In this document: in pieces, positions 1 to 64,000 of the stretch | How the letters are laid out: every line of letters starts with the position of its first letter | Numbering within the stretch: the first letter of the stretch is position 1 | Origin: Salisapilia sapeloensis CBS 127946 | Taxonomy: Eukaryota; Protista; Oomycota | Assembly (NCBI GenBank): GCA_023334545.1 | Contig: JAADVB010000056.1 | Span: 1 to 64,000 of the forward strand | DNA: 64,000 nt | Reading direction: 5' to 3' | The notes under the pieces: generated by a model | The model's database searches: none | What the model was told of the DNA's origin: nothing | The model's input: only the letters and a program-made list of their open reading frames with translations | Translations under genes and position numbers: made by a program

Positions 1-2300
1 AACATTATGTTTAAACTTTAGACATAAAATAACTATAACTACATATTATTTTAAAAAGCGACAATTACTTTACGTATAGCCTTGTTCTTTGTTTAAAACA
101 AAATAAAAATCCTATCAAGCTGGTCTAATGAGAAACATTTAAATATACTAAAACCATAGATAATAAAGCGAATTAATATTTCTAAATTGTATTTAAGTAC
201 ACTTTAAATGCTATCAAAAAACAACGAAATTTATAAATTGACTTTCTGTTACAAAATACTTTTTTTTTTGACTATCTTAGTACTAAATAAATAAGTTCAT
301 GACTAACAAAGAAACAAATATAAATTGTATTTAAAGTAATGAAAAGATAAACGATTTACATAAATAAAAATTTAAAACTATGCTAGCTAACATATAATAA
401 CAAATATGCTAATTAGAACAATATAGAACACTTTTATAATGTATTATTAGTTTAAACCATAAACATTTTTAAAATTAATATTTATAAAGATAAATTGTTC
501 AATAAATGTACTTAAAAAACAATGCAAATTTATGCAGCATTTGGCTGTAAGTATTAAGCAAAATTTATAACATTGTTTTGTATTAATACATTACACTATA
601 AAAAAATTTGTATTAAAAGCATTTAAGTGTATGCCATATATATTTCTGTTGTCTAGTTGTAGCAGTTGTTGCAAAATTTTATGTAGCAAATATACAGAGT
701 TTGTTGTTCATATATAGTATTAAAGTCAAATATTGTAATAAATAGACTACAAATTTTTTATAGTACCGCATGTTTGCTTTTGATTTATATAAAGCAGTAT
801 TGGTTTTAAAAAAATGCTATAAAATTTATAATATTATAAAACCCTAAATTTATGAAGCATTGTTTACAAATTTGTAAAGTATTTATTACAACACAGCTTA
901 CATTGTGAGAGATGATACTTTTTATTTTGAAATCATTTTACAAAATAAGCAAAATATTTGTTTAAATATATATAACAATGATAGATGAATAAAGGTTGTT
1001 ATATTTTATTTATTTAAAATATTTTAGGCTGTTCGTTTACACATAAAAGGGCTTCATAAAATCATACAAATAATTTTCAAGCGATAATTTTAGTCTATGT
1101 TTGACAAATAAGTGGCTTGTATAAAATCTATAAGCTACAAATGCTCTAAAATAGTTATATTGTTTTTTGTTGTTAATAGGTGCCTTTTTATTGTATCAAA
1201 TTTTTATATAGATGACGCTTAAAGTCAAACATATTTATAATGTTTTGTAACTTAATTTTTTCTTAAGTGTGTATTAATAGATTTAATTATATTTGTACAC
1301 GTATAATAAATTTTACGTTGTTGATATTTAGCTCGATAAAAATGTATTAGTTTCTATTAATAAGAAGCTGTAGAAACAAGTAAGCAATATCAAGTTACTT
1401 ACAAGCAGAATAAATAAATGCTGCTATATCATTTGATATATTTTATTGTTTTAGTAATGTAAGTTATACAAAAAATTTGCTGTAATGTTAAATACAGAAC
1501 TGACACAAATATTATTTGTATATATAACATTTAGTGTCTGCATCTTTAAAATAATTTTATGTTAAAGATTTTTAATTTATATGCAAAGTTGACTGCAATT
1601 AAAGTACATATACTTTAAAAGTACTAACAAATACGACTTTGTAAATGTGTGCTGTTTTTGGTTGCAGTGTTTGACAAAATTGACATTTAAAAAGCCTTTA
1701 ATAAAACATAAAATAGAGTTAAAATACTCTTATGATATATAAATTTTAGTTTTTTTTCTTTTATTTTAATAAGCAGACAAACCTTTCGTTAATTTTTTTG
1801 TCTTTTTTTTAGCGTGAGTGTGCAACTTATTATGTTGTTTGCAAATTATACGTAGACACTCAAAAGAAAATTTTATTTATGTATTTAATGTTTTAAACGT
1901 TACTTAGAATAAAACTTTTGTGTCTTTTAACGCAAAGAACTTGAAGTGTACATTGTGATCTTGTCTTGGTTTATGTTGTAGACCTTCTAGAAAAGACAGG
2001 CACTGTATTACGTTGCTATTTTGCAAAAATTTTAGGATTGATGGTGTTTTGATGGGATGTTATCTACATGTTCTAGTAGTATGGGTCAAAGCTACTGTCC
2101 AATATTGGTGATAATGTCTGAGTAAATTTTACTAAAATATTCTGATACTCTAAATATGTTTGATTTATTTGTTGATGCTGATCACTTGTTATTAGCAAAG
2201 AATTATACAGACGACATATTATTTTGTTTTCGTAAATAGCTAGTCTTGATGCTGGTCAAACGACTAGATAGAATTTAGAATTTAGTGACGTTGTTGCTCA
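1..2300. other. Very AT-rich, ORF-free block (probable hypermutated repeat/TE relic)
   Basis: Roughly 20-25% GC in hand-counted lines, against visibly GC/CpG-rich genes downstream. No ORF >=60 aa. Composition grades back towards normal over ~1.9-2.35 kb. Confidence 0.6.
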
Positions 2301-2358
2301 AAGCTCTCCCTGAACTGTTCTACTCTCTAAATGTTTGTATGTGTTGATTGCTCGACCA

Positions 2359-5298
2359 CTAGCTAATCTCAAAGAAGTTTCGGTTGCTCGACTTTTTGGT
2401 CTCACTTTCATGCAATATACCTTCGGTCTTGAGTACAATAAGCGATGGATGCCGCTGTTCAATTTTTTGGAACAGATTCACAAGGCTTGATTGGGTTTGG
2501 TCTTCACCTTTTGCCTCGGTGACGTTTTGTCCGATTAGCGGTGACGTAGAGTGCGGAGATGTCATAGGTAATAACGCGAAGATCGCCAGGAGTAGTTCGA
2601 ACTTTTCAAATGATATGACATCTGTGTGAGCTGTACCGCATATCCAGTTGACGGCCTCATAGAATCGATATGCTCTCGGTAGTTCCTTTTGCTCGGCAAT
2701 AGCAAACTCTCTGAGAAACTCGCTTAATCCATAGAAGCTTAAGATTTTAAGCTTTGGTTCTTGCGCAGAGTAATGTCGATGAAGTCTCTGAATCGAATTT
2801 CTATTGTTTGTTAGAAGCTCCATTGCTTTTGGCGATGCCTTTACCGCAGTCTCAACTTCTTTGCATGCTTTAATATCACCAATTAACAGTGATCCTAATT
2901 GTAAGCCGAGAGGGACGAGGTATGTTGTTAGAAACCACTCATCGTCATCACTTGAATTGTTACTTTGAGCAGTATGACGCTGGTCAACCATCTTTTCGCG
3001 AACTAGCTGCATTGCTACGTATAACTCGCTCACGCTTAGAGCTTGTCCTGTAGTTGACGCTCTTTGAGCCGTCATACCTCCCTTCTGCATCGCTTGAGCA
3101 AATATCATGTCGACGACATGAAGTCTCAGCCAAGGCTTCCGATTAGAAATGGAGCTTGTGTCCTTGCAAAGGTTAGCCTCATAAAGCATTTTACGGAATT
3201 GGCTCTTCATGAGGCCTTCTGTATACAAAGGGTCGATCATTGCAACGTAGTAGTTGAAAAAGCAGTTGCACAGACGTTTCTCAGGAGTTAGAACTTGCAC
3301 ATCTTGTACCCCGTGTAGCTTCAGGTACGTTGTCAGGAAAATTTCCAACGCTGGTTCATTTTCGCAAATCTCTTCAAATTTCTCGTCTACCTCCATGATT
3401 TCTGATTCCGCGAAGCCTATGTCGTTGTTACTAGATCTTCTTGCGTGTGAGAACTTCATCATCATCGACTGCTTTTTTTTCCGGATGAATGATGAGCGAG
3501 GTAGAATTTTATGAAGCTGCGCTTGCTCCTCTCGTTTCTTCATATTCCGACGCCTGTTGAGTAGCTCTTCCTTGTACCATTCCAGCGCTTGACGGTGCGC
3601 CTCCAGTTGCCTGTGCTTATCTGCTGCAAGTGCCTTCGCGAGGCTGCTCCGAGTGTCGTTCAATTCCTCCCACATCTTTGACGCAACTTGGGCAGTTCGA
3701 GCGCCGGAAGACGTTTGAAGTCGATGGATGATCTCCGGTTCTTCCCATTGCGTCTCTCCTGTCCTGGAGTTTTGGTAGTAAATTGCACGACTGGTGGGAT
3801 CCTGTACGGCAAACCACTCCGAGTCTCTGCCTGCAGCAACACACATCGTTTGACGTTTCTTCTTAACCCAAACGTACTCGTCATCATTTTGCACTTCTGG
3901 GATCGTATCATTCGTTTCTTGCGAATACGCCAGGCGTGCACTATGTGCGGACGCCTGTGAAAGCCTTTTGTCGTCAGCCTTGATGATGAACGACTCAGGA
4001 CGCTCCCATTGGCATTTGCCAGACAAGTTATTGTAATAGAAAGCAAGCTTACTCGTCGGATCCCAGCACTCGATCCAGCCACTCTTCATACCGGTGGCCA
4101 TACTAGTCACGTCATTGAACGTGCCATCTTCTGTCTGTAGATCACTCATCCAAGCATTTGCTGGCGCTTGCCAAGTCGTCGCCTTGGATGCTTCTTCCTC
4201 TGCAGCAGCAAGTACTTGTGCACATTCTTCATGTTTGTTATGTTGTGCGAGCATTTTGGCCGTGTGCTCGCTTCCGTTGGTGCTGTTCGGATCTGCTCCA
4301 TAGGCAAGTAGTATCCGCAAGGAGTGGATACTTCCATTGCACGCAGCCGCATGGATCGGTCGGTCGCCTCGCGAGTCCTCTTGTTCGAGCATCCAGGAGT
4401 TGCTCTGGTGGTTCCAATTGCAAAGGTATTCGACGCAAGCGTGTCGGTCTCGAGCACAGGAGACGAACAGTGGCGTTCGACCGAGTTGGTCGCCTTGGAG
4501 CAAGTCATCACCGAAGGACAGTAGCAGGTCGTAGCATTCGGGTGTAGCTGCTAAATGAGAAGGTTTAAAGCCCTTTGCGTTCCGAGCGTGTGGGTTTGCT
4601 CCGGCATTCAAGAGATACTCTAGACACTCGTGTCGTCCAAAAAAGCAGCAAGCGTGAACCGGCGTGTCCAGCTGGAAGTCCGGCAGGTCTCGCCACTCCT
4701 TCTTCCTATTGAGTAGGACGACGCAGCACTCGACTCTATTCGCTGCGCATGCGTAGAACAGTGGTGTCCGCTTCTTTTTATCTAGCTCTGGGTACTTGTC
4801 TACTTGCAGTTTCCGGAGAGCGACCTGTAGACACTCGATATGTCCTGCATAGGCAGCAGCATGTGGCACAGGTATGTCTTTGGACGTCTGACAGTTGGCG
4901 CAAGGGTATCCGGCAGTGGATTTAGACGGAATGTCGTGGAGTATGGTTGTAGATTTGCCTTCGGAAGGGATGGGTCGTAGTCGTCGAGGTTTCTTGGAGG
5001 ACGGAGACGCTTGTGTCGGCATGTCGTCTTTATCGACCAAGGAAGCGAGATGGGAATGCGACTCGATCTTGTACATCTGAGAGGAAGCTAGTTCGAGGGA
5101 CGTCGTTTCGTTCACCTCGCTCTCCTCGTCGCTTTCGTCTGTGACTTTGGCATCGATGAGCTGGTCGCACAGGAGCTGTTCGGTGGAAATGTCATGTGAT
5201 AGTCTATTGACAAGACTCTTCCTAGGTCTCGCCGGCGGGTCCTCACTAGAGCCGAGGGGACTGTTGTCTACGTAGACTCGAAAGGACCTCTTGGTCAT
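2359..5298 (-). CDS. Ankyrin-repeat and tandem WW-domain protein
   Basis: 979 aa ORF. Ankyrin repeats (TPLFYACAAN, TPVHACCFFG, RPIHAAACNG). Two WW domains (WIECWDPTSKLAFYYNNLSGKCQWERP; WFAVQDPTSRAIYYQNSRTGETQWEEP), then a coiled coil and a helical C-terminus. Confidence 0.85.
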   Translation of the reverse strand: MTKRSFRVYVDNSPLGSSEDPPARPRKSLVNRLSHDISTEQLLCDQLIDAKVTDESDEESEVNETTSLELASSQMYKIESHSHLASLVDKDDMPTQASPSSKKPRRLRPIPSEGKSTTILHDIPSKSTAGYPCANCQTSKDIPVPHAAAYAGHIECLQVALRKLQVDKYPELDKKKRTPLFYACAANRVECCVVLLNRKKEWRDLPDFQLDTPVHACCFFGRHECLEYLLNAGANPHARNAKGFKPSHLAATPECYDLLLSFGDDLLQGDQLGRTPLFVSCARDRHACVEYLCNWNHQSNSWMLEQEDSRGDRPIHAAACNGSIHSLRILLAYGADPNSTNGSEHTAKMLAQHNKHEECAQVLAAAEEEASKATTWQAPANAWMSDLQTEDGTFNDVTSMATGMKSGWIECWDPTSKLAFYYNNLSGKCQWERPESFIIKADDKRLSQASAHSARLAYSQETNDTIPEVQNDDEYVWVKKKRQTMCVAAGRDSEWFAVQDPTSRAIYYQNSRTGETQWEEPEIIHRLQTSSGARTAQVASKMWEELNDTRSSLAKALAADKHRQLEAHRQALEWYKEELLNRRRNMKKREEQAQLHKILPRSSFIRKKKQSMMMKFSHARRSSNNDIGFAESEIMEVDEKFEEICENEPALEIFLTTYLKLHGVQDVQVLTPEKRLCNCFFNYYVAMIDPLYTEGLMKSQFRKMLYEANLCKDTSSISNRKPWLRLHVVDMIFAQAMQKGGMTAQRASTTGQALSVSELYVAMQLVREKMVDQRHTAQSNNSSDDDEWFLTTYLVPLGLQLGSLLIGDIKACKEVETAVKASPKAMELLTNNRNSIQRLHRHYSAQEPKLKILSFYGLSEFLREFAIAEQKELPRAYRFYEAVNWICGTAHTDVISFEKFELLLAIFALLPMTSPHSTSPLIGQNVTEAKGEDQTQSSLVNLFQKIEQRHPSLIVLKTEGILHESETKKSSNRNFFEIS

Positions 5299-5350
5299 AT
5301 TGCAGAGTACGGGAGACGTTTCAGAAGGAACTAAATTAGATGTATTTGAC

Positions 5351-6931
5351 TTAGGAGGAAGAAGGTGTGGTGCTATCGAGTAATTCAGATGACTCGGCCG
5401 GACTCTTGCCTACTTGTTCACCTTTTTCCTCTGTTTCACTCTTGTCACTAGCGCCTCCAGCTGGGACGTCCTGCTCTTGGCTTTCTTCCTTGGCCTCTTC
5501 CTGCCGCTGGTCTCGAGAGAACAAGCCTCGACCGTCGACAGCTCTGCGGACGAGAGACGCCACAAAGGAAGTGGTGGACCACTTGGGAGGCTTGTCTTCC
5601 TCCCGACTCTCCTCCTCCATCTCTGTCTGTGCGTTTGTGGGCGAGTAAAAGACCTCGTCGCTGGAGGAAGAGGATGAGCTGTGTCTCTCTCCAGCCTCCA
5701 GGTCCACTTCCTCCAGCTCTGCCTCTTCCTCTACGTCCTCTCTATCCTCCTTCTCTTCCTCCACTTGACTAGTCTCTTCGTCGTCAATCACAAACGTCGG
5801 GGCTCTGGCGTTGGCAAACATCATGGGCGTCGGCGTGTCCTCTGCGCCAGACGAGTTGTCCGTCGAGTGGACGTTGGAAGCGGAGGCTGTCCGCTTGAAC
5901 CTCCCTCGTCCGGAGGCGTCGGCTCTCTGGAGCATGTACTCCTGGTAGCTCGGCATAAAGTTGTGGTAGGCGTCGGCCAGGATGTCCGAGAGACTGAGCA
6001 CCTCCTTCATGTTCTTGAGGACCTCCGAGTCTGGCATCCGATCTAGATTCTGTTTCTTGAACTGCGACGCGTTGAAGGCCAAGAGGTGGACTAGTGCGAA
6101 GGGGACCATTTCGACGCACAGGACGAGGTCTTTCCATGCGAAGCTCTGTTCGTCCGAGATGTGCGGGATCAAGTCGATGAGTCCACTCTGCCAGAAGGTA
6201 AGGAAGATGACGATTTTGACGGCGAAGAACTTAAGGACGGGGGAGAAGGGCTGGAGGATGTGCTTGGTGGCAAAGTAGAAGAGCCAGAGGCCGTAGAGCG
6301 CGAGGGAGTACGAGATGTTGTAGACGACGGTGAGGAAGAGCTGGTAGGCAAAGGACTCGTACTGGCCGCACACGAGCATGATGAGCGACAGGACGGCAAA
6401 GACGGGTTTGATCAGGACAAACTGGATGGTGGCGCGTTTGCAGTTGCGCAGGAGCCGGCCGTCGCGACCGATGGGCGTGAGGCACTTGTTGAGCGGCCAG
6501 GCGTGCGTGATGTCCGGCTCACCCTGCATCTTGAGGACGCAGACGGACTCTCCGCCAGCAAAGGACAGGACGAGCGCCAGGAAAGAGTAGACGACGAAGG
6601 CTTCGTAGATGTCTCGAATCGTGTCAAAGTAGAGCGCTTGGTGGACGAACTTGAGGCTGAGGAAGGAGCCGAGGGCGTAGACTGGAACGACAACCAGGAT
6701 GCGCACGATGTATCTCTGCAGTTGCGGGCGAGAGTAGTGCTGGAGGTGCTGATAGATGTTGAGAATACTGAGGAGAGAGGCGATGACGACGCATGCAAAG
6801 GCCAAGAGGAGGCTCTGTCCTCGATTGGTCTCGACCCAGGCGAGTGGGATGCCCAGCAGCTCTCCGGAGCCAGTAGCGTTTCCATCGTCCAATTTGGTTG
6901 CGTTCACGTGGAGACCTTTGGCAGCGTCCAT
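5351..6931 (-). CDS. TMEM184: TMEM184 / organic solute transporter alpha (OST-alpha) family membrane protein
   Basis: Family motifs QHLQHYSRPQLQRYIVRILVVVPVY, DTIRDIYEAFVVYSF and KFFAVKIVIFLTFWQ. Multiple TM helices and an acidic tail. Confidence 0.9.
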   Translation of the reverse strand: MDAAKGLHVNATKLDDGNATGSGELLGIPLAWVETNRGQSLLLAFACVVIASLLSILNIYQHLQHYSRPQLQRYIVRILVVVPVYALGSFLSLKFVHQALYFDTIRDIYEAFVVYSFLALVLSFAGGESVCVLKMQGEPDITHAWPLNKCLTPIGRDGRLLRNCKRATIQFVLIKPVFAVLSLIMLVCGQYESFAYQLFLTVVYNISYSLALYGLWLFYFATKHILQPFSPVLKFFAVKIVIFLTFWQSGLIDLIPHISDEQSFAWKDLVLCVEMVPFALVHLLAFNASQFKKQNLDRMPDSEVLKNMKEVLSLSDILADAYHNFMPSYQEYMLQRADASGRGRFKRTASASNVHSTDNSSGAEDTPTPMMFANARAPTFVIDDEETSQVEEEKEDREDVEEEAELEEVDLEAGERHSSSSSSSDEVFYSPTNAQTEMEEESREEDKPPKWSTTSFVASLVRRAVDGRGLFSRDQRQEEAKEESQEQDVPAGGASDKSETEEKGEQVGKSPAESSELLDSTTPSSS

Positions 6932-7674
6932 GTCGCTTGGGGGGAGCGAAGGAACTGGCGCGGCATACAGACGGGAAGAGAGTGGGACGGTACCAAATGT
7001 GTACTAGGTCTCGTTCGAGGTTGAAAAGATGCAGATTCTATTTCGAGTACTGTCAAGGGGTAGACGCCTCTTGATACCGACATGACGCTAGGTGGAGACA
7101 AGAGTATTCGACCAGAGCACTGCACGTCGCCTCTGACGAGAGAGAGAGGGCGTGGGAGGCTGCTACCCAAGGCTACGAGGACGAGCGACCGGCGATCGAC
7201 TGGGTTCGGAAGCGACTCTGTCGTCCCGCAGTTGCGTGTCCGAGACGAAGCGCGTCCGATCGAAGAAGATAAGGCGGAAGAAAAGGTGCTCTTCCAATTT
7301 GACCTTTGGTGCAAGACGAGCAAGCGCGCCCCGCTCGTCGACGCAATCTGTCGTGGCGTTAGTAACCAGCTCGCCCACCCTGCGTTCGTCCCGACACGCT
7401 CGACGTCGCCGCGTCTGCCGTCTTCTTCCGTGTAGCCATGTTTCGCAATTCCAAATTAATACACGCCATCTTTCATCTTGGGAGGTACATGTAGCATCAG
7501 AAAGAGTATGTCTACGGAAGCAGGAGGGCGTGGGCAGACGACCGGATTAGTCATCAGAAGCGAATGGTCCGTCTCAGATAACCTTTATCTTGTATCGGAC
7601 TTACACCGGCCAAGAGAGTGGAGAATGACTGGAGAAATGCCGTCAGTTCTCCATTCCCAGGCGAAGGAGCAAGC

Positions 7675-9651
7675 ATGGGCCCGATGCTCAACGTGCTTGT
7701 CACTGGCTTTGGACTGGTGCATGCACCTCCGCAGCCCGACTGGATTGTGCGTTTCAGAATTCGCTTGATACAAGTAGACGGTTGGAGAATAATGTATACA
7801 TACTAGGCCTTCTTCCTGTCCGTTCAGCGTGGTGGCAATCAGACATGGACGGTCTACCGTCCGTACGATGCCTTCCAGCGACTGAGCAACCAGGTACATT
7901 GATCTCAAAGCATTTGCAATGCATGGCTACAGTCGATGACGAGTACCTCGTAGCTTTCGATGATCTACGGACACAACGTCCCGACGTGCCCACCCAACAT
8001 GACCGACCTGCGCTTCCCTGAAAGCGTCGAAAAGGCGCGCATGGACCTGTCGATGTGGGTTATGCAGCTCATGCGGCAGCCAGCCGTGTCGCAGTCCCAC
8101 GTCTTCCTCGACTTTGTCAGCGCCGACGCCAACGTCCGTCTCTTTTGATTCAGCAGTCGCATCGTCCGACTAACGTTGTATGCGCAGGTCCCTCCGCCAG
8201 GTCTCCAGCAAGGCAGCGACTCGACCAGTCCGGCTGGCAATCGAGAGAGCATCGGCGACTTAGACGTACGCTCCTCCTCCTTCCTCACCTTGAAGAGCTA
8301 CTGACCTGTGGACAGATGGACGAGATGTTCGATTCGGCGCCGGACGACGACGCCAGCCACGATGTAGACGACGACGTACGTATCTCTTGTTTCAACATGT
8401 ACTTATAGGAACTAAGGTCGGATCAGACTGGTCGCCTGCCGCCTGCGTCGTCTCTGAGACAAGGCGCGCAGCCCTTCCACCCGACGTCATCCCAGTTCGG
8501 CTCGAACGAGAGTCTGGACACGCCTCAGAAGAAGGAAAAGGTCCACCTGGAGGACTTTGCCATGATCAAGGTGATCGGCAAAGGCAGCTTTGGCAAGGTC
8601 CTGCTCGTCCGCAAGCGAGACACTGGCCTGACGTACGCCATGAAAGTGCTGCGGAAGGAGAACATTATCAAGCGCAACCAGGTGGAGCACACGCGGACAG
8701 AGCGGCAGGTGCTGGGCGTCGTCCGCCACCCCTTCATCGTCGGCCTCAACTACGCCTTCCAGACGTCCGAGAAGCTCTACTTTGTGCTCGACTACTGCGC
8801 CGGCGGAGAGCTCTTTTTCCACCTGGGAAAGGTGCAGCGCTTCCCGGAGCACCGAGCCAGATTCTACGCCGCCGAGATCGCCCTCGCTTTGGAATACATC
8901 CACAGTCTGGACATTATCTACCGAGACCTCAAGCCAGAGAACGTCTTGCTCGACGAGAACGGGCACATTCGGCTGACGGACTTTGGGCTGAGCAAAGAGG
9001 GCATCGGCGGAAACTTCACTGGCGCAACGTCCTTCTGCGGCACTCCAGAGTATCTCGCACCAGAGATCCTCGATCGAAGAGGCCACGGCCGGGCGGTCGA
9101 CTTTTGGTCTCTCGTACGTTTGCTTATTTATTTTTTGTTATCTAGATCGAGGTCTAAGGGTGTGCTAGGGTGCGTTGCTCTACGAGATGCTGACGGGTCT
9201 CCCGCCCTTCTACAGCCGCGACCGAGACAAGCTGTTCGACAAGATCCGAAGAGGCCACCTGACCTTCCCCAAGTACCTGTCTCCGAACGCCAAGGACGTC
9301 CTAGAGCGACTGCTGGAGCGAGACCCGACCAAGCGCCTCGGCTCCGGGCCGCAGGACGCGTCCGAGATTAAGCAGCATCCGTTCTTCAGCGACATCGACT
9401 GGGAGGAGCTGGCGGCAGGGAGACTGCTGCCTCCGTGGCGCCCGACGTTCACTGGCGCGCTCGACACGTCCCAGTTCGACCGCGAGTTCACCGAGATGCC
9501 AGTGAACAGTCCCGAGGGAGGTGTGATTCGAGGCCGCAAAGTGGCTGCTCGACCGACCGGCCAGCCATCCGGAGACCTCTTCCAAGGGTTTACGTATACG
9601 GAAGAGAACTCTTTTCTCTCGGAAGCGACGTTCGGGATGGACGATTTATGA
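7675..9651 (+). CDS. PX-domain AGC (SGK/Akt-like) Ser/Thr kinase, multi-exon
   Basis: Splicing GT-AG introns at about 7747-7806, 7894-7953, 8134-8187, 8266-8315, ~8376-8408 and 9114-9168 gives a PX-like N-terminus ([14 protein letters not shown]...FLDFV). The kinase domain follows ([35 protein letters not shown]|GALLYEM), with an AGC tail containing the FQGFTY hydrophobic motif. Confidence 0.88.
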
Positions 9652-9729
9652 GTGGCACAGGCAGACGCGTGTACCAGTAGGACGTTTTGTTGGACAAGAA
9701 TACAAGGGGTTTTTTGTTGCGAAAAGCTT

Positions 9730-11271
9730 TCATGTTGATTCGATGTGCAGCCACTCGGAAGGCGCGAGGGACAGGAGAGTCTTGAGGGAGCTCTCGCGGC
9801 TGGCGTAGGCTTCCGGAGGGTTCTGCATTAGGTGGCGAGCGGCGTCAAGGACGTCTGGGGCGTTCCACAGGAGCATGCCGACGATCTCACTCCCACGAAG
9901 GTAGTAGACGACGCCGCGAGCGTACTTGCCGTCCTCGTCTAGCGTCTTCCGAGGCGTCCGAACCCAGACGCCGACCGTCCGGAGACTAGAGTCGATCTCG
10001 CCGATGCCCTGCATGGTCACGTGGAGGCCATCCATGCGGCTGCAAAAGATGGGCTGGTGCCGGTACACCTGCAGCTGCTTGCGTCCGTCTGCGCGACTCG
10101 CGACCATGTTCCGGCCGGCGACGATGCCAGAGTTGAGCGCGGCGTCGAAGCGGTCGACTCGTCGGCGGCCGAGGCGAGGGTCAAAGTACGTGGCGGCGTT
10201 CCCGGCGACAAAGAGACCTGACAAGGCTTCGAGCTGGGCGTTGACACAGATGCCTCGCGTGCGTTCGTCGACCTCGAGGCAAGAGTCTCGGCCGAGCCGG
10301 AGGTTGGGGTCCGTGTGGGTGGAGGCGAGGACGGCGTAGTCGGCGGACAGACGCTCCTGTCTGCCGTGCACGAGCGCCTGCATCTGGATGACGCCGGGAG
10401 ACTCGGAGTCTTCCTGCAGACTCGTGATCAAGTGGTTCGGGACGAGCTCGACGCCGACAGACTCGAGTCTCCGGCCGACTTCCGACGCGAGGTAAGGAGG
10501 GAGGTATCTGCTCATAGGAGCGCTTTCGACGCATGCTAGTTGCGTCTTGAGATGGCTGTTACGAGCGTCTGTCGCGATGGCAGAAGCGACTTCGGAGCCC
10601 AAGAAACCGGCACCGAGGACCAGGACGGACGAGACGTCAGGACGAGTGTGGAGAGTATCTAGCTGTTCGAAGTCACGGACGGTCGTGCATTTGTTGACAC
10701 GGTCTTTTAAGGCATACGAGAGACGTTCTCTGTCGAGGACGTAGAAATGGCGAGGTCGGCCGGAAGAAGCGATGAGGCAAGTGTCGTACTCGATGGTCGT
10801 ACCGTCACTTAGGTGGACCGTGTGCTGTTCAGCGTCAAAACGAAGCGTCTGTTTGTTTAAAAGGAGCGTCACGACACTACTGTCTTGGGCGGAATCCCAC
10901 GAGCCTGAGAGATGACGGCGCCATTCGTTATACGTCGCTCGAAGCGACTCGGAGGTGGATGGAACGTCATTGGACGATGAAGATTGGGTGTCTACTCGAG
11001 GCTTTACGGGTTCATCGCTTAGAATCAAAATATCTGGATCCGGAGACGGATCGTCCTGCCGAATCGCCTCGATCGCCGCCAGCGCCGTCGTCCCGGACCC
11101 GATGATTACGTAGTCATGGTGCTTTCGCTGTTGCTGTCGACGCGTGAATCGGCGCGCTAGCTGCGGAGGCTGTACTCCTGGCTCGTTCTGGGACAAGGGG
11201 AGGGCGTAGGAAGCTGCAGCAGCACCGAGGACGAGAGCGAGCGGTCGAAGGCTCGACGTTCGACGGAACAT
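9730..11271 (-). CDS. AIF: Apoptosis-inducing factor (AIF)-like FAD/NAD oxidoreductase, probably mitochondrial
   Basis: Two Rossmann motifs (YVIIGSGTTA; VLVLGAGFLGSEVA) and an AIF C-terminal signature (RGVVYYLRGSEIVGMLLWN). Likely ATG at 11271 gives a basic presequence (MFRRTSSLRPL). Confidence 0.8.
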   Translation of the reverse strand: MFRRTSSLRPLALVLGAAAASYALPLSQNEPGVQPPQLARRFTRRQQQRKHHDYVIIGSGTTALAAIEAIRQDDPSPDPDILILSDEPVKPRVDTQSSSSNDVPSTSESLRATYNEWRRHLSGSWDSAQDSSVVTLLLNKQTLRFDAEQHTVHLSDGTTIEYDTCLIASSGRPRHFYVLDRERLSYALKDRVNKCTTVRDFEQLDTLHTRPDVSSVLVLGAGFLGSEVASAIATDARNSHLKTQLACVESAPMSRYLPPYLASEVGRRLESVGVELVPNHLITSLQEDSESPGVIQMQALVHGRQERLSADYAVLASTHTDPNLRLGRDSCLEVDERTRGICVNAQLEALSGLFVAGNAATYFDPRLGRRRVDRFDAALNSGIVAGRNMVASRADGRKQLQVYRHQPIFCSRMDGLHVTMQGIGEIDSSLRTVGVWVRTPRKTLDEDGKYARGVVYYLRGSEIVGMLLWNAPDVLDAARHLMQNPPEAYASRESSLKTLLSLAPSEWLHIEST

Positions 11272-11508
11272 TTTTTGTACTCGGATCCACTTGAAGTGTT
11301 TTTTACTTTTCCCCCACTTCAAGTTGTATAGTCGGATCGGTTACTGTAGTTTAAAACAAAGTGGTAAGGAATGTATCACTTATTCTTTGATAGAGTTATG
11401 CTGTGTAGGGAGTATTTGCTATGGATTTCTGATAATAGAATCAAAGAGTGTGAAAAATATTTTATTAATAATTGTTTTTATATATTGATTACGCAGTTCC
11501 AGTATAAT

Positions 11509-11580
11509 GGCTTCGTGGTCTAGTGGTATGATTCTCGCTTCGGGTGCGAGAGGTCCCGGGTTCGATTCCCGGTGAAGCCC
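11509..11580 (+). tRNA. tRNA-Pro, anticodon CGG
   Basis: GGCTTCG...TGAAGCC acceptor stem, D-arm TGGTCTAGTGGTATGA, anticodon arm CTCGC-TTCGGGT-GCGAG, T-loop GTTCGATTC; 72 nt. Confidence 0.95.
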
Positions 11581-11583
11581 CTC

Positions 11584-11588
11584 TTTTT
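11584..11588 (+). terminator. Pol III oligo-T terminator of tRNA-Pro
   Basis: TTTTT three nt after the tRNA 3' end, with a second T-run at 11591-11596. Confidence 0.7.
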
Positions 11589-12210
11589 AGTTTTTGACCA
11601 ACGCGGAAGGGACGCTCATTTCATTGCCTACCTCTGCGCTGGTGATGTCAACGTTTTGTTCGTTTTGCTCTAGGCTTTGTACAAACTTGTGGTAGCCTCT
11701 CGATGATATGACTACCTACAGAAGATGAGATATGCCAAGGCTTGTCGGAACCAGAGAAAGGCTTTTCAAATGATGGAATTAAGTGGCATAGTTTCTCTCC
11801 TGTACGCAATTCCTGCGCTATAAATAAAAATAATTGAATATATGTTGATACAACTATGAATGAGCTCTGTGGTGGTGGCAGCTATCATGACTCGTTAGAT
11901 TGTCGGACGCGATTAGTGCGATTATTTGATCACGTCGCATGCTGTGATAGATCACGCCAGCATGCACACGACTGCAATTATTGCGGTTCACATCTTTCTC
12001 TACTTGGCAAGTTCTTGAAACGCAAGGATTCACCGTCCATGATTAATATGACCAAGATCGCAGCACAAACGTACAGTCAGCCTTAAAGGTACTCGATTGA
12101 TATTGGTCAAATAATTGGCAGTCTTATCCTTTTCACCCGAGATAGAGAAAGTGTAAGTGAATCGATGAAAGTATCATCAAGTTAGACCTTTACTGTTTCT
12201 TACATTGTAG

Positions 12211-13664
12211 TGATCTAACCGGGAATAACTTCACTAAGATCGATGCAGCTCAGTTCCAACACGTCAAAACTCTGTAAAGCAACCTGAAATATGTTTCAAG
12301 TATAACATCGTAGACTAACATTCTCTTCGTAGTTCTATCTACGACAACCCTATCGAAGAATTGATCGGAGTATTTGAAAACTTGCAACAACTGTGTGTTG
12401 TATGTTTGTAAATGGTCCCACGCACACCACTTGCTGATCTTCATCTCAATAGAACTATGAGCCAAACCTTTATCAAGAATCTGAATGGAAGAAGCTTGGC
12501 CAACCTTCAGTATCTGTAAATACTCAAGTCAAAACCTCCCTAGTCGATCTTCTAACGCCTTTGAGCTAGAGTTAGCCATGAAGGAAAGCTAGAGACGCTG
12601 AATGGCGAATGGAATGAGCTCCAATTCATGTAAGCGTCTTACTACGATCATCTCACCATTTTATCTTATTTCTATTGTTTGTGCAGTGATTTGTTTGAAA
12701 ACGAGCTCTCTCAAATCAATGCGACCATGCCGAAAATTACGACAGCGCAAGCTCTAGACTTTCGTCCACCTTGTCCATAACTGATCCATGATGCATGCAC
12801 TAGAGATTTTAAATTTAATAAGCTCAAGAACTTTGGTTGTGTCTACGAGGAATTACAGAAGTTGTAAGGCATATGTGATAGCGCTATTAGGTAGAGGTGC
12901 GAGATGAGTTCATCCTGTAGATCTCTAATGGGTAACAAGCTGACGGACGGGAGTTTACGTGTATCTGGGTGTAAAAAGCTCAGCACGATGTACGTGCTTC
13001 TGTGTTTTCCTCAAGAGCATGTTGCTAAAGGATTGAAACAGCGAAATAAGCAGAACTGATATAAAGGAGATTCATGGCTTAGACACTGAAGTTTTGGAAT
13101 GAGTGCAGTATTTGTACGTCGTTATATGGGTACCTACAAAAGATAATGTCTGTTTGCTGAGTGAAGTTCAGGTATGCGAGAGACTGCGGGATGGAGGAAT
13201 GGCACGGTGTATGGTCCCAATTGAAAATGGCGTACGTTTTGCTTACATGCATATGTAGCTACAGAATCTGATATAGTTTTAATGTATACAGAGACTTACG
13301 CCGCAACAGTATAAAAAAGATCGAAGCGACTATCCCGAAAATCTCGACATTGTATGATTATATTCCATGGCACGAATATCGCTTTATATTTCTACAACAT
13401 TACTCATCTACGTCTGTATGCGATAGGAGTCTAAAGCAAAACGACCTGGGAGAAGTGGGTTTCAATCCAGCATCTTTCAACAAGACAGTCAAGTCTTACT
13501 CGGCTGTAAATGTACTGGATGTGATGCTGAAGGAAGAGGTCGAAATGTAAGTGACCTTAAGTGCTTTTTGAATAAGCAAGTTGACTTACATGCATATTTT
13601 CGTCTAAGAACATCCAAGACAATCCGATATACAACTGCATTAATCGGACCGAATTTGGACCTTC
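12211..13664 (+). pseudogene. Leucine-rich-repeat gene with one repeat per micro-exon; probably damaged (pseudogene, or needs exon skipping)
   Basis: AG/GT-bounded phase-2 exons at 12211-12273, 12333-12392, 12453-12515, 12570-12629, 12687-12746, 12804-12863, 12921-12989, 13042-13113, 13172-13231, 13292-13351 and 13427-13546, plus 13608-13664 with a defective acceptor. They translate to LRRs such as DLTGNNFTKI, SIYDNPIEEL, DLFENELSQI, SLMGNKLTD, DLRRNSIKKI and NIQDNPIYNC. There is an in-frame TGA at 13100-13102. The 5' and 3' ends of the gene are not resolved. Confidence 0.8.
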
Positions 13665-14840
13665 GTAAGTAGTCAGAAGCACATTCTCCCATGCGGAACT
13701 AAAGATAGTTTGTATTCATGTACATCTATTCGACTCCCAGATCCATAAAGCGTGCAACCAAGAAACCAGAGCGAACGTTTCTTTCACAAGAAAAGAATCC
13801 GTTCAAGTAACCGGAAAGCGTTGCAGAGATCAGATACGTACAAGGCATTGCATACCACTCCACAAACACGACGACTTTTGCTTTTTAAAGTTTTTAATCA
13901 ACTTTCTTGATAAATGGTGAACAGGAGCGAAGTTTATAGCTTCTATCGTGCCTGTCTGTATCAGCTACTCGGATACTTTGTCAATGATGATTTCTATGAT
14001 CAAACGCATTTATTTTATTGTTGCAAAGGGAGAGGTATCTTGACTTTCGTGTAGCCGACGCCTACCCTTGGAGCTCATGCCCACTGGGCTCAGCCATTCG
14101 GATATATAGCGTTGGAATGGCTCGGTTTCCATCGAGTCAAGCAACTGGAGGCAGAACACCATGTCCATCTCTTGACAGCTTATTTATATCCGGCAGTACG
14201 TGTGCTAGCCGACGATCTCTCGACATCATATGCCGTCCATCCGATGTATCTACAGTTTTCACATTCACCAAACTCAGACGACGACAGTCACGCTTTGTAG
14301 GATTCTACTCAGGTGTTGCCTAGTTACATTCCACTTGCGATCGAGGTCCAGTACCGAGTACCTCGCTTATCAGCCAATCATTTACATTTCGTACAATTTT
14401 CACGCTCTCTTGCCTCAGTCACTAGTGCTTGGCGGCATCCTACCTGTCATCTAGTCTCAGCGTGCCACCTCGAAGGAGTGGAAGGCTTACCAGTAGACCT
14501 CTTAACGAATAAACTCTTGTCTAAATGCGGTATGTTCATCTACCCGAACCATCTGATCTCGTAATGCCCACAAAGCAGAAAGGTCGAGGTATCTCCCGTC
14601 CATGCACATGCATGAATGTGAATTCGACGACTCTCCTTGCTTCAGTATAGTTCTACTGAAGTAAGACCTCGTGTACAGCTGCATGTCGCCACTGACGATC
14701 TGTCAATTCTTTTTCATGTGGCTGCGAATGGCGCAGGAGCTCCATTCATATCGACCATCATTGACAAAAGCTAGCTGAGTGTATTTCTAGAATAAGAAGC
14801 GAACGGGACACTTGTGTTCATACATCAACATACAGTAGAC

Positions 14841-15464
14841 ATGACAAGTGACGAGCACACTAGTACACCACGAGACAGCGTTGCTAGCAGTGAAGAGCGA
14901 CTTTCGAGATTGTCCAACACGACCAAGTTCGCAAGTGTCCTCCACCAGCTCTCGCACGTAGACATCAGTCGTACGTATCAATCCGGTCCTACCACCCTAT
15001 ACGTCCTGGATATCTACTTACAGTACGTCCAAAGTGGCATACCATCAAGACGAAGTTCCAACCAGAGTTCGCACGACACACCAGTGTATCGACTGGAGAA
15101 ACGGTACTCGGACTTTCGAGAGCTGCGCGATCAACTGCGCAGTGTCGTCGGTGCGAATCTAGAGAAGAAGCATACGTACTTTTGCTACTACTGCACACGC
15201 ATCAACTGGATCGTCCGGTCGCTTCCATTCCCCTCTCGAAGCATTGCAGACGGACTCATCACGAGCATCCGACCTCTTCAGAAACTTCGCATTGAGATGC
15301 GAAAGAAGAAACTCGTCTACTTCTTAAATGAGATTATCCGGTGCGCAAAAGACGGATCCTACCGCCGCGGAGACTCTCCGTGCGATGGCTTTGAAAACGT
15401 TGCGCTCGTTGTAAAGAACTTTTTCGCAGACGCAAGTGCGCGAGACTCGTGCACAGGATGGTAA
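14841..15464 (+). CDS. PX-domain-like protein of the oomycete type
   Basis: YRLEKRYSDFRELRDQL (PX-like RYSDF), a CYYC insert, FPSR, and a C-terminal helix LVYFLNEII...VVKNFF. First ATG at 14841. Confidence 0.6.
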   Translation: MTSDEHTSTPRDSVASSEERLSRLSNTTKFASVLHQLSHVDISRTYQSGPTTLYVLDIYLQYVQSGIPSRRSSNQSSHDTPVYRLEKRYSDFRELRDQLRSVVGANLEKKHTYFCYYCTRINWIVRSLPFPSRSIADGLITSIRPLQKLRIEMRKKKLVYFLNEIIRCAKDGSYRRGDSPCDGFENVALVVKNFFADASARDSCTGW

Positions 15465-16405
15465 CTCTGGAGTTGTCTGCATGTACCTATCGACGTTGTT
15501 CCAGTCCGATTTCTTATTCCCATCGAGGCAAAGATCATTTTAATTAGTGCTATTCCTAATATACGAATATGAGTGTCTGAATCATCTTCTGTCTTCTCTT
15601 TCCTTATAATGTCTCTAAAAGCTGTTCGATTCCTTCGACACTTAGCGCATGAAGGATGTGGTTGTAATTGAGCATAGCGGTAGGAAGGGGCAATGACCAT
15701 CCTGAACGTATCTATCATATCGACGTTGCTCCCTCATAGGACGCTTAGATGGAAACACAACGCGCAGTAGAAGTTTTTGTGCCTGGTAGACGAACAATGA
15801 ATACCGTAAAAAGATCAACATCAATGCACACTACTTTGAAACCAAACTACTTGGAAGGGGTTCACGTATTGCCTGTTGCTACCTGCGGAGGAAGCGTCCA
15901 TGTACATTGACTTATACACGATCAGCAAACAGGTATGCCATGGAGGTGAAAGGAGAAAGTAAGTGCCGGGTAGAGTAGAAGATAGGAAATGTCCTAGTGC
16001 ACTTTGGATGACTTGATTGAAATTATCGTGGTCTTAATAATCCAGAATAAAATATCTCTTCTTTCGCTCATTTCGGAAGAGCAAGAATGGCGATGTCAAG
16101 ACTTGTACTGATCTATGCAAGCACAAGTGCTATAGAAGGAAGAAGGAATCTCACCTTCTACCTCTGCAAAAATTCCATGCCGATACCAAAAAGACAGATA
16201 AATCAATATTAAAGAAATGCTAACGTTACCGACCATTCTTCTTCCATTCTACTCCTCTTGGGACATAGGGGAGGCAAATTATACCCTTTAGACACTCAGA
16301 CAGATAGCCTACTCTTGATCTCATGTATCCAAATCAAAGCACATCATCAATAGAGCAGCTATTGTGGTTCCTTGAGTCGGTTGATGTATCGTGACACATA
16401 TCAAG

Positions 16406-17272
16406 ATGGCGTGGCTCCGTACGCTCGTAGCGGCGGCGATTGCCGGCATCTTTGCCCACCATGGCCTCAAGAAGCGTTCTCTCTCAGGCTTTGGCGCTAT
16501 GACAGCCTTTGTAGTTGGCTACCTGTCCATGGCATCAAGCTATCGCTTCGGAGTGCTCTTACTAGGATTCTACGCCGCTGGCAGTCGATTGACAAAGGTG
16601 CGTGCCGACCGCAAGCAGCAGATCGATGAAAACTATAAAATCGGCGGACAGCGAGGCTCTCGGCAAGTCCTCGCTTGCTCCCTCCTTGGCACTTGCATCG
16701 CGGTGTACTACTATCTGACGTTCGGAGACGCCGATCCCGAGCTGGATGCAGACAAGTCTCCGCTCGAGACGTTCCTCTTGACCAGCTATATCGCCCACTA
16801 TGCTTGCTGCAGTGCAGACACGTGGGCGAGTGAGCTTGGTGTGCTGAACAATCGACCGCCTCGGCTCATCACATCGTGGCGTGTCGTGCCGCCAGGAACC
16901 AACGGCGGCGTATCGCTCGTCGGTACACTCGCATCTATCGCCGGAGGAGTCTTCATTGGCTTCCTCTACTACGTCATGAGCTGCTTCTCGGGTACCCAAC
17001 AGCTAGGTGTCCTTGTCTTTGGTGGCATCACCGGCTTAATTGGCAGTGTCCTGGACTCTGTGCTAGGCGCGACCATGCAGTCGTCGTGGTTCCATAAGCC
17101 AACGAACAAAGTATGTGCCGAAGAGAAGATTGCATGGTTGGAACTAGAAGCTACGTCCGAGTATGAGCATCTATGTGGTCTGAATCTCCTTACGAATGAA
17201 CAAGTGAATGCTGTCTCTGTACTGCTTACGACGTTCGTCGGTGGATACCTCGGACTGATCCTTTTCGAGTAA
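16406..17272 (+). CDS. TMEM19: TMEM19 / DUF92 integral membrane protein
   Basis: Motifs GGQRGSRQVLA, ADTWASELG, VPPGTNGGVSLVGTLAS, GSVLDSVLGATMQ and LLTNEQVN. Confidence 0.9.
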   Translation: MAWLRTLVAAAIAGIFAHHGLKKRSLSGFGAMTAFVVGYLSMASSYRFGVLLLGFYAAGSRLTKVRADRKQQIDENYKIGGQRGSRQVLACSLLGTCIAVYYYLTFGDADPELDADKSPLETFLLTSYIAHYACCSADTWASELGVLNNRPPRLITSWRVVPPGTNGGVSLVGTLASIAGGVFIGFLYYVMSCFSGTQQLGVLVFGGITGLIGSVLDSVLGATMQSSWFHKPTNKVCAEEKIAWLELEATSEYEHLCGLNLLTNEQVNAVSVLLTTFVGGYLGLILFE

Positions 17273-17472
17273 TTACATCAAAGACTTTTGTTCCCATGCA
17301 TACTTCTTCCTTGCTTCATTATATCTCGTTCATGATACTGGTCATGGTGGTATACGACAGCTATAGACGATGACAAGTAGAGAAGATAAGGAAGACGCAC
17401 GTCTGGATGGAAAGCATTAGATTTTACACACTCAAAATGTCGACATGCATCTCTTCCTTTCGGTCTACAAAC

Positions 17473-19089
17473 TTAGTTGAAAGCTATCGACGCCCTTGCG
17501 GATCCATGCCGATAGAGGTAGAAGCCGTAGACAATGCCTGGAGCTAAGAAGCACACGATGATAATGGCCGACAGCATCGACTCAAACGCACTAAACGTGA
17601 CGTAGCAGAGCGAGGCAGCAGGTAGGATTGCACAGATACATAACATCCACATGCCACCAGGGACTTTAGTCGGTCTCGGGATGAAAGGCAGGAACTGTCG
17701 GAGACGGATGACGGAAAAGATGATCAGGAGCTGGACTGCTCCGGCAAAGGCGTTGGCCATCGGCAAGAGCTTGTCGAAGCCGACACCCATCATGATAACC
17801 GTGAAGACGAACGTCGAAGCGATGGAATAATGTGGAGTGTCGAAACGTTCGTTTCGGAAGGCGAAGAACGGAGGCAGAAGCTGGTTCTCGGCCATGCCAC
17901 TGATCTGGAACGACTTACAGAAGATACCGGAGATGAAGAGACCCGTGAGGCTACCGACGAAGCTGAAGATGATGATACCCATGAGGACGTCGCCTCCAAT
18001 TGCATGCGCAATGGACGGATATGAGTCACGCGTAAAGTAGGTCCAGTTGGGATCATCCATGAGAATGGCAGGCGGCATCGGGACGAGGTAGGTCGCGACG
18101 GTCAGCATGACGGTGATCAGGATGGCTGGGGTGTATACTCGCGCCGGGTTGGCGATCTCACCGCCAAAGACAGAGGCCATGTTGATGCCGTCAAATCCCC
18201 AGATGAGGGTGTTGATGAGCAAGTCGTGGTCGACGTCGATGGCACCCGTTTGTTCATCATCGTCTTCATCCTCCAGGATGATGTTATGCTCTCGTCTGAT
18301 CTCGAACAAGTCACCCGGGTCTTTTGCAATCGAGTAGCCCCAGACGGAGAATATGAGCACCGGGACGAGGACGATGAAGAGTAGATAGATGCAGCTTCGA
18401 CTTACAGCTTTGGTTCCGACGATGCTGGGAATCGCCCAGACAAGCGCGAGGGCTACTTGGATGAGGTACTTGATAACTTCTGACTCAAACTTGAGTCCGT
18501 AGTGATCTTCGAATAGCTGTAGACAGAAACCAGGTAGCAATGCGCTGTGGAAGAGTCCGGAAACCCAGGACCAGTAGCCGACTTGGAACCCCCAGAACGG
18601 GCCGAAGGCGTTGAGTACCCACACCGTAAAACCACCATCTTCTGGGAAGGCAGTACACAGCTCTGCCACGATGTACGCGTACGGGACGGTGACGAGGAGA
18701 GGATAGAGGATGAGAAGAGGTAGACCTAGGACTGGTCCGCCAGCCGAGATGATAGGTTCCTAAGCATCGAATTAGACTTTGGCTTGTAGCGACGATACAG
18801 GAGTGTAGCGTACCGATCCGATGGGTCCTCCACATCCGAAGAAGTAGGTGATGGCGGCGACACCCCACATACTTAGTACGCGATGGTTGGGCGGATCGAT
18901 ATAGGACGGATTGGACTTTCGGTACGAAGTTTCCAGACCGATCGTGTCGGAGTTTTCAAGTTCACTAGAGCGTTGTTAGCCTTTGGTTTTTAATGGTGAA
19001 GAAGATGAGACGTACACGAATCCATTCATGGTGACGGTAGGTGTGACGGCTGTAGACGGGTGCTTTTCAAGGATTGCTTGTTCGACCAT
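17473..19089 (-). CDS. APC-family amino acid/polyamine permease (LAT/PUT-like), two 5' introns
   Basis: The ORF with AELCTAFPEDGGF and WVLNAFGPFWGFQVGYWSWVSG extends upstream across GT-AG introns to TYFFGCGGPIGS|EPIISAGGP and a likely ATG at 19089 (MVEQAILEK). About 12 TM helices. Confidence 0.85.
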
Positions 19090-19938
19090 GGACGCGGTCG
19101 GACTTGAGCTGCCGGTGGTGAAAAGCGATGTGAGTTCTTTGGGAAGCGCAAGTACAAGAATGAATCCAATGGCATGCTCTCTTATGGCTCTAAACTTCGT
19201 CTAGTTCAGGCGTTGGATGGACTTGCATCCGGAAGAAGTCAGCAACGAGTCTATCGAGTTGGAAGAGTAGAAACTTTGATTCATGGAAACTTTGGATAGA
19301 CATCGATTGGGACGATGGTGGTATGTCAGTACATGACGACTCGACAGTAATCGGTTCGTGGCAAGTCGCCAGTGGTAGAAACCTTGTCGTCAGACGCGAG
19401 CGCTAAAGAAAGGTGTCGAGAAGCTCTAGTCTGACAAGTATCGGAGGAAGAAAAGATAGATGTCTTGCTGTCGTTCAGACGAAAATAGTTTGTTCTCACC
19501 ATCTACCATCTAGAGTGGTCGACGGAAGCTATGAGTAGACATGTAGGCAGCTTGTCACTAGTCGACAGCATTCGTCTTTTCGTCCCTTTGAGCTGTCGAA
19601 ATGCATGCTTCAATCTTCTACCTTGTACTTGTATCCATGGCTGTGGCAATTGCACGTCACCAGGATAGAATATTTAGTAGTCTCGTCCTTGTAAATATCG
19701 CTAGGAGCTAGCGAAGTACTCGCTGGCGACAGTGTCTACTTGTCCTGTGCGACTTTCCAAGATCCACTCCGGCTTTCTACTCTGTATAGTGAAAGCAAGT
19801 CATTTGGTCTTCCGAGCTCTAGACCTCGTACACTGTCTCCTATCTCGACGTCTCGCTTGGACCGACGATGCGCCGCGTCGGGACGCAATGTACTCTATCT
19901 CGTTGGTCTAATAATATCTCGCACTTCTTACCAACTCG

Positions 19939-22581
19939 ATGGCACTCGTAGCAGGCAAAAGTTTTCGCATGAACAGCCAGGAGGATGTCCAAGAGCTCAT
20001 GCAGACGATCGTAACGCAGATCCAGCTCAAATTCAAGAACGAGCTTAAGCTCAAGGAGGTCTTTATCCCGAAATCCAAAGCAGAAGCTAAATGCAACATC
20101 TTCGTGTCTCCCAATTACGCCGCCTGCCAACGACTCGTGATCTTCCTGCAGCCTGGAGAGGGCATGCAGCCCGGCATCTGGAGTCGATCGCTCCACCCGA
20201 AGACAGGTTTCCAAGGCAGCATGATCCCGTACCTTAAGACCGCCTTGCAACGTGGTTTTGGCGTCATGGTATTGAATCCAAGCACCAACGTGGCGAATGT
20301 GAATGGCCATCGCGCCAAGATTCTCCACTCTGGTTCGCCTGAAGAGCACCTCGATCACATTTGGAAGCACTATATTAGTACGAGCAGTGCGACGGAAGTG
20401 AGTTTCATCGCGTATAGCGACGCTGGGAAGCTCTTGAAGCGCTTTCTATCGACTTTAAAGTCGAAAGAAGCGACACGCGTGGGTGGCATCGTCTTCATCG
20501 AGTCGACGCATACGATCGACTCGAGTGAAAGGAGCACTGTCCGTCGTCTACTAGAAGACAAGAGTGTGAATTTCGAAGCGTCGAGACAACCCATGTTCTC
20601 GTCCATCCCTTCTAGCCAGTCTCGCCTCGGCTGCGCGTCCTTGTCGATAGGTAATAATACAGCAGCAGGTGATTCTCGCGAATGGACCGTCCACTCGGTC
20701 CAGACGTCTGCGTTTGTCTTTCTCCAATCTGTTCATGAAGGTCTCCCGACCGCGCTGCAATCCGTTCGTGCGACGTTCCCGAATAAACTCGTCGCGACGG
20801 TCCATCGAGCTCGTTTAACAGGCGAGCCGTATCGGAATCCACATGCAGTCGTCACTTGCGTCGGTCAGAAGAAGGAGACGGTTGGGAATCATAAACGGAC
20901 GATGGACCCGGAGTGGAATCAGACGTTCAGTTTCCCCGTGACGGACTCGGAGGAAAGCGTCAGCGTGAGTGTCAAGGACCATCGAGGTCTAGGCTTCACC
21001 TCAACCATCGGTCAAGTCTTGTTGCGCATGGGGGACGTCGGCTTGAATCGAGCGGACCGGCGCTGGTTCACGCTGCAGGACGACAAGGTTTCCACACCTT
21101 TCGGCATGGGCGAGATCGAGATGACGCTTGAGTGGGTCCACGACACCTTTGTCGCTCGCTCCGACACAGTCATCAAGGGCCATCGTGGCTTTGACGCAAA
21201 TGAAAGCGCGATCTCGGCGTCTGGCTCGAGCTACGGTAACTCGAGCACCGATGCAAGCAAGTGCTACATGTGCAGCCAGGCGTTCGGTCTGCGTCGACGA
21301 CACCACTGCCGCATGTGTCTCCAGCCAGTGTGTGCGAACTGCTCCGACCGACTCTTCCTCCCAGGCTTTAGCGAGCCCAAGCGAGTGTGCTCTGGGTGCT
21401 GCGAACTCCAGATGCGTCTGCACAACTCGAGTCCGCCTGCAGGGAGGAAGACTCCTAAAGGCAATAAGAACGTGTCGAGGGAAGAAGCGGCTAAGCACGA
21501 AGAGCGTCTGGAGGCCATGCGACAGCGAGAGCAGGCAGCGCAGCGTCCGCTGACGATCGACGACTTTGAGCTGCTCAAGGTGGTCGGTCGAGGCGCGTTC
21601 GGCAAAGTGCTTTTGGTCAAGAAGAAGCACGGGAAGGGCAAGGGCGAGATCTACGCGATGAAGATCCTGGTGAAAGCGCATATCGTCAAGAACGACCAGA
21701 TCGAGAATACCAAGGCGGAACAGCATATTCTCAAGGAGATTGATCACCCGTACGTCGTCCGCCTGCGCTACGCCTTCCAGAACGCTGAAAAGTTGTATTT
21801 GATCATGGATTATTATCCAGGTGGGAGCATGTACCATCATTTAAAATTGTCCAAACGGTTTACGGAAGACCGGACGAGGTTGTATATGGCGCAGCTCTTG
21901 ACAGCCTTGATGCACTTGCATGAGAAACAGATTGCGTATCGAGATTTGAAATTGGAAAATATTTTGATGGACCCCAAGGGACATATTGCCTTGACGGACT
22001 TCGGCTTGTCCAAGGAAGGGCAGTTTATCCAAGGTGGGATCCGAGCGTCCCAGGCGGATAACGGCATGAAGACGATCTGCGGGACGGCAGAGTACATGGC
22101 GCCAGAGCTTTTGCGCCATCAGCCGTATGGCAAGGTGGTCGATTGGTGGAGCTACGGCATCCTTTTGTTCGAGATGCTCACCGGGCGCACGCCTTTCGTC
22201 GACCGGAACCGGAGGCAAATGTTTAAGAACATTATGCAGTCGGAAGTCATCTATCCGTCCCACATCTCGTCGGATGCCCGCTCGTTGATCTCGCAACTGT
22301 TGAATCGAGATCCGGAGAAGAGACTTGGGAGTGGACCGACGGGCGGAAAGGAGATCATGGCGCATCCGTTCTTCCAGGAGATTGACTGGGATAAACTCTT
22401 GCGGAAAGAGATCACGCCGCCATTCATCCCGACCGTCGGAGGCGCGGAAGATATGACGAACGTGCCGGAGATGTTCCAGAACATGCAAGCCGTGGACTCC
22501 CCCGTGAGCAAGAAAAATGGCGAAGGACATCACTTTGATGACTTTACTTACCAAGGTGAAGCACCCGTCGGAAGAGATTAA
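19939..22581 (+). CDS. Multidomain kinase: Arb2/FAM172-like alpha/beta domain + C2 + FYVE + AGC kinase
   Basis: Arb2-like motifs RLVIFLQPG...PGIWSRSL, GSMIPYLK...GFGVMVLNP, SPEEHLDHIW and SFIAYSDAG. C2 domain (NPHAVVT...TMDPEWNQTFSF). FYVE (CYMCSQAFGLRRRHHCRMC). AGC kinase (GRGAFGKV, YRDLKLEN, ICGTAEYMAPE, FDDFTY). Confidence 0.85.
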   Translation: MALVAGKSFRMNSQEDVQELMQTIVTQIQLKFKNELKLKEVFIPKSKAEAKCNIFVSPNYAACQRLVIFLQPGEGMQPGIWSRSLHPKTGFQGSMIPYLKTALQRGFGVMVLNPSTNVANVNGHRAKILHSGSPEEHLDHIWKHYISTSSATEVSFIAYSDAGKLLKRFLSTLKSKEATRVGGIVFIESTHTIDSSERSTVRRLLEDKSVNFEASRQPMFSSIPSSQSRLGCASLSIGNNTAAGDSREWTVHSVQTSAFVFLQSVHEGLPTALQSVRATFPNKLVATVHRARLTGEPYRNPHAVVTCVGQKKETVGNHKRTMDPEWNQTFSFPVTDSEESVSVSVKDHRGLGFTSTIGQVLLRMGDVGLNRADRRWFTLQDDKVSTPFGMGEIEMTLEWVHDTFVARSDTVIKGHRGFDANESAISASGSSYGNSSTDASKCYMCSQAFGLRRRHHCRMCLQPVCANCSDRLFLPGFSEPKRVCSGCCELQMRLHNSSPPAGRKTPKGNKNVSREEAAKHEERLEAMRQREQAAQRPLTIDDFELLKVVGRGAFGKVLLVKKKHGKGKGEIYAMKILVKAHIVKNDQIENTKAEQHILKEIDHPYVVRLRYAFQNAEKLYLIMDYYPGGSMYHHLKLSKRFTEDRTRLYMAQLLTALMHLHEKQIAYRDLKLENILMDPKGHIALTDFGLSKEGQFIQGGIRASQADNGMKTICGTAEYMAPELLRHQPYGKVVDWWSYGILLFEMLTGRTPFVDRNRRQMFKNIMQSEVIYPSHISSDARSLISQLLNRDPEKRLGSGPTGGKEIMAHPFFQEIDWDKLLRKEITPPFIPTVGGAEDMTNVPEMFQNMQAVDSPVSKKNGEGHHFDDFTYQGEAPVGRD

Positions 22582-22635
22582 GTAGAGATAAGAAATGAAT
22601 CAACGTTGGATTGCACAAAAAGATAGCTACAGCAC

Positions 22636-24861
22636 TTAGGAAGGTGGTTTAGTTGGCGGTCGAGCAAATGTCATGGATCGAGAGGACTCGAGGCCGACGA
22701 CGTGGAAGTGGAACGGCTGGGCGTACCGTCGGAGATGCTGCGCGCTTGAGCTCATGGGGCCGATGGACGACGAGTGCGTCTGCAGGACCATGTCGTTGGT
22801 CGTCTTCTGCGTCTCCTTGTACGTGTGCTCCATGACGCTCTGCAGGTTGTTCATCTGCTGCAACAGGTTGAGCTGATGGGCGTTCAGGCCTGGGTTATCC
22901 GACACGGTCGACGTCTCGACCTTTTGGCCGTCGTCGAGGTCCATGAGCGCGACGGACGACCCGCTGCTTCGAGCGTCCTCCAATTCGTCCGCATCCGGTT
23001 CATCATCCGATTCGACTACGAGCTCCTGGTACAAGGACGAGAAGCTCGAGCTGCTTCCGTCGTCGCCGACGTGATGGATCAAGTCGTACTCTCGGAAGCT
23101 CATGTCCTTGAGTGGGTCGTCCAGGAGGACAGTGTCTTGTGCAATAGGTTCCATTTCGTCCGTCCGCGTGCTTCGACCAACGGACAGAGAGGCCGTCGTA
23201 CGTGTCGTCTGAGATGTACTCGTGCCTGCACTCCACGTCCGGTGCTTGCCGATCGATAAGGGTGCTTCGTGCGTCGACATGTTGTTGACACCAGCGTCGG
23301 ACGGTCCAGAGGACATTTGGTTCCACATGGACGGTCCGGACCTTGGCGTCGGTGTTGTGAGGAGCGGACCACTAGTGCTAAAGGCAGACGACTCTCTTGT
23401 CGGCGGCGTGGCACTGATGATCGCTTCGTACGTACTGCTTTCCATACTACATCGATCGACAGGTTGAACAGCGGACGGAGGAGAAACGACAGGAGGATCA
23501 TTCGAAGGTTTCAAGAGGATATGACCGATAGATGACGCACGTACGCGTGCGCCACCATGCAACAACTCTTCTTTCGCGACTTCCAACGAGCTTTCGTCGT
23601 ATACGTTATATATACACAATTTGCAGAAGACCATTCGTTGCTTACTAACGCGAAGCCGTTGTTCGTCTTCAAGACACACTTGTCGCGTCTGTCGGCAGCG
23701 AGAGCAGACGGGGGAGTGGCATAGTTGGCACGCAGTCGTGCGCGAGAAGGAGCTGAACGGACGATTGCAGGTGCTGCAATTGTGCTGGACGAAGCTCGTC
23801 TTCCGACGTAGCTTGGTGCTGGCCATCGAGTCCCCCAGGCCGTTCGTGCTGCTTGCGAGGTCGCTCGTGGAAGACGCGAGACGATCGGAATCGACGGAAG
23901 AGTCAGTGGGACGGAGCATGCTCTGTACTCGATGCGCGAGTTTCTTGCTCTGTGCCCACTTGGACGACTTACGGCAGGTCGTGAGCGCTCCTGCGACGGC
24001 TCGGAGTGCCAGCATCTCTAGCACGTGTCCTCCAGGCTCGACTCGAGCCTTCATGAAGACGTCTACTTCATTGTGTCCGACCTCCTTGTACAAGTAGCAG
24101 GACGAGAGTTTGGCTCGAAGGATATGCTGGTCCGTTAGTTCTCTACAGGCAGCAAGCGTGACGGAGTGAAGGAGATGGAAACCGATGCGATCTCCATTCG
24201 GACGCAAGAGGACACCAGAGTACTCGAGCAAGATCAAGTCTCGAGGTCGAACGAACTTCTTCGCGAGCTTCTGCCGATTGTCTTTGACGAGCCACTTGAT
24301 GCCGAGGAAGCGAAAGGGTTCGGCTGGAGACGGACCTTTCATCTGGTGCAGTACAGCTCCGTCGGCAATCGCGTCTTCGAGGAAGGAAGTGCGCATGCGC
24401 ATGGCTTGCGTCGTCGTGGACACCACGCCGTACATGACGTCGTCGAGGGTGCCAGCGATGGTTCCGACGGCCAGGAGCTTTGGCAAGTGGCTGTTCGGTC
24501 GTCTCATGCTCGGGTGTGGGATCGGGATCTCGGATGCTGCCGGCATGTCACTCTGTACATCTTGGTAATCGTCATTGTCCGCGTTTTGTCGAGGTGATGC
24601 CGGTCCGTCTTCCGTCGTTTCACTGTATTGACTCTTGTGTGTTTTCGATTGCCGCTTGCGGTCTTTGTAGACGACGACATTATCTCGACGCTTGAGAGGT
24701 TTCCATCGCCGAGAATCGACCTGATGCTTGTCCTTGGTGACGTGTCGGTCATAATTATGGAGCGTCTCTCGGACGAGGGAATTGGCGAGCTGCTCGTACA
24801 CTTGGACGTCATCGGAGGAAAGTTCTACTGTACTAAAGACGTCATGCTTTTCGACGGCCAT
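22636..24861 (-). CDS. START-like + FYVE-like zinc-finger protein (oomycete-expanded family)
   Basis: START-like core (GTIAGTLDDVMYG, DPFRFLGIKW-type motif, RPRDLILLEYSG, RIGFHLLHSV), then CSTCNRPF...CQLCHSPVCSRC and a long disordered tail. Confidence 0.8.
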   Translation of the reverse strand: MAVEKHDVFSTVELSSDDVQVYEQLANSLVRETLHNYDRHVTKDKHQVDSRRWKPLKRRDNVVVYKDRKRQSKTHKSQYSETTEDGPASPRQNADNDDYQDVQSDMPAASEIPIPHPSMRRPNSHLPKLLAVGTIAGTLDDVMYGVVSTTTQAMRMRTSFLEDAIADGAVLHQMKGPSPAEPFRFLGIKWLVKDNRQKLAKKFVRPRDLILLEYSGVLLRPNGDRIGFHLLHSVTLAACRELTDQHILRAKLSSCYLYKEVGHNEVDVFMKARVEPGGHVLEMLALRAVAGALTTCRKSSKWAQSKKLAHRVQSMLRPTDSSVDSDRLASSTSDLASSTNGLGDSMASTKLRRKTSFVQHNCSTCNRPFSSFSRTTACQLCHSPVCSRCRQTRQVCLEDEQRLRVSKQRMVFCKLCIYNVYDESSLEVAKEELLHGGARVRASSIGHILLKPSNDPPVVSPPSAVQPVDRCSMESSTYEAIISATPPTRESSAFSTSGPLLTTPTPRSGPSMWNQMSSGPSDAGVNNMSTHEAPLSIGKHRTWSAGTSTSQTTRTTASLSVGRSTRTDEMEPIAQDTVLLDDPLKDMSFREYDLIHHVGDDGSSSSFSSLYQELVVESDDEPDADELEDARSSGSSVALMDLDDGQKVETSTVSDNPGLNAHQLNLLQQMNNLQSVMEHTYKETQKTTNDMVLQTHSSSIGPMSSSAQHLRRYAQPFHFHVVGLESSRSMTFARPPTKPPS

Positions 24862-25248
24862 TTCCAAAGTCCAGGACGAAAGAGCTAGTGACCGAGGTCG
24901 AGGTCGAGGACGTAATGCATCTACCTACTGGCTTGATAAGAGAGTCGGAGACTCTCCACCCACTGCCACTATCTACGTTCCTTACCACCCACGTTTACAA
25001 CCACCCGACTCGACAAGCATCCTTCATCCATCTTCCATCCGTTCGAATGGAAGGATCTTGATAGGAGATGCATTTAAATATGTTCATACGTATTACACAA
25101 GGTCGATCGATAAAGTTGAAGGAAGCAGAGAAGGATGATCGACTTGCATCTACTTTGGTTTTGAACGTTTGCAACGTCGTTTGAAACGGTCCATGGAACG
25201 AGTGCATGGACCCAGCTGCGGTCGAACGGGAGCACACTGGGTTTTCGC

Positions 25249-26703
25249 ATGGAGCACTACACGCACTTTCGGGAGACCGTGGCAGGCTCTGTGGATACAG
25301 TAGTCCAGCAGTACTTGTCCTGTTGCACGAATGGCCAAGGTCTGTGTCATATCGACCCAGCCAAGTATAAATTCGTGAAGCGGAAGCAGCATGTCCGTTG
25401 TTATCGTCCGACGAGTGATTACAAAGCTCTACGAGCTCCTGGAGAAGTATTAGCGACTGGAGAGACGCCAGGCACCGTAGATGACTTGCTCTATGGGTGT
25501 GTGAACTTGACAGACGAAACAATGCGTCTCGACAGCGACCTTGTCAAAGGCAGTGACCTCATGGACTGTCGTGTCCTGGCGACGTTAGAAGCTCCAAGTA
25601 CTCAAGACCCATTTCGCAGCCTTGCTGTCAAGTGGCTGTTACGCAAGTACTCGAGCATCTCGCAGCCTCGAGACTATGTCTATCTCGAAGCTACGGGCAC
25701 GACGACCGTAGCGTCGGATGACGGCGGAGGGCCCATCCGCATCGGGTATCAAGTCGTCCAGTCGATTGACTTTGCGTCAGCACCCAGTTTCTCTCGTAAC
25801 GCCCACATCGTTCGTGGTCATATGCACTCTTGTCTTTTATTTCGTCAACGCCCTGGTCGCGACGTCGAGCTCTTTTTCCTCGGGTCTGTCGATCCGCAAG
25901 GAGGTCTCAAGGAAAAAGTCGGCGCGACGATCGCGATGGACCTTGTGTCAACATCTTCTAGACATTTCGACAGTGCGCAGATGAAGAAACTAACGTACGT
26001 CGTTCGATCTCGTTGCTTTCGTACGATCGAGGCGGAGGAAGAGGAGAAGCGTCGCGAGTATGCTTTGTTCAAGTCCTCTTCTTCTACTCGTCCTTCCTTA
26101 CATATTCGTCATACACCTATTGCATGTGTCGTCTGTGATCGATCTTTACGTCTACATTCGAAAAGTAAATGCAGGTCCTGTGGTGCGACGGCCGTGTGCT
26201 CTCGCTGTCGTGTCTACAAGCACGTCTTGGTCTCGAATGAAGACGTCGAGCGGCTCAAGCTCGAGTTCTGTACCGAGTGCATCGGTGCGTCAGAGGCTCT
26301 GGATGCTGCTCACGTTGCGACACGAGAGCTCCAGATGCTGTCGGGCGACATGCCAACCGGTCGGCGGACTGTGCGAACAACGTCCGGTGCGAAGGACGTG
26401 ACTCGGAGACGAGTGAAGAGCGCCGAGAGTCTCGCGGAAGATGAGGCGAATCGGACGCGAGATGGGTTTGCTAAGCTGACCAAGTCACTTCCGACGCGCA
26501 CGAGGTCGTATACGGATGTGACGAGACGGATGCCGCTGTTGAGTAGTAAGGAAGCAAAGGAAGCGTTGCCGGCGGAAGCAACGATTGTGTTTGATAAGAT
26601 GGACGATGACTGTCCGATTTTGGAGATGACACCAGAGCTGGAGGACGACGTGCTTGTGCATGTCGACTTACTTTGTATGCCGAGTGTCGTGGAAGAAAGC
26701 TAG
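25249..26703 (+). CDS. START-like + FYVE-like zinc-finger protein (second paralogue)
   Basis: GETPGTVDDLLYG, DPFRSLAVKW, PRDYVYLEATG, RIGYQVVQSI; zinc finger CVVCDR...CRSCGATAVCSRC...CTEC. Confidence 0.8.
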   Translation: MEHYTHFRETVAGSVDTVVQQYLSCCTNGQGLCHIDPAKYKFVKRKQHVRCYRPTSDYKALRAPGEVLATGETPGTVDDLLYGCVNLTDETMRLDSDLVKGSDLMDCRVLATLEAPSTQDPFRSLAVKWLLRKYSSISQPRDYVYLEATGTTTVASDDGGGPIRIGYQVVQSIDFASAPSFSRNAHIVRGHMHSCLLFRQRPGRDVELFFLGSVDPQGGLKEKVGATIAMDLVSTSSRHFDSAQMKKLTYVVRSRCFRTIEAEEEEKRREYALFKSSSSTRPSLHIRHTPIACVVCDRSLRLHSKSKCRSCGATAVCSRCRVYKHVLVSNEDVERLKLEFCTECIGASEALDAAHVATRELQMLSGDMPTGRRTVRTTSGAKDVTRRRVKSAESLAEDEANRTRDGFAKLTKSLPTRTRSYTDVTRRMPLLSSKEAKEALPAEATIVFDKMDDDCPILEMTPELEDDVLVHVDLLCMPSVVEES

Positions 26704-27453
26704 TACAGTATGAACTTGTAGCAAGGTACGAATAAGAATGGAAATCAATTTTGAAAGACTTGGAGCTGTTTGTATCTTGTTAGCAAGTCACTTTTTAATA
26801 GTCTTGTGCTGCTGAATGGAGAGTTTGGACAAAATAGGCTCGGTCGAGGTACTGGACTATTGTAGAAATATAGTTTTACAAGTAAAAGTTATATATATGT
26901 AGTTTATTATTTACATGTACTTCTGATCTATAGCTAGAGGTATTGATGCGGTGGGTTTTGATACTGTGGGTACAATACAAGGTTGTTATGGCCTCTTGCA
27001 TGTGTGCAGGAGAGTCGGGAGGAAGGATGTACTGGATCTTGAATGCAATGGTCTGTCGTACGTCCGCTGTCGAGCGATCGAAAGTGGAGTTGTGGTGCAC
27101 ACCAGCTGCCCGTGTTCAAACAAAAGTACAAGTACGACTCCACGCAAGTCTCTTTCCCCTCCGCCGTTACCGACCTCCAACTCGCTACAAGCCAAGAGCA
27201 GCTATCTCATCTACAAGCAGCCTCCACGACTGCATCCTGTTCAGAACTTGAACCAGTTCATATCAACTGAAACGGATCGAATAAGATCGCAAGTGTATGC
27301 ACAATCGACTAAGACTCAACGGGCACTATCTACATCTACAAGTAGACGAACGTCTCCATCTCCATCTCTATCGCCTCGCTCCATGTACCCATCTATCGTC
27401 CTCCTTCGACGTTTCGTAATATACTTGCTTTTTGTATACCATACAACACTTGG

Positions 27454-29319
27454 GTGGAACAGAGCCTGGCCAGTCGATCAGTCGAACGAGGTTCGTGGCA
27501 CTGGATGAAGGACAAGGACCGACCGACTGCATCCGGCCGCAAGAGCCGTCGTAATGGCAGTTCCGTGCCGACGGTCTCCATCTCTCGTAGGCGAAGTGGC
27601 AGTGAGAGCAGCAACGACGGACAGGATGCTTCGTCTCCGCTATCGTCACCGATGAGTCGATTGTCCGTGAGCGCTCCTGTCTTCACGCCGCAGACGACCG
27701 ACGCAGCGTCTTCACCGCGCTCAAACAAGTCCCTAGATGCAGGCAAGAAGAAGAAGAAAGATACAGACAAGAAGAGCAAACGCAAGAGTGGATCGAGGTC
27801 CATGGCGAACGTCACGATTCGACCGAACATCTCGTCCGATCCGCCCGAGGTAAAGAAACCAATCTCCAGCACCTCTTCTAAAGACAAGGAGCCTCGAGAA
27901 CAGGAACGGAAGAAAGTAGGTAGTAAGAAGACAGGTTCTAGCAGCACGTCCAAGTCTCTGGACACTCGGTCTTCCGGCCCTCGACAGCGTATCGGTGCCA
28001 AAGGTTTCTCTCGAACGTCCACACTGACCAAGTCGACCTCTACCAAGCGTCCTGCGCCTAAGAAAGCCGACAAGGCCAAGTCGATCTTTGATTCCGACGA
28101 CGAAGAGAGCGAAGACGAGTCGGATGACGAAGTGTACCCTGAAGGTACCACTCGCAAGAAGACCGCGAGTGCCTTCCCGGAGCGTCTGACGCTCTTTAGC
28201 CAGCAGAAACGTATCCCGAACAAGCGTGTTAGTCGAGAGAATGTCGTCGATACTATCTTTTCCACTCTTTTCGCAAAACCCGATAAAGCGACGAGTCGTC
28301 GACCGACGCTAAGTGTCTTTGGCGACGATGATACTGGTACAGACACGGATGAGCCAAATGAAGAGCTCGTGAAGCAAGGCTTGACCCAAGCACTCTTCCG
28401 AGACCACATCTCGAACCTGTCGTTAGATGCCGAGACAGCATCCACGCGACAGGAGATGGTTGAGAAAGCCATCACGCCTGCGCTCATCCACACGCTCGTG
28501 ACCGAGATGCGCTTCGAGGACTTTCGCACCGCGAGTCCTCGTCTCGACCTCTTACGCGCCATCCATCGCAATTGCCCGACCAAACGGCTGGCGATCAGTC
28601 AGGCGCTGTCGGACGCTGCGAATCTCCGACTGGACTTTGTCCAGGCGATGCAATCGAAAGCACAGGCACTCGAGATTGAACGACCGAAAGCGATCGTGAA
28701 GCATACGAGTGATCATGGACATGGGTTTACAGAACTCCTACGCTACGCGATTGAACACATGGGTGAAAGTGCTTTAGGCTTAGAAGAAGGAACGAGTGAT
28801 AGGGAAGAAGCAGAGATGGCGAGGAACTACATGCGGGTGCTAACGAGTCTATGGAAGGCACATTGGAGAGACACGGCTGGTACAGACGATGAAGAGCTGA
28901 TCGACTGCGCGGGGCAGTTTGTGGCCTATCTACCGCACGTAAGTGGTCCGTTGATTCGACGGCTGCTGACAGCATGGCCGCATCGATACCCTTCTCAGCA
29001 GGTGGTGGCGATTCGGATGCTCGCGCGTGTCATCATGTCCGGTCCGCCGTTGAATCAAGTGGAAGGATATGAAGAGCTACTGGGAAAGATCTTTCGTAAA
29101 CTATCACGATGCGTCCAGAGTCTGCATGTGGATGTCGCGCAGGAAGCGCTGGCGTTCACTGGTAGTCAGTTCGTCATGGTCCACTTCATCTCGACGAGTG
29201 AGCGCGTGTATAGTCTCTTGTCGTCTGCTTTCCATGCGGCTGCTTTGAACCATTGGAACGCAAGTGTGCGTGAGTCGGCGGATGCGAATTTTGATCGAGC
29301 GTTGGACTATAGCATCTAA
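27454..29319 (+). CDS. Divergent PP2A B56 (B')-like HEAT-repeat protein with long S/K-rich N-terminus
   Basis: The C-terminal half resembles B56: LIHTLVTEMRFED, KIFRKLSRCVQSLHVDVAQEAL, NHWNASVR. True start uncertain (first in-frame ATG at 27505). Confidence 0.6.
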   Translation: MEQSLASRSVERGSWHWMKDKDRPTASGRKSRRNGSSVPTVSISRRRSGSESSNDGQDASSPLSSPMSRLSVSAPVFTPQTTDAASSPRSNKSLDAGKKKKKDTDKKSKRKSGSRSMANVTIRPNISSDPPEVKKPISSTSSKDKEPREQERKKVGSKKTGSSSTSKSLDTRSSGPRQRIGAKGFSRTSTLTKSTSTKRPAPKKADKAKSIFDSDDEESEDESDDEVYPEGTTRKKTASAFPERLTLFSQQKRIPNKRVSRENVVDTIFSTLFAKPDKATSRRPTLSVFGDDDTGTDTDEPNEELVKQGLTQALFRDHISNLSLDAETASTRQEMVEKAITPALIHTLVTEMRFEDFRTASPRLDLLRAIHRNCPTKRLAISQALSDAANLRLDFVQAMQSKAQALEIERPKAIVKHTSDHGHGFTELLRYAIEHMGESALGLEEGTSDREEAEMARNYMRVLTSLWKAHWRDTAGTDDEELIDCAGQFVAYLPHVSGPLIRRLLTAWPHRYPSQQVVAIRMLARVIMSGPPLNQVEGYEELLGKIFRKLSRCVQSLHVDVAQEALAFTGSQFVMVHFISTSERVYSLLSSAFHAAALNHWNASVRESADANFDRALDYSI

Positions 29320-29411
29320 CGAGAGACGAGTGTTTTTTTATAAGGCTGTAGAGGAGGAAGAGATAGATCAACATGAAGGATATGGAAAGAAAGAGTTGGT
29401 TTCGAAAGAGG

Positions 29412-30322
29412 TTAGTGCTGACCTCGACAGCCACTCATGTCGAAGCCACAGGCCATCGAAATGACTAAATAGAGCACAAACTAGAATAGAGGATGAATAA
29501 AGAGATGGAAATGCACGAGATAGAAAACGTACGACGGCGAGGAAGAAGAGGAGCAGGTAGAGTTTCATCTTGCGGCGCCACATGGTTCGTCGGAGCTGAC
29601 CGCCGGAGCGAGAGAATTTGACGGAGCTCGAGTTGAGCTTGTCCGTTCGGTCGACGAGCAGCTCAAGCTTCTTGCCGCGGTCCCAGATCTTGTCTAGGAC
29701 GGAGCTAAGAAAAGAGTATCAGATCTGATAACGAATGGAGTACCGATGTTTTCGACGGCGATGTCCTTGACCTCATCCAGTTGCTGCTGGGCTCTCGTAA
29801 GCGAGTCTGCTTCCGAGTTCGAGTTGTAGTACTCCTAGACAGGATGTAAGAGAAGGGAGAGAGGAGTGTACTGTGATTGTACCATCTGACGGCGGATGAC
29901 GTGTTGGAACTCTTCGTTCATGGCGAACGCGATGGCGTTGGCACCGCGGTTGCCGTACATGGCTCGGAAACGTGTCTTGAGGTCCTCGAGGAAGAGGAAA
30001 GCTACGCGCCGTTTGTGGTCTTTTTCTGCCATGCAGAGAAATGTCATGCCGTCATCGACGATATAGTGGAAGACATGTCTATAGGAGGTTAGAGGCTGGA
30101 GGTAAGAGGTAGCGACAGAACGTACTGGTCGTAGGTGTAGCTCATGCGTCCATCGGTGGTGGGGATCTTGGAGAGTAAGGCTCTTGTGACGGTGGGGAAG
30201 TTGCCGGATGCAGCCGTGTATTCGGCTAGCACCGTGTTCTCCCTTGCCACTAGACCGTAGACCTACGATGGAGAGGTTGAGAAGGAGGAGATATGGAGAG
30301 AGGACGAGATGCGTACCAACAT
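29412..30322 (-). CDS. VAMP7: VAMP7-like longin R-SNARE, multi-exon
   Basis: Spliced exons: ML|VYGLVARENTVLAEY...RMSYTYD, TFLCMAEK...RRVAFLFLEDLK...FAMNEEF, SNARE motif with RGKKLELLVDRTDKL, and MWRRKMKL followed by a TM helix ending GCRGQH*. Confidence 0.9.
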
Positions 30323-31555
30323 CCCAAGCTTCTTCTTGTCTTTCGGTACTAGTGGGGTCTCGAAATAGATGCTGTAAAGCGTCTTGGAATATAGACAGCG
30401 GTGGAGTAGCTGCTGGAAATGACTTGGGTTTTGTATATCGACCATCGAAACGGTTGTTAGCTTCAAGTTCATCGACTTGACTTGGGTTGAATATGGGGAG
30501 TTGACTTTGGTTTTGGAGTAGATAGCATGGAAGAGCATGCGAAGGACTACTACAGATGCATGTTTTGGTGGCTATATAGGATGGGTAAATTTATGTTTTC
30601 TAGGCAGAGTAGCGTGTTCTATGTGTGATGTTCCATTTGGTCTTTACTGAAGATGCACTTGAAATGGATATCTTTCGTTGGTCTTTCTGAACTTTTGACG
30701 TCGTCTGCTCTTGAGATATATGTCGAAGCACTCTTCCTTCTTATTGATAAAACAATCAGGTTTTCTTTCCTTATCGCTTATGTCGTTCAGTATCACGTCT
30801 TCCTCCTCTTCATGGAAACCTACATACCTTTATACAAACGTTATGTAAACCCATCGCACTAAACTTCCATTCTCTATCGTCCAAAGGCTCATCTCCAGAT
30901 TCTCTTGTGTAGTTCAAGTCGACGATCAACTTGAGAAGCACATCTCAATACAAAGCTGTCTCACCTCCTCTCCTTCCATCCTTGTGTCAACTTGGTCATA
31001 CCTGACCCAAATCAACACTTTACTTTGGTCAGACGACTCAACGCAATCGCGAAATAAGCATATGGACTATCAAGATGACGAACGGATTCATCAGGAGATA
31101 TAGAGGTTCAGAGTCGACATGCACGAGCAAAGAACATATACATACTCCAATTTGTTTCAGATACACAACAGTCAAGACAATAAACATCTCCACAGCACCA
31201 AGGACCTGTATCTCTTCACCATACTAGACAAGAAGCCCACGTAACCTCCATGGCATGACACTTGCAACCTCTTCAGCACCCTCCATCCACCCCAATACAA
31301 ATACCCAGAAGACGCTCCTACTCTACCTACAATCCAAAGACTCCATCCTACAGTCTACACATTCAAATAGCAGCCACTTCCTCCTATGAGCACGCTCCTA
31401 CGCCTCGTACGCTGTCTTCCGCCCGTCTCATAAAACCTATGATGGCATTTTATGTAAACACATATATTTTGGCGCCATTGTGCGTTTTTGGCTGGAGTAG
31501 CTCTCGCTCCATCCGACGTGCTGCTACTGTCTCTATCCGTCATTCATCTTCTAGT

Positions 31556-34500
31556 ATGAGTGTCTTGGAAAATGCAGGTGATCCGAATGGTATGTTTGAT
31601 TCTATCTCTATCTTCCGTATAACTTTTGAGAGAGAGAAAAAAGGGATTGACACGGCTTGTTCTCTTCAAATGCTTAGAATCGTCACCTGCGAGTAGTGGG
31701 AAGGCTAGTTCGCATGGTAGAGTAACGTCATCTAGGAACGAATCACAGGATGATACGCCAGAGCAGCCATCGAGCCGATACACGCTACGTGATCGTCGTC
31801 GGTCCACTGCTCCACGAGAGCTCTACGACCCAGTGTTTGCAGGTGCGTCGTACATGCACGACTCTCCGTCGTCTAATACACCACCAAAGAAGCGCTCTCG
31901 GTCGCACAGTCGGAAGAATGGTCGGTCGAGAGACCACAATGCCAGTCGCAAGCGCAGTCGTCGGACGCAGCCACCTCGTCAGGCGAGGCAGCAAGAAGCG
32001 AGCGAAGGCGAGCAGACGACAGACTCGGACCTCGATGAAATCAACGACCACCTTGCGAATCAGAAAAGAGCAAGAGCGGAGCGTCGGTCATCTCGATACG
32101 CTCTTCGGTCGAAAGGAAATGATTTAGAAGAAGAGGAAGAGGAGGAAGAGGAGGAGGAATCGAGTGAGAATGAACAAGAGGATAAGGAGGAAGAGGAAGA
32201 AAACGACGAGGAGGAAACGAGTGGATATTTCTTACGTAGGAGGAACGCCGTAGAGCATCCCGAGGCGCCATCCAGTCGCTCTCGTCCTCGCAACGCTTCT
32301 CGTACAACTAACCCTTCGTTCGTCTCCGACTCGACGACTCGCTACTCTCTCCGTGATCGTGCCAAAGTCCAGCGTGGAACGGATCTCACAGGCCCGACGA
32401 CACCTCCGAAGAGCGCTGCGGACTCTGCCTACGCCGAGTACGCCAAGCGGCAGCGGAACGCCAAGCGTTCTGGTAGTCGCTATCGTTCTCTCTTTAGCTC
32501 TCCATCGTCTCGTAGTCGCCGCAAGCGCCCCTTTCCGTCCACCGGTCTTCCTCCGTTCAGTCCATCGCATCGGCATCGTCGTCGCATGTCCGATTCGTCC
32601 GACTCGGACTCTTCTTCCTCTGAGTTGTACAAATACGACGATGATTCGGATGGTGGTATGCGTACGTCTAACGGTAAGAAATCTCGTTCGAAAGGTGCGA
32701 GAGCAGACATCAGTCCCGTCGAGATCGATCCGAGTATCACATGGTCGAGCATCGGGGGTTTAGGAGGCCATGTCTCTGCCCTCAAGGAGATGGTGCTCTT
32801 ACCTCTATTGTATCCCGAGTTCTATGACAAGTACAAGGTCACTCCTCCGTCTGGCGTCTTGTTCTACGGTCCTCCCGGCTGTGGCAAGACGCTCGTCGCG
32901 AGAGCTCTCGCGAACTCTTGCTCCGTCCCGAATCGTTCGAATACGTCCACGGAAAAACCAAAGCATCACGTGACGTTTTACATGCGCAAAGGTGCAGATT
33001 GTCTTAGTAAGTGGGTAGGAGAAGCCGAGCGACAGCTACGTCTGCTCTTTGCCGAAGCACGAAAGAACGAGCCGTCGATCATCTTTTTTGACGAGATCGA
33101 CGGCCTTGCGCCTGTTCGGAGTGCCAAGCAAGACCAAATCCATTCCTCCATCGTGTCGACGTTACTGGCGCTCATGGACGGACTGGACGGACGTGGACGA
33201 GTCGTGGTGATCGGTGCGACTAATCGCTTGGACTCGATCGACCCGGCGCTACGACGTCCAGGACGCTTCGATCGAGAGTTGCCGTTCAAACTCCCGAACG
33301 CACGCGATCGACAGGAGATCCTCCAAGTCCACGCCAAGGCATGGCATCCACCTCTCGACGAGCGCTTTCTGCAGGAACTAGCAGGTCGGACAGTTGGGTA
33401 CTGTGGAGCTGACTTAAAGGCGCTGTGTGCGGAAGCAGCTCTATGTGCCCTCCGTCGCGTGTATCCACAAGTATATGACAGTCAAGACAAGTTGCTACTG
33501 AACTACAAGCACATTGTCGTATCCAGAGGTGACTTTTGGAAAGCCATGAAGAAGATGACACCTGCGTCACATCGATCCGTCAGTGTCTTTGCATCTCCTT
33601 TACCCACGAGTGTCGAGAAGCTACTAGGTCCAGTGTTATCGAGAGGCTTGAGTAGTATTCGAGAGGTCTGTCCCTCCTTTCCTCTCGATAATTATGTCGA
33701 AGAAGAAGAGGAAGAGGAGGAGGATCATAGTATCTATCGAAAGCAATGCTGCGTATGTCAAGATGTAGGTAATGACTTGTTCATGTGCTCTTCCTGCGTC
33801 TCGTGTTTCCACCGTACGTGTCTCCCGTCGACATGTGAGAACGATGATTTGTCCTGGACATGCCCAGAGTGCAGCAAGGTGAATCGACGCAAGGTCGAGG
33901 TCGCGTCTGCTCCTAGTAGCGTCCCGTACCTCGAGTCACTTCCGTCCCACGTCGGCAACCCTCGTGTCTTGATCACGGGGCCGCAAGGCATGGGCCAAGC
34001 GATGCTCGGGAACGCGCTGCTACATGCGCTCGAAGGCCTGACGCACTTTTCCCTCGACCTCCCGTCCCTCTTGTCGGAAGAAGGCGCGCACAGTACAGAA
34101 GAAGCACTCATACGACGCATGCGAGAGGCGCAGAAGGCGGTGCCGTGCGTCCTCTACCTCCCGCACGCCGAGCTCTGGTGGCAGCACACGACTGAGTCGA
34201 CGCACGCTGCGCTCAAGATGCTGCTGTCGGACATGTCGACCAAGGCGCGTCTCCCGGTCCTATTCGTCGCGTCGACTAGCTCGTCCGACGACGACCTCCC
34301 GTCTGCGCTCCTGGACTTATTTGAAGGCGAGAGCAAGCGTCGGCAGTCGAGCGTCATCCTCCACCTCAAGCATCCTCCTCGCATCTGTCGTCGCGCGCAC
34401 TTTGACCAGGTCTTTGACGCCTTCAAGAGACCTCCGACGGTGTCGAAGCCGAAGCGACGTAAGAAGAAGCTTCCTCTGGCGCCTGTCGAAAAGATAAAGG

Positions 34501-36133
34501 CACCGGACATGTCTCCATCGGAAGTGGAGAAGCAAAAGCAAAAGGATAGACACTGTATCCGCGAGTTGCGTATCTTTTTATCTCAAGTGCTCGACTATTG
34601 CAAAGGTCAGCGTCTGTATAGTCCGTTCTTGTATCCAGTCGACCCGGAAGTCGTGCCGGATTACTATTTGATCGTGGAGCATCCAATGGACTTGAGTTGC
34701 ATTCGAGAGAAATTGAATGACGGAGAGTACATGACATTTGAACAGTTTCTCCAAGACATTCAGCTCATCGTAAGAAACGCCAATGTCTTCAATCCGAAGC
34801 GCAGTCAGACGAGACACATTGCGCATGCCGCAGGGACGATGAAAGATAACATTCTGTCGTTTGCCCATCGCTTTCGTCTGCATCAAGGCTACGATCTGTT
34901 TGCCAAGTGTCGAGAGATCTCGAGGCGAGTGGGGGAAAAGGAGGTGGCTGCGCCCATAAGGACGAGCGCGAGGTTGCGTGGTATCAAGGCGGATGCGCCA
35001 CAGGTCGTCGCTGCGACGGTCATGAAGAGCGAGGAGGAAGAAGCCAAGGACGATGGCTGGGATAGCCACAAGTATAGTGAACTCCGATCGCTCTTGAGTG
35101 GACAGCGCCCCGCTCCGACGAGTCAGTGGTTTGACGAGAAGGCATCGAACGCGAGTGCCGAGTCCCCGGAGAAGGAAGAGCAAGTAGTGTTTCGTCAGAA
35201 CGACTTTGTCTTTGTAGCTAGTAGGTCGTACCCAGGTGTGAACAAGGCAGGGGGAGCTGCGATGGTCGCCAAGACACATGACGATGGGACGTACGACGTC
35301 AAGTACGTCTTTGGCGGTGCGGAGAAACGAGTGAGCGCGAGGTACATGCAGCGTCTGACGGAAGAAGCGGTTCGTAGTTCGGTGAAAGGCCCGAAGCAGA
35401 CGTCTGTGGAAGACGAGAGTCTGCTGAGTCAGATGCGAGCGCAGAGTGATCAGGAGCTGCGATTAGACTACTTTGATAAGCTCTTGTGGCCGATACTCAA
35501 GGAAGAAGGGTGGACGCGGAATCATCGGATTGTGGATGATGAGAGGAGTCAAGGGGCGATGCAGGAACGAGTGCAGTTCTTTGCGGTGGAGGACGGGGAG
35601 CAGGTCGAGATTGATGGTGTCGAGGAAGCGCTGAGGTTTATTAAGAGCCATTTGCCGCTGGCAGTCAAATGCTTTGGCAAACGCTTTTGTGAGGAAGTGA
35701 CGGTGGAGGAGGAGGAGGAGGAAAAGGAGGAGGAGAAGGAGGAGGAAAAGGAAAAAGAAGAGGAAGAGGAAAAGGAAGAGGTAGTGGAGGTGGAGAGTGA
35801 GAGTGAGGAGGAAGTGGAGGAGGTGGGGGAAGAGACATTTGTCTATGATGAAGTAAGAGGATTTGTATGTTGTATGTGGATGATAGGCTGACTGGTGTGT
35901 AGAATCGGATGACGCACTTGATCAAGACGCTTGTGCGCAAGACTAAGGACTGGACGGTGGAAGAGCTTCGGGATGAACTGGTCGAGTTGAACAAGATCGC
36001 CTATCGGCACCGTCATACATTTGACCGTACGCCACTCATCAAGGTACTCTTCTCTAGTAGTTATATGTATTGATACAAGAGGTCTGATGTGGTTGGTTTG
36101 TAGGAGGTGGAAGAGCGAATTCAAAAGCTTTAG
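31556..36133 (+). CDS. ATAD2: ATAD2/Yta7-like AAA+ ATPase with bromodomain, plus PHD finger
   Basis: GVLFYGPPGCGKT, KGADCLSKWVGEAERQLRLLF, IIFFDEIDGLAPVRS and DPALRRPGRFDRE. Bromodomain (PVDPEVVPDYYLIVEHPMDL) and PHD (CCVC...CSSC...FHRTC...WTCPEC). One short 5' exon (ATG 31556) and two 3' exons ending EVEERIQKL* at 36133. Confidence 0.92.
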
Positions 36134-36395
36134 ATCGTTTGTCTAGTAACTTGGCTTTCTTTTTGGTCTACTTGATTCTCTTGATCTCTTCTTCATTTCT
36201 TATCTCCATTACAAGCACTATGAATCCTATTGATGCTTGTCAACGACTCTTTACTATCCAAATCAAAAGAATAGAAACTTAAGCGTCGGGAAAGCTTGCC
36301 TTTCTACCTACAACGTTGCCGTTGCTGACACGCTGTACCCATTCCATCACGAGATCGTGGCGTTCTGTGTGTAAAAGCACTTCCAACGCATATCA

Positions 36396-37314
36396 ATGAC
36401 TACACGACCGACTTGTATCCTTCCGCATGTCTATCTCGGCTCCAAAGTCCATGCAAAGGATCGGGAGATGCTCCAGGAGCTTCATATCACCCACATCTTA
36501 AACGTATGCATCGCCATTTCTGAGCTTAGAACTTATGAACTGCCGAAAAGCTTCGTGCTGACTCTCCGATCGATGCAGGTGACTCCACCACGCACGATGG
36601 ACCCGGCTGCAGGCGTTCCTCATTTTTTTGAAAAGGATAAGAAGCTGACATACCGACGCTGCGCCATGTATGACAGCACTGCAGAGAACTTGCTTGGCGT
36701 ATTGGAAGGCTGCATCTCGTTCATCGAACAAGCCAAGTACTATGGTACGTCTATCTGTCTATTGGACTGCAGTTAGACAAGTGCTTATAGACGGCTGGAA
36801 GCATCGCTTCTGTATATTACTACTTGTATCTAGGTCGAATACTCGTGCATTGTAACCGAGGCGTAAGTCGATCCGCGGCTGTCGTCATTGCATACGTGAT
36901 AAAGACAGAGAAGAAGAGTTATACTGAAGCGCTGGAGTTTGTTACCAAGAAACATCCACTCGTATACTTTCTCTTTATCATGCCTTCGATCACTCTTTGA
37001 TCATGTCTTGGATGTAGTCGAACCCGAATGCAGCATTTCGGAAGCAGTTGCAAGCGTATGAGACTCGACTGACACGAAATCTGGGGAAGGATGCAAAGAA
37101 GAAGGAAGTGAGGACTAGACCGATCGGTCCGCAGCGGCCTCCACACCTTCAAGAGAAGGCAAGATCGGATGATGAACAAGAACAGCCTTCGTCTTCTTCA
37201 TCCAAAAGGACGATTGGACCGAGTTTACCTCCGACGAAGCGGCAGCGATCTGAGTCTGCTGAAGATGACGATACGGCACCACCAGAGAAAAAGATAGCTA
37301 CCAAGGATGAGTAG
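36396..37314 (+). CDS. Dual-specificity protein phosphatase, multi-exon
   Basis: ILPHVYLGS...ITHILN|VT, and the catalytic loop ILVHCNRGVSRSAAVVIAY in the exon at ~36834-36962. PNAAFRKQL, then a basic/acidic tail to 37314. Confidence 0.88.
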
Positions 37315-39677
37315 GTTGTAGCTACAGATTTCATACGAATGAACAACGCGAAAGTCAAACAGTTCCGACAACAAACTTAGCGTTCTTGTTTAGTAGACGT
37401 TCACGCATGTGGTAGGGAGGTATATACCAGATTTATATGCTTTTTGTGGTAGGCAAAAGACACGCAAAGCGTCAGTGGCAGGTACAATGTGTTTCATGGC
37501 ATTTTGTACGACAGAGGTTGAAATTATAGTTTGGAAAATAATCATGCAGAATGGATGGATATTTGTACTTTCGACTCCATCCATAATGGTATCATTGCTA
37601 ATTGATGGTGGTTTCTCTAAAGTTGCTTGGCTGAGTTGTATTCATGACATAAATTAAATACCTATTCGGCAACATTGGGATTTCTCATTTTGTAATTCTA
37701 TTCGATATTGTCGAATCGGCAAAGTCTGCCGTCGTTGAGAATAGCCGATTTGATTTACCACTTGTCAATGGAAGCCTAGCGTGGCGCTTTAATACAACTT
37801 TCCCGCCAAAATAGGAGTACAAAGGCAAGTGATCATTGGGGCCGATGGAGATGCAGTTTCGTATTCTTCGTCCAGCTCTCCTCTTACGCCCCATCCTCTA
37901 TTGGAATTGAGATTTCCATTGCCATTCTCTTTGTAGCATGAGTTGTGTGAAAATTACAACATATAAATTAAAGTTTTGTAGCGAATTAGGCCTGAGTCAA
38001 TATACCCTTCGATATAATCTACCATTTCGTCGACTAGGAAAAGAGGGATTATCGAGGCATGATACCGATTACAGTTCGCACCGTGCTCGTTCTCTTATTG
38101 GATATGTTGCCTTGCTTCATCCTCGATTGTCCTCACAACGAACACGCTCGTATTGGTTTTGGTACATGTCTGTCTTCGTTTTCAATGCAATCAGGAGGAA
38201 ACCATCTCCGAGGTGACTTCGAGGCACGCCTGGTGCTCGAAATGTGCACATTTGAAAAAGCGCGCGAAACAGTCGCTCGACTTGGTGAGCTCTTCGCTAT
38301 TATTTCGGAGCAGGTGATGTACAGTTGGAGACGAAATAGTTGAGCGATATTTGTGAATCACACTGCACTCGTCCCATTGAAATGCGAAGAGCTCAATGCT
38401 GCAAGTAAATCAAATCTAACTTCAACCTGAATGACTTCCGACGATACACCGCGATATGCCCCACACTATTCCCACCAAGACATGACAGAGGAGCGGACGA
38501 TACACGTGGACAGGACCGAAAATGTAAATAGCGACGAAAGAGTAGGATGAACCGGCAAAGATTCAGGCATTGATTCCTGTTACAATTCATTCATGTTTGT
38601 TTTCACGATTGTTACTATAACTTGCTGAATACCGGATTATCTGCTCAACAAACTAAGTACTTCCTGTTCTTGAGTACTTTTGGTTATGTTGCTAGGTTGA
38701 CTTTTAGACACAATGACAATTCGACCTCAAATAGTACTCTGATTTCTTCGTTCTTTCCATCATGACCATGATATATGGAGAATGATGGGAAATTGGGCGG
38801 AAAAACTCCAAACGCTGACACACAGTACGGCATATGCAACAAATACGCCTTCCTGTAGCTTGCGCTTTTATAAATTCGGAGCAGTTGACAAATATAGTTA
38901 TCTATTCATGACTTGGTTTTATAATTATCAAATATGATGCTGCTCATCTCGAGCATATCCTTCCATTACTGAGAGGGGGGAGAGAGATGGAAAGATCCAT
39001 ATTCTATACATGATCAAGTCCGCCATGTGAAAGCCAAATCTTAATGAACGTGGCCATTCCTTCAACAGTCACCTTCACCCAGGTTGCTCAATCCGATATC
39101 ACGAGCGGCTTAAAGTCTTGTGTGGACGGGTACAAAGGGCATTGATCATCGCGACGGAACGTAGAGCAGCCAATCAAGCTGGATGGCCAGTCATATGTAC
39201 AGTTCTCAAGACTTAACCCATAAATCAAACTCTCGTGCCAGTACATTCAATAGAAATACTGACATGGATAGCAACAAAGTATCATTTTTAGTCTGTTGCC
39301 TACGATGGATCCGTCATAATGATGAAGTTTTGATACTACAGCTGATACTTGCATTATGTAGGTGGTCGAGCACCTAGACTAAACTATGAGTACCAAAGAA
39401 AGCAATAGACCTTCTACCTTTAAAGTTGGTCTGATCATCACCTCCACAGCTATCAAAGCTTGTCCTCTGATCTGTTTAACTGATCTCATTCAGACTCATC
39501 CAGGGTGATGGCGACCCTTCTATAGTATCGCTTCATGTGTAGCCATATGAAAACAAATGGCTACACATTGCGCAATTCGTGGTCCACGTCCTCTGGAATG
39601 AGCTTGTGGTGCTCTCTTCCTCGCTTGGAGCTCTCTCCTATGATCCGTGACATTCATACTTTTACCTCACTAGGAGG

Positions 39678-41666
39678 ATGGGGACCAGTCGGAAAGAAAA
39701 ATCTACGTTATTGAGCGGCGATGACCTTGAAAAGCAAAATACGAAAAACTTAGATGGCCATGAAGTGCCTGATCTGCATGGATATCATCGCCTACTGCGC
39801 AAACCGTGGGTACAAGGCATCGGTATCCTGCTAGCAATGATCATGGGCGTCTCCTTGGTTCGTTACCTGCTCTTTGGATCCGACACTGCTGGATTACCAG
39901 ACGTTCCCGGTGGTCCTCCTCGCTTCCAAGTTTCACTCGCACCTGAATTTGCTGCCGGTGCCCCCATCACAGGACGACTGCTGCTCTGTGTAGCTACGAA
40001 GAATGCTGTGAACCATCCGTATGGTCAGGACCAGCCTCGGTTCCTCGTCTCGGACAACTTTGATACGCAGCAGCTCTTCGCCGTTGACGTATTTGAATTC
40101 AATACCGGCATTCGAGAGCTCAATGATACTTCCATTGACGGATACCCTCTCGCGGATCTATCTGCTATTCCGGAAGGAGAGTACTGGGTCCAACCTGTAC
40201 TCCACCCGTACGTCCAGTACAACCGATCTGACGGATACAATCTATGGCTTCCAGGTCTAAAGACTTTTGAAGACGGATTTGGCGTCCTAAATGCCCCAGG
40301 CACGATGTTTGGCACCCCGCAACTGGTCAAAATCCAGCAAGACGTCGACTTCCAGCAGCACTTGGTCATTGATCAACTGGCAGAGCCGAGTGCAGACCCA
40401 AAGTATGCGTTCGCCGACACTGTTGCGATGAACAAAGAGCCAGCGTCGAACGAGCTCTTGCATCACGTGACCTACAAAAGTAAGATGTTGTCCGAGTTCT
40501 GGGGCACCGACGTCGAGTTAAAAGCGTGGGTCCTCCTTCCTCATCGCTTCTACGATGCAAGCACGACTGACATGGAGTACCCGATGTTCATCTACCAAAC
40601 GCATTTCAATCGCGACTTTTCCTTCCACTTTCGAACGTCCCCACCGTCTGAAAGTGAGGGATATGACCAGGTAGAAATGACAAAGGAGTGGTACAAGTAC
40701 TATCTGTACCGCAACTGGACATCCGAGCACGAGGATGGTGCGTTCACGGGCAAGCGAGGCATCATCGTCCAGTTGCAGCATGCTAATCCGTACTATGATG
40801 ACTCGTACGCTGTCAATAGCGCCAACATCGGTCCGTACGGAGACGCGATTACGTACGAGTTCCTGCCGTACCTGGCGTCCAAGTACCGTGGCATCAACGC
40901 TGGGTGGGGTCGGACGATGTACGGTGGCTCGACAGGTGGATGGGAGTCCTTGGCGGTGCAGGTTTTCTACCCGGAAGAGTACAATGGCTGCTGGTCCTTC
41001 TGTCCTGACTCGTTCGACTTCCATCGCTTCCAACTCGTGAATCTCTTGGATGACACGAACGCGTACTACCATCGTGGCGACTGGACCGTGAAGGCTCGAG
41101 GCAGTAGACGAGATTACCTTGGTCATGTCCTCGAGACGATGCCGGAGGAGAACCATCATGAGATGACACTCGGGTCGAGAGGTCGAAGTGGCGGACAGTG
41201 GGACGCTTGGCAAGCAGTGTACAGTCCTGTGAATACCACGGATGGGTACCCTGCTGCTATTTGGGACAAGCGAACGGGAGAGATTGATCCGACTGTTGTC
41301 GAGTACTGGGTCGAGAACTATGGCGTCCGACGAAAGCTACAGCGAGAGTGGGAGTCGGAAGGTCTTGGAGAAAAGTTGGTGAACAAACTCCATGTCTATG
41401 TCGGCGTGACGGACAGCTACTACTTGAATGACGGTGTGTTCTTGCTGGAAGACTTTCTCGAGAGCACGACAGCTCCGTACTATAATGGCAGCATCGTGTA
41501 TGGAGTGGAAGACGGTCGTGGGTTTGAGCATTGCTGGACCGGTAGCTTTGACGAGACGTTACCGATGGCGTACTTGACACTCAACCAGCGAATGGTTCCG
41601 CAGATGGTTGACCACGTTGCTGCGACTGCTCCGGAAGGTGCGAACCTCGGGTTTACTTCATACTAG
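39678..41666 (+). CDS. Membrane-anchored bacterial-type putative esterase (enterochelin-esterase-like alpha/beta hydrolase)
   Basis: 662 aa uninterrupted ORF. N-terminal TM helix, YDDSYAVNSANIGPYGDAI, nucleophile elbow YGGSTGGWESL, GQWDAWQAVYSP, and LHVYVGVTDSYYL. Confidence 0.75.
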   Translation: MGTSRKEKSTLLSGDDLEKQNTKNLDGHEVPDLHGYHRLLRKPWVQGIGILLAMIMGVSLVRYLLFGSDTAGLPDVPGGPPRFQVSLAPEFAAGAPITGRLLLCVATKNAVNHPYGQDQPRFLVSDNFDTQQLFAVDVFEFNTGIRELNDTSIDGYPLADLSAIPEGEYWVQPVLHPYVQYNRSDGYNLWLPGLKTFEDGFGVLNAPGTMFGTPQLVKIQQDVDFQQHLVIDQLAEPSADPKYAFADTVAMNKEPASNELLHHVTYKSKMLSEFWGTDVELKAWVLLPHRFYDASTTDMEYPMFIYQTHFNRDFSFHFRTSPPSESEGYDQVEMTKEWYKYYLYRNWTSEHEDGAFTGKRGIIVQLQHANPYYDDSYAVNSANIGPYGDAITYEFLPYLASKYRGINAGWGRTMYGGSTGGWESLAVQVFYPEEYNGCWSFCPDSFDFHRFQLVNLLDDTNAYYHRGDWTVKARGSRRDYLGHVLETMPEENHHEMTLGSRGRSGGQWDAWQAVYSPVNTTDGYPAAIWDKRTGEIDPTVVEYWVENYGVRRKLQREWESEGLGEKLVNKLHVYVGVTDSYYLNDGVFLLEDFLESTTAPYYNGSIVYGVEDGRGFEHCWTGSFDETLPMAYLTLNQRMVPQMVDHVAATAPEGANLGFTSY

Positions 41667-42925
41667 GATTTAAATACTAGCTCTTTGTTTTAATTCGTTA
41701 AAGAGGAAGTTTGGTTGTTATTGATGGTGATGAGAAAGCTCGTGGACAAGTATTTCAAGTAGTATTCTGCATTTGTTCCTTGTATGATTGTGCATGGCGT
41801 ACAGCAGTCACGTGATTGCTTTGGGATAGAAAGGTTCTATGCTTCGTACTGAAGCTGGCTACATGCGGAATGTTTGCTCGTAGGATGGCTGTCGGCAATA
41901 TTTTCATAAGGCTAGATAATCTTCTACGTTTAACATGGCTGGAGCCGGAGAAGCCGTACTTTTTTCCATGCATTTCGTATCTTTTCTGAAAGATGCGTCG
42001 ATACGATGGTCCGACCACTAGACGGGGAGTTTCAGAAGAGACTTTTATTTCAACTATCGGCGAGAGCGCTATTAGCAATCAAACAGTCAGAGTAGATGGT
42101 ACAGACTAGCTTTTCGCACATCTTGTATATCTCCGGCGTACGTAAGTTGTTGGTAGGAAAACGACCGCAAGCAAGAATAGTGTCAGAATGCAAACATTTG
42201 GATCTGAAACTTTGTTACGTCCAAAGAGCCGTATCAGCCCAACGATACTACAAGAGGTGCCGATAGAAGCTTAGACGACGATATAGTAGCTTATAAAAAG
42301 AATATTGATGTGGGCTTGGAAGCTGACTCGATGTCAAGCTCACATCCTCGAGCTCCTCTCGCAATCAATTCCTCGCAACACCCTTTTAAAGAGTTGTCCG
42401 TAAGAAAAAACGCATACGCAACTCCGTCTTCATACCAAGTCAGCTCCAAGCAACCTGCTCGAGGCAGTGGTAACCTAGAGCAGCACGAGCCGCTCGTCGG
42501 CAGCTCGGTGTTTGAAGTGGTCTTGAAGCATAATTTTGAAAAAAAGTTCTTCCATAAGTGGGATGAAACGAACGCCGTGGGAGGAGTCCAGAAACGGTTT
42601 GCAGGGAGGAGGTGGCCGTCCGTTATATTCATCGGCGTTGCTCAGAAATAGGCCCTACCATCCAGCGGCAACTGCAGACAGTCGCACCGTGTGTTCCTCC
42701 AGACGCACAACGCCCGAACGTACAGCTCTCGCTAGCACTTCCTCCCTCGAACCTTCCACCAAACACCAGACACCCGAGTCGCGCCACGCTTTCATTCCGC
42801 CTCTCGCGCTTGACAACGACAAAAGAATCCGTCTATCCTCCCCGGAGCGTAGTAGACTTGTTAGTAGCAGTTGCGTCCACCTTTGGTTCCTCCGGAGCTT
42901 TATCTGATTATACACTTTATCCATC

Positions 42926-43963
42926 ATGGGAGATTCTACCGCAGAGCTCAAGAAGAAATGCGAGCAGCTCAAGGACACGATCGAGCAGACGCGAGAAGCC
43001 AAGTCTGACGGTAGTTTCAAAAGCGCTGGCGGCACCGCGAGCGCCAAGGCCGTGCCGGCGGCACCGAAGTGCCGAAGACTGCTAAAAGGCCACTTTGGCA
43101 AGATCTACGCCATGCAGTGGGGCGGCGACAGCTCGAGCCTCGTGTCTGCGTCTCAAGACGGCAAGCTCATCGTCTGGAACGCCCAGTCGACGAACAAGAT
43201 TCAGGCGATCCCGCTCCGATCGTCCTGGGTCATGACCTGTGCCTTTGAGCAAAAGCAGCGCAACATGGTCGCGTGCGGTGGTCTAGATAACTTGTGTTCC
43301 ATTTTCCATTTATCCCAGGCGCAAGTCATGCGTGCCACCAAGGAGCTTGCGGCGCACGACGGGTACTTGTCCTGCTGCCGTTTCATCGACGAAACGAGCA
43401 TCGTCACGTCGAGTGGGGACTCGACCTGCATCCTGTGGGACGTCGAGAGTGGCGAGGTCAAGACGACGTTCCGTGAACATGCAGGTGACGTGATGAGCGT
43501 GAGTATCAATCCGCATAACCCGAACATGTTCATCAGCGGCTCGTGCGACTCGACGGCCAAGGTCTGGGACATCCGCACAGGCAAGTCGACGCACACGTTT
43601 CCTGGCCACGAGTCGGACATCAACTCGGTGGACTTCTTCCCATCAGGAGATGCGCTCGGGACTGGGTCGGATGATTCGTCATGCCGGCTCTTTGACCTGC
43701 GTGCATACGGCGAGCTCAACAACTTTAGCAACGACAAGATCCTGTGCGGCATCACGTCCGTCGCGTTCTCCAAGTCCGGTCGCTTCCTCTTTGCCGGGTA
43801 TGATGACTACAACTGCTACTGCTGGGACGTGCTCAGTACGTCTGGGCAGCACGTCTATCAGCTCGCTGGTCACGAGAACCGTGTGTCGTGCCTTGGTATC
43901 AATCCGTCCGGACAGGCACTGTGCACAGGTAGTTGGGACACGTTGCTCAAGATTTGGGCCTAA
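42926..43963 (+). CDS. GPB1: Heterotrimeric G-protein beta subunit
   Basis: [71 protein letters not shown] and [13 protein letters not shown]; seven WD40 repeats. Confidence 0.97.
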
Positions 43964-44269
43964 GCTCGAAGCCAATCGCGTCGAGAGAGCAGACTTTGCA
44001 TGACCATACGACTTTCTTCCATTTGAAAATAAAAGGACATTGAAACCTTTGCCATGGCATGACATGATCTTTTCGTGTATTGAACGAGACAAGTGTTGAT
44101 TAGATTTGAAGTTGCTTTTATGATTGATATTAGTTTACTCCATACGCTTGTCTAGTTCATGTGTATCGTCCTCGACGTCTGCATTGTCTCTGAAGGCTGG
44201 TGGAATGATCTATTTGTATCTCGAGACTTGTACATTCCATCGAATGCCCAGTTGCTCCAACTCCTTTCG

Positions 44270-45520
44270 CATTTCGTCCGATATGGTCCTCTCCCCACTT
44301 CTCACCCTTTTCGCCCACAGTCCTAGACGAAACCCACTGGATGCAAGTGACCAAGGTGCTTCCACCGGAACGACAAATTTCTTTGATATAGCGACATGTC
44401 CACGTCGCTACTTGCAGTATCTCATCGCAGGCAATGCTTTCACAGATGCGATCAGCTCTTGACGATGCACTTTGCTCCAAGTGAAGTGCATGCCGTCGAG
44501 TTCGTGCTCATTGTGCTTGTACACCTCTTTATAAGCACCTCGTCGGATTCCATGCACCGCTCTACCTAGCTTTAATCCATCCGTTCCTAGTGGTCACTCG
44601 TGGCTTTTGGAAGTGAAAGATGGGGCTTGGAAAGCTGTTGGTACGTCGGTATGTCCATACTAGGTGTAGAATGTCCGCAAGACGGGCATGATAACTTGGC
44701 CCTACCGACCCTTTCGACGATTTAAGGTGAGTCCAAGGGTTTTCAACTCCCTCATCGCTTCTTATACGTAATTGATGTATTGATTGTGGTTGCAAACACC
44801 ATTCCACGCTCTGCCGAGTGCATGGTCGTGCATGTACTCTGGCCATGGCTCTTCACGAGGGACTATGAACCTTCGCAGGACGCTTGCACGGCCATATATC
44901 TTTTAGTAAAGACGAAGACCCGGCATCATAAACTTCGTCCATGTCATCTCGCTTACATTCCATACGAACCCGATTTCATCCAGCCGTCTGACATGCGCTT
45001 CCAATATATCTTGATTACGTCAAAAGCAACAAAGACGACTGCCGAGTTTGAGGTCCCAACTCGGACGAGGCCATACTGGGTCTCCATAGGGCAAGATCAA
45101 TGTCTGTGGCACGAGGCAGTCTCCGTATAGAGTACGATAGGCTTCCAGTGCTGGCAGCTCCATCATTTCAAAGTAGTGATCTTTCCAGTTAGCAACTGGA
45201 AGCCCGATCTTGGCAAGCTCTCGGATGATGAAGCGGTGGAGACTCGGGCTAGAGGAATTGCTCATCGTGCTCATATACATCGTACCAAGTCGAATGCCTC
45301 CCAATTCCTCCGACCAAGGTTGATACAGTTTATCGCTTGCATTCTCTGTTTTCCTTTGGATACTTCTGATAATGATGTGCCTGGAATGACGAACGAGTGT
45401 TGAACAGCAACATGGTTTTCGCGCTGGTAGAATTCCTGCATGGCACATACGAGAAGATAATCACGTCGTCGACGGGCGGTAAGCTTTTCAATTGATTCCA
45501 AGGGCAGAATTGGGTACAAT
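44270..45520 (-). pseudogene. Helicase-associated (HA) repeat protein pseudogene (multi-copy oomycete family)
   Basis: Repeated units of the type LPALEAYRTLYGDCLVP...WPRPSWDLKLG, RRLDEIGFVWN, LRLY*KIYG...FIVP...WP, FYT*YGHTDVP. Seven in-frame stops between 44408 and 45022, and one apparent frameshift near 45350. Confidence 0.75.
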
Positions 45521-47732
45521 AAAGTAAATTATTTTGACGAGAAACATGCCTTTGACGGACGGCTCAGAATTGCTCATCGACGCATTCGCCCGACCAGCAC
45601 AGCCATACTCGCCATCGAGGACGAATCGTGTGGTGGAAAAGCGCGTACTGGCTAAAAGATAGCTCCATCGTCCAAACAGCTGGCAGATCTGGTAACTTGG
45701 ACGAAAGTGTCCAAGATTCACATTGAGGCGAGTTATTCCAAGAAAGTCTTAGGCGGGACTTCGGAGTAGTATGCTTTCGAGAGACAAAAGGCAGATGAGC
45801 CGTGGGTTGCCTTGACATGGTTTCACTTTCGTACTGAGTATTGTCATTTCCGTTTACATTTACCGACTACCGGCTATTTTAAGCGAAAGCGAAGGAGTAC
45901 TGGCATCCGTACTGGTTTCCCATATGTGCTCAAAAATATATGGGTGTAGACGGCTACGCATATCTGCAGTACATGTGCCGCATAGCTTTCCGCCCACACG
46001 AATCCCTCACAATACCGCCGACGTCCCTTTTTCGTATGTATATCTTCAATCATCCCACCTTAGAGCTCGCATATCTTCGCTCCGTGCATCTTCTTCAGTT
46101 CATTTCGGTCGTCAAAATGTCCATTGTTAGCTGCCTTCGTATATAGACTCCTTCAGGTTGCCTTGCCAGTTTTGTTAAATGCAAGACATTTCAGGCATAC
46201 TTTGAGCTCCCTCTGGTTGACCGGCACACGTTAGTGAAGAAGTGACCTCCAGGATGACCCGGCTTCCCTGGAGGTCTTGCAAATTGAGTGCGGGTTGCTG
46301 GTTGTTGGTTGCGCGCGCTGTGGGGAATCGGAGAATGGGCAGTTTTGTTCAAGGCTCGAAAGAGAGGATGTGACATTAGGCTGGAAAGGTAGCTGAAGGG
46401 TCCGAGAGGATTACGATGAATAAATGCAGATAAATAAGAGAAGATTGGAAATAATCAAGAAATATATTGCCCAACACGAAAAGTCTTTAGACGGCAGTCC
46501 TGCTCCTTTTTCATCCATTATCCTTGAAAATATACCGAGAAATAAGATTACCTTACTACTACCATTCCGAAAACTACTCAGCAAAGTCCTCTCCGTATTG
46601 TATTTTTCGTAAAATCATTTTTGGCAGTCTAAGATTTACATTTTGGAGGTCTTACATTCGAGTCTGATGATTCAATGAACCGGCGTAGGAAAGTTTGAGT
46701 AGAACCAACAGTAACTACGACGCAAGTAGGGAGCTGACGGAGCTGAAAGTGATCATGGAAATTTATGGCAAAAGCGCATAACATGGAGTTTAGTTGGCGA
46801 ACAACAGTGCTCAAGTTACAACTGGTGCTCGGTGACAATCGTACATTGCATATTTGACTTCGATTCCATCATACTCGTCTATTCGCTGTCCATGCATCCA
46901 AGCCGCAACTCTGCGTGAATTAAAAATAGCTTGCTATCCTTAATATCTACGTTGTGAACTAAAGTTCCTCTACTCTGACTAGCAGCTTGATGTCTGAGAG
47001 AGATCCCACACTTAATTTTGATAAGTTCACACAAGAAAAGATGATACGCGTAAACTGCGTGTCTAGTCAGGCTATACGAGCTTATAAAGCTGCATTTTAA
47101 GCATATGAACAAGATTCAAGTGGTGTCTACTGAGATGATCAAAGTATAAATTTGACGCCATATTTATTCCAGTGACAAAATTCTGATTTACGTTGCTAGC
47201 AGTTACATCTCACTGGATGCTACTGGTCATTTGTACCCCTTGAATGCCAGTGAAATTTCCCTGGGTACAACTAGATAGATAAAGAAAGGATACTTTGACG
47301 CCATGATAAAGTACCACTGTCTCCACTCACTTGCATTTGACTCATTACGTCATCTGCATAGTGCATGCACAGAATCCCTTTTAAGCTTTACTTCTGGGTA
47401 CATCCTGTTAGAACGAGAGCCATACGTTGGATGGTCATCGGTACATGGGACTGAACTATACATCAACCCATGACAGGAAGTCGAGTCCGTAGGGACGCCC
47501 TTAGTGCTTTATGTCGTTCAAATCATCGTTAAAACAGCTTTACTTTTCAAGATGTTTTCGTGGCATCGCGCTGCTTTATTAACCCATCTCGAAATGAATC
47601 GTATCTGGTTGTACCCAGTGGAATATCCTTGTCCTCTGAATCAAATCCAGCTACAGTCTCATTTCCCATTTCGACCTTCCAAGCTTCACTGTCAATCAAG
47701 TAGAAATATACTTCTTATCAAAAAGGTTGACT

Positions 47733-49121
47733 ATGTCTACACTTAGAAGTACGAACAAAATACTATGGGAGTATGCTGGGGAAGGAGGTCTAGAAGGCGT
47801 TCGCAAAATGATTCAAAAAGGTGGTGATGTGAACTATAAGGATGAAGCGAACGGCATTCGGTGGACACCGATAATAGCGGCAGCAATTCGGGGTCATGGC
47901 AAAGTGACCGAGCTATTATTACAGCATGGTGCGGACGTCAACCAGCAGACTACAGAGGGTAGTACTCCCCTTCATGTCGCTGCTCGTACTGGATATGTGG
48001 AAGTGAAAAAACTGTTGCAATATGGAGCGGATATTGATAAGCAGAATATCGTTGGTTATACTCCACTTCATATTGCTATCCGATCCGGAAGATTGGAGGT
48101 GGCAAAGACGCTCTTACAAAATGGAGCAGAGGTCGATAAGCAGGCCAATAGTGGTTGTACGCCGCTTTATGACGCTGTCCGTTTTGGAAAGATAAAGACT
48201 AACGACCTACTATTCCAATATGGAGGGGACGTTGAAAAGCAAGACGGATTGAGTGATACTCCAATTCACATGACTGCCAATATTAAACGAGTGAAAGTTA
48301 TAAATGTACTCATAGAATATGGCGCGGATATCAATAAGCAAGATGATGTTGTTCCTACTCCACTTCATATAGCTGCCCGCAGTGGAAATGTTGGGGCTGC
48401 GATTGTGCTACTACAAAATGGTGCAGAAGTAGACAAACGAAGCATGTGGGGTCGTACTCCACTTCATTGTGCTTTTGGAAGCGGAAATTGCGACATTGTG
48501 GAGTTGTTAGCCGATTGGGGAGCAAATCCGAACGTGACAAATAATCTTGGTGTATCTACAACAGGAGCAGTTTCCTCTAGGGCAAGTCCTAATTCTACGG
48601 AAATCATTGAAACTCTTGCGAGGGCTGCCTAGAGATATAAGCGACAGACCGTCCAGGGCTCTTTACGCCAGTCCATCCTCCAAAAGTCAATAGACGAAAT
48701 GATATCGAGATACGAACGCGTGAGAAACGAGATGGAGATGCTCATAGATTGCGAGTGGAAACGTACGCTCGCCTTTGTCCTGTACCATCATAAGATCGAG
48801 ATGCTCTACTTTGCATTCCAGATGGATGATACCGACGAGGGGGATGAACTTATCAACTGGATCGGTAGCAAGAAGTGGGTTGAAGCAGCAACATCTTCAG
48901 AGAGCTCGACCTTCATGCTGCTCAAAGAAATATTTGAAGATTTAGATGCAATGGAACGTATGCTATGGTATGGCTTTGACATCTACGCAGGCTCCAACGA
49001 TAAGAGATCGGTGGCGGAGGTACTCTACATTAAGAAGGTAAGGAATGAAACGCAAAGTATGATCACGGAGATCATGAAGCCCGAGAATATGGAGCGAGCT
49101 AGGAGAATAATTGCAAGCTAG
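47733..49121 (+). pseudogene. Intronless ankyrin-repeat protein interrupted by a single in-frame TAG (or a 299 aa ankyrin gene plus a downstream ORF)
   Basis: About 8 ankyrin repeats (TPLH..A..G...GA.V) in 47733-48632. After the TAG at 48630-48632 the same frame stays open through the 48699 ATG to 49121. Confidence 0.7.
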
Positions 49122-52100
49122 GCGATGTTTAGGCAGGACGAAGCTAATTGATCAACTTTTCACTTTTCATTTTCTAGTGTCCAAGTGTCGCATCTGCTGC
49201 GTTATATGAATTTGATCATCCAAACCAAAGAGAAGCGTAAATGCCGATGACCGAAAGAGATTCGGATGCAGCAGTTTGTCGATGAAGCATAGGCAAAAGC
49301 CATAATCAACAGCTTCCGTCAAAATAGTTTTGGTTGTAAAGGAGAGATACATTGACTTCGAGTAGTTTACGATATTAAGTGTATGTGCAGACACGTACTA
49401 GTCGCAACCTAGTCTACCTGTTCAGCCGTTCTTGATCATGCTTCTTATGGATATGTACCGGTGCTAAGCCGGTCCGTTGATGACTATGTGAAGGATTAAA
49501 CGATTGACATCAGTTAGGGAAGATATAATACTTATACTCTGTTTTACAGAAGTCGAAAAATAGATATTTGATCTATTGCTACAGAATCGCACTAACATTC
49601 AATTATTCGTCGTTTTAATGTGCATCGAGTCTGTCGCGGTTTATTAGGCGATCAGCAAAGTGTCTGCCTTTACTTAAAACCTCAAGCGTGTACAATTAAT
49701 CTGTAAAAGATAGTTTGCATGCCACAGTAGCAACATTCGAGTTTTCTATATCAGTTCGTGGAAACGCATGCGTTCGACAAGTGGATTGGTTTTTAAATCG
49801 ATAGCTAAAACTAATTGGTGCCCCCGCACGCTAAACGCAAAACATAAGTAGGAATCGCTTTATGCCCCAGTACACCACAGGGATTTTGAATTCTGTGCTT
49901 CTCATTTAATTTGAAGGCAATAGACTTAAGCGAACAGATACCGCGGATACATGAATTTAGCTCTACTGATTGTAAAATATTACGCATATGATACCGTCAC
50001 ACAAAGTCTTTTTATAATTTGGCAAATTTGCCCTAGAGCAGATAGCGGCAAATACTAACTCTTGTTCCATCTCGAGCTTGAATAGAGCTACGATAATGTC
50101 TTACCACCCGGTTATCTGGTACTAGCTATTGTCACTTATCTGAACGTCTTGTAAAGACATTGCCTCTCATGAATTACAAAAGCAGGATTAAGCTCCACGT
50201 CATATGTACTTTGCAACTGGAGCAGAGTGGTAACATCAAGCTTATAATGTCTAATCATATACGTTTCGACTTCAAAGTGAGGATATAACCATGACGCCTT
50301 CTCTGCAGTACCTCAATCGCTGTATACATTAATCGACCAGAGGTCTTTCTGTGAAATATGCAAACAACTATTAAAATACTGGTCATCTATGGCTATAAAG
50401 TTTGAACCCTTGGTTGATTGGTTTTACAAAATCATCTACGTTTCTCATGCTCAATAGCACTACTTTCAAGCTCTCCTGCATCAAACTAGCTCCCTATTAG
50501 GCGGAGTCAAATCTAGTAAAACTTTACCTAATTTTATCTTGTGCAAATTCTCGCTTTTACCCAGTTACTCATCTTTGTCTTTAACAATATATAGCACCTC
50601 CGGATGTGTATATTTTGTAAAGTTAGTGACTAATTAATGAGTTTTCGGTCTGAAATGCTTCACTATTGTGAATAGTGTAGGACATCGCTTTGGATACCAT
50701 ACACATCATTTTCATTTTCATTTGGTTGGTTCCATATCTTGTAACATATTTAAGCTATATGATATAGCATATACGGAATTGTTTTTCGACTAGCAGCCCG
50801 CAAGATGATATGCTATCAAGAACAGCATGGAAGTTGTATCACTCCTAAAGATTGTGCCAATACTGTCCGTAACTTTCAATCAAATCTAGTAGAGTTAACG
50901 AAAGCATCACAGTGCCATGTCCACTACTAGCTTGCAGGGTTGTGCAGTATAAATAAATATTAGGATTAATTTAAGTGATTAGTTCCTTTTCTGAGGTTAA
51001 CCGCAGTTTCCCGTCGAGATTTGCTATCAGTGCTATCTATAATGCAAGTCTGAAGATCAAACTATAGATTTATTTATCAATCATTATCTTGAGAGATGTG
51101 AAACATATCTATTTATATGTTTCTGAATAGCCTTGCTATTGATACTGTGATATATGTAAAACTGTTTCTGAACGACCTCTTTTCAATTGGTTTGCTGTGT
51201 ACATGCAGGATAGTTGCCAAGTAGTTGCATTGTAGCTCGGTGCCGTATACGAGACTGTGACTTAGTCCCAGATTGTCTTGACCTCCGCATTCAATTAGAA
51301 GCGAGAAAGAATATCTCTAAGTACGGAGGCATTGATATGTTGGTTATCACTGACGACATTCTAGTCGAACTGCGTCCAATGTATGAAATAGAAACCTCTA
51401 GCCCGTCTTCAGGTTTCGTAGACGAAAAAACAATACTATGGGCCCAGCCACAGCCATACCACACAGACACTTCGAGTTGTACAGGACGCTTCAAAGACCT
51501 TCTTCACTTCAACAGTTAATTTTAATGCTAATGCTCCCGTCGACTTTGACATAGGAGTTAGCAGTACACTGGTCGTACTCACTTTTCCTCCATCTACTAG
51601 TGCGCTTCCACTTCCGACCCTACGACCTTTCGCGCTCTACCTTGAGGTGTACTCTTACACTTTTCAAGTGAAAGTGATCTTGAAAAGATGCATCGTTTTT
51701 CAGTGAGCTCTCACGAAGCAAGGAATTACATGTAGAGCCTCTAGGTCATCCCAATCGATGCTTTTGAATACGCCCTATTCGCCTAGGCCAAAAGTGGAGA
51801 AATGATGAACAAACGTTTTTCGTCGATTGTCGAGATCGCTACTTGGCGCCCTCGTGCTCCAGTGTTCGATTGATCCGCGGCTTTTTAAGATCATACAAAA
51901 AGCTAGTGAGTCCAGAATTCGCAACACTTTCCTTACAAGCAGCGCTGTTGCTTCGAATTACTAGCTTTTTGTATGCCTCCGACCGACAAAACGACCTACA
52001 CAACATCCTTGAACGAGGACTACGAGGTAGCGATCGAGTCGAGTACGAAAGCTTTTGCAAATGAATTTCTTTTCTTTGACATATATGAATAGAGCATACT

Positions 52101-52710
52101 CGAAAGTGTCTAGTGGACTGATCTAGACTGTCTACAAGTCATTCCTTCGTCTCTAAAAGGACCCAAGTACGTCTACGACCTTTCAAGGTACATCGTATAC
52201 TGGACGAACCGATTGCTCCGTGATTGCCAAGCGTGTGCAGTCACGGCATCGAGGTCATCGATAGCTCTATCTTCTTATTTATTAATTTCTCTTAAAAGAA
52301 ATAGGTGCACTATATTTTGAAAATGCCTGCTTGCTTTTCCTATGCATGAGTCAGAGGATCAAGTATTAAGCCAGCATAATGTCGGCGTAGACGAATATCA
52401 TGCCAAAATTAGAGGAACGAAGTGGGAATCCGACTCAACTTCTGTATACTAAACGGACTGCTTCCGATGAGAGACGTTAGATCAAACATCTCTTCAAATG
52501 TTTACTTGCATACACTACTTTTATCGCAGGCAGTCGATGAGAACTCATGACTTCAAAATTGAAAGCACTTTGCCTTAAATCTTTTAACTAAACGCTATAC
52601 AAATCTACCACCAATATCTTATCCGCTCCTTCACATCCAAAGCAGCTAACACTCCTTCCCACTCTTCTTGCAACCAACATGTTAATAGCAGCATCCGACA
52701 ACACGATACT

Positions 52711-53934
52711 TTACAAATCAAATGGTTTCGTTTCAAGCTCTAGACGGATGTTCAATTTCGCAGATCGCACGAGGTCGACCCATTTCGCTTTCTCAGCCCA
52801 CATCGACCTGCTCGGCTTCCTCAGCTCTTGATGCCGATACGTACGGTGCTTTGGAGCAAGACCAATAGGTGGTGTGAATCCACTGGATGGAAAACGCTCG
52901 AGATGCTGATTTTCAACGTACTTGATGCAGTACTCGATGCCCATCTTGTTCCATAACTCTCGAAGGTCGAGTACTGCCGTGCGATACCAATATCCTGGAT
53001 GCGTGTATACGTCTAGATCTATAAAGATCTGAGCACCGAGCTCCTCGAAGAGCTCTCCGATCAAGTTTCGGAACTCCATGTGCGCTGTGTGCTGACGAAC
53101 GCGTCGTTCAGCGAAATCATCATCAGATCCTTCTGCTAGCCAGAACCACCGTTCCCATACGGCTTGCCTGTGCTCTGACCAGAAGCTGACCCACCGTCTA
53201 TAGCTTCTAGGTGCTTTGTCTGCATCAAAAGGACATGATAGACTGTTAAAAACGACTTCCCATGGCTTCTTCTCCATGCATTTATGCAGGACTTGAGCTA
53301 TCTTTACCATGTCTGCAACCTCTTCAGGAGATGTAGCTGAAGATACAGCAGAAGCTGGAGCCCTTTTACGCTTGCAAGTAGACTTTGGGTCTGGAGGCTC
53401 GAGAGTAGCTGCGAGGTCTGGATGGGAATGCTGTAATCGTTGCGCGACGGCAGCTTTTGTGGTGGATTCATCGAGTTGTATGGGGATGATCGATATACTA
53501 TTGCCTTGGCTTTGTACGTAGCTCTGGAGCTTATCGGCTCGACCTTGGAGGAACTCATCGTAGAGATCTTCTAGCGTACTCATGCAGCGAGTAGTAACGT
53601 GGGAGGCCAAGAAGATAAAGAACGCATGGTAATACAATGGTAGAGGCTGTTCATCTTTTACATGGCTAGATGTAGATGAAGATGGGCTTTCCGCCACAAG
53701 TTTCTCGTAAGCTAGCTTGCGATCATGAGCATTGGCATTGTCCACCGGATGCACAAGGACTAGATATTCTTTCTCATCGATGAATTGCTGAAAGGTCGTG
53801 AACTTTTCTTGGTAGAATTCACTGGCCATTCGAGAGAGCGCATGAAGGTTCTTGGTCGCGAGTCTCAACGCCAAGTAGTCGAAGAAGGCCGTAAGCCGAT
53901 CACCGCCCGTGCCTAGCATGGCCTCGGAGGTCAT
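52711..53934 (-). CDS. Hypothetical protein (407 aa, Trp-rich C-terminal domain), possibly transposon-associated
   Basis: Intact intronless ORF inside a gene-poor, lower-GC block. Globular-looking C-terminal half (KPWEVVF, FWSEHRQAVWERWFW, HPGYWY). No recognisable catalytic motif. Confidence 0.55.
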   Translation of the reverse strand: MTSEAMLGTGGDRLTAFFDYLALRLATKNLHALSRMASEFYQEKFTTFQQFIDEKEYLVLVHPVDNANAHDRKLAYEKLVAESPSSSTSSHVKDEQPLPLYYHAFFIFLASHVTTRCMSTLEDLYDEFLQGRADKLQSYVQSQGNSISIIPIQLDESTTKAAVAQRLQHSHPDLAATLEPPDPKSTCKRKRAPASAVSSATSPEEVADMVKIAQVLHKCMEKKPWEVVFNSLSCPFDADKAPRSYRRWVSFWSEHRQAVWERWFWLAEGSDDDFAERRVRQHTAHMEFRNLIGELFEELGAQIFIDLDVYTHPGYWYRTAVLDLRELWNKMGIEYCIKYVENQHLERFPSSGFTPPIGLAPKHRTYRHQELRKPSRSMWAEKAKWVDLVRSAKLNIRLELETKPFDL

Positions 53935-54973
53935 GTCAGCGAATTAGTGTGTTAATTCTGACGAATTAGCGCTAAAATGTTTCTAATTGGTATGAAAGAC
54001 ACAAGACAAAAGGCGGGAAATCGGTATGATCAAATGATGATAAGATGGCAGCAGCAAGTGGTGGATGGTTCACTGTTTCCGTGGGTATTTCTTCTTGCAG
54101 TGGGCAGTAATCTCGGGTGTATATGCTCAAGAGAGAGAGAGTGGCGGATGTGGAGAATTGCGTCGCCGAGGTGGTCTGATGGGCTGCCTGTAACCCTAGA
54201 CAAGTTGTACGATACGATGCCTTCCTTGCAGAGGTGGCGAGGAGGGTGATCTGGTGGGTAGTACTCGTGTGATGGTATGGTCTTGAGTGGAAGGAAAGGT
54301 TTGCATGGACGGACAGAAGAATCGGTTTTATGGTTTGCTGACCCCTTTCTACTCCTTCCCAACGACGTCTTCCATCTCTCCATGCAACCCTTTCAGCTCT
54401 TTCAGTCAAGACTATTTACATGGAGTATTACTGCATCGGACATTTGCGAAAAGGAGCAAGAAATGACGGGGTTTCAGTGCTTCTCCACGGAAACCACTCT
54501 CTCTTTTCTTTTTCTTTTGTATAGAAGATCGCTGCTCATTCGCTTTTCTTCCAGACGAGAAGTGTATTGGAGGTACAGGTTGCTATGCGGTATACCTTGA
54601 TGAGGTTGCCATCATGACAACAAGAGCTCGCCTCTGTCTGTGCCGCCATCCTTCCTGTCCGACAAGCAAGGCATTGCAAGAGCTACTCGAACCTTATTGC
54701 CACTTCACGCTTTGCTCGACCTCACCTGATGATCTGATAATGTATCAGCATGATTGCTCAAACGATTTGTAAGTGTATACTGGAGCCGAGTCATGTACCG
54801 CCGAAATGAAGTTAATGTCTATCAAAACGACATGCATATCCATTCTGATACTGTATACTGGAAATTTGTATGAAACGCTGTATATAAAGTAGGCACATTG
54901 GGCTTTTCACGTGCAAATGTTCACTTTCCGTTTTTCCTCCAAGCAGACAGATCTCGTTTGAAGAGTTGAAGTG

Positions 54974-56608
54974 ATGTTGGCTGCGCGTAAAATGCGCGCG
55001 GTGGTGCGTCGAAGCGCACGGGCCCTTTCGTCCGTGTCGCGTGCGAAACCGACGGGCGAGACGGAAGAAGCTTTGTTTGAAAAGCGCGACGGATCGAAGG
55101 GGCAAATCAATAGTGCGCGCGCATTTATCGAATTCGATCGGCAACCGGATCCATATCGGCCTGCCGCAGAGCGCGTGCATGACTGGAATGAAATCCATGA
55201 AGACGATCGCGCGCCGAGTGAACGGAAAGTGCAAGCCGCGCGCTGTATGGATTGCGGCACGCCGTTCTGCCAAACGCACACAGGATGTCCTGTGCACAAT
55301 CTAATTCCGGAGTGGAATGAGCTTGTGTATCGGAACGAATGGAAGGAAGCGATTGACCGTTTGCACAAGACGAACAACTTTCCCGAGTTCACGGGAAGAG
55401 TTTGTCCTGCTCCCTGTGAGTCGGCTTGTGTGGCTGGACTGGTCGATGATCCGATCACGATCAAGAATAATGAGTATGCTATCATTGATAGAGCATTTGA
55501 AGAAGGATGGGTCGTGCCGCGATATCCACAGAGGAACGGCTTGAGTGTCGCTGTCGTTGGATCCGGCCCAGCTGGACTTGCTGCGGCTGACCAATTGAAC
55601 CAGAAAGGGTACACAGTCACAGTGTACGAACGGGAGGACCGCATTGGCGGCTTGCTCATGTATGGCATTCCCAACATGAAGCTGGACAAGGCGAAAGTGA
55701 CTCGACGAGTCGATTTGTTGGCGGAAGAAGGCATCATCTTTGCACCCAACTCGGAAATCGGGGTCAACGTGTCTGTGGAGCAACTTCAGGAAGAGCATGA
55801 TGCCATGGTGCTATGTGTCGGATCCACTTTGCCGCGCGATATTAACGTTCCGGGTCGTGACCTGAAAGGCATTCACTTTGCCATGGAGTTTTTGACCAAG
55901 AACCAGAAGAAGCTTATGCTCACGGTCGACGGAAAGCTTCAGAGTGGATGGGATCGGGACTTTGTCACGGCAGAAGGAAAGGATGTCGTCGTCATTGGCG
56001 GCGGAGACACTGGTACGGACTGCATAGCAACGTCAATGCGTCACCGATGCAAGTCAGTCGTAAATCTCGAGTGGAACGCCATGCCACCAACGAGCCGCGC
56101 TCCGGAGAACCCGTGGCCAGAGTACCCTCGCATCTATGGTGTCGACTACGGTCATGGCGAAGTGCGTGCAGTATTCGGTGACGACCCGCGCAAGTACAGC
56201 CGCTTCACGAAGGCGTTCAAAGGCAACGACAAGGGCGAGCTGACTCATATTGTGACGCAAATGTCGGAGCGTGATGCTGAAACCGGTCAGATCGTCGCGA
56301 TCGAAGGGTCGGAGGAAGAGCTGCCTTGCGACTTGGCACTCTTTGCCATGGGCTTTTCGAGCCCCGAGCAACAGATTGCAGAGCACTTGGGTCTTGAAAT
56401 CGATCAGCGCAAGAACATTCGTGCTGCGTATGGCGCGTACCAGACATCGATCGAAGGCGTGTTTGCCGCGGGAGACTGCCGACGAGGTCAGTCACTTGTC
56501 GTGTGGGCGATCAATGAAGGACGCGGTGTCGCGGATGCTGTGGAAAAGTACTTTTTGCGTGAAGGTTTCCAGCCGGAGATTATGCCCAAGCAGCAGCGAT
56601 ATGGCTAA
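54974..56608 (+). CDS. gltD: Standalone glutamate synthase small (beta) subunit with predicted mitochondrial presequence
   Basis: [13 protein letters not shown]...[67 protein letters not shown] and [23 protein letters not shown]. Arg-rich, acid-free N-terminus ([20 protein letters not shown]). Confidence 0.92.
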
Positions 56609-56789
56609 GCGAATGACATTATATCTCGTTGGATGGGAAGGACTCTGGCGACGTTATTATAGGTGGCGTAGTGTCGGATACGTCTCTCTTGCCCAGACAG
56701 GAAGAGCTCTGGCCACGAGAGGAAGGTGTTTCGAAAGATAATAAGAAATACATAGATCCTGCACGAAAACAACGTTTCTCTTTTATTTG

Positions 56790-58898
56790 CTAATACCGAA
56801 TGGTTGGTACGATGTGCTGCAGCTTCTCGAGACCTCGGAGACCACTGCCGAGGTTAGTGGCAGGAGAGAAGGCTCGACCCATGTCTTCTTCGCTACGTGC
56901 TTCCTGAACACCATTGTAGCGAAGGTCAAGCACTCGGACGCCAGTGAGCATCGAAACGTCCTGGATGCCTTGGCAGTTGCTTAGGTTGAGTATGTGGACA
57001 CGATGCAGCGCTTGGACATTCGTGACTCGTTCGCATCCGGATAGAGTCAAGGAGTGGACGTTTCCGAGCGCACTTACGTCCGAAACCTTGGTACAGTGTT
57101 TGAGCGACAGCGTGTGGACACTTGCGAGGCAGGATACGTCCTCTACTAGCGGACAGTAGCTTAGATCGAGCGTATGGACTTGGGCGAGAGCGGATACATC
57201 GCAGATGAGAGGACATCCGGCAAGTTTGAGCTCTCGGACGTTACCTAGAGCACTCACGTCTTCCACTTGGTCGCAGAACCGGAGGTCGACTTCACGAGCA
57301 TTTGCAAATGGCCGGACGTCTCGTAAGAGAGGACAGCTCGAGACGTTCACGTATCGAATGTTAGATCCTTGTAGTGCAGAAAGATCCTTCAGCACCATGC
57401 AGCGATAAGCTACTAGTCGTCTTAAAGAGGAGAGTGTTGGTGGTAACTTTTCGATCTTTGTGCTGTAGCTAATGTCGAGCTCATGGATGTCGCTCACGCC
57501 TTCTAATGACTCGATGCGAGGGCATCGTCCCATGAATAGTGTGCGTAGTCCTTTAAAGCCAGCGACGGAAGTGATGCTTCGGCAGTTGGATACGTTTAGC
57601 TTCTCTAGTCTAGTCGTAGCTTGAGCGAGAGCAGACAAGTTACTGATGCCGTCGCATAGGCGGAGGGACAGATTAACGACGCTCGTGAGCTTGGAAACGT
57701 CCCACACGAGCTTGCACATTGAAATGTCCAAAGTGTGTACGTTGCCGAGGCTAGAAACGTCTTGGATCTGCGAGCATCCACTGAGATCTAGCTCAAAGTT
57801 ACCACCCAAAGCACTCACGTCTTGGATGCCGTGACACTTGCGTAGACGCAGTGTATGGACGCTTCCAAGCGTGCTGACGTCCTTTAGATCGATGCAGCCA
57901 TTCAGTGTCAGTGTGTGGACGTTGCCAAGCGCTCGGACGTCAGTCACGTTGATGCAGCCACTCAGATTCAAATTCTGAACGTTCGCGAGCATGCTCACGT
58001 CGCGGACTAGAGGACAATTGCGTAGTTCTACTTTCTGTACGTTGGCAAGCGGAGAAACATCTTCCAGAGCCCGGCAGACGTTGGCATAGACGCTGGTGCA
58101 GTTCGAGAGTGGACGGACGTCTACGACTGCATGGCAGTAGGATATATCTACACTATCGCAGTTGTGGAGGAAAGAGAGGTCGGACAAGCGATTGCAGTAA
58201 CTTAGATCGATGTGGCTGAGGTTACTGTTGTTGTCTCCGTTCTCTAGACACGAAAGGCCGTCGAGGACGTTGCATCCACTGAGATCCAAGGACTTTAGCT
58301 GGTTGATACCTGGAAAGAGATTGACTCGATGGATGCTCGACAAGTTGATGCTCTGGACTTGGTGGTTCCGAATCAGCTCTTGGAGCTTGTCGGAAAAATC
58401 AAAACCTTCTCGCCCAAAGCCGTCTGGAGGCATCCAGTCTTCAGCTCCTTGCGTTCGAATCGATATACGCACTGGCAGCCCAGTAAAGTTGCTTACGACG
58501 TTCTCGTTCTGGCTGCTACGTTTGCTGCCTTCGTTCGTTGTACCTGGAAGAGGACGGAAGGTGATGTTCATCAGGTTTGGCCATACACGTTGGAATCGGT
58601 CCAAGTCCTCCGTCGTGCATGTCAGTGCAGTCGGCGTGTCGAGGCTAACCTGCTTGTGTAGTATCTCATAGAGAGCGACACATACTTCTGTAAGTCCAAC
58701 TGCATCTTTCAATGACAAATAAGGAACGATGGAAGCATTCCAGAGGTCTACTGGGAATCGAGTAAGCAGTAGGCTGTCGCTGAAGTTCATGGTCTTGCGA
58801 TCGACTGGCTGCATGACGGGACTGCGAAGCGCGTAATGGGAAAAGTTGGGCACTAGAAGAGCACGTGGAAAGACCAAGAGAGGCCAGCCAATGTCCAT
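56790..58898 (-). CDS. F-box-like + long 22-aa Cys-containing LRR array protein
   Basis: F-box-like segment (LTRFPVDLWNASIVPYLSLKDAV), then about 20 repeats of consensus VHTLxLSxCxxVxDVSALxx. Intronless. True start may be the second Met region (~58814). Confidence 0.8.
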   Translation of the reverse strand: MDIGWPLLVFPRALLVPNFSHYALRSPVMQPVDRKTMNFSDSLLLTRFPVDLWNASIVPYLSLKDAVGLTEVCVALYEILHKQVSLDTPTALTCTTEDLDRFQRVWPNLMNITFRPLPGTTNEGSKRSSQNENVVSNFTGLPVRISIRTQGAEDWMPPDGFGREGFDFSDKLQELIRNHQVQSINLSSIHRVNLFPGINQLKSLDLSGCNVLDGLSCLENGDNNSNLSHIDLSYCNRLSDLSFLHNCDSVDISYCHAVVDVRPLSNCTSVYANVCRALEDVSPLANVQKVELRNCPLVRDVSMLANVQNLNLSGCINVTDVRALGNVHTLTLNGCIDLKDVSTLGSVHTLRLRKCHGIQDVSALGGNFELDLSGCSQIQDVSSLGNVHTLDISMCKLVWDVSKLTSVVNLSLRLCDGISNLSALAQATTRLEKLNVSNCRSITSVAGFKGLRTLFMGRCPRIESLEGVSDIHELDISYSTKIEKLPPTLSSLRRLVAYRCMVLKDLSALQGSNIRYVNVSSCPLLRDVRPFANAREVDLRFCDQVEDVSALGNVRELKLAGCPLICDVSALAQVHTLDLSYCPLVEDVSCLASVHTLSLKHCTKVSDVSALGNVHSLTLSGCERVTNVQALHRVHILNLSNCQGIQDVSMLTGVRVLDLRYNGVQEARSEEDMGRAFSPATNLGSGLRGLEKLQHIVPTIRY

Positions 58899-59275
58899 GG
58901 CTGGAAGACCCCAGTCCGATCCAGTCTATCCCAGACCATGTCAACGCACTTGAAGTTGACTTGAAGAGCAGTCACCTTACGTGGTCTTGTGATACCGATC
59001 TCGGGTTCGTGGCGTTCATAGGAGCTAGGAAGGACCAAGAGTACTATCGGATCCTTCAGAGGAAAGTAGCTCGATACTAAAGCATTATCATGCTCAAATC
59101 TTTTACATCTAATCCCAAGTATAATGAAAGAACTTCCATCCTCTCTTCTTATCTAAAGATAGATGGAGATATCAGAAGTCTGTGTCGAAAGAACTGTAGC
59201 AAACAAAGCAGATAAGAACACAAGACACCATTCAAACGGTCACGATGGAAACGACAATCGTAGATTTCAATCCAT

Positions 59276-60976
59276 CTAACGCTCTTCTCCAGCCGTCGTG
59301 ATGTAGTTGAGCAAGTCGATTCTCGTCACGAGTCCCGAGATCTTTCCCTGCCCAGCATCTTCATGCGTCGTGACGATGGCGAAGTAGTCCTTGTCAAAGA
59401 TCGACGTCAATTTCTCCAACAACGTGTCTTTCGTGACGCGAGAAAAGTTCGTAAAGAGGGCACTGGCAACCACGTCGTCTCGCTTCAGTCGCCCAGCACT
59501 CAGTTGCGACAGCAAGTTGCCGATACTCACGACTCCCTTGGCTATACCATCATTTCCGAGCACTGGCAATTGGTCAAATCCATTCTCCTCCATCAATTGG
59601 ATGCTCTCTCCGACCGTGGCATTTGGTGAGATGGTGGTAGGAGCCTGCAGCGTCAGTTCTCCCACCGTCTTCTTCGCCCACCAAGACGACGCATCTGGAT
59701 CCTTCCGGTATGTCGAGTAGTTCTGACGCGAGTGGACAGGGTTCGGGACGAACGAGTGCTCGAACATCCATGCATCACTCAAGAATTTTGACATGTAGTT
59801 ACGAGTAGAGTCAGGTAGGAGCACGACACAGCGCTGGCCTTCGGATAGAGAAGCAGCAGCTCGGACGGCTGCAGCCATGGCAGAACCGCAGGAACCTCCG
59901 CAGAGCAATCCTTCCTCTCGAATTAGACGTCTGGACATGATGAATGACTCTTGGTCATTCGTCTTCTCCCACTTGTCCACGACGGATCGATCGAGGACAT
60001 TCGGGATGAAGTCGTATCCGATACCTTCGACTTTGTATGGGACGTTTCGATTCGGATCATCCTTGTCGTCTGGATTCGCTAGGATCGAACCTTCCGGGTC
60101 GACGCCGACGACCTGGACGTGTGGTAATTTGGATCGAAGTTTCTTCGCCACGCCCGTGATGGTGCCTCCGGTCCCGACTCTAGGACAGGTGTTAGGGCTT
60201 TATAGTCTACAAGAGCGATGGAAGTCGTACCCCATAACGATCATGTCGATCTTATTGTCACATTGGTACAAGATTTCTTCCGCTGTGCCGTTAAAGTGAG
60301 CATCGGGGTTGGATGCGTTGCTGTATTGGTCCAAAATGTGGGCATTCGGGATCTCTTCCTGCAGTCGTTTCGCGACACCAATGTGGCTTTCAGGAGAGTC
60401 ATACGCAGCTTCCGTTGGTGTTCGAATAATCTCGGCACCTAGCGCCTTGAGAATATTCACCTTCTCCAGACTCATTTTTTCTAGAGTGATGGTCAGATAG
60501 GAGTGTTGGTCTATTTAGATGATCGAGTACCTGGCAGCGTAATAATGCACCGATAGCCTTTGATGGCTGCTGCTAATGCAAGTCCAATGCCTAGTAGAGC
60601 TATTTTAGAGGGTATTCATGGAGTATAAAGATGAAACACGTACCGGTGTTGCCAGAAGTTGGTTCGATTAGCGTGTCTCCTGGTTTAATCCGACCGCTCT
60701 TTTCAGCGTCTTCCACCATTTGCTTTGCAATTCGGTCTTTAACCTACGTCATACAGTCTATACAATATACTTGTTGATCGGAAAATGGAGGCTGCGTACG
60801 GATCCACCGGCGTTAAAGAATTCGCATTTGGCCAAGAGTTCACATTTTAAATGCGCTTTCTTGCCAATGCTGTTGATACGGACCATGGGCGTCTGGCCGA
60901 CGGCCGAGAGGATATTCGGAAGAATCGACAACGCTTCATGCGGCAAATGACCTTCGTCCGATGATGAGATGGCCAT
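59276..60976 (-). CDS. CBS: Cystathionine beta-synthase with C-terminal CBS (Bateman) domains, 4 introns
   Basis: Spliced: [11 protein letters not shown]|[15 protein letters not shown]|GIGLA, TLP|[52 protein letters not shown] and [13 protein letters not shown], then a CBS pair. Confidence 0.95.
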
Positions 60977-61581
60977 GCTTGAAGAAATGGCATTAAGATG
61001 CACTCGCATATAGCTATCCGTCTCTGATTGGCTTAAAATATCCAGAAAACGTTCCTATCTGCCTCTCGATTTGTTCACTGAAACAGCACCCAACGTATCG
61101 ATAAAATAGCTCCAAATAGGCTTCCTTCCGCCAAATGGTGACTTGAACTAGATCGTCTGCAGAAAAGGTGACTTGTGTGGTACCGCCTCGTTGCAAACGC
61201 CAAGTATCTTTCAGCAGAGCATCTCTCCTTCTTAAATCTGAACACACCGATACGACATCAACGTCCTCTGTCCATGTCCAGTCAACTCTTCATCCACGCT
61301 ACTCTTTGTCTAATTAATAATAACCTCTTCTCCAACATTTAAATCTACAAAACATACATAAGTCACTATTCGACGCTCCATATCAAATGTATCACCTTTT
61401 GCAAATTCTTGTGGTCTTCAAAACGAGAGATACATCTCGGATCGTCCCATCAAACTATCTCTCTCTATTCTACAATCACCTTATCTAACCAACGTCTATA
61501 AAAAGAGACAACAAGGGCATCTGCCCGCCAGTAAAGCTCATAAGACAAAACGCCCGCAAGTACTCAAGTCTCTTCATCACG

Positions 61582-62970
61582 ATGCCGCACCCGCAGACAG
61601 CTTCGCTCGAAACTCAGGACCCGGAGATGTTCAACCTCATTGAGGCAGAGAAGAACCGTCAGTGGAAATGCCTCGAACTCATTGCGTCCGAGAACCTCAC
61701 ATCTCGCGCCGTCATGGATTGCCTCGGATCCTGCCTCACGAACAAATATGCGGAGGGACTGCCGAACGCACGATACTATGGCGGTAACGAGGTGATTGAT
61801 CAGATCGAGATCTTGTGCCAGAAGCGTGCGCTTGAAGCGTTTGGTCTGTCCTCGAGCGACTGGGGCGTCAATGTCCAGCCGTACTCTGGCTCGCCAGCCA
61901 ACTTTGCCGTGTACACGGGTCTGTTGAAGCCGCATGACCGTATCATGGGTCTTGACTTGCCGTCTGGAGGCCACTTGACCCACGGTTTCTACACGTACTC
62001 CAAGGCGGAGAAGACTCGCAAGGCTGTGAGCGCCACATCCGTCTACTTTGAGAGCATGCCGTACCGTGTGGACCAGGAGACTGGTCTCATCGACTTTGCC
62101 AAGCTCCGTGAGCAGGCCAGCATCTTCAAGCCCGCTATGATCATCTGCGGTGGCTCGGCCTACCCACGTGACTGGGACTACAAGCAGTTCCGTGAGATTG
62201 CCGACGAGAACGGTGCCCTGCTCATGTGCGACATGGCGCACTACTCTGGTCTGGTGGTCACTGGCGAGCACAACTCGCCGTTCGAGTACTGTGACGTCGT
62301 GACGACGACGACGCACAAGAGTCTGCGTGGTCCTCGCTCCGGTATGATCTTTTACCGTGAAGACGAGCGCAAGTTTGGTCCCAAGATCAACAATGCTGTC
62401 TTCCCGGCGCTCCAGGGCGGTCCGCATGAGCACCAGATTGCTGGTGTCGCGACGCAGCTCAAGGAGTGCATGACGGACGAGTTCAAGCAGTACGCGATCC
62501 AGATCAAGAAGAACGCGAGACAGCTGGCCGAGTCGCTCATGGGCTACGGCTACACGATCTGCACGGGTGGTACGGACAACCACTTGATCTTGTGGGACCT
62601 CAAGCCGCAGGGCATCACGGGTTCCAAGATCGAAAAGCTCTGTGACCTCGTGTGCATTACGCTGAACAAGAACGCTGTGCTCGGCGACCGCAGTGCGCTT
62701 GCTCCTGGCGGCGTTCGTATCGGTGCACCGGCGCTCACGAGCCGTGGTTTCAAGGAGCAGGACTTTGCCAAGGTCGCTGACTTGTTGCATGAAGCCGTGC
62801 AGCTTTGTGTCAAGATCCAGGAGAAGAGCGGTAAGAAGTTGGTGGACTTTGAAAAGCACGCCAAGGAAAGTGACGAAGTGGAAGCATTGAAGAAGAAGGT
62901 CAACGACTTGGCCACGAGCTTTGAGATGCCTGGCTTTGACGTGTCTGAGATGCGTAACAAGGCTTGTTAG
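61582..62970 (+). CDS. SHMT: Serine hydroxymethyltransferase (cytosolic type)
   Basis: [48 protein letters not shown] (PLP lysine), GGPHEHQI and GGTDNHL; no targeting extension. Confidence 0.97.
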
Positions 62971-64000
62971 GATCTTTGGAAGGTATGATTTGCTGAGGTT
63001 TTCAATACAAGAGCTTCACCATTTGTTTGTTGGATGAGAGACGTGTCTTGAGAAGGTTAGTGTAGCATTCGGTGGAAGGTGCTTGATGGAAGAATACTTG
63101 TTAGATGGTATTCAAGAGAGTAGGATAGTGTATCTATGCCGTTGCTATGCAATCGATTGCGTGCGTATGCTGAGGTTTCCATGTTATATATCGAACGAAG
63201 AGGGAGGAGGATCCGTCTGATGATATTCGATACTTTTGCCCGCCTCACGTCTACACATATCTCATCGTAGAGATGTACATGTAGTTGTATCGCCAAGTCG
63301 CTCTGGTATGACTTGACTAAGGTGTAATACGTCAACGACTCATAAGGAACGGATGAATGGATTAACGAAGGATCTTGCGTTCGTATGGAAGCAAGCAATT
63401 TGTTCGTCGAAAGGATCGAAGGCAAGATTGGATTGCATCGTATCTAGTCTACGGGAGAGGGACAAGAGCTACCTGTAACTCTCAATGCAGTCGACTTAGA
63501 AGGTCAGTCAACTTGCTCTTGCACTTGTTGAGTGTACTGTCGCCATTGCTGGGCTCCTACTGTCATGACGTGTCCTGGTCTGGCGGTATCGACGAACAAG
63601 GACGTCAACTTCTGGGCCGCTTGCAGTCCGAAGGTAGCACTTGCAACGGCGATGCCACGGGTCATGGACTCCAAGTTACAAGTGCGTCTTTCCTCTTCCT
63701 TGCTCTTCGGACGATCCGAATGTATCTTGAAAGTACAGAAAAACGTGGAGAAGACGTTTCTGCACCTCGAAAGATTACGAAAGGAGCCTAGCCCTGATGG
63801 AGTCAATGGGAAAAGATAGTGACGATTAACTACAACCCTCTATCTTATCTGATTCTCCTCCGAAACGCGATCAAGTATCAGAGTGCTCGATTTCAGCCAC
63901 TCGTTCAGGCTCGTGGAGGCATAGGCTGATCAGATCGTCCGACTGGGTGCTTTGTGATAGCACAATGTGATGGTCGGTCATTCGATTGCTATTTTATCGT

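Follow-up and report, generated by a model that had tools for sequence, protein, structure and literature searches.

A transcribed leucine-rich repeat locus with one repeat per micro-exon, probably a disabled copy from a lineage-specific oomycete family

Can a stretch of DNA with no long open reading frame hide a gene for a repeat protein, and if so, is that gene still a working one? The question is raised by positions 12211 to 13664 of the window (the whole stretch of DNA that was analyzed, 64,000 nt). There, the original prediction, made from the sequence letters, had placed a hidden multi-exon leucine-rich repeat (LRR) gene composed of symmetric phase-2 micro-exons with one repeat each, and had read it as a shuffle-ready generator of diversity. 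The RNA evidence considered here consists of the assembled contigs of four RNA runs (X2–X5; same organism, two samples, 2019), which were aligned to positions 11700–14300. The RNA and DNA data possibly derive from one strain.

The multi-exon gene proved to be real. Twelve GT..AG joints were found in the contigs of X2–X5 (the first six running from 12152/12211 to 12863/12921, the last six from 12989/13042 to 13664/13741; Table 1), and one X4 contig of 1059 nt spans positions 12086–13865 through all 12 of them. Approximately one third of the 31-mers of the locus were present in X2–X5, as expected for a spliced transcript, and a DNA run contained 0.81 of them. Ten of the 11 predicted introns were borne out by these joints. 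The exception is 12747–12803 (GC..AG), which was unspliced in four of four assemblies. Two introns supported by RNA lie outside the predicted set, one upstream (12152/12211) and one downstream (13664/13741).

The predicted exon lengths of 63, 60, 63, 60, 69, 72, 60, 60, and 120 nt, all multiples of three, match the RNA; predicted exons 5 and 6 are fused into one exon of 177 nt, and the last predicted exon measures 56 instead of 57 nt. The introns of the locus are 52–76 nt long. All junction codons are split in phase 2 and encode, in order, V, L, L, L, I, A, L, I, L, A, L, and I. As had been stated, the exons of the array end in CT, AT, GC, or TT. It is also true that no combination of exons can create a stop codon at a junction, a trivial property because the second position of the junction codon is T or C.

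Patterns of this kind could in principle arise by chance or from faulty assembly with no gene behind them, and the absence of long open reading frames is the sole observation in favor of such an artefact. Against it stand the 12 spliced joints, all of them canonical and seen in independent RNA runs, as well as the coding signal: the LRR frame contains one stop in 248 codons, where about 16 would be expected (16 and 20 stops in the two remaining frames; 16.3 ± 3.8 in shuffled sequences). The profile of the repeat unit, furthermore, matched LRR proteins only when compared with the PDB. We regard an artefact as next to impossible. The exon–intron pattern is real and lies far beyond chance.

Table 1. 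Features of the LRR locus, in positions of the window, and the RNA or sequence evidence for each
Feature	Position	Strand	Evidence and remarks
Candidate first coding exon, ATG and hydrophobic 16-residue stretch	11962..12010	+	Hypothetical; frame same as that of the LRR array
Upstream exon (exon 0)	12086..12152	+	X3 and X4 contigs start at 12086 and join 12152/12211; 0 other letters; in-frame TAA 12112–12114
LRR exon 1, 63 nt	12211..12273	+	Joints 12152/12211 and 12273/12333, GT..AG
LRR exon 2, 60 nt	12333..12392	+	Joint 12392/12453 in X2 and X3; alternative donor 12399 (+7 nt) in X4
LRR exon 3, 63 nt	12453..12515	+	RNA joints 12392/12453 and 12515/12570; paralogue of exon 8 (BLOSUM score 32)
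LRR exon 4, 60 nt	12570..12629	+	RNA joints 12515/12570 and 12629/12687; paralogue of exon 9 (score 24)
Predicted exons 5 and 6, fused with the unspliced 57-nt former intron 12747–12803	12687..12863	+	Unbroken 177 nt in X2–X5
LRR exon 7, 69 nt	12921..12989	+	Joints 12863/12921 and 12989/13042; preceding intron 12864–12920 partly retained
LRR exon 8, 72 nt, with in-frame TGA 13100–13102	13042..13113	+	RNA joints; RNA pieces with 0 other letters in 4/4 runs
LRR exon 9, 60 nt	13172..13231	+	Joints 13113/13172 and 13231/13292
LRR exon 10, 60 nt	13292..13351	+	Joints 13231/13292 and 13351/13427
Exon 11, 120 nt; a single LRR bearing a long insertion, or a pair of degenerate repeats	13427..13546	+	Joints 13351/13427 and 13546/13609 in 4/4 runs; unit alignment
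Exon 12, 56 nt as spliced	13609..13664	+	Joint 13546/13609, GT..AG, unambiguous, 4/4 runs
Last exon: short basic tail, stop, transcript 3' end	13741..13865	+	Joint 13664/13741 in 4/4 runs

The encoded protein is of the LRR kind. Alignment of 11 units revealed repeats of 20–24 residues with the pattern x-L-x-x-N-x-I/L-x-x-I/L-x3-4-F/L-x-x-L-x-x, followed by the junction Leu, and the array contains the tandem units of 20–30 residues with an LxxLxLxxN/C core by which LRR proteins are defined. The phase-2 introns split the second Leu of LxxLxLxxN, one and the same motif position throughout the array. A 19-position profile of the unit matched ten PDB chains, and all ten belong to LRR proteins (E 0.03–0.7), including LRRTM2, LRRC72, LRRC23, dynein light chain 1, TLR13, Slit2, and a 'Leucine Rich Repeat protein' (4r58). 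In a library of 1.84 billion representative proteins, the same profile gave 18 matches (E up to 1e-20), most of them metagenomic. Ten of these were looked up, and the only one bearing a name was an LRR protein. Among the 18 library matches, no close relative of the conceptual product was found (the top phmmer match had E 1e-21 and a strong repeat bias), and no oomycete protein could be identified among these generic LRR matches. Pfam searches with single-exon pieces of 29 and 39 amino acids gave no domain. Taken with the joints, the locus is a real, transcribed LRR gene that carries one repeat of ~20 residues on each tiny exon.

The reading frame of the array is interrupted. An open spliced product had been predicted, and the translation quoted for it ends before a TGA that lies in frame in exon 8. 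RNA and DNA showed zero differences over this exon in four of four runs, so the TGA is neither a sequencing error nor edited. As a result of this stop, no stop-free model exists that uses the 12 predicted exon lengths from position 12211 with GT/GC..AG introns. A second stop, the TAA in exon 0, is followed by no later ATG before the array.

Two splice sites are affected as well. Intron 12747–12803 has a GC donor and was left unspliced in the RNA, which brings in a TAA in frame at 12778–12780; five of five 31-mers sampled from 12730–12830 were found in RNA runs from three samples. Judged by its homology with the block of exon 10, intron, and exon 11, this segment is a former intron. The acceptor of exon 12 lies 1 nt off, which leaves 56 nt and puts N-I-Q-D-N-P-I-Y-N-C, a cap-like motif, out of frame: it can be read only in the +1 frame with respect to the array. 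Given the acceptor used, the basic tail of the last exon is also in the +1 frame. The boundary one base upstream would keep the frame of exon 12; it is preceded by AA, not by AG. Retention is the predicted consequence of the GC donor and a 1-nt splice slide that of the damaged acceptor, and both outcomes were observed in RNA.

Two explanations that would render the stops harmless were rejected. The use of TGA as a sense codon conflicts with the many long standard-code open reading frames in the window, and TAA accounts for two of the in-frame stops. Editing of the RNA at the lesions conflicts with the identity of RNA and DNA at exons 0 and 8, where no other letter was recorded. As a caveat, one other letter was recorded per RNA run somewhere within positions 12687–12863, and X3 additionally showed C>A at 12759.

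Introns and homology to a coding family have been kept alongside disabling lesions, the combination that defines an unprocessed pseudogene. We consider it probable (roughly 0.7) that the locus is a transcribed disabled copy, either an unprocessed pseudogene or a gene in early decay, of a lineage-specific LRR-only family in an under-sampled oomycete lineage. In such a family, each repeat of 20–24 residues would occupy its own exon of 60–72 nt, with phase-2 introns of 52–76 nt in between. The ancestral gene probably encoded ~330 residues, with perhaps a hydrophobic leader at the N-terminus, then ~13 LRRs, a cap-like NP-x-x-C motif, and a short tail of basic residues, and with neither a membrane anchor nor a signaling domain. 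In the present copy, the two in-frame stops, the lost GT donor (whose intron is retained and brings in a further stop), and the 1-nt acceptor shift block translation of the array, so that the product quoted in the original prediction cannot be made, while the RNA continues to be produced and is mostly spliced. The GC3 of the LRR exons (0.50) is below that of the neighboring genes (0.52–0.75) yet above the intron GC (0.39), which fits recent decay.

Some observations count against a pseudogene. Transcript depth is similar to that of the neighbors and most introns are removed, and a dead gene need not maintain either. In addition, exon 8 and the fused exon of 177 nt are multiples of three, so that in-frame skipping of either is conceivable in principle. 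On a rival view, the gene would be functional, and its lesions would either be bypassed by minor isoforms, through skipping of this kind or the use of other splice sites, or be confined to one strain or haplotype. The array exons are all symmetric (phase 2-2), which means that skipping keeps the frame; the RNA is abundant and spliced, and an alternative donor does exist at 12399. However, joints that skip an exon were absent from the four RNA assemblies (contigs drop rare isoforms), and the only splice variants seen in them were retained introns and the 7-nt alternative donor, which shifts the frame. No form was seen that bypasses the TAA of exon 0 or the acceptor shift. At every lesion, the RNA contigs contained the broken version, which also makes an intact, better-expressed allele unlikely. 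Overall, we consider a functional gene at this locus improbable.

The alternative donor is one of two adjacent ones, GTGTGT (12393) and GTATGT (12400), and both were used within one sample (12392/12453 in X3 and 12399/12453 in X4). Retention of intron 12864–12920 was seen in an X5 contig that is unbroken over 12687–12989 and in an X3 contig that is unspliced over 12834–12950. Both variants look like splicing noise rather than regulated use of cassettes.

The predicted period of ~120 nt is present in the gene structure and in the protein; at the DNA level, Tandem Repeats Finder detected no tandem repeat at the array. The exons share almost no DNA identity, the best DNA repeat being one of 30 nt (80%) between exons 5 and 10, which are 605 nt apart. 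The introns of the array do not align with each other, and the z-scores for exons and introns were mostly <3. At the protein level, a five-exon offset stood out with a mean BLOSUM62 score of 21.7 (other offsets, 1–10). The exon pair 5/10 scored 51, and the pairs 3/8 and 4/9 are given in Table 1. This similarity, together with the DNA match of exons 5 and 10, shows that the array expanded by an old block duplication, from exons 3–5 to exons 8–10, of which the traces can still be seen. The uniform phase and motif position of the introns are the footprint of a repeated duplication of one exon-plus-intron unit.

The original prediction had gone further and proposed a combinatorial recognition system, in which one-repeat cassettes would be varied by exon skipping or by somatic or germline recombination in the manner of the Ectocarpus LRR-ROCO genes. 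Cassette-like symmetric exons were indeed confirmed, the block duplication implies that the exon number of the array has changed, and precedents have been described in Ectocarpus and Tetrahymena (PMC3341825, PMC6564038). However, all exons were included constitutively in the assemblies, and the divergence among exons and among introns is too great for recent exchange, in agreement with the Tandem Repeats Finder result and the short best DNA match. Spare LRR exons were found neither in the introns and flanks nor on the opposite strand, and no unit matched outside the array in the 64 kb. The locus shows none of the near-identical, spare, or inverted exons and variable isoforms that recent exchange would leave. 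It has no signaling domain, and this copy is broken. The analogy with Ectocarpus extends to the architecture, whereas skipped joints, spare exons, and signs of recent exchange are absent here. With four assemblies free of skipped joints and four disabling lesions, a shuffle-ready diversity generator finds no support at this locus, and we regard it as highly improbable.

The disabled-copy reading leaves an architecture that can be compared with known systems. In the glycoprotein-hormone receptors (FSHR, LHR, and TSHR) and in plant SERK, single LRRs are encoded by exons of ~70 nt with introns of the same phase; these LRRs form receptor ectodomains on 7TM or kinase parts, and the exon numbers are fixed. 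The array described here resembles them in having a single LRR per short exon and same-phase introns, and lacks a 7TM or kinase part. Each of its repeats lies on its own exon, the exon lengths are multiples of three, and the introns share one phase and one motif position. The exon lengths are not uniform (63, 60, 63, 60, 60, 60, 69, 72, 60, 60, and 120 nt, with the fused exons 5 and 6 counted separately).

Human NLR proteins have strictly exon-modular LRR domains, and NLRP3 has been shown to skip exon 5, with functional consequences (Hoss et al., 2019, PMC6642158). As in NLRP3, LRR modules coincide with exons and skipping would be neutral for the frame; unlike in NLRP3, no skipping was seen here and neither a NACHT nor any other domain is present. 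The two are related by fold only.

Another parallel is offered by the Ectocarpus LRR-ROCO genes with 'type I LRR exons', in which one LRR is encoded per exon and the exons are uniformly 72 nt long (Zambounis et al., 2012, PMC3341825; follow-up PMC11378527). The family evolves by birth and death, and frameshifts, stops, or deletions disrupt at least half of the ROCO loci (PMC3341825); a hallmark of its shuffling is the presence of additional LRR exons, both within introns and on the opposite strand. Both systems occur in stramenopile hosts and have a single LRR per short exon with a length that is a multiple of three. The Ectocarpus unit, however, is GxxPxxLxxxxxLxxLxLxxNxLx with the intron after NxLx, whereas the exons described here are mostly 60–63 nt and the second Leu of LxxLxLxxN is split. 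This difference in intron position argues for an independent origin. In addition, the Ectocarpus proteins contain a ROC-COR GTPase, which is absent here since the transcript ends near 13865, and spare LRR exons like those of Ectocarpus were not found.

In Tetrahymena, tens of thousands of LRR exons of exactly 90 bp (30 residues) have been reported (Xiong et al., 2019, PMC6564038). More than 96% of the introns in these arrays are in phase 2, so that a 'junction' amino acid is derived from two exons, and the pattern was read as the clonal expansion of one exon–intron unit (PMC6564038). The locus studied here shares the tandem short LRR exons, the phase-2 introns, and the junction residue from two exons. 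Tetrahymena is a ciliate with exons of exactly 90 bp, in contrast to the oomycete-like host, the exons of 60, 63, 69, 72, and 120 nt, and the repeats of 20–24 residues found here. The micro-exon LRR architecture as such is already known from Ectocarpus and Tetrahymena, and the intron position indicates that the present one originated independently. Literature searches yielded no report of an oomycete family with one LRR per exon.

In brown algae and ciliates, LRR arrays on symmetric one-repeat exons have been put forward as raw material for rapid receptor diversification. The presence of this design in an oomycete lineage, where intron position and exon size differ, would add an independent origin and would suggest that duplication of exon–intron units is a recurrent route to the growth of LRR solenoids. 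More speculatively, this locus could be a dead member of a sizeable oomycete LRR-only family with symmetric phase-2 exons of 60–72 nt. The family would be a third independent LRR exon-cassette system in SAR, next to those of Ectocarpus and Tetrahymena, turning over by exon-block duplication and pseudogenization, and its intact members would vary their binding surface by in-frame skipping or by polymorphism in exon number. We put this forward as a conjecture that is unlikely to be correct.

For annotation, genes of this design are invisible to tracks based on open reading frames and are easily mis-modelled, and the RNA-verified junctions of this locus could be used to train a model for its paralogues. 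The value of this particular copy is modest, as it documents birth-and-death turnover and not a working recognition system. It also illustrates the outcome in RNA of point lesions in splice sites, namely retention after loss of a GT donor and a 1-nt slide after loss of an AG acceptor. The locus looks like an ordinary casualty of birth-and-death evolution, a decaying family member.

Both ends of the transcript were inspected. A signal-peptide-like exon had been suggested near 11961, and an ATG at 11962 could be joined to the array in frame via a candidate GT..AG intron of 66 nt (12011–12076). No RNA contig joins this candidate leader to the array, as the contigs stop at 12006 and resume only at 12086, and the candidate donor GTTCTT is unlike the other donors of the gene. 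At the 3' side, TM or kinase exons had been envisaged and were looked for; none was found, and in four of four runs the transcript ends near 13865 after a basic tail of 22 residues. All RNA contigs end between 13853 and 13865, the depth is 0 at 13875–13961, and the next gene downstream is a PX-domain open reading frame at 14814–15464.

Further RNA was observed on both sides of the gene. Contigs with a depth of 18–34 cover 11542–12006, beginning inside or just after tRNA-Pro(CGG) (11509–11581), ending at 11793, 11851, or 12006, and containing no clear open reading frame. They could represent a long 5' exon of the LRR gene, read-through from the tRNA, or a separate non-coding transcript. Between the 3' end of the LRR gene and the PX-domain open reading frame, a separate transcript of low depth was detected at 14026–14300 (contigs of 242–351 nt); it possibly represents the 5' portion of the PX gene.

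The genomic surroundings agree with the predicted oomycete host. The protein of a neighboring AIF-like gene is 52–55% identical to proteins of Pythium, Phytophthora, and Peronospora, and nothing closer was found. No LRR units accompany the AIF orthologue of Pythium oligandrum or that of another relative (Logan contig), and the locus is therefore lineage-specific. In P. oligandrum, the 5' side of AIF is occupied first by a protein-kinase gene and next by a PX-kinase gene; in the window (compared over 9730–15464), a tRNA and the LRR locus lie on this side and are followed by the PX-domain open reading frame. Synteny with P. oligandrum thus appears to be partial, with a lineage-specific insert.

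The other LRR gene of the window is intronless, as had been predicted. Its open reading frame of 702 amino acids (56790–58898, minus strand) matched Pfam LRR_4 with 4.5e-29, and the comparison with the micro-exon gene (E 0.009, 19% identity) indicates a relation at the fold level only. With regard to base composition, a stretch of low GC (0.40–0.46) extends over 11581–14760; it begins directly behind the tRNA gene, and the LRR locus lies within it. A very AT-rich block with a GC of 0.22 occupies positions 1–2000 of the window, and the adjoining genes have a GC of 0.5–0.6.
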